A stretch of 62,453 bases of DNA, the filler included, from Rhabdomonas costata (taxonomy: Eukaryota): the NCBI GenBank assembly GCA_019059605.1. It is 28 parts of 28 records of this genome, joined end to end, with 100 filler letters (N's around TTAATTAATTAA, not from the genome) between each part and the next. Parts side by side here need not be neighbours in the genome. Positions count along the whole stretch, not along the records: positions 58,089 to 60,220 come from JAHMHO010005398.1; 27 more parts are not named here. The stretch is one strand, 5' to 3'. The notes beneath the pieces were generated by a model that saw only the letters and a list, made by a program, of their open reading frames with translations, was not told the DNA's origin and did no database searches. A program made the position numbers and the translations under genes. Positions 1 through 62,453 of this stretch are shown here, in pieces (within the stretch, counting starts at the first letter, position 1; each line of letters begins with the position of its first letter).

Positions 1-1519
1 GACTGCGCTTGCCGCCCGGATGGTTTCGAAGAGTTCGCTTGACACTGTGAAGACGCACGGAAAAAATGGGCAGGAGAACCAAAACCCAAACAAAACATTC
101 ACCAAGGTAGACATGCCTGCAGAGTAATCACAACGCTGAAAGATGGACGCAAAGCGTGCAATGCATCGAGAGCAAAATACTTCCAGCTGCCAGCCAGCCA
201 GCTCTGTTAAAGAACAAGGTGAAAACCTGGAAGGAAGAGGGTGCCGTCGAAAACAGTAAAATTTTTTTTGCCAAGCTCAAACTGCAAATTCAACCAGGCA
301 AAGAAAAGCGGGCACACCTCCGCAAGAAGAAAGGTGAGAAATCGCACGAGCAACGAGACGGACGAAGGCAGGGAGAATGGCCGAGAGCTGGGGTGGTGTC
401 AAGGAAACTTCTTCGTCATCTTTGCTTTCACAAAGCTGCAGGGTCCCCAGCATCAACGATACAAGCTCGTCAACTGACCTGAACGGCGGTTCGGCTGGTT
501 TATCCTGAACAAGGGGACAAAATGAAACGAACACGTGAGTTGGTCGGCTTCTGGGCAAGGGCAGCTCTGGTCCGTCCCCTCCCTCTCCATGGTGATAGCA
601 AATTCGCGACAGCGTTTGTTATCACATTGAAACCACGATACAGACGGCAAAACGACTGTTTGTGATCACTATCGATTTTTTGGGTCTCGACGAGGGATGT
701 CTTGTGGTTGATTATAACCAACCAGGTTTTTGGTTACTGTCCTGATGCAGCTTGCAGAAGGCCACTATTGCATAGCTACCCCTACCCCTACCCCGGTAAC
801 TAGCAGCCTCAACCGCTACAGTGGGTCGGGTTGTACCACGTATCCCATCTAACACTACACTACACTATGACCATGTACACTCAGTGGGTTTGATGGCTTG
901 CTTGGCCACGAATACACTTACTCGTGATGCCTGTTGAGTGATGTGTCGACCTAGCTGGTGTTGCGTGCATACAAATATCCACATATCCGCTCACAGTGTC
1001 GTCATCGACATCATCACCCTTACTCATGGAGGCTGGGTAGTCATAGCCAGGTCGTGTGGTTGCCAACCAGCTCACCTCCACTTCCACAATCGGGGTCAGT
1101 GCCCAGGTTCTGAGTGACGTTACACCACCGGTGGTCCATGTCATTCCTTCATTGCGCCTAGCCTTCGTACGCAGATTGTCGCTATCGGGACACTAATTGC
1201 TCAAGGCAGCTCTCATAGTCCTGTGTTCACGACGGTGATTCTAGATGCGGGGCTTCTACAGTTACACATCTCTCGGTAGGAGGAAGGATCGCCAACGGAA
1301 AACCAAGTGAGCGGGTAACATCACGGATCACACCGGGGTCATACAGGATCGCAGCAGAAGACAGACAAAGCACACGACGAAGACAGTCCAACACAGCCCC
1401 ACGGTGAGCCAAGTCCCAGCACCCAACACCCCAAAGTCTCCAAGGCGCCGACTCGGATGTTTGGTGCCAAGACAACGGTGTCCTTGTGAGCGACGCCAAA
1501 ACTCTGATGGCCATGCTGG

Positions 1520-2010
1520 GGCATCTTCGGACCTCATGGTCGTGCTAGGAAAACCTTTTGACAGCAGAGAAGCGGTGCTCCTTGTCCTCCAGCAAGTTCA
1601 AACGAAGTATCACCGGGCACTGGAGTTGCTGGCAAAGTTTCCGGATTCTCACATTGCCGTTGCCCTATTGCGTTACTGTTTCAGCGCAAAAATTGAACCA
1701 CCTGCTTTCGGTCTAATGGTCTCGAGATTTCAGCGACTTTGTCGACCAGACCACGGAGGACATCCATGCTACTCTGCGGGTTTTCGCCCTGTAGTGGAGC
1801 AAGCGACCCTGAGGTCCTGCAGCGGAATTGGCCTCCTGACATTGATCTCACCGCTGTGCACGTGCTGAACCACTCTCAACCATGGGATCCGTGCAGAAGC
1901 CGTTAAGGTGACGGAGTCCGCTGAGAATTGTGCCGCCTTATTCCTTTAGGAGTGGGCACGTTCGGGGCGCAAGGCCCGCAGGGCCGGAGGGTTTGGAGCG
2001 CTTTCCGGGC
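1520..2010 (+). mobile_element. Decayed, internally deleted non-LTR retrotransposon fragment (CRE/SLACS-like; post-RT region plus REL endonuclease remnant)
   Basis: Ordered motifs VVLGKPFDS...ALLRYC, QATLRSCSGIGL, AEAVK...ENC and LIPLGVGTFGAQG match the VLGxPxG / LLRxC / QAxL..GGLGL / AExxK / FxPLxxETFGxxG series of REL-type LINEs. Broken by frameshifts and stops. Confidence 0.6.
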
Positions 2011-2136
2011 CAGCGGCAGGCAGAGTGCTGGCAATCGGAGTTCAGGAATCGAAATCGAACTTCAGGAAGTTCCTGTTCCTGGGAGGAGATCGGCGCCCCT
2101 TCAGTTCGTCGATGATGGCTGTTTCCACCAAAACAA

Positions 2137-2236
2137 NNNNNNNNNNNNNNNNNNNNNNNNNNNNNNNNNNNNNNNNNNNNTTAATTAATTAANNNNNNNN
2201 NNNNNNNNNNNNNNNNNNNNNNNNNNNNNNNNNNNN
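2137..2236. other. Artificial contig-joining spacer (first of 27; the others start at 4373, 6607, 8843, 11079, 13315, 15550, 17785, 20020, 22255, 24490, 26724, 28959, 31193, 33422, 35656, 37889, 40124, 42358, 44592, 46821, 49055, 51285, 53525, 55756, 57989, 60221)
   Basis: Identical 44N-TTAATTAATTAA-44N block (stops in all six frames) recurring about every 2.23 kb; the flanking sequences are unrelated. Confidence 0.99.
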
Positions 2237-2774
2237 GGTGGGGGGTCTGCCCCACCCCCACATCCCTCGTCAAGGTGAGACACACAGTATACTTCAGGGC
2301 CCAAAAGTTTCAACATAGTTGCGAGAAGAAAATGCAGCATCACTAAATAACACTCGGGCACCTTATTGACACATGAATCGCATGCCCTCCCTCAAATCTC
2401 AAATCTCAAATCTCAGTTGAGAAAGAAAAAAGCAAGCCTTATAGTTTTCGGACAACGTCTTGTTTATTTACGAACGGAAGAACGCCCTTATCGGAGTGGA
2501 CACTTTGACTTGAGAAAGCTCAAGAAACGATGATTGTGACCAATTTAAAATACAACTAAAATACACCGGAAACAGCCTTATGAACCGCAGTCATAAAGGA
2601 GCACACGGTTCCATAAAGGAGTCTGCATCAAGCCGAGATCATGGCTGGGTACGCGTGGATGACAGAAGGAGGAAGGTTAAAGGGAAATATCGAAACATTC
2701 GTTTTCGAGGTGAAAAAAAGCACATTAGCAACACCATGAGAAACGCCCCGAGGTATGTGCGACCTAAACCAAAA

Positions 2775-3486
2775 GCCGCCAGCAAAGGTGCACACACCCA
2801 TCCGCGGCGGACGTTGAAGTTCGAGCCGGGCCACACCAGTCCCAAGTCCAGCAGCAGAGCGGGCACGCCCAGGGCGATAAACGCCGCCCAGCAGGTCAGC
2901 ACAATGCAGGACACGCACACGTACACGTCCTAAACAAAGAGCCGACAAATAGCTGATCACCACCGAGCAGAGGGATGACTACGTACAATGCAAACCCAGT
3001 CCCCAGTCAGGGCCCTCTTGACCCGCAAAAAAGGATCTATCAGGACGCCAGCCATCCAGGGGAGCAGCAGCCTGCATCCCCTAAGAAATTGCAGAGGAGC
3101 GAAAGCCAATTTTCAGCGGAATGGGGACCGCACATAGTTCGGTCAACTGTCCGATCAGCTGAGGGGCTAAACTTTTCTCAAGAACAACAAAAGGAGAAAG
3201 AAAAGAGAAAGAAGCAGTGCAAAAAAATATTACACGAACACTCACAGACTCAGATCACTCTAAAAGCCTCAAAAAAAACCGCGCACCCCCTTCCCCTCAC
3301 TCTGAACACATTCTCCATGCCTGCAGAGTGGTGGTGGCATCGGGGTAGAGGAGCAGGGTGTGGGCCTCGAAGTCCGTGAAGTGAGTGGTATTGCACCTTA
3401 GCACGTAGCTGTTGTTCAGAAGCGTGGGCTCAAAGCCCACGAAGGTCATCCCAATCTGAGACCACCTCTGGGTCGGGGTAAGGAAC
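2775..3486 (-). CDS. Two probable exons of an unidentified membrane protein (approx. 3397-3486 and 2775-2909)
   Basis: AG/GT-bounded segments with GC3-biased codons: FLTPTQRWSQIGMTFVGFEPTLLNNSYVL and DVYVCVSCIVLTCWAAFIALGVPALLLDLGLVWPGSNFNVRRGW. No family recognised. Confidence 0.35.
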
Positions 3487-3528
3487 CTGCCAACACGTCC
3501 GCGCCAAAATGGAGGGGTGGCGGGCGAC

Positions 3529-3558
3529 AGAGAGAGATTGAGAGAGAGAGAGAGAGAG
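3529..3558. repeat. (GA)n microsatellite
   Basis: Read directly from the sequence. Confidence 0.9.
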
Positions 3559-6500
3559 TCTCAGCGAAACGCTGTCGCAAAAGAGTGAGTTGGGTTGGAG
3601 TGGTACCGCTCCCCCCTTGGGGTCTTTTAGTGATAGATCCTCCTGTCCTTTCAGTGCCTCCTGTCTCGCTTGAGAAAAACGTCTTCTTGCTTGCCTGTAC
3701 CCCCGCTCTTAAACAACACTTTCAATGTCGTTCATCACAATCACATTACTGTATTAACGTTTCGTCTTCACAAAGGCATTCAAGGCAGTAGTTGCGTTGG
3801 TGCTCGGTTTTGAGTTGGTCGGAGTTTGGATGAAAGTAGGAAGACAGTAATGGTTCTCAAGGTAGTCGACACACCAGTCATCGGGCTCCAGTTAAAGGAG
3901 AGCGCGGATAGACCCAAGTGAAAGTGATAGGTGTTGCTTGAATGAAGACTGCGTTGCTGCTTGCATTCAAACATTCAAAAGTCAACAATATAAATCATGA
4001 TATTCCGATAAATGCACTTATGCCGCTTATGAAGTAGTTGGCATAGTGTACCTAACCCCGTTCCTTAAACCTAACATCCCCGATAAAAATGTGTCTGATT
4101 TAGCAGTGCTGAACCGAGCATCGCCCACCCCATGAAATGTCCCAACCCATCCGCCCGCTCCGGCCGCGCCGCGGACTGGCCTACGCGGTGCTAGTCTTCG
4201 CACTTAAAACAATTGAATTACTTTTTTATTGCCATTTCCTGGAAACGCTTCGCCCTTGCGTTCTCACCTAATCGTTTAGCTCTGCTAATCCCCGCCTACA
4301 ATGCGATTGTCCCAGAAGTTGTGAACGATGTTGATGCAGGAAGAAGCTGAAGTTGTTTCCCCCCCCCCAACANNNNNNNNNNNNNNNNNNNNNNNNNNNN
4401 NNNNNNNNNNNNNNNNTTAATTAATTAANNNNNNNNNNNNNNNNNNNNNNNNNNNNNNNNNNNNNNNNNNNNGTGGGGGGGGGTAACTGCGTAGCCATTG
4501 TGTTGTGGTGATGGCTTGGATCGTCGACATGTGGACAGCACTTCGAAACCGCCCAGGACCTGGGTTTTATAAACATGAATCAGAGTGCGGAGGCCAACCG
4601 ATTCCTTCTCAAGTGCTTCCATTTCTCTCATGTTATAATTTTCCTGCAAAAAAAGGGAGATACAAATGGATATACAAATAGCGCAAGTTCCACTGCAACT
4701 CGGCTTCCTTCATCATCATGGTCACAAATTTTGAGGCTCTCATGTCATGAGAACTGGTTTCCTTTTTTCCTCAGTTTGAATAGGTACATTACATCCTGCG
4801 GGGAGTTTCACCTTGGCCGCGCGTCGCTGGTTGTGCTTCCGTGGCAGAGGTGGAGGACTTGGTGATGCAGCAGCGCTACAAGCGGAGCGGGTGCTCACCT
4901 CATTGGACCGCTGAGGAGAACCTGACTCTGCGAGCGCATGTCTCCGCCACTTTGTTTTGCAACACTCACCAACAGATCCATTAACACGTGTAGGCTACTC
5001 CATATTTTCTGCTGCGCACGCGTTTTATCTACACCTATGCATTAGTTATGCCCAAATGTGAGCGTGCAATGTTGCTCTCTCAACTTCTTCTCCAAAGTGC
5101 CTAACGTTCTGAATGGAACCGTTTGCTCCATTTTCGGGAACGTGCGCATTTTACCACTATTCTGACATGACCAATTTGCATTTAATGGCACAGTTTGGAA
5201 TCTAATGTTGGGTAGATCCGCTGTGTTCAAAATTAAAAACCAGTTCGATCCGCTGACTTTGCATTGTATCTCCTTTGCTGTGTGGTATTGTGCAGGTTTT
5301 CTTCGCAATAATGCCCATTCAATGAAGTCAAGTTTTATGATAGTAAAATGTCTTCCAGTATGAACCTCGACTTTTAGGTTCAAAGCGCCATAGTCTGGTT
5401 TCCATTTTCTTTAATTTGCAGGAGATTTTCATATGTCTGCCTGAGGTTGTGTTATTTTTTTTTTGTCACTGTTGATCTGGCCATGTAATGTCTTCTGAGA
5501 TTTTTTGATGCGTGAGTAATTGCGTATGGGGTCACACCAACATAAACACAAACACTTCGCGTCCAACCTTGCTTTCAAATGATTGACGGTTTGATGGCTG
5601 CCTTGAGGCTGCGGAAGCGCTCCGTAGACGAAACGTTTGGGTATCTGGTGCGGTTTGAAGCACAGCAGCTCCAGGAAAAGGTCGACATTTGCACAAAATT
5701 TCGGTGCAACGCCAAACTCCGAGGTGTCTGTGACAAGTGTTATTCCATTAACGTCCCCAGTCACCATTGGCTCATCTATTTTCTTGGTCTTGGTGAGGGC
5801 GCCTTGATAAGATATCTGCGTGCATGCGGTGGTAGCCAGTATACTAGTAGCGGGGAGGAACTTTAACTTGTGACTTTTGATGTTGCGTACGTATCCCGAT
5901 GTCGAAAAGTTAAACAAAGAAAACTCCATTGGTTAGAACACTGGTTGGCGGTTTGGTTTCCGACCCCAAGAGAGGAATATTGATTGTATTTGTCCCATGT
6001 TTTATTATGATGATGTTTGCAACAGCTCTCTGTGCGCAGCCGGGGGTTGGGTGCAAAAGAGGCGGAAGATTAGCCCCACACGCTGAGACATTCAGCCCCG
6101 TCCCATTTCCTCCGAGTACATGGCTGCACTCGCCCTCTGCACATGGTCGCAGGACTGGAAAATGGAGTACATGGCAGCCGCGCAGTTCAGACGATGCTGC
6201 GTGAGCTACTGGCAAGACCTATGCTGGGTGATGATGAGGTGTTTTTGTTTGTGTGTTACGTAATTTGTCATTGTTGATGAGGTATGCTGAAACAACTGAA
6301 AGCAGCAGATGAGAATCTAAAATGCCCAAAGGTTCCGTGCCACGGCGCATTGGCCGTGCCGCGTTTGCCTCATTTGTTGTCAGATGATATTGTGGTGAGG
6401 ATCACTAACAGAACAGACAAAGCGAGACTCCCAAGCCATAAAAGCTACACTGGGCAAAGGTAACTGGAACTTTGCGGTTAAATGCGTCGTTGAAATTTCT

Positions 6501-6931
6501 CGAGAATCACGGCAAAATGATGGAAAAGAGGTATCGCCTAAAGAAGATTCGAAACCAGTTGGAGACAAAAACCTGCCCAGCAACAATTACCCGCGTGATC
6601 GATGCTNNNNNNNNNNNNNNNNNNNNNNNNNNNNNNNNNNNNNNNNNNNNTTAATTAATTAANNNNNNNNNNNNNNNNNNNNNNNNNNNNNNNNNNNNNN
6701 NNNNNNGGGTGGGGGGTGCTTCAGGTGACTCTGGGTGCGGGTGTTCTCCTAAGTGTTTACACGCTTCAACATGAACTTGCAGCGGTTGGAGTTGTAGTGC
6801 CGCGTGAAGGGTCACTCATGATTGCAAACCAGAAACCCAGCAACGAATGAGGCACGCACTAACAACACTACGCAATTCCTGTGAAACGCAGAAATTGCTC
6901 ATTTTCTTCTGCAAGTTTGAAGGCGTGAAAC

Positions 6932-7122
6932 CTCTGGTCCAACTCCACAATGTCATCCGGGTCAACGCCAGTCTCCAGGGACTCCTGGTAGATCAAGTGG
7001 CGGTTGTTCAGCGACAGTTGGTTGTGGGAGAGTTCCCAGGCCTTGCCGTTTTGCTTCTCCTCCTTCCCGTCATTGTCCGGGTTCAGGTGCTTGTAATAAT
7101 GGTTCTGGTGAATCACCAGCAT
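6932..7122 (-). CDS. Probable internal exon of an unidentified protein
   Basis: CAG acceptor, codon-biased MLVIHQNHYYKHLNPDNDGKEEKQNGKAWELSHNQLSLNNRHLIYQESLETGVDPDDIVELDQ, then AG|GT. Confidence 0.4.
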
Positions 7123-9310
7123 CTGCGCAATCAAAAGAAGAAGCAATCAATGGAAGCAAGAGCTCTTTCGATACGAGAAGTCATTGATGCAAAACCTCAC
7201 GGAAACGCCAGTTTACGTGCTAGTTGTAGAATTCCTCTCGGCCAAAACACGACGAAACAGCTGCATCTTTCTGTATCACGCCTTGGATAGAAGTCCTGCA
7301 GGCAAGCCATTCCCAATGTGTGAAAACAAAAAGACTTGTAATTAAATCTGTTCACAAGAACAGACCCGCGTACAATGATCTGGAATGTGGGGGCTCTACC
7401 TGAAACCCGGCATCTGAAACCCGGACGTTTGGTCAAAAACCTGTAAAAACCACCACAAATTCAATTAAACCAATTAAAATCAGTCAAAACCACTGAAAAC
7501 CCACTCCAAACCATATACACCGACACCCAACTCCATTTCAGTTGCCACGGAGTGTTTGGTTGGAAGTTTGCGCCGAAGGAATAGTGGGTTGTTTTTTCTA
7601 TAAAGAAGTCCGCCACAGTGTGATAACTGCGCTGCTTTCACATTTGGCTGAAAAAGGCTTGTCGCAACAGTAATTATATACACGGTGTGATTGTTTGTAC
7701 AGCTTAGCATGTGCTGTTCTCCAGCCGCTGCCTGGCCTTGGCGCTTTGGGTCATCTTGGTGACGATGTGCACATAAAGACATGCACAAATACCATTGCCA
7801 CGTTACATGATGCCATATGAGAATAGAGCGCCATATTCTGAGAGGCCAATAACAATTGCCGTAGTTAGTCATCCGGATTACCTCTACCTCCACGCCATAA
7901 TATGGTTAAGCATCACGATATATTATACTGAGTGCGTATACACGTAGTAATACGCACATACATATCGTTCCACCAGTCACTCCGTCAGTCGCTCTGTATC
8001 ATAACGAGGCTGCTTTACGCCATAGCCTAGCATTCATCACGAGTTATTTTATCCTACGCCCTACTACGTAGGTTATCTTTCACGTGTCCTTAAAGAACCG
8101 CTACACTCGTATCTTCGGGCGTATCTGAAACCACATTGTCCCCATTAATACTCGATATTACTAGGATACCTTGGCTTTCTTCTGTTCACGTCAGTACTAG
8201 GTACAACAGCATCAGTGACATCCACACGGATACACGCGATATCCGGATGGAACACGAACACAAAAAAGAACATAAATAAATACACAAGCTAGAAATCCAC
8301 CAACATCAACCGCGCCACACACACATCATCTAATCTACCAACATCACCACCACACACAGCACCAACACTACCACCCAAATCGATGTAAACACGAGCCCCA
8401 GAATCAACCACTCCACTGACAACATGACCTGGAATACCACCATACTCCACGAGAAGACACCACAACAAATCCACCAACACCACACTATCTAGTACACCCA
8501 CCAACACCAATGTCATAGCTACAAACACACATCCATCACACAACTACGCCAGCAGCACCAACAGTGAGATAGACACACAACCTACGACACGTCAACGACC
8601 ATTGCACCAAACCAACCGATCACCATACACTCTACCAAACGAATATTGCACACACCAATCCTACCAACCTACGCACACAAACCACCATACTACACCCATT
8701 GCTACACTACACAAACAGAAACTATACAATATCACAATACCACAATGATACAAATCCACAAGAGAGAAACAAATCCAACACCTTAATGCAAACTTCGGAG
8801 TGCAAAGCCTGACATAAAAAACTTTGCACCATACAAAAAAACNNNNNNNNNNNNNNNNNNNNNNNNNNNNNNNNNNNNNNNNNNNNTTAATTAATTAANN
8901 NNNNNNNNNNNNNNNNNNNNNNNNNNNNNNNNNNNNNNNNNNTGGGTTGGTGTCACTAAGTTTTCACAGTCTTCGACCCACCTTTTCTGGTACGCTGTTC
9001 TCCTCTCTTAATCGCTGCATCTTTCCTGCTGCCACAGCTGACGTCGCCGCAACTGTTCTCCTCTCTGTCTCTCTCTCTCTTGCTCCCAGGTCTACTGCGC
9101 CTATTATTGTCCGTGGCGCCCCCGTGGAGTCCCACGCTTTCTCCGCTTTTTCCGTCTCTCGCGCCTCGGTCCATTCGATCCATTACCATCTCTCCTTTCA
9201 CTCAGGCCACTGGCTCCGATCCCCCCCCCCCTTCTATGGCTTTCTCCGCTCTCATTGCCATATCTGTCCCCCGCATACTTCACGTAATGCAATCAAAATG
9301 TACGGGAACA

Positions 9311-11078
9311 TTATGGGGGGGGGGGGGTACGGTAGACCCAGGTGAGAAGGTTCTTCGACGCCGATTCTCTCGTTCCACTGTTCCACTCGTTCCACTGATC
9401 GTGTGCGCATCCCATGATATGGTAGAGAGAGCAGAGCCAAAACAGGCAACGCAAAGAAAGTTGCACAGCATACTGCATAAAAAGCTCTGCTCCTGCATGA
9501 CTGATGCACACCACCGTACCAAACTGAAGACCAAAGCCCTCCGCTGCAGAATGAAAGATCGAAAACCTCCGGTCGTTACCGGGAATGGACAGGGTGTTGT
9601 GTACGGGGCAGAATTCCGCAGACGGCGTGCTTGATCTTGAGGAGCGAGATACCCTCAACGGGTTGGATGAGCTGTTATACTGGGAGGATGGATCTACCCG
9701 AGGTAGAGACTGTCCATTCTCGGGCGTCGCCACCTGGGATGGAAGAAAGTGCCGAAAGCGCGACAAGCTGACCACCATTCTAGCGAAGGCATGTTGGATG
9801 TCACCCAGCTCCAGAAAAATCGTGGATGACAGCTGCACGCCCTCCACTGCATCCCCGCAACCTTGGCCATCACTCGGGAGAGATGCCGCACAACGTGGAC
9901 AATCCGAAACACCACAAATGTGGTCAGCGCAAGGCAGCCCGCCAGGACACACCCAGCGACAGTGACAAACCCCACAACTGCAGAGCGGAGGCTGGATGTC
10001 GTTTCAACTGTTAGCTTGACTGTCGCGTCTGCACTGCTGGCAAGGTCACCCAGGGTATTCTGGAGGCTCTCTGTAATACTCATTAAGTCCTGACCCTGCA
10101 CCAAAACATTGGTCAGCTCCTCAGCAGCGGAGCTCACTCTTCCTTGGAACTCCATTTTCGGAGTCAGCTGGCAGGAAAGCCAGTGCAAGCCCCTGCGGTA
10201 GAACGCCAGTGTGCTGCACAAGTAAGCGGTGCCGTTCCACGTTGTTTCCGAATAACTTGTACTGACACTCTCCAGGGATCCAAACGAGGTCTTCAGCCCT
10301 GCCACGGCTGCTCGAAGCAAGTCGTTAGGAAACTCCTCTGCCGCGTAGGGCTCTAGAGAGTCATCGGTGCTACTAGTTGTGAACAGTGGGACTCCGGTGA
10401 AAGTATGGACAATCACACCATGGTTTCGCCCAAGGTCCACAACAAAGGCCACAGACAGCGGAGAGACCAGGCTGCGCTGAAGCGTAGTGCTCAGAAAGTC
10501 CATATCCAAATCAGCACCAAAAATCCCCGAAAGGCTGCCATTCTTGGTCGACAACCACCGAGAATAAAGCAGGGCAGGGGGCATCGCGTCTCCGTTGATG
10601 ACGTCAGAGTAAACATAGGAATACCACAACATCCCAGCAGTCTCAAGGATAGACAGCTGGTATTCTGTGTACATGTTAGAGGTTGCATTTTCGTCCTTCC
10701 ACAGGTAGTTTTGATATGTCACTTTTGGGTCGTCATCCCAATAAACGTATCGCCCATCGTTCCCCATTGCGTAAAATGTGTAATTGGGGGAGCTACCCCA
10801 CCCACAGTCGGTAAACACCTCCGCCACCTCGGGGTTTGGCTCGTCATAGTAGACATATTTGAAGAACGAAGGGAAGCCATGAACCTGCTCCAGAAACTGC
10901 ACCGCAAACGAAGCCAACGTCTGGTGCGGTGAGTTAATGTTGCATGACTTCAGAAAGCCCGTCTCCCAAGCCAAGTGCAAGGCGTCTGTGACACTCTCCG
11001 CAGCGTCCAACCGACTGCTTACGGCGTCACCCATCTGTTTCATGGCAATCGAGTGCACTTGAAGGACGACACCAACCC
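9311..11078 (-). CDS. Cache-like sensor + TM + HAMP-like receptor (receptor adenylate-cyclase-like architecture), 5'-partial, 1-nt frameshift near 9846
   Basis: ORF 9694-11058 has Cache-like motifs (WYSYVY...GIFGADLDMDFLSTTL...AFVVD...GLHWL) and a hydrophobic helix. The HAMP-like motif LSRVMAKVAGMQ continues in another frame as EGVQLS...ELGDIQHAFARMVVSLSRFRHFLP (ORF 9311-9952). Confidence 0.6.
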
Positions 11079-11216
11079 NNNNNNNNNNNNNNNNNNNNNN
11101 NNNNNNNNNNNNNNNNNNNNNNTTAATTAATTAANNNNNNNNNNNNNNNNNNNNNNNNNNNNNNNNNNNNNNNNNNNNCGATATTGTGTCTGCTGTGGTC
11201 TGTGTCGATTCCTTAG

Positions 11217-12076
11217 GTTTCTTTTGGATGGGCTGCATGAGGACCTGAACATGGTCACAGGGTCGGTGCCCTATAAGGAGCTGAAGGACATCCCGGGAGA
11301 GTCGGAAATGGTAGGGTGCACGGAGGGGGGTGGGGGTGGATTCAGTTGTGTGCTGATGGGGTGTGTGGCCTGTCATTGCACGAAACCTACCTCGAAATCC
11401 AATCTGCGCCACTATATGTCGATTGCTCTCCATGCTCCTCATCCCTCACCCCCCACCCGTGGGTTTTGTCGCTGACTGTGTTGTTTTGGAGTGCGCTGTG
11501 CAGTTTTCGGTGCCATTTCTTCACGCAGGAAGCGTGCTGAGGAAACCTCGCGGTGGGCTTCGGTTGGTTGCCACAATCCGAACGACATACACAAATTGAC
11601 ATCAGGCAGCCAATCGGACTACTACTTCAGGGAAAACGCGACGCGTAGGTCGAGGTACACCCCCACACACATGGACGCACGTACACGTAAAGACATGCAG
11701 GCATCTTCAACTGGGACGAGGCGGTTCTTAATTTGTCCCAGGAGAATTTCAAAGAACGCCGTAAGACCTGTGGTGAGTGTTTGTGTGGACGGGTGCGTGT
11801 TCAGGCGATGTCCCGGAGATGGTGGGATGTCCACAAGCAGCGCAACGACAGCTTCCTGATTGACCTGTTCTGTGGGCAGCTCCGCAGCGTGGTGACCTGT
11901 ATGCGGTGCTCGAACACCTCGAAGGCGTTCGACCCCTTCATGGACCTCAGCCTGATGATCCCCACGGGCTCTTCCTCCTCCGCCACCACCGGGCTGGCCT
12001 CCAGGACCGGTCCCGTTACTCTCGCCGACTGCCTGGATCGTTTTCTGCAGGAGGAGACCCTGATCAACACGGAGAG
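11217..12076 (+). CDS. Ubiquitin-specific protease (peptidase C19, USP2/8-like), partial; exons 11217-11310, 11805-12076
   Basis: FLLDGLHEDLN; SFLIDLFCGQLRSVVTCMRC...FDPFMDLSL...TLADCLDRFLQEETL; GT-AG intron keeps the frame. Confidence 0.9.
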
Positions 12077-12120
12077 GCAACCCCCACCCCCCACAACAGA
12101 GCAAAGAACCCAGAAAGGAC

Positions 12121-12960
12121 CTTGCGGCGCTCCACTCTGCTGAGGTACTCCGCGAGGCAGTCGTGGTGTAGGTCCCGGACCCGGGCCTGCAGGGCCGCCG
12201 GTAGGCCTGCCATGGCCTCCGCACTGGCCACCATCTGGCTCAGCAGGACCATCCCCCTGGACCGCGCCAGGCAGGGCGACAACGGGGGCTCCCCAGCAGC
12301 CATCGCCAAGCTGACCTCCTTGGCAACCTGAGGGCCCATGTCATGTACTGAGAGCGAAAGAAGCGCTGACCAGAGTTCTGCACAAATATAATGCAGTGCG
12401 CCGCCGTCCGCCGCTTCAGGTTCAGCGTAAGCACACGATGAAGCAAACTGGAAGGTGGCAGGTTGTGAAGAGATTCTGGGGATTAAGGTGAAGAGCAAAG
12501 AAATACCGGCATGGGCACGTTAATTTGAATAAAAAAAGCTGTGACTCGTAGAACGACAAGTAAGCAACCAACCCAATAGGATTACAGGCAACCTGCCTCA
12601 TTTTTCGGTATTATTGCTCTTCAAATTCAGTCTTTGCGACGATTCCCGGGTGGTTTGCTCACAGAAACTTGATCCTTATCAATTTGGTATGGATGCAACT
12701 CTTGCCAACATATGAAAAGACTAGTCGAATAAAAATGAACCCCCCAAAACTCCCGTAAAGATAAAAGTCGTCCAAAATTTGGAACAGCTCTCGCACAGTT
12801 TCGCAGATCCAATTAAACCTGTCCACAGCGATATAAAAAAGAGATGGGCCAGTAAGGGTGCCAGCGAGGCACCAAAGAATACCAGAACGTGTATGTATAA
12901 TACCTTCTCCCAATCCAAGCCGTGGCGATCCATGGCCGACAGCAAAGCTTCCGCTGGAAC
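12121..12960 (-). CDS. Two exons (12904-12960, 12121-12327) of an unidentified protein with a SANT/Myb-like stretch
   Basis: Phase-0 GT-AG join gives EALLSAMDRHGLDWEK|VAKEVSLAM..., resembling the LLxAxxxxGxxWxxVA helix-turn-helix. Confidence 0.45.
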
Positions 12961-14210
12961 CTTACGAGCCCTGTGACTCCTGAGGGGAGAGTGGGGACTC
13001 ATCCGCACACGCGGAAATCAGAAAAAAGCACGAAATTCCCTTTGCAGTGATTTGAGTTTTGTTTTGTGCCGGGAAAATCGCTGCCTATGCAAGGATTGAG
13101 ATGATGAACTCGTGAGATTGGGATATGAGTATAATGAGCTTCAACCCTTCACACCAACAAACGCACATCGGCTTCACCCGTCACCCAGGTGCAGATCCGC
13201 GTGACCCCCCACACCCACCCATGCACTCCCCTCTACAAACTTGTCGTCGGGGCGCCTTTTCCTCCGCCGTGACCGGGCACCAAACTCCCCGTCACTGCAT
13301 CCCTCCCCACAACCNNNNNNNNNNNNNNNNNNNNNNNNNNNNNNNNNNNNNNNNNNNNTTAATTAATTAANNNNNNNNNNNNNNNNNNNNNNNNNNNNNN
13401 NNNNNNNNNNNNNNTTTTGGTGTGATTTTCGACGTCCTGCAAAAGAATGGTATTTGTGTGATTTACGGAATCGAGTTTCTGTTTGCGCACGCAATCACAT
13501 TTTCAAGCGGGACAAACAGCTGTCCCCAGTCAAAATAAATTTGGCAATTTCGCGAAGTTCAGAAAATGGCACTTGCAATGTGTTCTTGTAAGATTGGCGG
13601 AGATGTTGCTCATAGCAGTGGCGAACGCCTGGGAGCTTTGGTCCCCTCCTCGAACCCCGCACCAGCCGCAGGCAAAGTGAGCCCTCAGCGAAGCAGGCTC
13701 CCCGGCTCGGTCCTTGGTTGCTGAGGACAGAGAGCAGGGGTGGCGGGTGTATGCCCGTCAGTGAGTTCTCTCTGGAAGTTTTGTATTTTCTAGGTAGTGT
13801 TTTAGCCAGGGAACTCCAAATCCTTTCCCTTTCTCTCTCTCCGTCTCTTTCTGTTCTCGGGCCCCTTTGCTCCGCAGTCCAGATATTCCAGATAGTCCAG
13901 ATATTATGTACTTCTCTCCTACGTCACCCCAATATTTGTCTTCTCCGTTGTTTTTGTCGCCATCATCTCTATGTTGCACCATATGGCAGCACTTGTTTGA
14001 TGAGGGCAGCAGTTGGTTGGCGGGGGGATGTCTTGTGTTTGCCTCCCCCTCACTTTGTTTTTTCTCCTTGCCTCTCCTTATAAAGGAAACACCCCCGTTT
14101 CTCCCACTCCCAGGGTTTTGGTAGAGTTGTTTCGTGCTTCTCTTTATCTGTGTCGTGGACCAAGGTTGACTGAATGCGTGTTGCCGATATCGTCTCTTTT
14201 TTTTTTGCAG

Positions 14211-14984
14211 ACTACAAATTCGAGACCTTTTACCTGAACCCAGGACCCGGAAAGGTGGTTGCTGAATCTTTGTTGACCGAGTTCACCTTCAATTTCAAAT
14301 GCAACCTGGTTCTCCACGACCGGGACGGCAAAGCCCTGGCCTCGCTTTTGGCAACGGCTGGGTATCGCACTGCCTACATCCATCCCTCGGACCCTGTTGC
14401 CGTGATGCAGGGTTGCGCTGGCAATAAGTGGGCGCGAGTAAAGGGTCCGAATTTCGGTGCCGAGGCAGATTTGGTCTCCACCTCCACAGCTCTTCTCGCC
14501 CGCTCCAACATTTGTTCGCTTTGGGCCGATGACGACGACGACGAAGAAGACAAGGACCGCATCAAGTGCCCTGTCAAATGGTCCATTTTGTACCAAGAGC
14601 CACCCAAGGCAACTCCTATTCCTGGGGCCCCTCGCGTTGCGAAGCCCCTGAAATTCAGGAATGGTGGTGTGGACTCGCAGATCACGATTCAGCGTATAAT
14701 CTGGGTTCACAGCGCAGGAGACAAGGAATCGGGATATGATGACTTCTTCGACTCCACCCTGGCCTCGTTGGAGGACTATGGCATTGAAGTGAAGAGGGTG
14801 TCCGGAACCAAGGAGTGCCTCGAGTGTCTCGAAGGTGATTGGGCCGACGCGAACTTTGTCATCACCAGTCTATTCGTGAAACTTGGCGACAAGCCGGGAG
14901 AGATTGCCGACAGCGGCCACGAGGTCGTCTACCAGGTGCTTTCTCAGCCCGCGGTCAGGGAGGAGAGGAGCTGGCAAAAGATTG
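14211..14984 (+). CDS. Large exon of an unidentified protein with a C-terminal receiver(REC)-like fold
   Basis: Polypyrimidine-CAG acceptor, 774-nt open frame, G|GT donor. IIWVH...LEDYGIEV...ECLECL...FVITSL...SGHEVV follows the REC beta/alpha pattern. Confidence 0.5.
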
Positions 14985-15649
14985 GTATATTCAAGGCAAT
15001 TTCACACACACATACACACACGAAATGAGGAAGGAAAATATAACGGACGTTGCAAACAGATGTAAGTTCCCAGGAAACCTGACGCCGCATGAATGAACGG
15101 CTTGTGCGTGGTTGCAAACCTTGAATGGGATCAGCTTCGCCAGCTTCTGCAGCACAAGCCCCCGCGACACGCATGGCCCCACGACGGTGAACGCCCTCTG
15201 GGTCTGAGTCCCCATCGGCCCAAAGGTGGCCGGCCTGAACCGAGAAACAATGAAAAGGGGATTGGCGTGGAAAGTCGCGCTTGGCATTCGTTGCTCCCGA
15301 TCTCTGTGCTGACTCCTTGTGCTGAGCGGAGCTTAAAAACAATATCAAGCATTGTCACCTTGGCAGCCGCGACACTCTCAGTGGCAGGTGCTGTGTGTCC
15401 TCTGGATTCGGGTACCACAGCGGTGGCTGCTCTACCCCTCTCTACCCCTTAGGAGACCAAGCCGTGGCATGCTCCGCCTGTGGCGCTCATGTAGCGCACA
15501 ACGGCCTCCGCGAAGTGTGCCGTTTGGCAGGTCTGACCCACCACCCCACNNNNNNNNNNNNNNNNNNNNNNNNNNNNNNNNNNNNNNNNNNNNTTAATTA
15601 ATTAANNNNNNNNNNNNNNNNNNNNNNNNNNNNNNNNNNNNNNNNNNNN

Positions 15650-16207
15650 GGTTTGACTGTGGGACGCGCTCCAGAGACGTTGGTTGCACTTATTCTGGAT
15701 TCTGAAAAGTTGGTGACAAGCCACCTGCTCGCTAGATGTGGACTGCTGCCGGGCAACATCCATATTACCAATGTTCTTCTTGAAAGTGCTTCCCCCTTTG
15801 TCCTTCACAAATGCTTCCTAGGTGATTTTCTGGCATACACAGGCCTTCAGTTTGACGTCTCATGGTTCGACTATTGCTGTGCGTGGACCGGGGACCCGCA
15901 GATGGGTATTTATCCTGAACGGGACGTAACCCTTTTCTTTGAACGCAGGCTCGCGCGCGAAAAAAGCGTGTTTGCCCTCACTGTTCAGTACTGTCATACC
16001 GTGGTTGAGTGGGTGCATCAGACTTTGAATACGGTGATCCAGGTTATTCAGAATCTTGCATGGCGTCATGGATGGCGGGCGGAGCTACTGCCATGGCGCA
16101 TCTACCATGGCATGCTTTTTGTGGCATTCCGGCTTCATCAGACTGGTCCCGTCTCCGAATCCCAGTCCGTGGCTGCTTCCCTCTTGTCCTCTTGTGACAC
16201 AACTTGA
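15650..16207 (+). CDS. Intronless 5'-partial ORF, Rossmann/methyltransferase-like orphan
   Basis: ALILDSEKLVTSHLL..G...NIHITN...FLGDFL...FDVSWFDYC...DVTLFF...VFALTV...MLFVAFRL matches class-I methyltransferase strand spacing (inference). Confidence 0.4.
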   Translation, partial: GLTVGRAPETLVALILDSEKLVTSHLLARCGLLPGNIHITNVLLESASPFVLHKCFLGDFLAYTGLQFDVSWFDYCCAWTGDPQMGIYPERDVTLFFERRLAREKSVFALTVQYCHTVVEWVHQTLNTVIQVIQNLAWRHGWRAELLPWRIYHGMLFVAFRLHQTGPVSESQSVAASLLSSCDTT

Positions 16208-16570
16208 GAACCTTAGGTACAGAGATTGTGTGATTAGGAGACTTGGGTTAAAGGGGAAGGAAGAAGGACGGAGCGTTACGTCCAGTCGGGCTCCGCTGAC
16301 TGTTGGCTGGAGCTGGTGTAAGATGAAATTGCCTTTGGAAGGATTTTGAATGGTTTGCGTCACCGATTGCGGCGAGTGGTTTGGTGTGAGACTCTTTTGT
16401 CCCCCCGCTATTCACTTCCACCCCCGTGATCGCATGGGAGCGTTTTAGTGTTGCGTACATTTTCTCATGCACTTTTGTCAAGTTGCTCTCACTCGAGGGA
16501 TGTTTCGCCCAGGAATGGCTTTAGTTGTTGGAAGAAGTTAAAGGTGAAGGAAATTTTTTCATGCGCTTGG

Positions 16571-16612
16571 TTGAGTAGCGAACGCCATTCATGAATGGCG
16601 TTCGCTACTCAA
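16571..16612. repeat. Perfect 42-bp palindrome with no spacer
   Basis: TTGAGTAGCGAACGCCATTCA|TGAATGGCGTTCGCTACTCAA; the arms are exact reverse complements. Confidence 0.97.
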
Positions 16613-17884
16613 GGATGAGTTGGGTGGTACAAAATGTCCATAGCCAGTGATTTTGGTGTTCTCATTTTTCATGCAGCGATTTTTTCACCGCTCACTCAAA
16701 CGACATTTACATGGCTTCCGTCCCCGGGTTCTTTTGGTCATTGTGCTGGATTGTTCTGATCGTGGTGATTGCGTGGCCAGTTGGAGCGCTGTGCGCCGGG
16801 ATTTATGGTGCGGATGCTTTTTGCCTGTTTTTTTCCTGAAAGCAAATTTGGTTGAGGTGTGGTTGGTGCTGTTTTGGGGGTTTGTTTGCTGCCGCTATTT
16901 GTTTTGTGGAAAAAAGGGCAAAAGTCCTGTATGGTGGGCGCAGCATCCATGAGCCCCATGACCGCCTTGGACTTTGGACGGGCCTTGTCGACCGTCTGAG
17001 TTGAACCTGAGGCGTCATTTATGTATGTAAGGTGCACGAAAAACCAGCTGATTGAGTTTTGGATGGGTATCATGCCTCTCTTGGCTCTGCCGGGTTTACA
17101 GCAAGCGGGGAAGGTGGTAATGCTTTATTGTTTTGGTCTTTTGGTGGTGTTTGGAATCGCCCACTCCCCGCAGTGCTGGTTTCCCCCTTGGCCGCCTTCA
17201 TGCCGATCGCGAAGGATCTTGCGGAGTGGTTGCATCGAGGAGTTCAGCTTCCTTATGACTGGGGTTACAACTGCAGGAACGGAACGGCTCTCTGCTCCTA
17301 AATGCAGAACACCAGGGCCTGGGGTGTTCAATGCTTTGGGGACTCACCCACACCTGGCAAACTCTCTTCTCATTCGGTTCGTCAAAGCCTTTTCGCATAG
17401 TTGCCGTGTGCCCCCTAACGCCTAACCCCAACTCTCAATCGTTCTCCCTGTGATTCTTCTGTCCGCCAGCTCATTTTTCCGCGATCCATGCAACTTTTCA
17501 TCCTCTTCGGTCTCGTTCAGTGGCAGGGAAATTCAGCCCAGGGTTCACAAATTGTTATTACAAAGTGAGAAAGTCCTCTCAACAGTCTTCTAGTGCGTGC
17601 GAGCTGGCTGAGGAATGGGAAGTGTGTACCCCGATGAGGTTGAAACAGCTGGACGAAGATGCAACAGTGTTAATGTAGGATGTTAGAAGTTGGAAAAGCA
17701 GCGCGCAGAAGATCAACGGTCCGAATAGAGCCTTATTGGCACAATTCCTATGTCCTTTTCCGTCGATAATTATCGGTGAAAATTNNNNNNNNNNNNNNNN
17801 NNNNNNNNNNNNNNNNNNNNNNNNNNNNTTAATTAATTAANNNNNNNNNNNNNNNNNNNNNNNNNNNNNNNNNNNNNNNNNNNN

Positions 17885-19833
17885 GCAAAATGCCTCCTTC
17901 AAAAGCCACTTGGCATGCCCGCCCAAACTGAATGTGTGGCAGTGATTCAGGGACCAATGCAGGGCATCTAAGAGAGCGATGGGGCACCGACCACCCATCA
18001 GGGTGACTGCCGCACCGTCCTCAAACACCGTGGACGGGGGACCCGAGCTCAGAATTCGGTCCACAACATCCCACCAGCCCAAAAGAACTGCACCCATAAT
18101 CATCGGGCACTCCACCCGGGCTTTTAAGTGGTATTTGTCCCACAGCAGTGCCCTATCTCCCAAGGAGGTCAAGAAAGCTCCTGCTCGGTGAAGGTCGTTC
18201 CGCCAAACCACAGCCCCTCGGGACACCCCGCACTCCGGGGCAAGGTCGAGCAGAGCTCCCACTGCGCACCTCCACCCCCGAGACAGCCAGAGCATACCAA
18301 CTCCGGTGAGACTCCCCACAACCGTACCCTCCCTGAGCTCCAGCCGAGGCCGACTCGCCTCCTCTTCAAGAAGAGCCAGAGCTGCAGCCTCGCTGTCACA
18401 AGCTTGCAGCACGGCGACCAGGCTCGGGGGTCGCCACCGCAGCTCCCACGAGCGGAAAGCGGCGCACAGCTGCCGGTACACCCCAAGCTCCCCGCGGTGG
18501 ATACACGTCAGCAGAAGGTGAGCCACCCAGGAGGTCCCCGAGGGGGCGGCCAGCAAGGTGCCTAGCAGAAGTTTTCGGGCGGACTCCCCAAGGTCCAATG
18601 CGAGATCCTCGAAAGCTTGCCACCTTGGGCAGCCCCCCAGGGTGGTCTCTTCTGGAAGGTCGGCCTGGACCCAGCAAATCCGGGGGAAGCCAATGAGAAA
18701 GAACAGAAGAGTGGTGCTGGTGTATACCGTGGTCCGCGGTAACAGCCACCCCACGGGCAACTTACAGGCGGAGGTGTCCTCGTCCCCAGCAAACCCTAGG
18801 CAGTGCCTTAGACATCCGGCCGGATGGGGAACAGCACGAAGTACGTCCACCAGCACAGGAAACTTCTCAGGGTGTGACAGACATTCCCGCAACGCCCTCA
18901 GCGCCAGGCAGCTCACTGCTGGACGGTGCCCTGAGCGGGAAGGTATCCACCAGCCCGCCTCGACGGACAGGCAAACCGCCTCAGCTGCACGAATACTCGC
19001 TAGCCAGCCCATGCAGGTTGAGGACCCGCGCCACCACGTGTCCAGCGGTGGTAGCAGGCGGGCCAATCCTTGCACCAGGCAAGCAATAGCAGCCCGTAGC
19101 GACGGCACATCCACGATCCTTAGAACCTGGAGTGGGGCCTCATCCCCCGAGGGCTCAGCGCTGGACAGTTGGAGGCTTGATTTCTTGGTTGAGAAGCTCA
19201 CCAGGGACTTCGAGCACGGGCACCCGCAGCGGCGCAGGAGGGCCAGGGTGAGTTCCATGCTTCCAGCTTGGGACAGGGCCAGCGCGCAGGTCCTGAGGTA
19301 AATTGAACAGGGTGGTGAGGCAGGAAAGCACACGTTTCGGACAAGTCTGAATTACCAGGCAACCGCTACTTGCCATGTAGGCATTGCTATCCTGATACAA
19401 CGCAATCCTCCCCAACGAAAACCAGGCAGCACCTGCATATGGGTTCACAAAGGGGACTCAACAACTTCGGGGCCAGCACGGCGAGCAGGCATCCTCGTGA
19501 GACCGCCTGCAGCAACAGCTGGCAAACCCGCAGTAACCGGAGCATCGCCTCTTCGGTGAGACCCTCGCAGTGTGCCCACTGGTGAAGCACCTCCTCCACA
19601 ACGGCAGTCTGGCCAGACAGCACCGCCGCCAGCGCCCGGTTTGCCGTGAGAAGGCCCACCCAATTCTTCTGGAGAGGAGTAAGGGTGCTTGCGTGAAGCA
19701 GCCCAAGCTCTAGGCGGGCAAGAGTGGCCCCTTGCTCGGGATCCACACTGCTGGGAGCTGACCCAGAAAGCAGCAGCGAGCAGTGCCCCAGGAGGAAAAC
19801 CTCGGGATGGAGGCCAAGGTAGATCCTCCCGAA
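17885..19833 (-). CDS. Unidentified Leu/Ala-rich helical protein, partial; exons approx. 19433-19833 and 17885-19292
   Basis: Two long ORFs in different frames are joined in frame by a phase-2 GT-AG intron at 19293-19432. No family recognised. Confidence 0.55.
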
Positions 19834-22354
19834 CTGAAAGCAAAACAGAAAGATGACTTTATTTGGGGGAAGGCAAGTGGTGTGGGGGGTATATGACTTC
19901 ATTTTGGGGAAGGCGATGTAAGGCAGGAGTACGGAGCTGAGCGCACGGAGAGAGCCGACACGGCGGGTATACACCCCCCATCGCCTTCCCCCAATTAAGT
20001 CATTCACGCCCCCCACACANNNNNNNNNNNNNNNNNNNNNNNNNNNNNNNNNNNNNNNNNNNNTTAATTAATTAANNNNNNNNNNNNNNNNNNNNNNNNN
20101 NNNNNNNNNNNNNNNNNNNGTGTACCGTGCTTCAATCCGTAACTGCTACTCTGTACGTCTGGATTTTGAATCCACTGGTTCACGCTGTTGGAGGCTCCGA
20201 TAGGTTTGCCACGATAACCGGTGCGAGATAATTAGAAGTTTCTAGCGCAAAACTGGCATTCCCCCCAACGTTTTAGTTCGAGACTCCGTCCCCTGGTTCC
20301 ATTTTTGCGGGAGAAATTTCATTTGTGCTGCATCACGATCCATATTCACAAATGCTTGCTTCAGGTACTGAAAACGCTACTGAGCATCCAGGCGCTCAGA
20401 TGGGCAAATTTTAGAAACCTCTTGTCCGTAAAATCCCCCAATGAGGGTGAAGGTTGCAATGGAAACGTTGCATGAGTGGCGTTCACTATCATGAATAGCA
20501 CCCGATACTCAGCCGTGCACATATTGTTTTTCTTACTTTTATCTTCCACCATGTCACAGAACCCTTCCACAGTTGAAGCATTTGTCAACTCGATACAAGT
20601 GCATGAGAAATTTACACAACACAAAAGGCGTAAAACACTTCAACGTGGCCTGAGCCAAACACCTTAGAGCCCCACACGTGCCCCTGGAATCGCAACAGAA
20701 GGCCAGTAGATTGAAGGCTTCACCAAGGCCGCCCCTCCCCCCTCCTTTTTTTTCTCGTGCGGTAGCCTTTTCTGTTGTTCTGTTGGGGTGTGCGCTTCGG
20801 TGTGTGTTTCGGTAGGCGTGTAGTGTGGGTACGAGATGGACCTCAGCTGTCGGGAGTCGGGAAGGGAGCCCCCTGGGAGCACCCTCCCTGTCACCCTGGC
20901 CCTAGGGCTGGCCTCGCAAGACTCGGAGGCCAGCGTGCCCACGGCACAGCTGCGGCGCGCTCTGCTGCGGTTCGGGCTGCCCGTGGTGCTGACCTCCGGC
21001 GCGATAAAGGGCAGCTGCATGTGGAGGTGCCTTCGTTTTGTTTTTTGTGACCCAGATCACAGTTGCCTGGAAAAATTAAGGCTCACGTTACAAGCCTGCA
21101 AAGGTCCAAAACGTGTCCCCCAGTCGAAAGGCACCGACTATGGCTCCGGTCTCAACCAGCGATAAGTGAAGGTCTGATCTGAAAGAAGTGGCCCGGATGC
21201 TGGCTGAGGAGGATAGATCGGTGCTGCCGAAAGACGCCCAGCACCAGCCCGTCTAGGTTAGAATTAAATGTCAAAAGAGCTCTTCATCAGCTCCTCCTGT
21301 GAGTAGGCAACAAATGCCAGGCCCCAAGGCGCTAGGTGCCCAGCTGTGCAATCCATTGCGAAACGTGAACCATATCCGATTTTCATCGATCAATGCTGAG
21401 GGGCGGGAAGGGTGGTTGCGCTGCCGTTGAGAACTGGCTGTGGTTTGCATTTATGTCGATCTCGTGTGCCAAACCTGTATACGCTCAGTTGCACAACTAC
21501 TGCTGCTTTCAGGAAGCAGGTGAGGACTGTGATGAAGCGATGCTTCGCCGTCTTTCCTGTGATCACAATGCGGTATGCACATTTAGACAGTTGTATACTG
21601 GGGAACACCCACCCACCCATACACAGACGTAACACACACGTGAATGCACCTGGAACATCACCTTGCCGCTTGCAAACTGTGTGAGGAGGAACATCACACT
21701 GTGCATCTATCTTTTCTTACGCCTTTTTTATGTTTCCTCCTCGCAAATACTGGTGCCATTTCACCTGAAATGGCGGTTGCAAGACATTTTCAAGCCATCA
21801 TTTGAACTTGGTTTGGTTTGGAAGGTGGGGAATGCCGCTTTCTAATTGAAATGCATGTGGTTTTTTGTTATCTATTTACTTACATCTCCTGCTTCGCGCC
21901 TTATTACCGCAATGACACGACGTTATTTCCCAAAATTTACCGTAATTCATAGAGTTTTCTTCGGGTGATGAGGAAACCGAGCGGTATTGAGTATATTTTT
22001 GGAGTTGTTTTTGCTTGTTATGTCGAAAAGGGTGTCCCCCGCCCCACCATCGCCCCTTTCTTCTCGACAGGTGGTGCCTATTTGAGGAAAATGCTCTGGA
22101 GCTCTACTACGCCTTGCGGCAGTGCCTGTTGACTGGCTCCCCGGTAGAGTGAGCAATGTTAACCTGTGGGTGCACTTCTTCATTTGGCACCACTGTGGTC
22201 TTTGCGTGAATTCCAAAAAAATGATTCACAAGCAACAGGTATAGCCCCACAAACNNNNNNNNNNNNNNNNNNNNNNNNNNNNNNNNNNNNNNNNNNNNTT
22301 AATTAATTAANNNNNNNNNNNNNNNNNNNNNNNNNNNNNNNNNNNNNNNNNNNN

Positions 22355-22580
22355 CATTCCCCGCGAGGATGGACCGGATGACCCCCGCCACCAAGGAGGA
22401 GCTGGCCCGCCAGCACGCGCAAGAGGCGGTGCGGTCAATCCCCAGCTCGATGCCCGACATGTCGTTGGGCCGGCGCACGCTGGCGGATTGCCACTGTCGA
22501 AGGCGTAGAGCATGCCGTACAGCATGGGCCCACTCCGTGGTCGCAACCTTCAGCAGGTCGAAGGAGGTGTCGGAGGTGGT
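22355..22580 (-). mobile_element. Probable non-LTR retrotransposon fragment (post-RT region) downstream of the last visible eEF2 exon
   Basis: Frame reads FDLLKVATTEWAHAVRHALRLRQWQSASVRRPNDMSGIELGIDRTAS...VIRSILAG, resembling the RRxDMxG...GxDR...LRxILxG segment preceding the zinc finger in protist LINEs. It is not eEF2 sequence. Confidence 0.4.
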
Positions 22581-22761
22581 TCAGGGTTGAAGGCAGACGG
22601 GACATCGTGCTCTCCAACAGAATTTTTCGTCTGAGGTGCAACCTACATGAACTGAATTGCGAACGTCACCCCAACCCCAAATCCTGAGGCTGATGCTGTT
22701 TACTTTTATTGTATTATTGACCTCAAATACAGTTTCCCTTTGCTCAAGCAACCGCACCCAC

Positions 22762-24489
22762 CTTGGTGGCCCACTGCCAGGCCGCCACGAAGGAGTCCTT
22801 GACCTCGTTCATGTTAGCAACACCCTTGGTCATGTCAACGATCACGTTGGCCCCCTTCGTGTCAGGTCCGAAGCACCAGATCTTGCGGGCATCGCCGGCG
22901 TCCCAGTTGTAGGTATCCGCGAGGAACCGAGCTCGGGTCTTAGGGTCGTCGCGAGGCGTGACCTGTGGATGTGGACGCGCGCGCGTGCGTGTGTGTGTGC
23001 GAGTGTCTCTGCACGCCCTCATCCCAACGCCCGACGTGTCGTTCAGCAAAACAGCAGCCGTAAAAAAAAAAAAAAAGAGAAGAATCACGCCGCGCCAAGG
23101 CACCGTGTGTGCACACGCGTGGTGGTCATTCCATGTACTTAAAATGTACAGCTGGGGTGATGGATGTTCCCGCGGAGAGAAAGAAAGAAAACCAACACAT
23201 CAAGAAGAAGGAAGCCATCCCCTCCCCAAAAGCAGACGTGCCTTGTTGTTCTCAATGTCGTTGCACAGCTCCTCATCCAGGGGCTGGCCCTTGGCGAAGA
23301 TTCGGTTGTGCTTATTGGGGGACTTGCTCAGGGCAACATCCTCGGTGGGCTCGGTGATGGTCTCACGGAAGGACACCACGGGCTCGGAGATCTGTGAGGG
23401 TTGGTGGGGCAGCTAACCTGTGCCTGTGGCTTATCTTTTTGCGGTGATCAGAGGTCCAGGTCGAGGTTCCAACAGAGAGAGGGGAGAGTGTCCATTAACG
23501 TTTCCACAACAACACCAACTTGCCGCAGACAGAGACCCCCCCCCAGAATGGGATGGAAAACACCACGAGGAAAAACGGATGCTGGTGGGTACCTTCAGCT
23601 CGCAGCCCATGAAGTCGTCCTGCAGATCCTTCAGGCAGATTTCCAGGTGGAGCTCTCCTGCACCAGCAATGATGTGCTCGCCAGTCTCCTCAATCGTGCA
23701 CTGCACCAGGGGGTCGGACTTGGCCAACCGCTTCAAGCCCTGCGTTTTCGAAGAAGCTCAGAAGGGGCAGATGCAACCGGTAAAAGAACCCTCCACCGAG
23801 GCTGAGGGGCAAAAGAAAAAGGCATTTGCCATGCAAACGAGAAAACCCCGAAATTCAGACGGGATATTACTCGTTTTTTGGAGCCCATCCGGGACACGTG
23901 ACTGACCCAACCAAGGAGTAACCAGTGTTGTGATGAACCAGCTGACCAGAAAAACAAAGTAAACGGGGTAAAGACACGCAGCAATGTTTCATAGAAAAAA
24001 TGTTTATCAAGACTAGGATCAGTGGAGAAGGTGGTCCTTTGAGACAGCGGTCACAGGAAACCCACTTACAATGCATCCAGGGTAAATGAAAGGCGGGCTC
24101 TCTCCGGACAAAATGGACGAGGGTGGACGAAGGGAGGGGATACCTCAACCAGCTTGGGCAGGTCACCCGGGTTCTTGGGCTCAACGGCCACACGCACCAC
24201 AGGGGACACGCTGTACTTCATGTCCTGTGGAAAGAAAGAGAATCGGCGCTAAACTTGTGAAGGAGAGTTATCAAGAGCAAACGTATGGTTGCTTGTGCTG
24301 CAACAGTAAAATGCCTCTATTTAAAAGCTGATGTAAAGCGAATTTCGAGCGAATTCCGATTATAGCCCCGAGGAATGAGAGGCAGAAGTAAAGGAAAGAA
24401 AGCCACATTCCTTGATGGGGAACGCGTCCTTGGCGTCCTCCTCGGTAATGGTGGCGGTCTTGATGATGAACTGATCCACCCCGACCAAA
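22762..24489 (-). CDS. EEF2: Translation elongation factor eEF2, partial; exons 24411-24489, 24144-24224, 23593-23739, 23242-23391, 22762-22962
   Basis: Spliced: [14 protein letters not shown]...[41 protein letters not shown]...[19 protein letters not shown]...|[11 protein letters not shown]...[10 protein letters not shown]...|...[10 protein letters not shown]...[10 protein letters not shown]. Donors are GA, GT, GT, GC, GT. Confidence 0.98.
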
Positions 24490-25263
24490 NNNNNNNNNNN
24501 NNNNNNNNNNNNNNNNNNNNNNNNNNNNNNNNNTTAATTAATTAANNNNNNNNNNNNNNNNNNNNNNNNNNNNNNNNNNNNNNNNNNNNGGGGGGGTGTG
24601 TTCCCTTTTAATTTGTGCCGCGTCAGGGAGACCACTGCGCCGTTGCAGGCTTGAAAAGATTTTGGGGATGGAGCAATGCGAAATCATCCGCTGGGAGTTT
24701 TACTGGATCGTTCTTATGCAGAGCTGAATAGTGCTGTATGCACTACATTGCTTGTGTTGTTTGTGCTTATGTGTTCCGATCGTTGGTTTGCGTTATTATG
24801 TTTGGGAAGGGCACCATCCAGAGCGCATCCGATCGAATTCCAGCCCGGTTCCAGGAGGTTCTCTGTGCACCCGCTGACCCAAGTTTTTGTGCGAAGCGGG
24901 TGGAGCTGGGAGCAAGCAATGGCCAATCGCCTTTATCCAAGATTTCTGAGAGCTGGATGCAGTTCGGAGCTCGTGTGGATCTTTGCACTGGCCTGAGCCT
25001 TTGTGTTGAACTCGGCCTTTGAGGACTTTCTCGTGCCGACCGCGTGCTGTGGCGGCGAGCGCTGTGGGCGACATCCATTCATCAGCTGCAGTATTGCCTT
25101 AGCTTCGTGTTGAGTCATGGTGGTTTGATTTATCTTTGCTGTTTTCTGCGGCAGACTTTTGCAGTAAGCCTTCTTTCTGTGCCGTTGCCGTTTGTGTGTG
25201 CACGTGTGCCTCGCCGGTGAAGTTTTGGTGATTGTCTTGCTGATTGCAGCGGAAGGCCTCGAT

Positions 25264-26685
25264 ATGGGAAAGACCATTGCTCTGTTTGATGTTGACGGAA
25301 CCCTGACGCTACCCCGGCAGGTATGCTTCGTTCGCAATGTGGGATGCTGGCTCTCACCTCCTGCTGGATCTCACCTCCTAAGTCTGTTGAAATACATCCA
25401 AACTGATCCTTCCCGTGGGTTTCGCACGTGCTTGGTAGGTCTCTCATTTACTGCCTCATTCCCCATTTCAGAAAGTCATGCCGGAGATGCTTGAGGCCCT
25501 GCGAAGGCTGAAGACTAAGGGGGTGGCCGTGGGGATGGTGGGAGGCTCAGATCTGGTGAAGCAGAAGGAGCAGCTGGGAGATGACCGTATGCTCCCTAGC
25601 GACCAGAAACCTCCCCGTTATGGCTTGAGTCAGCTTATCTCCGAATCGCGTCCGCAGCGAGATGGGGTTCCCGGCGCTCCTGCCGGCTATCCGCCATACC
25701 GTCCCACCCTCACCTTCCTACTCGTAAAAAAGCATCGAAGGAACGAAAGAAAGGGCTGGTTGCGTGGGGACATTGCAGCCACCCATGCTCCAAACGCGAA
25801 TTGTCATTCGCTTGGGACCCATCATTGATGACTTAGATAGTCACTCTGGCAACCTGTTCGAACGTTTTACCAGAAGTGAAATGTGAGATACATGTAGGAT
25901 ATAAGCCAATGGTGGTGGGGGTGGGGGTGGGGACCCGTAAGCTAGCTGTAGGTGTCTGTAACTCGGACATTGGAGGTTTCATTTTTGGTTAACGTGCATT
26001 AACGCCTCGCTTGTCAGTGCGTGATAGAGCAACGTGACCCCTTCTCATTCAAGCCTCGCACGCCCCCACCGCACTCTCGGGAGTTCGTTTTCTACTCGTC
26101 CTTCCCAGCCAGAAACCAACTGGAAAGGGGGATTACGCTGCCCCGTCTTCTGTATCCGGTTCACACCAAGCTCGCCTCAAGCGGCTTGCCAATGGCCCCG
26201 TAAGCTTTGAGGGATGCAATGCGCAGCCCGCAGCTCTGTCCTCTGTCCTCTTCCACTTCTGCTGCAGGCGCTGCCACACACAAACACAACACTCACACAC
26301 TCACACTCACTTCCATGCCGCGGCAACAACAATGGCAGCGCAACTTACATCAAGCCCCGCTCCAGAGACCCGACAGGTTAAAGTGTAGATGAGCGGATAC
26401 GCCTTGGCACCACTGTGGCAGAGGACTCTGTGGGGAAGCACCCAATGACATCAACGTGCGTATGCGGCACACCGGCCAGCCAACCACCCGGCACCCGGCA
26501 CACGAGCACAGAAGACAAGCGATAAGGATCACCAGAAAAGCGACCCAGTTCCAGCTCCGCCGCCGCGGTCACCACACACTTGCGTGCACGTGGCGTTTGC
26601 AGTGCTGGAGTCTGGGCTGTTCGACTACGTCTTCACGGAGAACGGCCTGCTCTCGTTCAAGGATGGCAAGGAGATCCACAGGCAG
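25264..26685 (+). CDS. PMM: Phosphomannomutase (HAD IIB), 3'-partial; exons 25264-25320, 25472-25586, 26603-26685
   Basis: MGKTIALFDVDGTLTLPRQ|...VGGSDLVKQKEQLG...|...FDYVFTENGL; GT-AG introns with consistent phase. Confidence 0.96.
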
Positions 26686-27034
26686 GTCGTAATGTTAGTT
26701 GTGCCGAACGCGCCACCACCACCNNNNNNNNNNNNNNNNNNNNNNNNNNNNNNNNNNNNNNNNNNNNTTAATTAATTAANNNNNNNNNNNNNNNNNNNNN
26801 NNNNNNNNNNNNNNNNNNNNNNNTGTTGGGGGTCCACCAACGCCGATGATTATAATTTGGGATTACTCTTGCTGACAATGCAGGAACCAATGGCACCGCT
26901 GGACGGAGGCCCACGTCGCTGCCCACGCAAAGGGAGGAGGGAACCACACCACCTTCCCTTCCCTTCACATTCTCCGCAACGCAACACAGGAGGGAGGTGG
27001 AGGAAGCGCGAGCAAAGCCGGAGCAAAGCCTCAC

Positions 27035-28940
27035 CTGCAATGGTGTCCTTGCCAACCGCCTGAGCACGCACGAAAGCGGGTGACAGTCAAAAAATCAACA
27101 CACAGCTCGTAGGAAGTTGTGCAAGGTACCCAACACCCCATTTTGTCGGGCAATTATGCCTTGCTTCGAGTGTGTGGCCTCGGAGGAGGGTTATACTTAA
27201 TTACTAGCTCTCTCTTGGTGGCTAAAGCCGAAACGCTTCTCGGGTCTTCATTTTGACTTTACAAAATGAGGCGAACGGCTGCATCCTTGAGCAACCTCGC
27301 ACCCCCCCCCCCGCGGTGGACCTTCAGACGGCCCCTTTTTATCTCTTCCACTCACTTGTGCCGTCTTTTTCCGCTAGCACAGTGAGGAATTGATGTGACA
27401 CCCACAACGTGCTAGAGAGAAGGCGAGCCTGAGGAACCAGCTCGAGAAAAGGGAGTCTCCCCATCAGCAAAAAGAACCAAAAGTCACCGCGAAAAGCAGT
27501 CTTCCACAGCGCGGTCAAGGAAATAAATTCACCACCCCGAAAGAATTTTTGTTTCGCTAACATGGGAGTCACTAGCTGGATGGAACCTGCATCCACCCGT
27601 GTGCGCCCAAGGGCAGTTAAAACACCGTTACGGGAAGATTTTGTTTTGGTGAATGTACCGACCGAAGGTCCATTTTTTCTTTTGGTTGGTTGTGATGCAG
27701 ATGAAACTTCACAGTTTTGAAAATATTTGATGGAATTAGATGGGATGAGATGGAATGACAAGGTTTTGTGGGCACGACACCACTCTTGGCGTGGAGAGGG
27801 CAGTCAAAGAATATTGACTGCTCACGAGCTGGACTTCCGCAGTTGCTGTCCACGCTTCCGAGCCCTATCGCAGCCGTTTTTTTGGTCTCATGAGGTTCAT
27901 TTCAGTCTTTTTGTCAGTCTGCGCGTCACCTGTAAGGGCATTTCGAAGGCGGATTTAGCCATTTCGACCCCCAGAGTACGAGAGGAAGCGAGCAGAGACA
28001 AACCTGAACGCTGGCGCGGAACTTAGCCGTGTCAATCTGTGGTCAAGAAACAGAATTGCAACAGCCACATACACTCAGTACAAGGTGGCACGACAGCCGC
28101 CGAAGGTTGGGGACTTCCCAGTCATCGAAACAGTCATCGAAAATAAACACTATTATAAAATAAACACTATTATCGGTGAGGGTATACTGAAATGAACATA
28201 GTCCTTCTATACAACTTACCTCTTGAAACGCTCCGGTGCAAGCCATTTCATGCCCCAGCTCGGCGCCACCAGCCATGTGCACACCTTTCCTTCAAATATA
28301 TTTCATCTTTTATCGTTCTGGGTGGTCGCTGCGTTCTGCGTTTTTGGTTAGGAACGAGACAAAACAATTCGCTTCCTCCCTCGTTCGCAACTTTTGTGTT
28401 TCCTGTCTCTTCTCTTCGGTTTCGATCATGCTTTCTCGTAATGTTCGGTTCTTTACTGTTCGCCGCCTTAAAAACACTGCACCCTTGTTTGCTGTGCTTA
28501 TGGTCGCTAAAGGCAAACTCATTTTTTGTGTCGCTTCCTCAATCAATTAATTTCTGTCTTGCCCGTTGGGCTAAGCTTCTTTCGGTGGCGTCCCATTAAC
28601 AGTATCTCTAATTGTCACTGGTTGCCCCAGCCCCTCGTTATTCTATTTCTCATGTCAGTGGGCCGCTGTAAACCTTTCCTCGCCCATTTTACAGCTTGCC
28701 AGGTCCTTTTAACTAACACAATCCGTGCGCTTCCCATAAGTGCAATGCTACCCACACTATAATCGCCCGTGAAACCGAAGGAGGCTAGGGCAGGAGTGGG
28801 CTGGAATGCAGCAACCTCGGCAATCTCCTTTGCCTTGGAGACCTCCAGGGCGTTCACCTCCTCCTTGAACGAGAGCTCGGTGCGCTGCCGCTCCACCGAC
28901 GCCGTGAGCTCCGCGTCGTTCGTGATCCGCACCGCTTGAG
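27035..28940 (-). CDS. MVP: Major vault protein, C-terminal cap helix region; exons 28816-28940, 28004-28036, 27035-27059
   Basis: Spliced AQAVRITNDAEL...ELSFKEEVNALEVSKAKEIAE|IDTAKFRASVQ|AVGKDTIA matches the MVP LEVSKAxxLAEVExxKFxxxxxAIGxxTI motif. Confidence 0.88.
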
Positions 28941-29410
28941 CTAAGGGTAAACAAACACNNNNNNNNNNNNNNNNNNNNNNNNNNNNNNNNNNNNNNNNNN
29001 NNTTAATTAATTAANNNNNNNNNNNNNNNNNNNNNNNNNNNNNNNNNNNNNNNNNNNNTGTTGTTGGTGCTAATGCTTAGTCAGCGGATATGCGTTAGTC
29101 GTAGTATAACTTTCCGTTGAGAACGTTTGCTCTGCTTTGTTACATGGATGGGCATGAAAAAGCTCGATTTCGCCCTGAAGAGCCAATGGGGCAAAGGGGC
29201 CCTGAAAAAGCCCTATTGGCCCTTTAATTGACCTGGAGAGGCAGTAACGGCTGTAACACAGCTTATCTTCCCGGGCAATACAAAGTATCTGCCTTTGGGG
29301 AGGACATACACAAACGAGAACAAACCAACACAACTGCCCCTATGTTAAAGAAGAAAAGAGAAAAGATGTTGCACAGAAGTCTCCAAAGCAAAAAAAAGGG
29401 GGGGGGGCAC

Positions 29411-31192
29411 CTTTATTCTCTCCAGCTTCTCGGACTTGGGGAGGTAGATGAAGCCCTTTTGCACGCACCACCTCCCCAGCACCTGGGCGACGGTGCGGTT
29501 GTGCCGCGTGGCGATCCGCTGCAAAACCGGGTTGGCCATCTCGGTGCCATTTCGCAGAGGACGGTACGCCTGCGCACACATGGGCAACACACACCACGCC
29601 ACACGGAAACTGGAGAAAGTGGGATGGCGAACCAGAAAGGAGGAAAACGAGAAGTTGCTCGCCCTAACTCACAGCGCGTAACTGGAAGGGATGAAACTGC
29701 TCTTTGCAGTTGGGCTTGGTTTGCTAGCAGCCCCCCCTCTTTACATTTTTCCCTTAAAATTTTTTATGGTGATCGCTCCGCTGCGCTCCGCCCTAGATCC
29801 CAGGTGCTAGTGCGCTGAAGTCTCCGAAAGGGTCCCCGAAGTGAGTTATTTGATCTCGCAGGGGGTTGGGGCGGTACACGTGTCTGGCACTTTTTTTTTG
29901 CAATGCTATGAATTTTTCCTTGAAAATTGTCGTGAGGCCGAGAACGGCAAAGGAAGTGGCTTCGGCACCAGTTTCATGATGTAAAAGAAATGCGGCCTGG
30001 AAAGAACCGGAAAGGTTGCAGATCACGTGATGGGGAGCATGAAGGGCATCCATGCCACTTATCGCCGACTTCTCGGCAAGTCCCACAGTTGCCGAGAAGC
30101 GAAGGATGTGCAAAATGAGAAAAGCCCTACCTGGATGGCCACGCCCTTGCTCTGGAAGAAGGATATCGTTCGCTTGCGGTAGAGAAAGGGATTGACTTCG
30201 ATTTGGTTTACAGCTGGCCGCACTGTCGCAACGGCCTCCAGTTCCAGATAGTCCTCGACAGTGTAGTTGCTGACCCCAATCGACCGAACCAGCCCTGATG
30301 GGGTGAGAAAATTGGTTTCTATGTCCAAGACAAGTGTGAATGAAGAGCAGTAACGTTAAATCTTAACTTTTACCTTCGTTTTGCTCATCCATTGATCTAA
30401 TGACCAATGGCGTCAAACGGAATGCCTGATGTGATGTAATGCTTTCAAAAAACGGAAAGATGGATTTCAATTGCGGCCAAATAGAAGCGAAAAGGAACCA
30501 ACAAGAATGTCAAGTACTGAGATGTGTCGAAAACTTCAGCGCCTTCGTGCTCCTTCGCTCGCCGATAGCCACTTTACATTCTTCAATTTCTGAATCCTTG
30601 CGAAGGCCACCTATGTTGTCTTTGGCCGTTTGTCATTTTAGGGGCCGTTACAGCCCTCATGCACCGCAGGTTTTCGTCATTCACCCTTCCCCAAAGCAAA
30701 TTAAACCTTCTGTCTTGAGCTGCTCCAGAATGCTCCAGCACTGTGTGTGGTGGCCTGGCACAGGCCAATGCAGCAGGTAAAGGTCAAAGTACCCGACCCG
30801 AAGGTCGGCCAAGCTTCGGTTGAACTGCTCCCTTACCGCGGCTGGACCCTCGTATATCTTGTCCGACCACACCTTTGCAAGTCATTCACCAGCATCATGC
30901 CATTTAACATGTCCCCGCACAGAAAAACATACCACGTTGCAAACGATGATTCACCCCTCATATTACACAACATCGACCATATTTGGAGGGGAGCATGATG
31001 ACGAAGGAATTGTCGCGTTCGATAGGAGAGTGGGTGATGGAACATTGGGGAAAGGGAAAGGGATGGAAGCGAAATTTTCAAGAAAAGAAAAGAAAAAATT
31101 CATTCGCAACCTTTGAAATGACGTAGAGTTCGTTCCGAGGAACCCCACTCGCTGCAATGCCATCCCCAACGAGCTTCTCGTTCACACAAAAC
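29411..31192 (-). CDS. Aldo-keto reductase, partial; exons 31111-31192, 30707-30872, 30131-30294, 29411-29569
   Basis: NEKLVGDGIAASGVPRNELYVISK|VW...YFDLYLLHWP...|GLVRSIGVSNY...PAVNQIEVNPF...|AYRPL...AQVLGRWCVQKG...LPKS...RI. Confidence 0.95.
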
Positions 31193-32382
31193 NNNNNNNN
31201 NNNNNNNNNNNNNNNNNNNNNNNNNNNNNNNNNNNNTTAATTAATTAANNNNNNNNNNNNNNNNNNNNNNNNNNNNNNNNNNNNNNNNNNNNGGGGGGGT
31301 TGTGGGGCGATGTTGAAAGCAGATCATCGAGAAACATAGCACGGGTTTTCCCCGGCTCCGATTGGGCAGCCTTGGAAGGCTAAAGGATGTGCGGTCACAT
31401 CACCTTTGTGTTTCGACCATCAATCCGTTACAAATCCAGCCTTGACCTCATGCTGGGGGCAATGCATCAGAGACTAGGTCCCTGAAAGAAGGGCCGTGTC
31501 GGGGGTTGAACCGAATTCTCGGAGCTACACCTTTCAACGACCGTTTCATACAAAAAATGTATGCAAATAGAGACAGTCACAACCTCCTTACCATCTTGTC
31601 CCCCATTCCGCAATAAGTCACAACCACTCGCAGTTGGGCTTCATGTAGAGTGGTTAAATCCCAGAAGGGCAGCGTTCTAAGGGTGCTAAGAGCATTCCAC
31701 CTACCACCACTTTGCGAGTGCGATGCCCGTGTGTTGAGGCACTGGGCGGGGATCTGATCGTTAGCTCGTTCTGCGGTGTACCCGTGTGTGTGTGGTGCCG
31801 GTGATGGCGGAAAATGTAAATCTATCGCGCTGGGCAGCTGCAACTGTCGGCCGCGGAACAACGAATGCTGGGTCATCTGGCGTCCAGTGTGGTGTGTGTG
31901 TGTGCCGTGCGTGGCTGATACGTCATCTGAGGCCGATGACCTCGCCGGATGATGGTGTCGTTTTCTTTTCGTGCGCCTCATATCTTCGCACTTGTCAAGA
32001 ACGGCTGGAAACCAAGTCTGCATTGTCTTCACGCAGGTTGTGCATTTGACAAGTCCGTCTTTGTGTTGTCCCTCTTGTTTTGTTCTTGGGAAGACAAGAG
32101 CCGTGTGTGTGTGTGCTGTGTGCGTGTGCGTGTAAATCGTGAGTTTTCTCCACACCTTCAGTGTGTGCCCTTCCCGACAATGTCTTTCTCCTTTTCCTTC
32201 CGGTCTCTAATTTTTGCAACTGCTTTACTGTTATACTAGCAGAAACCGGCATCACCTGTGCAGATTGCTTTCTTACAATTTGCCGGTTGAGGCCATAATT
32301 ATGCTGTTTTGGGTTTCAAGCGCACTGCAAAGGCATTCATTCGTTGGAGTATGCGTGGGAGGGGGCGCCCACCGTTGCACAC

Positions 32383-33372
32383 GCCCAGGGAAGTGCTGTA
32401 GCAGGAGCTGGCGAAGGAGAGCAGCACGTCCGTCTGGGTGGAGACCACTCCGTCCGCAGTGACCTGCACCACTCTGCCCGTGCCGACTCCGGGGTAGCTG
32501 GTGAAGATGATCTGAAGCATACCACGTGCAGAGGCCGAAAGGCGCCACACAGAATCACAAGTACGCATATACAAGCACACCTCCAGGGGGAAAACAGTCT
32601 AACCATTCTAACGCACCCCTTGTGGCCGGCGAAGTTGATCTGAGGCCAAATTAGCAAGGGCAGATGCCGCGTACAGGAGTTGCCAGAGGTTACTACAACT
32701 GAAGCAGTTTCTGTCCCCTGTCCAGGGCAAAGGGAAAGGTTTACATTGCCCATGCCAAAATGTCCGATTCAAGGCTCGGCGCCTTCGGCGCTCACGTCCC
32801 ATTGCAGCCCCCAGGTGTCAATGCTAATGCTGCCAAACACTTCTTATCCTTCGCCAGGTTTCGCCAATATGGTCAGCAAGGCGCACGCACGCCAAAAACC
32901 AAAAGCTGCCCACTGAGGGCAAAAAGTGAGCCCCGAGAACTTTCTGCGCTAACCCATAGGCCTCCCATCGATTCTCAAGGATTTCAAGAGAAAAAAACGG
33001 AGAAAAAGATAGGGTCGGATAAAACAGGAAGAGAGAGGATCCAGCAGAAAGGACCGCTGGGTATCCAAACGCCGGAAGAAACCTCAGGAAGGGCCAACAA
33101 GGAGTAACAAAAAAGAGGAGCGAGCCTTCGACTCAGCAGAAAGGCCAGCAGGAGAAACAAAATTCCAGCAACTCGGTAACATCACACCGAGCCTGAATCT
33201 CCCATCAGCGTAACAGAAAGCACACCATGGTCTGGTTTCTGAACACTATGGTGGGAACAATCGCGGGCTTCGACAGCACCGCCTTCAGCAGCACCGAAGC
33301 CGACTTTACACCCAGGTTGAGCCCCGTTATCGTGACATTGACCGTCCCTGTGGTGGGAATGAGGAGCAATCC
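32383..33372 (-). CDS. IPT/TIG-like immunoglobulin-fold domain of a surface protein; exons 33226-33372, 32383-32511
   Basis: Phase-0 GT-AG join gives PTTGTVNVTITGLNLG...NQTM|IIFTSYPGVGTGRVVQVTADG, a TIG-like pattern. Confidence 0.6.
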
Positions 33373-34267
33373 CTACCCCACCAGAAGGAATTATTGTCCA
33401 CAGTGTGGCCGAACCACACAANNNNNNNNNNNNNNNNNNNNNNNNNNNNNNNNNNNNNNNNNNNNTTAATTAATTAANNNNNNNNNNNNNNNNNNNNNNN
33501 NNNNNNNNNNNNNNNNNNNNNTTTGTGGCTTCTCGTGCGTTTTCGATCACTGTTGTGTGACCATGGCAGGGCAGTGTTTTCTGTCGTCTCTAGCACATCC
33601 TGGACAATCAGGGCAGAGGTTCCCATTCGAAGTGTCAGTTTTTGGTATGTGGCACGGGGCTGACACGTCTTTAGACAGCCCGAAGTGCCTTTGAAACCCT
33701 CAACATAAAAATCAAGCGACTAATTTGTTTGTCTGGCACTCCTTTCGCAGTGACCCTTTTTTTCCTTCCCTTATATTTTGTTACTCATGTTGACAATTTA
33801 TGATGTCTTGGACCTCTGCAATGATGAAAAAAAGCTTCGGGAGTGGCTGAAAGGTTGTGGTGTCCCATAGGACAAGATATTTCTTCTCGCAGGGGGTTAG
33901 GAAGCCTTGCCTGTGTCCCCTAGAAAAAGGGTCACTGCGAAAGTTATGCCGATTATACAATACATATGTGCCGTCAAAAATGGAAGTGCCTGGCCTGGAG
34001 TGCTTCTTGTCTAGCACGGATGAGCCTAAATAAGGTCCCGTTTGTACGGGAAGACAAAATACCTGAAGTTTTGCACGTTCCTCTCCCTTTTCACCTATTT
34101 CTTGAACAGCAAACAACGGCCCCACTTCTTTGTCCTCGGCCCTACCACCCCCACCCAACAGTGACGGAAAAGCAGAGACGGGTAGGAAGTGAACTGTTAT
34201 ACGTGTCTTTCTATCGGCAGCTTTTTAGCTCAGTTATGCCAGCGGCCACACAAAAGCCCACGCACAC

Positions 34268-35122
34268 CAGCCAGATCGACGATGGTGATCTTGCTGGCAC
34301 GGTCCCTGTCCAGGGCCGACGGGGGCTCGTGGACCTGGCTGAGATAGATCGTGAACACGCTGTGGCTACGGCTGCTGATGTCGTTCATCCCGGTGAGGGC
34401 GTGGGTGCGCAGCGTGCTGCCCTCCTCGATCAGCCGCCGCACCCGGGGGTAGTTCATGACGGTGTGCATCGACAGCTGGTCGACGTAGAAGCACTTGCAC
34501 TTCTTGTCCTCCTTCAGCTTCAGGTCGCGAAGCTCGCTGGCGTTGGTCGGGCGGGGGAGGTTGGAGCCCTGTGCGCCGACGCAGGCAAACGTGCAGCCGC
34601 GCCATAGTGCGCTTGATATGTTCAGGTGCATGGGCGCTGTGGGCGCGCTGAGGATTGCGCGGTACGCTGGCTGAAGTGGGCTGATGAGTTAGTTCGCTGA
34701 TTAGAGCTGCACCTCCCGAGCCCGCGGTCACGGGTCACGGGTGCCCGCTAACTACCTCTGCTAACTACCTCTATCTGGTGCCTCCTTTGCGGGTTCCTGG
34801 CAAGCACGTGGTCTATAACAAAAATAGCCAGGAGTGTATGCGTGACTCGTAAACGGCTGTGAGCTGAAGACAACAATGGAAAGACCCCGCAAGTGGGGAG
34901 TCAGGGGAGTGGAAAGGTTGATGTGAAGAAGTTGCCAATGAAATCGACAGTCGACCAACCTGGGGACATTAAAACGTGTGAGCAAGTGACAAAGATTGAG
35001 GCGCACCCATACACGATCACAGTTTCGAAACACACCTCGAACTCCAGCAGATCGCGGATCTTCTCGTTGTACACCTCCACGAAGGAGACCTGGATCTTGA
35101 TGATCAGGGTGGGATCCTCGGC
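34268..35122 (-). CDS. Kinesin motor domain, partial; exons 35036-35122, 34268-34568
   Basis: VSFVEVYNEKIRDLL; switch I MNDISSRSHSVFTI; switch II SKITIVDLAG. Confidence 0.95.
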
Positions 35123-35987
35123 CTTTTGGAATGACGTTTATTTGGTAAGCAAAGAAAGAGAATTAATCAAGGCCACGCATAAAAGATGGTTCCGGAGGTG
35201 TGGGCAACATTTATCTGAGAGTCAGTTAGTACAACAAGCTTGTCTCTTGGTCGTAAGCGCGGAAAGAGAAGGAACGTGAAGGTACGGGCAAGCAAAGAAC
35301 GAAGGAAAGGTATCATCGCGGGACGAGTGGAGAAGTTGCCCTCCAAGCCAAAAAAGCTCACAAAGCTACGAAGAGGGATGCGTGCGGTGCTGCGGCCCCG
35401 TCAGCGAAACAATGTGCAGCAAGGGCGCGATGTGAGTAGTAGCACGACGTTGTAAGGCGGTTGGGTGCGGGAAGGGTGAGCGCAGCGTATTGTACAATTC
35501 TTGTGTGTAGACCGGGGACAGAAACCGGCCCCACGTGACGCTTTGTTACATTGCCATGTTTGTCCTGCGGCCGGTTTCGCTGATGAAGTTCCTTTTTCTT
35601 TTTTTTTTCTCGCCTCGCGTGCACGCTTGAGTGAGACGAAAGAACAACCACAACCNNNNNNNNNNNNNNNNNNNNNNNNNNNNNNNNNNNNNNNNNNNNT
35701 TAATTAATTAANNNNNNNNNNNNNNNNNNNNNNNNNNNNNNNNNNNNNNNNNNNNAAAAAAAAGACAGAAATGAATAGTTATATAAGTGTCAGGGCAAGG
35801 CGAGTGTATGTTGACGGGACGAACGAGAGGGGGCCACCTTTGGCCTCGAAGGCTCATCAACACGCTGACAATAAGGCTGACGTGCAGACCACAAGAACTT
35901 TGGAGGAGCTATCGGCACAGTTGCCGGAGAGGTGATCCTTCTATGGCCATTCTCCTTCGGCCCCCTCCCACAAAAAACCCAACGCGC

Positions 35988-37734
35988 CTGGTGGATGTCA
36001 CCGACGAGGTGAATCAGCGTGAACATGCTGAAGGACATCTCCCACAAGTTTCCCTGCACTGGGTTGCGTTCCAGCGAGCTCGTGAGACTGGTGATCATGG
36101 TGGCAGCGTTGATATCGCTGGGCTGGGGAACGTTGGCGATGTTGTCTGGGTTGTACGGCTGGTCGAAGAAGTGCCTGATCCGCGGTCCCCACCCCACAGC
36201 CAAGATGCCAGAATTTTGTATCGGAGGTTCTTAGGAGCACACACATCAGACCGAAGATACGGTTGAAAAAAATACCACCAAGACAGGGTTCTGGAACAGT
36301 CCTGTGGCACCGCTGCTGGGTGAGCCACGCGGGAACGGGGGATATGCACTTGGACATATCACCTCTTGGCACGCTAGGGATGCTCCCGGCGTGCCAACAA
36401 ACATGAACTGCACTTTCTGCCTCCCCAGGGCTCCTGGGGCGTGGATCCATCAGGGTTCAGTCGTTAATCAGTCCACTCTGTGACGTGCCGCAGTCTCTCC
36501 CCCTCTCTCTTGTCGAACAGGATTGACCACCTTCTAAGGTCCTCTGACCACAAGGAAAAAATTATTGCTGAGCAGCGCCTAAGATCGGGCGGTCTCCCGG
36601 TGTGAGTACGCTCCCTCTTGGTGTTCGGATTCCGCTGCGTGTATCCATTACTGTGAATCAGTGGCGGATATTCCTCCCCCCCCCCTCCACTGGGAAACCC
36701 TTCCACCAAGTTGGAGCATACTTGCTTGGATGAAAAAGAACTCACATTAATCGCGATTTTTGTTTGAATAAATTCGAAAGAAAACAAAATGCTTTTTCCC
36801 GAAAAAACCGGGTTGGCTCGAAGCGGGGGCGAAGACCCCCTCCCCACTTCAGTCACCCTGGGGTTCACTTCCTGACACAAAACTTGCCGCTCGTGTACGC
36901 GTAAGCATGCGCAACCCCCAGCCCGCCAACCAACTTAAAATTCCCACAAGTGCGTGGTGTGTATGTGTGTGTGTGTGTTTTTTTTGGGGGGGGGCAGCTA
37001 CCAGGACGACATGACTTCCAGACCAGTAACCCTGAGGTCGTCCTGCCAACACGCGCACTCCGTCACTGAGGAGCTGTGCGTGAACCCGGACTTGTCGTGC
37101 ATGAAGGGTACCAGGGTCCGCAGCTTGTCCAGCTCCTGCGCCCAGGCAGCAGGACAAAAGAAAACACAATGCCAACGTTGACTTACCTTGTCTTTCTGAG
37201 CCCAGCGTCGGGTTCATTTAAATTTTTTAAGCGCCGGAACCGAACTAAGCAAAGCAAGTTCTACCCCCAAAAGCCAAAAGTATGAGAATGGTGCACAACA
37301 AATTCCCAAAAGGAGCATTGCTCGGTGACTTTCAAACGCGAGAATTTCTGGTGTTGGTTCTCTTCTTTTATCGTCACACCATGTTTTTGCTTTCGGATGT
37401 AACCTGCTTCGGAAAGCGTAACGATCACGTGACAGGTCCTATTGGACTCCAACCACCGGCACGGAATGACTCGACACAGTGCCAAAAAGCTAAATCCGTG
37501 TCCGTGCAAATCTTTGGAGAGCAAGTACGCGAAACACGCCCAAACTCCACCAAAAGGGAAAGGCACGGGAAGAGGGAGGGGGGCTCTTTTTGCCTGGCTG
37601 TTGAGGTTCAGCTTCGCGACTTCGACAACCAGCATGTGCCCGGTGCACAACCAGCCGCTGCATGGCAACACCACATTGCACAGCACCAGCATCGCCAGCA
37701 GTGCCGCTGTCGGACGCCGAACACCACTGACCAT
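35988..37734 (-). CDS. S1/P1 (class I) nuclease / 3'-nucleotidase with signal peptide, 3'-partial; exons 37594-37734, 37002-37135, 35988-36174
   Basis: Signal peptide, then WLCTGHM, WQDDLR, W|HFFD and LIHLVGDIHQ zinc-binding motifs; two GC donors. Confidence 0.92.
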
Positions 37735-38822
37735 TTCGGTGGGGAATGGGGTTTGGGGTTGCAGAAAACTCTGACCACGGATATACAAATGCGATGAGTG
37801 ACGACGAAAGGCAGATGCGTCCTGCGCGTCTTTCATGCACCTCTTCATTCCATCATAATCTTCTGTGCCACAAGCTGAAGAACCAACCNNNNNNNNNNNN
37901 NNNNNNNNNNNNNNNNNNNNNNNNNNNNNNNNTTAATTAATTAANNNNNNNNNNNNNNNNNNNNNNNNNNNNNNNNNNNNNNNNNNNNGTTTTTGGGTCC
38001 AGCAATTTCTGATCCTTCGGATCCCTCGGATAGGCCCTCTGTGGCATCTGGCTGTGGCAACATCCATCTGAGAGCAGCAATACAATGTGTAAAAACACGC
38101 AGAGCAAGGAGGACGGTACATTGGACAGGACCATTTATCGCATTTGATATACTTATATTGCGACGGCAGTACGTACTCCAGCGGAGTGACCTTCCAAGCT
38201 GAAGTCTTCTTGAGCTGCATGCATCCCGGTATACTTTGGGCACAAGCACTTCTAGATCACTTCCTTGAAAGTGCCGATAAGATTTCAGGGGCTGCAGCGC
38301 TCTTACACCCCATCGAGATGCACAACCAGTGCCTTACGTCGCCCCATGATCCTTGATATACGCGCATTCTCCTGGAAGACACTGGAGGACACGTGTGCAG
38401 CTTCCCAGCTCTCTACGAAATCAATATCTGTGTGCATTGTTTTCCAACGGAGACCTCTCACCTGAGGAGGCATGTATTGCCTCCTGATTCACTGCGACGA
38501 TTCAACCTCTCAGAAAGCACAGCATCATGATCCGTCCATCATGGGTTGGTGTGGGATCCAGGATGCGCTGTGCTCAGTTTATGCCTCTCCCCCCACATTC
38601 TGAAATCTCTATTTCCCGAATTTTGCGGTGGATTTTGTTTAAAACCGTCGGAAATCACGGAAATCCAGTGCCCAATGAAATATCAAATGGATGTGTCATG
38701 CACTCACTGCTTGTGGGGTTAGAGGACTGTCGCCAACCTCCATCATCAGCATCAAGGACACATCTCTGTAAATTCAGGCACAAACTAGCATACAGCAAAA
38801 GATGTAACATTGGGGAGATACG

Positions 38823-40094
38823 TTACCGTAGGACTTTGGAGTTCATGGTGGTGTCGTCGTGGGTGTTGTTGCTCTGTAGCCGCTGCCGAGTAAGCTTGGG
38901 TCGCAACCCCGCCTGAAACGCGCCAGAGCGAGCCGACTTCGAAGCGTGATGTCTTCTGGCGCCATGACCACGGATGCCTTCGCGGCAGTTTTCGATCTGG
39001 CCTTCTCGAAAAGACAGCAATCCAGTATCACGAAAAGTCTGCTGCTCCAAGACTGGTGTACAATGAGGAGATGGGCAAGGACGCAAAAGATGCTGGCAGC
39101 TTTCTGGCTCCATGCCTGGATAAGAACCGGTGCTCGGTGTCACCACCCGAAGAGAGCTTTTGGGGGTGCTTGTGTCCCCTGGGACCGCGCTGGAGGGAGC
39201 GTCGGTACTGTCGCCGACACTCTTCGGCGACCGAGGGCATGCTGGTGGGGTAATGGGGAGCAGGCTTGCCATAATGATGGCATCAGAACCCTCCGAAAAG
39301 TGGTCCTGAGGGCATGACTCCGACTTCCGTCGAGAGCCCGTCTGTAAACAGCTGGTGTCGATGACACCATCAAACCTTGTGCACGAGGCAGGAGAAGGCA
39401 GGGTCGACATGACAGAACCCTCGATGGCACTACAGGCCTGAGGAGGAGCGGAGTACACAGGGCGGAAGTTCTCCGCGTCAAGGGTTGTAGTGTCCCGCGT
39501 AGCCGCTGCTGGAGTCCAATGTAGACACAAAGGATTAGCTGCCGCGGTGGCCGAAGGACAAGATGAAGGGCCACAAAGAGTATGATTGGAAAGCACCCAA
39601 GGGGAGGTCCGAAACTGATTTGCAGAGCTAGGGTTGCCATCAGCACTATGATCTCGGACTGTATCAAGGCCAGGACAGGGCGCAGGAAGGTCCCCAATCG
39701 ACTCAACAGCAGTGGAGATATGTGGTGGAAAGGAAACAATACGGCGGAGATTCACAGCAGACAAAACATGCTCTCCAATGAGGTGAAGGCCGCACACAGA
39801 GCTCGGAGACACTTCCATCGAACGACCCAGCCCTGCCTCGTGGGAAACGACCACTCTCGAAGTGCGAGCATTCTCGCCCGACACAGTGAAAACGATCGAA
39901 AAAATCATCGCAATCAACGGAGTCGGTGCCAGGAAATCGCTCGGAAGAGATGCCGAACCAACAACCACACAGCCCACTGCAGATGCAAGCCGAAGTGGTC
40001 GTGAAAACACAACTGAGCTAAATAACAAGTGTAAGACGGAGGGAAGGCACGGGTAGGCTTGCAGGGCGAACAATCGGTGGCAAACGGCATACAC
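38823..40094 (-). CDS. Possible Ser/Pro-rich low-complexity protein exon
   Basis: Only a 423-codon open frame; no recognisable domain. Confidence 0.3.
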   Translation of the reverse strand: MYAVCHRLFALQAYPCLPSVLHLLFSSVVFSRPLRLASAVGCVVVGSASLPSDFLAPTPLIAMIFSIVFTVSGENARTSRVVVSHEAGLGRSMEVSPSSVCGLHLIGEHVLSAVNLRRIVSFPPHISTAVESIGDLPAPCPGLDTVRDHSADGNPSSANQFRTSPWVLSNHTLCGPSSCPSATAAANPLCLHWTPAAATRDTTTLDAENFRPVYSAPPQACSAIEGSVMSTLPSPASCTRFDGVIDTSCLQTGSRRKSESCPQDHFSEGSDAIIMASLLPITPPACPRSPKSVGDSTDAPSSAVPGDTSTPKSSLRVVTPSTGSYPGMEPESCQHLLRPCPSPHCTPVLEQQTFRDTGLLSFREGQIENCREGIRGHGARRHHASKSARSGAFQAGLRPKLTRQRLQSNNTHDDTTMNSKVLR

Positions 40095-40410
40095 AACGAG
40101 GCACAGCAGGTGTGCCAGGATCANNNNNNNNNNNNNNNNNNNNNNNNNNNNNNNNNNNNNNNNNNNNTTAATTAATTAANNNNNNNNNNNNNNNNNNNNN
40201 NNNNNNNNNNNNNNNNNNNNNNNGTGTTTGTTGTCGATACCAGCCTTCTCTCTCCCGTTAATGTTTTTGGTGCTCTTCCTTTTTCATTTTCGTCTTCACT
40301 TTTTCCCACCTTTTTCCTGTTTTCCTGTGAAGTTCTTCGTATTGTTTCTGTCCGTCGTTCGACTTTCGTAGCTCGTCTCTTTGGAAGGCCCCCGTTCCAC
40401 CCCACAACAG

Positions 40411-42299
40411 GTTAAGTGCCGAATAACGAACGACCGAAGCCTTGCGGACAAGGCCGATGGCTTTGTGTTCCATGGCATGGACACCAACCCACCCTTCCCC
40501 TCGACGTTACCCGGGCACAAGAAGCCCTGGCTGCTCGTCTCCCAGGTGGCCCCCTCCTCTGTATAGATGGGATACCCCTGAAAGGAAGGCAGTGGCTCAC
40601 GGGAGAATGATTTCACAACACTCATGGAATTTTTACGTAAGTTTTCAACGCAGATGCTTTTTCTTCTTTCGATCTTCTTTTGTTCCTCACCCAAAGGCGA
40701 CGGCGAAGTTCTGCCCCATCTGCCCCATCAGCGCCTGCCTTTCACCAAATGGCTTAAGTCGGTGACACGGCACTTTGTTTTCCATTCCCACTCCCGTTTC
40801 CACTCAAACATGTACAGCTCGTGTTGAATCGTCCGTGATCGTGGGAGCCAAATTTGTCGAGCGTTCTTTTGCTTTTGTCGTCGGTGTCGAACATTTTCCG
40901 TGAGTAGCCTGCCAATAAGTGGTCAAGGTCCTTGATACGGCTGACAAACTGGCGTTTCTGGGACGGGACCATCGGCAAAGGTTGCGGCGTATTGCGCATT
41001 GCCAGAAAAATGGTCAGGATGCCCGCTTCCTCCCAAACTTCTGTCGCTACCAAGGAGACGCCCCTGAGTGCGCGAGTCCTGGCCGACCCTGGGTTCATGA
41101 GCGATGTCAACGTTCTGAGTACCTACCGCCTTGACTCGGACATCCCCACCCCAGTGTTTTGGAAGCCCATCCCGACCTGGGAGCGAGTCCCCCCGTTTGG
41201 GTACCGCAAGGGCACTGTCTATGTCGCCCTGAGCAACTGCGAGCCCGTGCGGACGGAGTATATTTCGCTGCTGGCGAAGTACATGGGCCCCACTCACCTG
41301 CACTCCTTTGGGCCCTGTGTGCACACCCACAACGCTCCGGGCACGGGGCTCTCGCTGAAGGAGGAGAAGGTCTCTTCTGTGTACCGGAGGGCCTTGGGAC
41401 GCTTTTTTGGCTGGGAAGGGGGTGGGGTAATCATTGCATTGCTTCTTATGGGGGAGGTGTGTCTTTTACTGTGACCTGCATCGCTGAGGGCATGCACGTG
41501 TTTGAAGTCGATGCGCCGGTCCCCTGGGGCATTCCGAAGTTAGAAGATTATGCACTGTTGGTAGCAATGTATTACCATTGTCCCCCTTCCCATTTCCTCG
41601 AAGTTGCAGAGCATAGTGCCTGGGTTTTGCAGTCCGTCATGCACTGACTGCGGTTCTGAACAACAGGTTATTAACCTGACAAAGGGGGTAGGAGGCAGCA
41701 CTGCTTGAAGGGGCCCTGCTGGTGTAAGGGCACATCGACACAATGGCATGAAATTATTGCCCGGGCCACCCCAAAGGGGAGCGTTTTTGGAGAGTTTTTA
41801 GAGAGCTGTATTCTTAAGGAGGCGACAGTTCGAGGTTCCTTCGCCCCCTTTGGCAGAATATCGGTTTGGTTGTCCCTCTTGCTTATAACCTGACCCAACT
41901 GAACCAAGATCAAGAAGCCACGCATCGCATTCATTTTTCGCCGGAAGTACACGTCAGCATATTCCGTGAATTTGATTTCTTTTCAATTCGATGTCTGCTG
42001 AAATTCGATGTCTTCTCCATTGGAAAAAATCACAACCAAAGGTGGAGCAGGGCCGGGACTACAAGTTCATGCTGGTCTTCCAGAACTGCGACTGTGACTA
42101 TTTCGTGGACGACCAGCTGATGCACGCCTGGGCCTCCGGAGCGGTGCCGGTGTTCATGGGCACCAACCGGGTCCACGAGTTTCTCCCGGGGCCCCTGAAC
42201 CGGAGCGTGATCTTTGTCCGGGACTACCGCAGCGTGCGGGAGCTGGCCCGGGCATTGCTGCGGATTGCCGGCAGTGAGGCAGAGTGGCTGCGTTTTCAG
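40411..42299 (+). CDS. GT10 alpha-1,3-fucosyltransferase-like protein, partial; exons 40411-40545, 41055-41369, 42042-approx. 42299
   Basis: CRITNDRS...ADGFVFH, TYRLDSDIP, SNC...RTEYI...HSFGPC, YKFMLVFQN...GAVPVFMG...FLP...SVI...DY...ELA. Confidence 0.85.
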
Positions 42300-42486
42300 G
42301 AACTGTTGTGCGCGCACCCTCACCCCCCTCGTGTCTCCTCGACACGTGCCCTTGGGGNNNNNNNNNNNNNNNNNNNNNNNNNNNNNNNNNNNNNNNNNNN
42401 NTTAATTAATTAANNNNNNNNNNNNNNNNNNNNNNNNNNNNNNNNNNNNNNNNNNNNGGGTTTGTGTGCCTGTTACTCCTCAACAT

Positions 42487-42921
42487 ATGGAAGCCCTGCA
42501 TGGCCTCACCATTGCCGGCTCCTTTTTAATGTTTGCTGGCTACCACGGCGTGCTGTACTACTACGTCCACAAGGACCCCGAGCGGACCGTGTTCGGAGCC
42601 TCCCGGCGGGTTCGCCTGTTGTGGATCACCAAGATGCTCGGCCTGGAGAAGAACATCATCAACTCCATCCAAACCCTTCGCAACAGCATCATGGCCGCCT
42701 CTCTGGCGGCGAACTCCTCGCTGGTGCTGCTGGCCTTCCTCGGGGCCGTCCTGCTGGACTCACAGAAGATGACCTTGCTGGACCAGGTCGTGTATGACGT
42801 GGACCCGGTGTTCTCGGGGGTACCCTTGGTCCCCGTGACGGCGAAGCTGATGCTGCTAGTGCTAACCAACATCCTGGGCTTCCTCCTGGCGATGCAGTCC
42901 GTGCGCCTTCATATGCAAGCG
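42487..42921 (+). CDS. DUF599 family membrane protein, first exon
   Basis: GYH...P..TVFG...R..W....IQTLRNSIMAAS...AKL...F...MQSVR, the typical DUF599 pattern. Confidence 0.85.
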
Positions 42922-44317
42922 GTGCCTGATTGAGTGATATTTTCGCTTAATTTTCTTACTTAGTCTTATTTTTCTCTTGCTATCTCTACCTCAGTCTTCG
43001 AATTCATGTTGGTTCCCATCGTGTGTCGCCTTTCCCGTAGTTTCTGTCCCTCCCTCCGCGTTTCCCGCCGTCCTTTTCTTATCCCTTGTAACCTGTGCCT
43101 TAAGATTCCCACAACACTCACGTGTCTTGTTTAGTCGTGAAGATGGAACACTAGAATTGAACTGACGAACTGAATTCGGCTTTTTGTGTGTACGTCACTT
43201 GTACGTTGGTTCTGATGCACAGAAAAGGGCGGGTCTGTACATGTCTATGCTCATTTGCATGTGTCCCAACACATATGGAAGGGTGGACCCCGAAACCTGG
43301 CTGGAAACTCCCTGGGAGCCATTTTCAGATCTGATATCCTACTGGTGGACATTTTAATGACGCGCATGCACGTTCTGGGAGAGGACTTGCCTGTCTGTCC
43401 CCTCCTCCATGCTGCATGGCACCTTTTCAGGGGTTCTTTGTGGGGATCACCAATGATGACCGCCGCCAATGGGCTGCGAGTGCACCCAGCAGCCCAGCAG
43501 CAGCTCGAGTTAAACATTCAGCCGTTTTGCAATAGCTTCCGTGGTGCGCAAGCTTCAGCTGCTTTTCGAGACCGAGGCGAAGCGGATGGGAGTGCAGTTG
43601 GCGTTCGACGCCGACCGCGCGGAGCCGTCGCAGGTTGTGGGGACTTCGCTCGTCTCAGCCAAGTGATCATTGCGCCGCTGTGCAACGCGCTTCTTGCGGT
43701 GCGCAGAACGGACTCGATTTCCGCACGCAAGAATCACGGACTGGAAGAACAAAATTTGCCTGGTTTTTGACGTTTCTTTTTCGCGAATCGTACGGTTAGA
43801 CGCATCTCGCTCAGCTACGGAAAACCTCCACGGCCATTTCTTCATTCCATTTTTTAAACAAAGTCACAGCACTGCGCCGGAAAGTTCTTGCAGTCGCAGG
43901 GTCCGCACCAAACAGATAGATTTTACAAGGAGAAACGCAAGGGGGATGGAAAAGGGCAAGGAAGGGAATGAGGAGGATGCGCAGGAAGGCATGTGGGTGT
44001 GTGGGGAGGTGGGATGGTGTTTTCAATTCTTATTCTCAATTCATTGCATGTCCATGTTCGCAAGCGTTCCTCTTTGCCGTTGTTTGCCATTATGTTGTGT
44101 CGTTCCCCCTCTGCCCTCCGCTCTCTTCATCATTATTTCTGTACCTTTCGCAGCTGTTTCATAACGACGGCTTTGTATTTTCGGTTTTCGTTACCACATA
44201 TGCTTATCAGGCTTCTGCACACTTTGTCACTGGGCGCTCACTGACACGCATTCGTCTCATGCTTTGCTTGGAGTTTCTTCTCGGTTAATGTGTTTTTTGT
44301 TTCAACATCAAACGTCT

Positions 44318-44350
44318 CGTTTGCGTTTGCGTTTGCGTTTGCGTTTGCGT
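44318..44350. repeat. (GTTTGC)n microsatellite
   Basis: Read directly from the sequence. Confidence 0.9.
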
Positions 44351-46920
44351 ACTTTGGCACGGATTCTCCCCTGAGGTGTAGAAAATGTATAAAAAAAATT
44401 GCGCCACCTTTCATTTTAGACTGACTTAGGTACGGTGGTTGGGACGACGTGGTTCAAAAAATTCAATCTTAAATTGGGTTAATGCTAATATAGGTTTCGG
44501 GGGATCAAAGGCTCAGCTTAGCAACAGGCAATGCTTTTTCACGTGTTTAACATGTGACCCAACCCAACACAACCCAACCCAACCCCCACAANNNNNNNNN
44601 NNNNNNNNNNNNNNNNNNNNNNNNNNNNNNNNNNNTTAATTAATTAANNNNNNNNNNNNNNNNNNNNNNNNNNNNNNNNNNNNNNNNNNNNTCACACCCC
44701 TTGTTTTCCTTTCAAAGATCTTTTATTATTTTATTATGAACTAATTAGCTCGCAGAATCGCTGACTGTTGTCTGATTTACTCGCTTTGTGTGACAGTCAG
44801 GACGCTGTTTATGGGTTTCTTCTGGATAAGGGCATTCTGCCTGCTCCACCCACGTCCTGCTTAAAGTGTGGTCATTCTCTGAAGCAGAGCCGCAAAACTT
44901 GGATACCAGTGTTGCGCTGCACATGGAATAAGTGAAAGACGCGGTTTTATTTGAGTTTTTGTTCATTCATAGAAGATTACATAATCAGGCCGCGAGACTT
45001 GTTACTGATTGTCTACTTCCTGGAGACACAAAATTCTTTTCTACGCAATACAGTCTATGACTGGCCTAGCTCCTGATGCTGTGGCAAAGGTAGTGACGCA
45101 GGTGCAGACTGTGATTATGTGTGAGTGCAATGTCAATCCTCCTGTGCTTTGGTGTCATGGATCCGTAGCGGAAATCGAAGAGACAGATGCTGAAGACGCA
45201 AAAGATGTTATATTGCCACGACTATGGAGCTGTGCACCCATTTCAAGGATTCCTTTGCTGTATTTTTACATGGTTAGTGAACAATACACAGCTTTCCGGG
45301 ATTACTTCACTGTATTTTAACATTGCAAGGAAACGATGAACACACGGTGAATTCACTTGCAGCCTCTATGATATTTTTGTCGTTCATTTTGTCACAGAAA
45401 TTGTGAATTTGTGTCTAAATCTGACTCATTTGTACACATCTCCTCAGGGCCCATTTTTTGAAATAATTCTCTCTTTCCGATGACGATCTCTGTCTGACTT
45501 TGAGACCGACTGATTGTTTTTGTTATTTTAGAAATCAGAAAACAGTGGTGCTGGAAAATGGTCATTTCAAAAAAAGATGAATAAGCTGTGCTATTGCAGC
45601 ACTGCCTTTGAAATGTGAAAGTGATGATCTGGTGAAAATGATGCCTTGTGTGTTGAAAGCCTCCGCTTTTTTGAACTTGGACCAAAACCCCAGTAGTTTT
45701 CTCAACAATGTTGAGATATCGTTTTTGTGTTCAAAAATGGCATACGTTATTTGCATCCTATAAAAAGAATAAAAATTTCGAATATAATATCGATTTCCTG
45801 AGTTTATTACCAAATGGAGAATACTTTTTTGTTTGGCGGCACACACTGTGATGGTCGCCAAATGTTTAATTTGGTGCTGTAGTTCGATGTCGTGGTGGTA
45901 AAGTGGTTGAAAGGACATACGTCTGCCAAACGCCTGGCAAACTATATTTTATAAATCTTAACCTCTTAGTTGGTACTAAGTAATCTGAAATTAACATGTC
46001 ATGCTGCGTGTGGACACGAATTTTCATGGATGATTGCTGTGGAGTTTTGGCCGACTGGAGCTCGCATAATAACGCAATAATTGTGACTTCACACCACCCA
46101 AGCGTGCGGTGCACTTTGCTTGTGTCTTTTTGTAATTTCCGCCATTTGGCACGTATCATTTAGCTAAGTATAATTGCATATTACTAGAATGAGAATGAGA
46201 GCGTTGTTTGAGTTATCTGTTTGATAGTTGGAAGTCTCCGTTACGTTGCATTGTATCAAGGGTCGGCCGCATTGCGCTTACTGCTGACATGGCTTTGTCT
46301 GTTGTGCTGTTTTAATAAAGTATAATTCTACGTCCAGATGAATGTCTATATAAGCCGTTATTTGGTAGTAGTTTCTGAGAATATGCCGTTAAATTCTATT
46401 TATCTCCTACCCTTACTTGTGTAGATGAGATCTTTGCTATAGACTGCTTCAAACTACGAATTATCTAACTCTTTCCACAATAGCCTTATCGAAAAACGCC
46501 ACTAAGATACATGTTTGCATTTAACTGCCCAATTAACTGCGACAGAAAGCGAAAAAGCACTGATAAAATTTCAATGGAATGTTTCATCTCAAATATGCCG
46601 TGGCTGAATGAAATTGGGATGCAAGAGATGTATGGACAGAAGCCTTTTTCAAGCCTGGATGCGACGCCATTCTTTTTTTACCTCTTGCCGTTCCCATAAA
46701 ACCAAGATGTTTCATGCCTCTGTGCGCCTGTTTATTTCGTCTGCCCGCGCGGCTCTCCTAGAAGACCCCTCTCTTAGATTCGACCCTTTTGGGCTTCTGT
46801 GCCACCGCTGCGGCGTAAAGNNNNNNNNNNNNNNNNNNNNNNNNNNNNNNNNNNNNNNNNNNNNTTAATTAATTAANNNNNNNNNNNNNNNNNNNNNNNN
46901 NNNNNNNNNNNNNNNNNNNN

Positions 46921-48336
46921 GTGTTGGGTGTGGTTGGGTTTTGGGGTGATGTGCGGGTGCGGGGCGGCGGGGTACTCGACGTGGTGGAGGCTAGGGCTGC
47001 CCTTGGGGTGGCTCACGGCGGACCGCACTCAGGGCGTGGTGTTTGCGGAGGCTGGGGTGGCCTTGGGCAACGCCAGCGCTCTGGCCCTGAGCTTGGGGAC
47101 CCCTGGGATATATCAGGTGTGGTGTGTGGTTGCTTTTTGTGAATGAAGGAGTGCGAGATAACATTGCCCCCAACCCTATTTGTTGCTGTTTGAGCCAAAG
47201 TGAAATTTAAGAAGGTCTTGGTAATTGATTGTCTGAACGGTATTGCACGGTCTGGATCCGGCCTGGGGCAGGGTCAGCGATGCCTGCCGAAGACGCGCTA
47301 AGGCAGCCGCCTCCTTTCAAGACAATACAGGGTCTACAGCCTTTATCTTCGCTAACCACTGCATCCAAAACAGCGGTTGCACTGAAAAATATCCCTGGTG
47401 GCTTCTTCTTATCGAGGACTCAGATGACTGAAAACGGTGGGGGGATTGAACGGGTGGGCCCTGATCAGTCTCGTGAGAATTTCTTTCTGTGCCAATGATT
47501 TTGCTTTCCTCAAATTGTAGATTTGTGCGGCGACCCTTGCGGAGGGGTGGAGCGCCTCTGCGGCGGAGCGGCTGGGGGAGTCTGCGGTGGGCTGTGTGGC
47601 GCTGGGCGTGCTGAATGTGCTGCCGTGGGGCCCGACCAACCTCAGCGTAACCGTCGCTCCTGTCGCGCTGCCCCCGCCGTGGCTGCTGCCGCGGCTGTGG
47701 GGCTCCACAGTGGCCAACGTGAGGGCACCGGTGGTGGTGTCAGGGCTCTTGCTGAGCCCCAGCATCGAACAGGTGCGACTACAGCATGCCGATGAATGCA
47801 TGGGTGGTCTATTGTGGACGTGTGGGAGGCCTTCCCCTTGGGGTGCCAGAAGTGATGTCGAGGAATGGCGTGATCGGTGGAGGGCTCAGTAACGGCACCA
47901 TTCTTTTCACAACATTTGCGCTGTCGGTGCATGCTCTCGGCCCTAGCACCCGCACGCGGCACAGTCTTGTGCATGTGTGCTGCTCGAAAAGTCGAAAAGG
48001 AGGGAAAGGTGGTGCGGCATCTTTTTCATGGGTTGCCCTCTTCCTCACTCACGCAGATCAGTGTGCAGCTGCGGAACACGTGCTGGGTGGGCGCCCCTGG
48101 GGTCCCGCTGTCCACAGTGACGGAAGGGCCCTACCTCCCGCTCTCCCCCAACTCCACCGCCGTGGTGGGCTCCGTGGTGCTCAGCGCCGTGGCGAACTTC
48201 AGCCTGTGCTACCACCTCACCGTGCACTGGGCGGGGCTCAGCGTGGCTATGGTGTCGCGGCTCGGCGTGCTCGCGGCCACGGCGCTGCCCCGGCCCACCA
48301 TCACCGCGGTGCTCGGAGGAGGCTGCACAACCACAG
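46921..48336 (+). CDS. Three exons (to 47116, 47521-47772, 48057-48336) of a probable large beta-rich extracellular repeat protein
   Basis: GC-rich, AG/GT-bounded exons with consistent phase; recurring G-x-Y/F-x-x-C motif (GIYQ|IC, NFSLCY). No family recognised. Confidence 0.5.
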
Positions 48337-48343
48337 GTGTGTA

Positions 48344-48413
48344 TGTATGTGTGTGTCTCATGCTCTCTTGCTCTCTCATGTATGTGTGTGTCTCATGCTC
48401 TCTTGCTCTCTCA
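48344..48413. repeat. Perfect 35-bp tandem duplication in an intron
   Basis: TGTATGTGTGTGTCTCATGCTCTCTTGCTCTCTCA twice. Confidence 0.9.
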
Positions 48414-49519
48414 CTCTGACACTTATATATGTTTTAGTCAGGACGGACAGAAACCGCGCCTGCATTCCTTGCAGGTTGTGCACCTGAAGACGTTTGTCCT
48501 TTTTTGTTGTGTGATTTTCCGTGGTCTTTTTCCCGCGGAAAGGACTAGAACAAAGTGTGTGTGTGTCTGTCTGTCTGTCTGTCTGTGTGGATGGGTAGGT
48601 TTTTAGTGTTTGAGAATAACCTCAGAGCTTCACACCTCCCTGAAGATGGTGGTGTCTGTGATGGTTTGGGCATTTCGGTCACAAGGAAGGGTTGCATTGG
48701 TGTAAGTGACTGCAGGGGGAACTATCTCAAAGCAGGGCGAGGCAGCTTTGCGGTCTTTCAAAGTCCAGCGCTTGTTCCATCGTTGACCTTCTACTTGCTT
48801 GCCGGTCACGCACTGGACCGGTGGTCTTCGAAACATCCTTGACCCCAGATTGGTCTCCCTATTCGCCGCTGCGCGATCCACGCCCGTTCCATCCAATAGC
48901 AGAGATTTCTCATCCAAGGTCGGCCTTCTGTCCCATTTGCATCGCAGTGCTGTTGCTCTTCCTACTTCTTGTGCCCACAGCGGTGTAGTGTGTGGGTCTC
49001 CGCCTGCTGCTCTCTGTTTCTAATCTGCAGGCCGCTCCGTGACCCCCAACCCCANNNNNNNNNNNNNNNNNNNNNNNNNNNNNNNNNNNNNNNNNNNNTT
49101 AATTAATTAANNNNNNNNNNNNNNNNNNNNNNNNNNNNNNNNNNNNNNNNNNNNTTTTTTCGCTACATTCCCCAAAAAACATTGCTTCAGCTCTATGGAA
49201 TTCGAGGGAAAATGAAGTGGAACGGTATGGTGGAGGGAAAGCCGAAGCGGGCTTGGGGTCTTTTGTATACACAACAGGCCTCCCGAAACGCGCGAGGCTG
49301 GTCCTTTGGGGTCAGAATTTTCTGACCTTTCACCCTCGGCCGGTTGTGGAACGATACAGAAGGCCCTGGTGCAGATCAAAACCTGTGAGGTTAGTCAGCA
49401 TGCATTACATACAATGGGCAAACAATCTGAGGACGACCAAATCGTTTTGCAAAAACAAAAAAGAGAGGCACGGCGCAGGCGGCGAAAACCACTGGCTGGT
49501 TGGTGGGCGGATAGCTGAA

Positions 49520-51204
49520 CCACCCCACGATCGCGCTGAGCCCCACAGCTTCGGGTTTCCCACAGTGGGCAGCGGCGGTGAGGGTGAGCATGGCGGAATC
49601 CTCCTTGGCAGCAATCTGCGAGGAACTGGGAGCTCTGAAGGACATGGGGAGGTGTTGGACTGAAGCTAGCCGAAGCGAGCTGGTGTGCAGGTGTTCCCTG
49701 AGATGCTCCGTGGCGAGCTCCTCGAGAATGTCTGCAAGCTGCTCCCCCTTTTCAAAGTCAAAAAGCACGTGTGCGGGAAAACCGGAACGGCGAACTCAAA
49801 TAGATATATAATGGATCACGTCAGAAGAAAAAGAATGAATACATCGCAGATCAACAACCGAAGGGTGAGTTGCGAACCTGAAGGTGAACCTTGGGAACTT
49901 GACACATGGATGCGAAGAAGTACATAAAGATAAAAAACATTTCAGCAGCAACCGCGGCTCTTTTAGGGCTTAAGTCAAAGAGCAGCAACCGCCTCGATGC
50001 ATCTTATTGCTGGCAATGAAGCCAATGTGCGAGGGCGTGTTATACCTTTCCAAGCCTCTCGTGAATCCTGGGCACGAGCAGGTACAGGGGAACCTCCGCC
50101 AACAGCACCATCACCTCCGTGGGCCAAGGGCGGGGAAGCTGGTCCAGGAAGGACTTCGCGTACGGCGACAGCAGGCCTGCAGCGGCGGCGCGGCGTTCTT
50201 TCAAACGCCGAAACGCACTCTGCAACTCGGAAAGAGTGAGGGTCAGGTCCACTCCTGTGACACCGACCGCCCATCTCATAGTCAATCAAAGGCAGCACTC
50301 AGTCGTGCGGTGGTGCATCACAAGTGTCCTGGGCCAGTGTTTGCGCCAGGAATTGCTGATGCATCACCTGAAGCGTCTGGGAAACCTGAAGCTGAAGCAA
50401 CCCTGTTCCCTACGCACCGCTATTTCTCGACAGTTTGCACTTCGAGGTGATCGCAGCGTGGTAATCCACACTGCTTACAGCCACCAGGTCACCAAAAGAA
50501 TGTCAATGGGCGGCTCCGGCGCAGTGACAACCGGAGCAGGCGCACCCACGTTTTTCACCTCCAAAGACAGCCCGCAAATTTATTCTTACCAAAGCATGAA
50601 GAATATTGATATCAATATTTATATCGATTACTTCAAAATTTAGAAACAAATTTTCTTGAAAAATCCATTATTTCAAAATCGAAAGGATTCGGATTCTTCA
50701 AAAAAATCCCGAATCCCTGGGGGGGGGGGAAGCCTGCCTACACCAAAATCCGGACCCTTGAGGGGGAGGGGAGCACATAGAGCCTAAATCGGAGAAATCC
50801 CGACTCTCCAGGACGCGAACATGCGCATCTGGGACGCATCTACCAAGAAGCAGTCACGTACTTGGGCACGCATACGCAGACGATGCGCACACGCACTGGG
50901 ACATCGCCCGGTCTTAGGTGACGCGCTGGGACGGGCCTGCTCAGCAAGTCACTCTGGTCATAAAAGCATCCCATTTGAGTGCAACACGAAAACTGTTCAA
51001 ACGGTTCCAAAAAAAATCACTCAAGCACAAGCTCAAGGTCACACTCACATCACTAGCCGAGAGCAAGTTATACCTCGGCTGAAGTCCAGGTTTAACTTGG
51101 CCATTCCGGAAGCTGAGAGGGACTGCAACACCTGTTCCTCCTCAGATGTCAGGGGACGGCCCACGGCATTGGTAAGCATGGCGCACACTTCCATTGGGAG
51201 CACG
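49520..51204 (-). CDS. Three probable exons of an unidentified protein (approx. 51075-51204, 50046-50254, 49520-49747)
   Basis: AG/GT-bounded open segments with compatible phases; no family recognised. Confidence 0.4.
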
Positions 51205-51673
51205 TCTCGACAAAGTGTTTGCATACCAACGCGTGGTTGTATCCGACACAAAAGGAAAGCAAAGAAAGCAAGGAACCAAAAAACNNNNNNNNNNNNNNNN
51301 NNNNNNNNNNNNNNNNNNNNNNNNNNNNTTAATTAATTAANNNNNNNNNNNNNNNNNNNNNNNNNNNNNNNNNNNNNNNNNNNNTTGTTGGTGGAACACT
51401 GAACATGGAGATCAATGCAACGGGAAGACGAGGGCGCGTTATAGCTCAAGACTATCGGGAATCGGCCACGCACCCCAGCTGCTGCCCCCCCGCCTTTGCC
51501 AGTCCTGCCGAGACCCGGCACCACAGATGGCGTACAACGAAGGTCCTGAGCCGGAGTGGCAGGCGTTCATATAATAATGGCGCTGTCGCAACGACCCAAA
51601 GCGAGCTGGTGTCAAAATAAATAAGAAGTCTGGGATGAAAATCTGGCTTTGTTGCTTTTTGACTTGTTTGCAG

Positions 51674-51823
51674 GTCAGTTTACTCCAGCTGAGCGTGCCA
51701 TTAAGCACGAGTTTGACACCAGAACCGAGAAATGGGCCCGGCGAGAGATCCAGGTCATTCTGGCGATGGCACCTTTTCAAGAAGGAACAAACAGAACGGC
51801 GTATCACATACAGTTTTCACGGG
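51674..51823 (+). CDS. Alpha-kinase (eEF2K/MHCK family), N-terminal exon of the kinase domain
   Basis: AERAIKHEFDTRTEKWARREIQVILAMAPFQEGTNRTAYH matches the ExAxxxxYxxxxxxW...PFxxGxxRxAY start of alpha-kinase domains; TTGCAG acceptor and GTAAGC donor. Confidence 0.75.
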
Positions 51824-51972
51824 GTAAGCTGACCTTGTGTGTGAGCCTTTTGCCAACCCACTAGTTTTGGTTGCGTTTCTTCTTGTAAAAGTTTTTGGTG
51901 CTGACCCGTCGTCTCTGCGGCGGCTGATGTAAACCTCGTGCTTCTTGCCCTTCAAACCCTTGGTATGCTGGT

Positions 51973-52032
51973 TTTGGTTTGGTTTGGTTTGGTTTGGTTT
52001 GGTTTGGTTTGGTTTGGTTTGGTTTGGTTTGG
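51973..52032. repeat. (TTTGG)12 tandem repeat
   Basis: Read directly; G/T-only. Confidence 0.9.
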
Positions 52033-52191
52033 AATTTTTGGTGGTTTTTTTTGGTGGTTTGTTCATGAAGAGATCTTTGTCAGAAACTTGGTTTTGTTTG
52101 ATTTCACTCATGTTTTTTCTGTGCTGTGTTGTCATGCGAGTGTGATTGCTGCTTTTTTTTTCTGATTATATTCTTCCAGCTTTTTGTTCGA

Positions 52192-52987
52192 ATGTTGCGG
52201 GTTGCCGTGACTGCGCAAGCTCCGAGGATCATCACACTTGCCCGGTCTTTTTCTTCCAATGTTGACCCGTTCGCTCACGTGATTGCCGATTTGCAGCTGA
52301 CTCCATTGGGAGTCGGTGTCTCTGTTTCGAAATATGTTGCGGCGTGCGAAAAGGTGTCTCGGTCATTTGTTTCTCTGCACTGTTTCTCTGCTTTAACTTG
52401 GCGGAACCACGAGGGTGCAGATTGCGCACTTATACATCTTGGCAGCTTTTTACAGCAGCCTCCGCGATGAAGAACACACCGCTCTGATACCCATTTGTCA
52501 GATGTTGGTGTACCCGACAGTCTGCAGCGTTCCAGTGACAGAGACCCGAACAAGAAGCGAAATAAATGACAATCCATTGAGTATGGGCAATAATTGGAAT
52601 GTAACAGGGGGAAGGTTGACAAGCAGTTCCCAGAGCACTGGACAAGAACAATTGGGCGTGCATACGTCAGATGATGACAAAGTTTGCATCAACACATGAC
52701 CCTAAGGACATTTTGAGGACCGGCACTCAATTATTTGTTGAGATTCCGATTTTTTTACCTGACGTCCGCAGGTTTTTAAAGATCGTCACCTGACCACCAC
52801 CCTGCACGGATACGGGACCAACGTGGAAGGCTCGTGGGACGAGGTAATGGCTGCGTTGAAAGAGTGCCACCGGGTGCTCCACGCCATGGGCGCTCCTAGG
52901 GTGAGCACGGCGGTCAAGTTGGGTACTCGCTCCGACCGTGTCCAGCAAGTAAAGGACAAGCTCAACAGCGTTACCTCGAAAATGTAG
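52192..52987 (+). CDS. Complete MTH1187/UPF0045 (Ecm15-like) thiamine-binding family protein, 125 aa, with probable mitochondrial presequence; exons 52192-52353, 52772-52987
   Basis: MLRVAV...ARSFSS, then HVIADLQLTPLGVGVSVSKYVAACEK|VF...LHGYGTNVEGSWDEVMAALKECH...GAPRV...KLGTRSDR...stop. Confidence 0.92.
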
Positions 52988-53624
52988 TTTGGGAAGGGAG
53001 GATTCTCGCCGCGAGTTTCGTGAGAGCGGTGCACCGCTCATGTTCCTTCACCGTGTATTTCCCGATGCGCCACCTTCTTCATTTGTTCAGACTCAGCAAG
53101 GATTGTTTGAATTTCTGGCTGGTTGAGAAGATGGTGTCAAGTAAGTGTCCGACCAGCTTGTTTGCCAAAAAGACTTGTTTGTGAGGCTAATTGTTTTCAT
53201 GTCAGAGCTGAGTTTGTGTGTTTAGGGCTTCTTATTCGCATTAAACGTGGGAAAGAACAACATGGCCAATAACCTAAATACGAACTTAAACATTTATAAA
53301 ATGTGGTGAGCTTAGTTATAACGCAATGGGCAGCTTTGTTAGTTTTGTCAAACGGCCGCTTCAGTCCCTTCAGTCCCAACGGTCAATCATCATTTTTTTC
53401 TTCTGATTTTCTACCTTACCCACTATCCATTGCTCTGCTCCACGCCTTAATTCGTTCATTGCTGAGCAATCATTTGAGGTGGTATTCCCACAACGTACAC
53501 CCCAAACCAACCACACCCAACACCNNNNNNNNNNNNNNNNNNNNNNNNNNNNNNNNNNNNNNNNNNNNTTAATTAATTAANNNNNNNNNNNNNNNNNNNN
53601 NNNNNNNNNNNNNNNNNNNNNNNN

Positions 53625-55423
53625 GTGTGGGGTGCAGCCGCTGCAGGCACCGCAGCCGGCGGGTCTCCAGCACAGCCGCGCCGCGGCCGCCGAACTCGTG
53701 GTCGAGCTTCAAGACCCACTGCGCCACTCCGGGGTATGCCACAACGTGGTGCGCCAGCGCGGACAGGGCGTCCTCCTCGGAGCGCAGGTCGTGTGCTCCT
53801 AGGGGGGTCTCAATCTGGAAAGGTGTGTGCATCCATTTGTGTGAGTGTTTCAAAATCAATTGAGATCTCTCTGTGTGTGTGGGACAGAGTGAGATTAATC
53901 TCCCAAACCACCCACCCTGCCACAAAGCACACCAAGGGTTTCCAGTCGGTTGGCCGCATTGAGCGGACTGAGTATTTTTCTTTGACACAATCCAAACAAA
54001 GCCCCGAAGCTTACCATCTAAACAGACACACACACACATTGAGCTGAAGGGTGAGTGTGAAGGGTAAACACTGGTACGATGCATTGTTTTTTTTAGTGGT
54101 GTTAAACGGTTAGAATAGCATATTACAAATACAAACATACACAGAAGGCCACAAGACTGGTGTGAGGGATGACTCCAAGAAGGCGCAGTGCGAGATAAAG
54201 ACGCGCACGGGCTGTCTGCATTGATCCACGGTACGGTGTGTGCATCACGAAAACACACACACACACACACGTTGCTGTGCGCGGAAGTAAGTTCCCACAA
54301 AAAACGTCAGGCCAGGCTCTGAACTTGACGGCCGTGTCTTCGTAGCCATCAATCTCTCTCCAGAGTGCATTAAATTTCGCCTTTCCCCCTTCTCTTCCTC
54401 AGAACCTTGGCCGCCAGAAAGATTCGCTTGGCCCCGGACTTCGTGGCGAAGGCCGGAGCAGTGGTGGGGTCGGGCCCTAGCACAGGCAATCCCAGGTGCA
54501 GCGCCAGAAGACGGTCTTCGGGGCCCACAAGCCCTGCCAATCAAAACCCAGCAGTGCCCGAACACGCTATAACGTCAGCAGCGCAGCATCTACATATACA
54601 CAAGCCAAAAAACAGGCTATTGCCATTGCCACACTCCAGCTGCATCTCGGCTGTTGGTAGTTGGGGAGAATTCCCTCAACAACAGCGGCGGGTGAGCCGC
54701 AAACTCGACCTGGCTGAACCTGCACCTCGACCTGGTTGGCTCCCTTCACATGCATACCAAGTATTCGTACACACGAGCGGAAGATGAGAGGCTTCACACC
54801 CCATTTGACGCAAGCCGCGAAAACCGCAAAAAATGTCTACCGTCGCTCCATCCCACATCATACCCTCTACAAAGGTAGCATTCTGATATCTAAGTGCGTG
54901 TGCGTGTGATTTGGACGCGTAGCGCGCTGGCGTTTGCGTGACTGGCCGTTGGTGACCGCTGTTAACTGATGGGCGCGCGCGCATTTTTGGCCACAAGTTG
55001 CTCGTGAGAGGCACCTTCGCAGGGTGGGGACCAGCTCACCGCAGTGCGTTCCACATGTGATAACCACCTTCTGCCCCACGGGTCCCGGGTCTTTGCCGAG
55101 CAACAACCTATTTCCTCTACCCCCTGCATCTCCTCTGCCTTAGGGGTTGCCCAGATGGAGGGACTCAGGTCACGTCTCCGCAGACACAGGTGGACCACTG
55201 ATCTCACAAATTTTCGTGGCGCGTGGGGTGGAGGGCACGTGCGCGCACCTGGAACGATGTAGGCGGGGTTGCCGCGGGCCCTGACCTCCTTGGCGACACG
55301 GCGGAGCATCCGTGGGCTCCACAGCGCGGCCTTGGTGAGGCTAAGCGGCGCCGCGAAGACCCCACTGTGGTTCTCGGGGTGTACCACGACCAGCCGCCGC
55401 TCCACCTCCGGCACCCCACACGA
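53625..55423 (-). CDS. IQCH: IQCH-like protein (ATP-grasp-like region), partial; exons 55249-55423, 54406-54533, 53625-53814
   Basis: WSPRMLRRV...AYIVP|G...D..LA..LGLPVLGPDP...TKSGAKRIF...|...P.GAHD...WVLKLDHEFGGRGAA, collinear with IQCH. Confidence 0.85.
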
Positions 55424-55940
55424 CTGCGAGGTGAGGTGTGCGTGTGCGGAGGGAGTTGGGGGACTCAACCACGAACCCATCCTTCGTGCCTACAACCCAT
55501 CCCTTCCTATACCCCGTTCTCACCCAGAGCACCCATCTTTCAATCCCCATCGCCCCTCACTACCCACCATGGCACGCACTGGTTGCACTTATTGCCAACG
55601 GGGCTGCAACCCCTCCAACATTTATGTGGCCCGAACAGTAGAAGACCAAATATCAGCAGAGGTATAATTTAAAGCCTCAGAGGCCAATGCATCTGATCGC
55701 AACCGAGAGCGCCCCCCCTCACAGAAGTGCTCCCTCCACTTCCATTGCCGCCCTGNNNNNNNNNNNNNNNNNNNNNNNNNNNNNNNNNNNNNNNNNNNNT
55801 TAATTAATTAANNNNNNNNNNNNNNNNNNNNNNNNNNNNNNNNNNNNNNNNNNNNGGTGTGGTATTCATAATCAAACAGTATTAATCTCTGTCCCTCCAC
55901 TTCTCCCATCTGATGTGAGCAATTGGCGTGTGTGCAACAG

Positions 55941-57559
55941 CCCGCGAGTGTGGACGAGGTTGCGAAGCAGGGCGACGTCACCAAGCTCCTGGGGGTGCTG
56001 AACGAAGCTGTCACCCCAGCCGTGGTGGTGCACGGAGCGCTTCGCGTTCTGCACTGCGTGGCCCACTCTCCACACGTGCTGGAGGGCCTGGCAGGGACCG
56101 AGACACTGACCATTCTCTGCGCGGTGTGTTTGTTTGTGTGTCGGTGAGAAGTGGTGAAGTGGAAATGGGGAAATTGAAATTGGATGAGACACACAAAGTC
56201 CTTTGCGGTGGTATGCTCAAATTCTCTTCTCTCGAATGAATAGCTTTCCTTTGCATCAACACCTAAGCGAGGCGAGGGTCTTCGCTCACCATTCGCTCCG
56301 CGAATCCTCTTTATTTCATTCGAGACTGTGAGAAGTTTTCGTGCTGTTGTGGTGTCCAAAAGTAAAGTCTTCAAAAAGAAAACCGCCGCCGCCCCACAGG
56401 TGATTCAACGCTTCCCCGCGGAGTGCCCTGTGGTGGCGGAGTGCATTCTGAAGATGCTTTCCAACAATACCTCGCGTGCCGGCTTGGTCTGTGTGTGTGA
56501 AGCCCTTTCTGCCGCTCCAACAGCAATCGGGGCAAGCACAGTTGGGGGAGCCCTTCTGACGGGTGTTAGACCGGCGTTATACGTCTAACAGCGCTGGACG
56601 TATTGTGTTAGACGTGGTGGTGGCAATGCGCTTGCCCCACTGAGATTCCAACACAAACGTTGCAGGTTTTAGGGGGCGATATGCCCGTCCTTGATACGCC
56701 AAAAGCGTAGAATTTGTAGGGGGGTTAGGAAGGCGAATTACAATACTTGCAATACAATACTTACAATACAATACTTGTAGGAGGTTTGGTGGCGATGCTC
56801 GTGCGGGGCTTGTGAGGGGGGCGGAGCCCCCGACCAACATACATGGGGATAGCGGGCGTTAGACTGGTGTAGGACCTCGTACGGTGTTGGATGTTCTAAC
56901 ACAGCCATCCCCCCCCCCCCGCACCTGAGCATGACTCCAGTAATGCAGGCATGCTTTTGCGTGAAGGTTACTTATCCAAATGGTGGGTGTTTATCAGAGG
57001 GGCATACCCGCGAAACGGTGATTGGGTATATTGTGGTCGTGTGATGAGAGTATTGCAGCCAGGACTCGTATCCTGTATCTGGGAGCCTCTGGCACCTCCA
57101 GTGCTCGACGCTCGAGTGTGTTGTGAGTGGGACGTGGGGCTGCCTGAGTGATCGTTGTGTTTTTTCATGAACTCTTGGTTGCGCAGATACAGTCAGCTGT
57201 GAAGGTGGACCTCGTGGGGACCTTCCTGAAGCTTCTCGAGCGTATGCAAGTTTACCTGTAGCTGCCTTTGATGGCATTCAGACTGGTTTGAAGGATGAAA
57301 TGCGCAGAAAGGTTTGAAAGCGTAGAAGCGCGACGGTCTTTCTTGGATGCGACGCCTGTGAATGGCCGAGTGTGGCACGGCTGATCGTCCCTAGACTGGT
57401 CCGTTGACCGTAGAGCGGCAAGTATTTGGTGTCCTGGGCACTCGGTTTGGCTTTGGTGTTCGATGGACGTTTAGTGCGTGTTTGGCCGCAGGTCCGGACC
57501 TGCTGCAAGGCTGCGGGAATGTCGATGTGGCCCGGGCTTTCTTGGTGAATTGTGTGAAG
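55941..57559 (+). CDS. DNAJC13: RME-8/DNAJC13 C-terminal region; exons 55941-56123, 56400-56486, 57187-57241, 57492-57559
   Basis: ALRVLHCVA...|IQSAVKVDLVGTFLKLLE|RPDLL...VARAFLVNCVK parallels the DNAJC13 AIRVIH...QALKADLVPYLLKLLE...KAQIVKALK region; GT-AG introns with consistent phase. Confidence 0.75.
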
Positions 57560-58088
57560 GTGATTTCTGGGGACCCGGTGTTTGGGTTCCAGGTTGCCGC
57601 GCAGCTGTCCAACTCCCGCGCTTGGGTATTGCCCGCACTGTCACTTTGAACTTTCCTTATGGTTTTATGCATCTTTGTTGTCAAGGTGTGTTGCGTGAAC
57701 CCTTCGAAGAGATTCCGGCGAGTTTTTCTTCCTCCCATTCTTTTACTGGCAACTGACTTGACAACTGACTGAATCAGTGGTGTGGCCACAGTTCCCCGAG
57801 GTTGGCTGAGGTGTCTCCAGGTGGGTCTTCTCACCCTTTCCCGTCTTTACCTGGGCTGCCCCCTTCAAACACACACACACACCACCAAAATCCCCCCGAG
57901 GAAAGAAGACGGAACGCAGCCCCTGCAGAAAAAAAATAAAGAGGAAAGCAGAAAGACGATAATTGTCGAGTGGAGAAGACCCCCCACANNNNNNNNNNNN
58001 NNNNNNNNNNNNNNNNNNNNNNNNNNNNNNNNTTAATTAATTAANNNNNNNNNNNNNNNNNNNNNNNNNNNNNNNNNNNNNNNNNNNN

Positions 58089-60220
58089 GGTTGTGTGGGA
58101 TCTGTTCTTCACGAAAGCAACGAAAGTCCGCGATCTCGATGGGTTTTCCATTACCATTGACCAGGGGCCAGCTGATAATAGAAAACCCATCGAGATCGCG
58201 GACTTTCGTTGCTTTCGTGAAGAACAGATCCCACTCAAGCCCTTTCAGTGGCAGCTGCCCAACCGCAGCCTGCAGGCTAAACCCAATCGGGCGGTGAAAA
58301 ACCTCCCAAAGCTCCTCGTCAGCTACCTCCTTCCATGCTTCGCCGCTGCCTTTCCTTCCATCCGGACCCCTCTCCCTTTTCAAGGGCAGCAGGCTGTGCG
58401 CGAACTTCTTCAGGTCTTCTGGTAACGCAGGCGAGGCATGAGACAGCGGAAACAGCACCAGTTTCCATGGCAACCTGTGCGCATCGTCCTCATGCTTGGC
58501 CAGAATGCATTGATCACCTCCGGCTTCCCTCCCTGCAAGTGCGCATGCCGGAGCGACATCGTTGGCCATCCAGCAATACTTAAGGAGCAACAAGAGGCTC
58601 ATGGGGCCGAACACCCAACCAAGCTTCGGGGGAGCTGCGCCGCGGCTGTCTGATGGCGCCACCTGAGGGCCCAACGTGGCAGCCTCGTAGAACACATTGT
58701 CTTCGGAGTGAAGGGGGCGGAGAAGGGACCAGCATGCCGAACCGCACCATTGCATAACTTGCGAGCAGTCCCGGGGCCCAAGTAAAACTTTCGGCTCCAT
58801 TGTGCTGTCGGTGCTAGTTGGCTTGCTAGAGAGAATCTCGAGCGTGGCCTTCTTAACTTTGTCACCGAGTTTTCGAATGTTTTCGCTTTCTGGGAAAATT
58901 GCCTTAATAGGAGTGAAAAACCACCGCGTCCTTTTGTCATCATCGACATTGTAAGGAAGGTCGGGGCCAACCGGAATTCCTTCAGGAATATCAACGGCCT
59001 TCCACTTGCGCAGGAGCGCGATGTGTGCTTTGCATCGGCACTCGAAAGAGCTGAAGCGGTTTCGGTACTGCTCATAGAGCTGATGAGAAACAAAGCTCTT
59101 CATGGCAAAGGAGTCTGGGGTATGGAATTGCAGCTCGAAAGTAAAATGCCTGTCATCGGGAAGCTTGACAGCAACGAAGCCATTGACCCCCATGTATATT
59201 GCATCTTGAGCCCAATAGCTGTATAGCTTCGGATTTGGCACGTCGCCCTCCTCCCCATTGAACAATTCAAGACCCGTATTCTCGTCTTTAAGAGCCCGAC
59301 TGAAGTTCTCTGCGAAGCTGCTGGCAAACGCCTTATAAGTTTTGAAGGGAACCACAATCGTGTACCGAAGTACATCGTCAACCTCGTGTGTAACCTGATC
59401 TATATGGGGCACATAGGTAGCGATGTTGTTGTGTAGGTTCAACAGCTGCTGAAGCCTTCGGAATAACTTGTCAGACAACGAGTCCCTTGTTTTCAGCCTG
59501 CTCTTGAGACCTTCCAAGCGACCACCCCAACTCGCAGCAACTCGGGAGAGGACCGGGGTTACAATCGCTTCCACTTGAGAGGCAGTCTCAAGCATGCGGC
59601 TCACAACGTCCTTTCCGAGTTCGCTCGCAACCTTCGCCGCTGCGGCTGCATTCGAGTCAAACCATTTCACGCCAGCTCGCTCCTTAAGCAGACCCTGGTG
59701 CTGCAGCACTGCTGTAGCAGCCTGCTGGTGGTTGTACAAACAACTGAAGACGCGGCGGAGTGTGGGGTAGTGTCCTTGTGCGAACCACTCTGGCTCAGCC
59801 CTGGCCGACAGAACCTCCTGAATGAACCACCCAAAGGACCACGTGAGGCCCCAACGAAAAACTACTAGCGCGTCAGGCTCCACCAAGGTGGCGAGGAGCT
59901 CGCGAACGAGCACCAGGCAGGAAAGAGCCTTGAGATCCCTCTCATCAGCCGCCTGAGGATTCGAAAGTATCCCTCGGTCGAGCTCTATCTTTTCGTCGAA
60001 AGCCTTCACAATGTCTTTCACTGTGAGCGCTGAAGTAGGGTCTTCGGTTGCTGTGTAGTTGTTTTCGGGGTTCTTCTTTCCAGGCACCAGCTGTCTTTTT
60101 TGACTGAAGGCCTTGGGACCTTTCCTTGCCGGGGAGAAGACACTGAACGCAGAATGCCACAAGAGGGTAATCCCGACCACGGTGCCCGAAAGTTTGATGC
60201 TCTTCATTGACCCACCAACA
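58089..60220 (-). CDS. Intronless ORF of over 700 codons, 3'-partial, with a RelA/SpoT-like nucleotide pyrophosphokinase domain (Tas1/Apk2/XopAD type) at approx. 58975-59600
   Basis: ASQVEAIVTPVL...GGRLEGLKSRLKTRDSLSDKL...DDVLRYT...YW...YMGVN...FELQFHTPDSFAMK...SHQLYEQYR...VDIPEG. Confidence 0.85.
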
Positions 60221-62015
60221 NNNNNNNNNNNNNNNNNNNNNNNNNNNNNNNNNNNNNNNNNNNNTTAATTAATTAANNNNNNNNNNNNNNNNNNNNNNNN
60301 NNNNNNNNNNNNNNNNNNNNACAAAAAGGCACGACGCAGGGGTAAAAGAGGCGAGAGCACTCCGGAGGCAACTTAGGAGTTGGCCCGGAAAGTGGGGGAG
60401 AAAAGCATGTGCACAGATGGGGGGGGGATGAGCAATAATGCGCACGTATTGGGAGAAGAAAGCAAGAAAAGATTCAGTACGGTGGTGTGGCTGGGTGAAT
60501 ATGGGAACAAGCCCACATTTCGGCAGTGCAAAAAACTTCTGAAAGGTTCTGATCCTAACCTAACTGATCCTAACTAGCAAAAAGGCAAACGTAAAACTTC
60601 CCAAAAAAAAATCGCGAACCGGAATCTTGTCATACCCAACTTTCAGGTGCAGTCTACCAAGAGCTTTTGGGGTCCATCTCTGACGCGCTCCGTTTTGATC
60701 GAAGCTCGGCTGGGTGAGGGGTGGTTGGTATTAACAAATTCCTTGTGGCTGCTGTAGTTAACCCTCGGCTGTGGTGGTAAAAGAAGCGACGCAAAAAGGG
60801 ATGTGAAAGCCTGCTTCAATTACCCGTCAAGATGCGGGTTCACATAAGCGTCAGCGCACAGTTGCAAGGCCCGACGACCACTGCGATTCCGCACTCTATC
60901 ACTGCTATCACCGCTATCACACCCCGATTTCCCACCCCACCCCTTTGCCTTTACCTCGCCGGCACAAGCTGCCCTCACTGCCTGATTCCCACTCACTCCC
61001 AAAAGACGTTCCCTTTGTCCAGCAGACTCTTCTCAGCACAACAAAGAAGTCGCTACAAACACCTCGCATTTCAACAGTGGCTCCTGACGTTCGTGCGAAC
61101 AGAAAAGCACCGGTTTGGCGCACACGTACAAAAAGGGTACAAAATGCTACCTCACCGAGGGGCGGGGACGCCAAACCTCGGGTCAAGGCAAATGACATTA
61201 GAATGACCCCCCTTGAAAACAGGGGGACCAAATCCGGCCCACAAATCGCCCTCCCGGAATGCACATGGGGGGCACTCGTGAGAACGGGCTTGACTGGGAA
61301 CGTGGATAAACCACCCATGCCAAGATGCGATTGGAAAATAGGAAAAGTATCAGAAATATCCAACACGAAAAATATTAATGGTACAATGACAAATGGGTAT
61401 ACGACACTGAAGAGCGTGCAACTCGACCCTTCCGTGCCAGTGAGAACGAGATGGAGTTGATACTCAACGGCCTCCCTCCTTTAGAGAGATTATCCCCTCA
61501 CTGCTGACCGTCACGGGCTGGCCCAAAAGGATCTGGTCGCAGATCTCTCCACGGGCCCGACCCGTGACTGAGGCCTCACAGTGAGAGAGGTAGTAGTCCC
61601 CAAAGTGGTGGTCGCTGTTTCCGATATGTACTAGCAGCCTGGGGGACCCAGCATCAACTCAACAGAGGAGCAAAGAAAACGACAGGCAAAAAAGGAGTCT
61701 CGTTGGCAACAGAGCGTGTGCACGGGGGCAAGAAAGACGGAAGGAAGGTTGGAATAAATCAATGGTGGATTGGCGCCAGCGGCAAAGTAATCAGAGCTTT
61801 TGACAGCGTGGGTTTGACGAAGGTGGGTCACAGGACGTGTACAAAATCGTATATCAGGTTGATGTCATTCATAAAAAGAACAGCTTGTTACAGCTTTGAA
61901 TTGCACAACAAACAAAAGGGGAAGAAAAAACGTTGCACAGCAGAATTATGCTCACTCATCATGTATTCTTGCTGACAGGCAATCCTATAGACAAACCCAC
62001 CATAAACAAGCACAC

Positions 62016-62221
62016 CACTGATGAACTGCGGACAGCACCGTGCCGTCGACCACAAGCGTGTTCTCGCTAAACTTCGCCTGAAGCTGCAGGCAGAGCGTGG
62101 TAAAGCTGCGGTGGACAGCACGGTGAGTCTGGAAGTGGGGGTACCCGATGCGCTGCATCACCACCTCCTCAGCGAGAAAGTGGTACAGCACGTACTCCAA
62201 CAGCCGCTTCAGGGCCTGCGC
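62016..62221 (-). CDS. Hemerythrin domain exon
   Basis: Y...HFLAEEVVMQRIGYPHFQTHRAVHRSF...W fits the HFxxEExxMxxxxYPxxxxHxxxH motif; AG/GT bounded. Confidence 0.88.
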
Positions 62222-62453
62222 CTTTTGAAATTTTTTTTTAAAAGAAACTCGATAAAAATTCTTATTTCACTGCAAGTTAAGGCAGAAGGCAAACAGGAAG
62301 GCAACACAAGAGGGAAAACTGCACTTGCAATCCCGATTGCGTTTGGTTTTCAGCGCTGGGTGAATCTCAATTCTGGTTTACCACCAATAGGATCCGCTCC
62401 GCCGGCAGCGACCATGAAGCGGGAGAAATTCCAAGCCGCGCTGTAGGCAAAAA

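Follow-up and report, generated by a model that had tools for sequence, protein, structure and literature searches.

The sequence analysed here (the window, 62,453 nucleotides from the Rhabdomonas costata assembly GCA_019059605.1) is made up of 28 contigs, each ~2.13 kb long, with spacers of the form N44-TTAATTAATTAA-N44 between them. Positions 58089-60220 correspond to exactly one of these contigs (JAHMHO010005398.1, 2132 bp), on which the following features were identified:

58089..60220, minus strand: whole contig; a single frame without stops that runs off either end, from the interior of a larger gene
59800..60219, minus strand: predicted last third of the N domain, with the conserved TWSxGW (residues 1-136 and 4 codons upstream of the ATG)
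59641..59799, minus strand: helical linker of low confidence (residues 137-189), connecting the N-domain tail with the synthetase
58969..59640, minus strand: predicted RSH (RelA/SpoT-homologue) synthetase domain of the Apk1(Tas1)/SaEAS branch, from profile and model matches (residues ~190-413)
59467..59499, minus strand: motif RLKTRDSLSDK, basic and nucleotide-binding (residues 237-247); K239, S243 and K247 near-invariant
59359..59376, minus strand: motif DVLRYT (residues 278-283); D278 falls in the column of SaEAS D121
59182..59196, minus strand: motif YMGVN (residues 338-342)
59119..59139, minus strand: motif FELQFHT (residues 357-363); E358, Q360, H362 and T363 near-invariant
58159..58947, minus strand: C-terminal region (residues 421-683), collinear with the ~230-aa C domain of the relatives, weakly similar and with several insertions
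58091..58238, no strand: terminal fold-back with 66-nt arms (58091-58156 and 58173-58238) and a 16-nt loop

From the ATG at 60207 to the contig end at 58089 the minus-strand frame runs through 706 residues without meeting a stop, and upstream of this ATG it remains open as far as the contig edge. This ORF captures only part of a larger gene, and the complete protein is predicted to be longer than 900 aa. The stop-free frame amounts to 710 aa, while none of the other 27 contigs has one longer than 489 aa. The original prediction described the protein as intronless, which can apply to these 2.1 kb at most; in-frame retained introns may be present. One in-frame GT...AG interval (~60030-60143) is not proposed as an intron, since its removal would delete conserved alignment columns. 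The fold-back arms are reverse complements of each other (66 nt, 95%) and, among the pairs listed (25 of 28), form the only inverted repeat besides the spacer palindromes, so that on those pairs this contig alone of the 28 carries such a structure. The outer arm encodes the final ~23 residues of the frame, which are probably artefactual. An Rfam scan of the whole window found no family, and neither the missing N-terminal part nor an HD hydrolase nor a C domain turned up in the other 27 contigs (best E 0.097).

All the synthetase motifs named in the original prediction are present and in order, the four listed above being accompanied by HQLYE (residues 375-379), EAIVTPVL...GGRLEGL (213-233) and IPEG. 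The window protein keeps all 22 of the 22 near-invariant family columns, including K239, S243, K247, D278, R281, Y282, E358, Q360 and H362. The similarity goes well past what chance would produce: the protein is matched by the NCBIfam model of the XopAD C-terminal region (NF041399, E 7.5e-17), and 774 relatives at E<=1e-3 (best 5.1e-29) were recovered among 1.84 billion representatives; in no collection searched did any relative exceed 40% identity. The family profile matches PDB 8VX3, the exported synthetase SaEAS of Streptomyces albidoflavus, at E 3e-22, and no other RSH chain at E<=10. In this profile alignment, the 8VX3 chain has an A in the column of D278, where the family has D; according to the main text of PMC12691689, D121A inactivates SaEAS and the mutant is the enzyme that was crystallised. 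Only the family profile reached 8VX3, as the single-sequence search of PDB sequences with the window protein returned nothing (best E 0.6), and Tas1 was reached by sequence search neither from the window protein nor from the family profile. For the window protein, Pfam gave nothing beyond a chance Apolipoprotein match (E 0.078), its RelA_SpoT model not matching, the word-indexed homologue search with this single query gave 1 match, and the ESM Atlas top score was 0.90, with recognition below threshold and all hits in unnamed bacterial clusters.

The AF2 model has a pLDDT mostly >90 across residues ~190-410 and adopts an alpha/beta nucleotidyltransferase-like SAS fold (AF2 model, VIA and Foldseek). 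By VIA, the model matches 8vx3 (Z 16.7, rmsd 2.8, 193 aligned), Tas1 6ox6 (Z 12.2), RelP 6ewz (Z 12.0), SAS1 5dec (Z 11.3), CapRel 7ztb (Z 10.0), Rel/SpoT (Z 8.0-8.5) and FaRel (Z 7.1), with unrelated structures reaching up to 7.3. Foldseek agrees with a probability of 1.00 and gives E 9e-9 for 8vx3, 1.6e-5 for 7ztb and 4.4e-5 for 6ox6. The assignment to the Apk1(Tas1)/XopAD C-terminal kind of RSH domain made in the original prediction is confirmed by the NF041399 and 8VX3 profile matches and by the model, whose similarity to Tas1 and RelP, the comparison proposed at the time, indicates a domain predicted to fold as an RSH synthetase. On sequence and model, its affinity appears to lie with Apk1/SaEAS more than with housekeeping SAS or Rel, and the conserved columns suggest a domain that is apparently complete and enzymatically active. 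The further claim that DxLRYT/YxGxN/ELQFHT is a marker for (p)ppApp is not supported. The variant rather marks the Apk1/EAS clade, whose products, as reported in the main text of PMC12691689, are (p)ppGpp only for VpEAS and AaEAS, both for SaEAS, and (p)ppApp only for Apk1 and Apk2. Since this motif set is common to (p)ppGpp-only, (p)ppApp-only and promiscuous enzymes, the motifs do not reveal whether ppApp or ppGpp would be made.

Both flanks had been considered unrecognised, and this did not hold for the N-terminal one. By hhalign against the family profile A2, window residues 4-136 align with residues 231-338 of the full-length relative P0005 (probability 94.8%, E 5.1e-8), and the N domain, of which the contig carries the last third only, lies directly upstream of the synthetase. 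The linker in between has an AF2 pLDDT of 38-48 over residues 121-180 and aligns poorly in A1. Residues ~50-349 of the P0005 model (pLDDT 84) match NTPDase1 3zx0 (Z 21.3), PPX/GppA 6pc0 (Z 21.3) and E. coli GppA 6pbz (Z 20.6), with Foldseek E values of ~1e-10 for NTPDase/PPX-GppA, versus Z ~10 for other ASKHA proteins; in the whole-model structure searches the matches were filled by this domain and the other parts were barely covered. The N domain of the full-length relatives is thereby modelled as an NTPDase/PPX-GppA (ASKHA) fold, shared with GppA/PPX and the GDA1/CD39 NTPDases at 10-18% identity, and the window N-flank is, by alignment and model, the predicted tail of such a domain cut by the contig end. 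The Pfam Ppx-GppA and GDA1_CD39 models do not match the N domain of the relatives. Its motifs resemble ACR1-4, but in the ACR4-like one, AxGxGSTQ, the Asp of the canonical motif is missing, so that it may be a binding domain and not a hydrolase. For the window protein, the two-thirds of the domain with the catalytic part lie off the contig.

The C-terminal flank aligns with A2 at the expected place, with a probability of 0.7% and E 0.079, and resembles the C domain of the family only weakly, a similarity that is not significant at the sequence level. No match below E 0.8 was found by phmmer against 159 proteins, and none in the 1.84-billion library. Its pLDDT is mostly <60, and the order of secondary structure elements is alike in the window and P0005 models, both of which share an alignment. 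The C domain of the relatives itself has no Pfam, NCBIfam or PDB-sequence match.

The relatives define a distinct family, referred to here as N-Syn-C, in which an ASKHA phosphatase-like domain, an EAS-type synthetase and a C domain are combined (P0005, P0010, P0161 and others). In the FastTree phylogeny, the proteins bearing the N domain form one clade (35 of 147 tips, support 0.94) that includes the window protein, and within it no synthetase occurs apart from an ASKHA domain. In the IQ-TREE phylogeny, the window protein pairs with P0032, a EukProt sequence of the foraminifer Bolivina argentea (UFboot 94), the two together branch as sister to the rest of N-Syn-C (UFboot 96), and the window protein falls outside the subclade holding the known bacterial ones. 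The two sequences have an insertion in common that is missing from the other 11 aligned sequences, and the window protein carries in addition several long low-confidence insertions absent from bacterial members. P0032 is a 323-aa partial sequence from a transcriptome that could itself contain contaminants. Eukaryotic members, whose distribution the original prediction proposed to examine, include Bolivina argentea and Euglena mutabilis, a transcript of the latter belonging to the P0065 cluster. The same architecture occurs in true bacteria, namely Paraburkholderia caribensis (P0161), a Flavipsychrobacter MAG and the 106-kb contig L119, and likewise on the genuine bacterial contig L001 (98 kb). 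A horizontal acquisition, as originally suggested, is plausible and may have run in either direction; in the IQ-TREE phylogeny the bacterial three-domain members nest within a grade of eukaryote-like sequences. A giant-virus origin of the three-domain form is without support, because none of the 80 viral matches kept (out of 280 synthetase relatives on viral contigs) extends before query residue 278 or beyond 617.

Several relatives associate the synthetase with a hydrolase. An HD domain stands at the N-terminus of eight family proteins and matches the (p)ppApp hydrolase 7SMG (E 2.7e-13) and MESH1 (E 2.4e-6), and in the bacterial contig L119 the divergent neighbour gene encodes a small alarmone hydrolase (6YVC, E 2.8e-31). 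Overall, an Aph1-like HD stretch is present in 19 of 187 homologue loci. The fused HD domain being closer in sequence to 7SMG than to MESH1 may be taken as a hint, and only a hint, towards (p)ppApp, and the fusion of an Aph1-like hydrolase with the synthetase suggests a "Rel-like" bifunctional (p)ppApp enzyme. By Pfam, no export or delivery domain (Sec, WXG, Rhs, MuF, XopAD-repeat) is present in the nine three-domain relatives scanned (P0004, P0005, P0010, P0011, P0013, P0015, P0016, P0019 and P0033), and none is encoded on the contig, which starts after the N-terminus of the protein. PADLOC gave no match for seven out of seven proteins.

In comparison with known systems, the best profile and structural match is SaEAS, which has the same motif set, including D121, at an identity of ~21-22%. 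However, SaEAS is a ~250-aa, Sec-exported, single-domain protein, whereas the window protein is predicted to have an NTPDase/PPX-GppA-like domain before the synthetase and another domain after it, and the Pfam domains of its full-length relatives include no export signal. The Pseudomonas aeruginosa T6SS toxin Apk1/Tas1 (PDB 6OX6) has the same fold and motif variant (166 aligned, 20% identity), but T6SS delivery through a PAAR/Rhs-type N-terminus and neutralisation by Tis1, described for it in the main text of PMC12691689, have no counterpart found here. In the XopAD/RipS (SKWP-repeat) type III effectors, the same domain forms the C-terminal ~200 residues (NF041399 positions 1910-2125 of 2133), although the ~1900 residues of SKWP repeats are absent from the window protein, which reaches 59.9 bits against a cut-off of 2000. 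The long bifunctional Rel/SpoT and the plant and algal RSH, which include the Ca2+-regulated CRSH, are alike in placing the synthetase inside a multidomain, presumably regulated cytoplasmic protein; they belong to a different synthetase branch, and the window family has no TGS or ACT domains and, in contrast to the Rel-type arrangement, an ASKHA phosphatase-fold partner. Some clade members add an N-terminal HD hydrolase or EF-hands, comparable to Rel/SpoT and to CRSH. The three-domain family is missing from the main text of the 2025 bacterial survey PMC12691689, where the string "eukaryot" does not occur and section 9 includes no N-Syn-C architecture. More broadly, no description of an NTPDase/PPX-synthetase fusion or of eukaryotic Apk1/EAS-type synthetases was found in literature whose coverage leaves aside most subscription journals and supplements.

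Taken as a whole, the contig is best explained as an interior segment of a gene encoding a self-contained, regulated nucleotide-signalling enzyme that is the host eukaryote's own, a reading to which we assign a probability of roughly 55%. The gene would encode an ASKHA phosphatase-like domain, present on the contig as its tail (first ~230 residues off the contig), followed by a helical linker, an RSH pyrophosphokinase and a divergent C region. With ATP as donor, the synthetase would transfer the beta,gamma-pyrophosphate group to the 3'-OH of a purine nucleotide, so that (p)ppApp and/or (p)ppGpp would form in the producing cell. The role of the phosphatase-like domain may be to trim or sense 5' phosphates, either on the substrate or on the product, in the manner of GppA, which in E. 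coli acts on pppGpp, and the C domain may regulate the enzyme. The whole would constitute a signalling (or controlled ATP-draining) enzyme rather than an exported toxin, in a gene that would belong to the eukaryote of the assembly, its nearest relative being a foraminiferal transcript.

A regulated intracellular enzyme is preferred over a delivered toxin because delivery domains are absent and a hydrolase is fused or adjacent to the synthetase in relatives. Of the three readings offered by the original prediction, a toxin against prey or competitors is the weakest, considering the lack of a delivery domain and the fused Aph1-like hydrolase in eight proteins. Delivered toxin or infection-triggered suicide effector, a protein draining ATP/ADP into (p)ppApp like Apk1/Tas1 seems to us improbable, although the characterised members of the Apk1/EAS branch are toxic when active in the cytoplasm (main text of PMC12691689). 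Many synthetase-only relatives do occur in phage or polymorphic-toxin contexts, such as P0002 with WXG100 and a papain-fold toxin, or P0007 and P0018 with MuF and an ADP-ribosyltransferase, and the Aph1-like HD stretches, when found in synthetase-only loci, fit toxin-immunity pairs; however, the window protein belongs to the separate ASKHA-joined clade (0.94), the nine three-domain members have no export domain visible to Pfam, the hydrolase lies in some members on the same polypeptide, which fits regulation over delivery, and PADLOC recognised no defence system in the seven proteins scanned. The suicide-effector version may nevertheless apply and differs from the regulated-enzyme explanation solely in the outcome of activation. 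It is in our view very improbable that the domain pyrophosphorylates another acceptor, either the tRNA 3' end (cf. CapRel and FaRel2) or some other nucleotide cofactor. CapRel is among the structural matches (7ztb, Z 10.0, Foldseek E 1.6e-5) and, following the main text of PMC12691689, the shared motifs do not give acceptor specificity in the superfamily, but the model is closer to the nucleotide-acceptor enzymes SaEAS (16.7) and Tas1 (12.2) than to CapRel (10.0) or FaRel (7.1). Moreover, relatives carry hydrolases of (p)ppApp or small alarmones, either fused or encoded next door, which points to free-nucleotide products.

An origin of the gene in the host eukaryote is favoured. The CpG o/e of the contig, 0.80, lies within the 0.61-0.90 of the other 27 contigs and below the 0.99-1.24 of 14 homologue loci, and its RSCU correlates better with the pooled window ORFs (r 0.65) than with 8 homologue genes (-0.43 to 0.54). 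Compared with the rest of the window, the contig has a high dinucleotide distance of 97 (rank 26 of 28, range 21-159), which overlaps the homologue-locus range of 81-200, so that this host test is not decisive. The surrounding assembly is eukaryotic, as originally stated, a Cache-domain ORF on a neighbouring contig of the window having its best matches in EukProt (48-57% identity); the contig itself carries only this ORF, with no flanking DNA tying it to the host. The contig could instead be a contaminant from a bacterium or another co-cultured organism, which would then say nothing on eukaryotic biology, an alternative that we regard as rather unlikely. The genuine bacterial contigs with the N-Syn-C architecture (L001, L119 and P0161) speak for it, but the nearest relative of the window protein is foraminiferal (UFboot 94), its position is outside the known bacterial subclade, and both the lineage-specific insertion common to the window protein and P0032 and the long low-confidence insertions, not found in bacterial members, speak against it. 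In favour of a contaminant are also the wholly coding nature of the contig (compared with stop-free frames of <=489 aa in the other 27), the dinucleotide rank of 26, the terminal fold-back (unique among the pairs listed) and the missing host-flanking DNA, whereas its CpG o/e is assembly-like and unlike that of the 14 homologue loci, its codon usage is closest to that of the window's own ORFs, and the collections searched held no relative above 40% identity.

To our knowledge, the alarmone synthetases recognised so far in eukaryotes are RSH enzymes of the plastid type, which plants and algae have, and the synthetase side in animals remains unexplained. Given that the nearest relatives of the window protein are in protists, some non-plant eukaryotes may make alarmones themselves. 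A wider proposal, which we put forward only tentatively, is that protists (foraminifera, euglenids and others from marine metagenomes), heterotrophic or mixotrophic, possess a cytosolic, non-plastid alarmone system in which an Apk1/EAS-type synthetase is combined with an NTPDase/GppA-like domain, in variants with EF-hand (Ca2+-sensing) and ANK/EH/GYF adaptors, with (p)ppApp/(p)ppGpp as second messenger, and of which the rare bacterial three-domain genes would be offshoots and not the source. If true, a second, unrelated RSH branch in protists would be a concrete candidate for non-plastid eukaryotic alarmone synthesis, and a family at present regarded as toxins would gain a new, apparently regulated architecture; until now the Apk1/EAS branch has been described only among toxins and exported enzymes of bacteria. 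Fusions with EF-hand, ANK, EH and GYF domains do occur in the family, one protein (L121) having the arrangement ANK-synthetase-EF-hand-EH-GYF. In the Euglena member the synthetase motifs are degenerate, and therefore not every eukaryotic member need be active.

The ORF on the target contig encodes an intact synthetase domain of the Apk1/EAS type set inside a multidomain protein, and in some members of its clade an alarmone hydrolase is part of the same protein or is encoded by the neighboring gene. The window joins 28 unrelated contigs of ~2.13 kb each through spacers (N44-TTAATTAATTAA-N44), so that genes lying side by side in it are not genomic neighbors. The target contig is exactly one of these. 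Between ATG 60207 and position 58089, where the contig ends, its minus-strand frame has 706 residues and no stop, and it stays open in the four codons 5' of this ATG, reaching the other edge; thus, the ORF is a fragment cut at both ends. Due to a fold-back at the 3' end, the sole inverted repeat besides the spacer palindromes among the 25 of 28 pairs listed for the window, the last ~23 residues are probably artefactual. The full set of synthetase motifs named in the original prediction was recovered in the claimed order (residues are numbered from ATG 60207):

58089-60220, target contig, 2132 bp, gene on the minus strand
58091-58156, terminal fold-back at the contig 3' end, 95% reverse complement of 58173-58238
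Residues 237-247 of the window protein, RLKTRDSLSDK
Residues 278-283 of the window protein, DVLRYT
Residues 338-342 of the window protein, YMGVN
Residues 357-363 of the window protein, FELQFHT
Residues 375-379 of the window protein, HQLYE

All 22 near-invariant residues of a 149-sequence alignment are retained as well. Pfam gave no match to the window protein, and the NCBIfam XopAD model matched residues 162-410 (E 7.5e-17, 59.9 bits, cut-off 2000) through its last ~215 positions only. When 1.84 billion representatives were searched exhaustively with HMMER, 774 relatives passed E<=1e-3. Of these, 54 also passed 1e-10 and none reached 1e-30; P0003 came closest (E 5.1e-29, 35% identity), and every match falls inside residues ~56-430. 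The profile of the closest family matched the exported small alarmone synthetase SaEAS of Streptomyces albidoflavus (PDB 8VX3, E 3e-22), with the 8VX3 chain showing an Ala at the column where the family, including D278 of the window protein, has an Asp. The SaEAS crystal is that of the D121A mutant, a substitution that abolishes activity (PMC12691689). The window protein was modeled with AlphaFold (mean pLDDT 64.5): residues ~190-410 are mostly above 90 and the remainder is poor. This model matched 8VX3 best (Z 16.7, rmsd 2.8, 193 residues), followed by Tas1/Apk1 of Pseudomonas aeruginosa (6OX6, Z 12.2), RelP (12.0), SAS1 (11.3) and CapRel (10.0), with unrelated folds at Z <=7.3; Foldseek agreed (8VX3, E 9e-9). 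The profile and model matches thus identify the core as a genuine RSH synthetase domain from the Apk1/EAS branch.

Both flanks had been described as unrecognised, which does not hold for the N-terminal side. Among 159 relatives, 23 share an N and/or a C domain and 11 have all three (N-Syn-C). Residues 4-136 of the window protein align to residues 231-338 of the relative P0005 (hhalign probability 94.8%, E 5.1e-8) and are the last third of an N domain of ~340 residues truncated by the contig end. In the model of P0005 (860 aa, mean pLDDT 84.1), residues ~50-349 match NTPDase1 (3zx0) and H. pylori PPX/GppA (6pc0), both at Z 21.3, as well as GppA of E. coli (6pbz, Z 20.6), with other ASKHA proteins reaching only Z ~10; Foldseek gave E ~1e-10 for this domain. 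The family consensus has apyrase-like motifs (VVDCGTGETK, ASAWxR, EEAWxE and AxGxGSTQ), the last one without the Asp found in canonical enzymes. On the C-terminal side, residues 421-683 are collinear with the C domain of the relatives, but the similarity is non-significant (hhalign probability 0.7%, E 0.079) and phmmer gave no hit. In whole-model structure searches of P0005, the match list was filled by the N domain.

In a FastTree phylogeny of the synthetase domain (198 columns; 147 of 149 sequences, the two covering less than 140 residues of it being excluded), all proteins bearing the N domain form one 35-tip clade (support 0.94), set off from toxin and phage forms of the synthetase-only kind. 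Some synthetase-only relatives are joined to other toxin modules: P0007 has a phage MuF module and an ADP-ribosyltransferase besides its two synthetase domains in tandem, and the protein at L139:1-2217 has a C-terminal NAD:arginine ADP-ribosyltransferase; P0018 is a further case. Eight proteins (P0010, P0156 and P0162-P0167) carry an extra N-terminal HD domain, closer to the (p)ppApp hydrolase 7SMG (E 2.7e-13) than to MESH1 (2.4e-6). These are bacterial four-domain members in the order Aph1-like HD, NTPDase-like, synthetase and C domain, and might represent a bifunctional "Rel-like" enzyme for (p)ppApp. In addition, on a 106-kb bacterial contig (L119), a hydrolase gene divergently adjoins a three-domain family gene at 9290-11818. 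The fused domain and this neighbor are, as predicted from homology, two independent ties of the clade to alarmone turnover:

L001:5518-6000, plus strand, HD stretch in a four-domain bacterial member, Aph1-like (p)ppApp hydrolase
L119:8470-9201, minus strand, small alarmone hydrolase gene (Pfam HD_4, 3.7e-9; PDB 6YVC, E 2.8e-31)

Bacterial members are real but rare. With one genome per each of 185,579 species, only the Flavipsychrobacter MAG locus L001 among 33 confirmed loci matched over residues 2-839, the match of the other 32 being confined to the synthetase region; the Paraburkholderia caribensis protein P0161 shares 88% identity with P0005. The N domain was reached in 7 of 74 loci from JGI metagenomes, and neither N nor C domain was found in the 80 relatives retained from the 280 on viral contigs. 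On the eukaryotic side, the foraminifer Bolivina argentea contributes the EukProt protein P0032, and a Trinity transcript of Euglena mutabilis falls into the 90% cluster of P0065, an N-Syn-C protein of 1024 aa. In this three-domain Euglena member (P0188/P0065 cluster), EVHVHT replaces ELQFHT and HFGVT replaces YxGxN; it may be inactive or altered in function, and thus not every family member need be active. EF-hands occur in P0025 and in the following metagenomic protein, whose predicted architecture is plainly eukaryotic:

L121:101-4405, plus strand, 1435-aa protein with ankyrin repeats, Apk1/EAS-type synthetase, several EF-hands, EH and GYF

Further relatives lie on contigs sharing the name prefix of L121 (L114, L122, L126, L164, L181 and L182). 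The short gene calls P0069 and P0082, 54% identical to window residues 220-286, continue past RYTIV into arginine-rich nonsense, as if reading across a eukaryotic exon-intron boundary.

The assembly is eukaryotic. Its coding density is low, and one of ten long ORFs from the other contigs had a Pfam match, the first of the two ORFs below:

53569-54300, minus strand, IQCH-like ATP-grasp ORF fragment (PF24923, E 1.9e-9), by name a cilium-associated eukaryotic family
9694-11058, minus strand, Cache/PDC sensor-like ORF, 454 aa, best EukProt matches at 48-57% identity with several paralogues

The latter is overlapped by a second frame (9311-10003), which points to an intron or a frameshift. For the target contig itself, we estimate a probability of about two in three that it is eukaryotic. 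In an IQ-TREE phylogeny (LG+G4, 1000 ultrafast bootstraps, 46 sequences, 199 columns) of 34 of the 35 clade members and 12 neighbors, the 168-aa fragment P0089 being left out, the window protein pairs with Bolivina P0032 (UFboot 94; 36% identity over 156 residues). This pair is sister to the remaining N-Syn-C members (UFboot 96), with the known bacterial ones in a nested subclade. The two also share an insertion before YxGxN that is absent from the other 11 aligned sequences. Since the tree is unrooted save for the chosen outgroup, transfer between bacteria and eukaryotes may have run either way.

The position in the tree and the shared insertion favor the host, as do three measures of composition. 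CpG o/e is 0.80 (0.61-0.90 in the other 27 contigs, 0.99-1.24 in 14 homologue loci), GC3 is 0.62 versus 0.54-0.69 in four other window ORFs, only the Cache ORF among them being verified as a gene, and codon usage correlates at 0.65 with the same four pooled, the range for eight homologue genes being -0.43 to 0.54. Against the host, the distance in dinucleotide composition from the remainder of the window has rank 26 of 28, in a range shared with the homologue loci. Moreover, the target contig alone is fully coding among the 28, alone carries a fold-back (among the 25 of 28 inverted-repeat pairs listed) and has no physical link to host DNA.

The synthetase domain itself is of a known kind. A 2025 survey covered 1,369 bacterial Apk1 homologues with Sec signal, WXG/LXG, XopAD, MuF, DUF4157 and Rhs/PAAR as accessory modules; "eukaryot" is absent from its main text, and its supplement might include clade members (PMC12691689). 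In our searches of the literature, neither a fusion of an Apk1/EAS-type synthetase to an NTPDase/PPX domain nor a eukaryotic synthetase of this type had been described. The synthetase domain would 3'-pyrophosphorylate a purine nucleotide in an ATP-dependent manner within the producing cell, the GppA/NTPDase-like domain would trim or sense 5' phosphates, and the C domain may regulate the enzyme. A controlled suicide or immune role, with ATP drained upon activation, is a variant inseparable from such signaling in the present analysis. Delivery as a toxin has the least support: Pfam detected no export or delivery domain in nine three-domain members, none of seven proteins had a PADLOC defence model, and no secretion system lies beside the gene in the neighborhoods of L001, L115 and L119. 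Among enzymes that share these motifs, some yield (p)ppGpp alone, some (p)ppApp alone and others both (PMC12691689), so the product is not callable from sequence; the fused hydrolase of the relatives, nearer to the (p)ppApp hydrolase than to MESH1, tilts slightly toward (p)ppApp.
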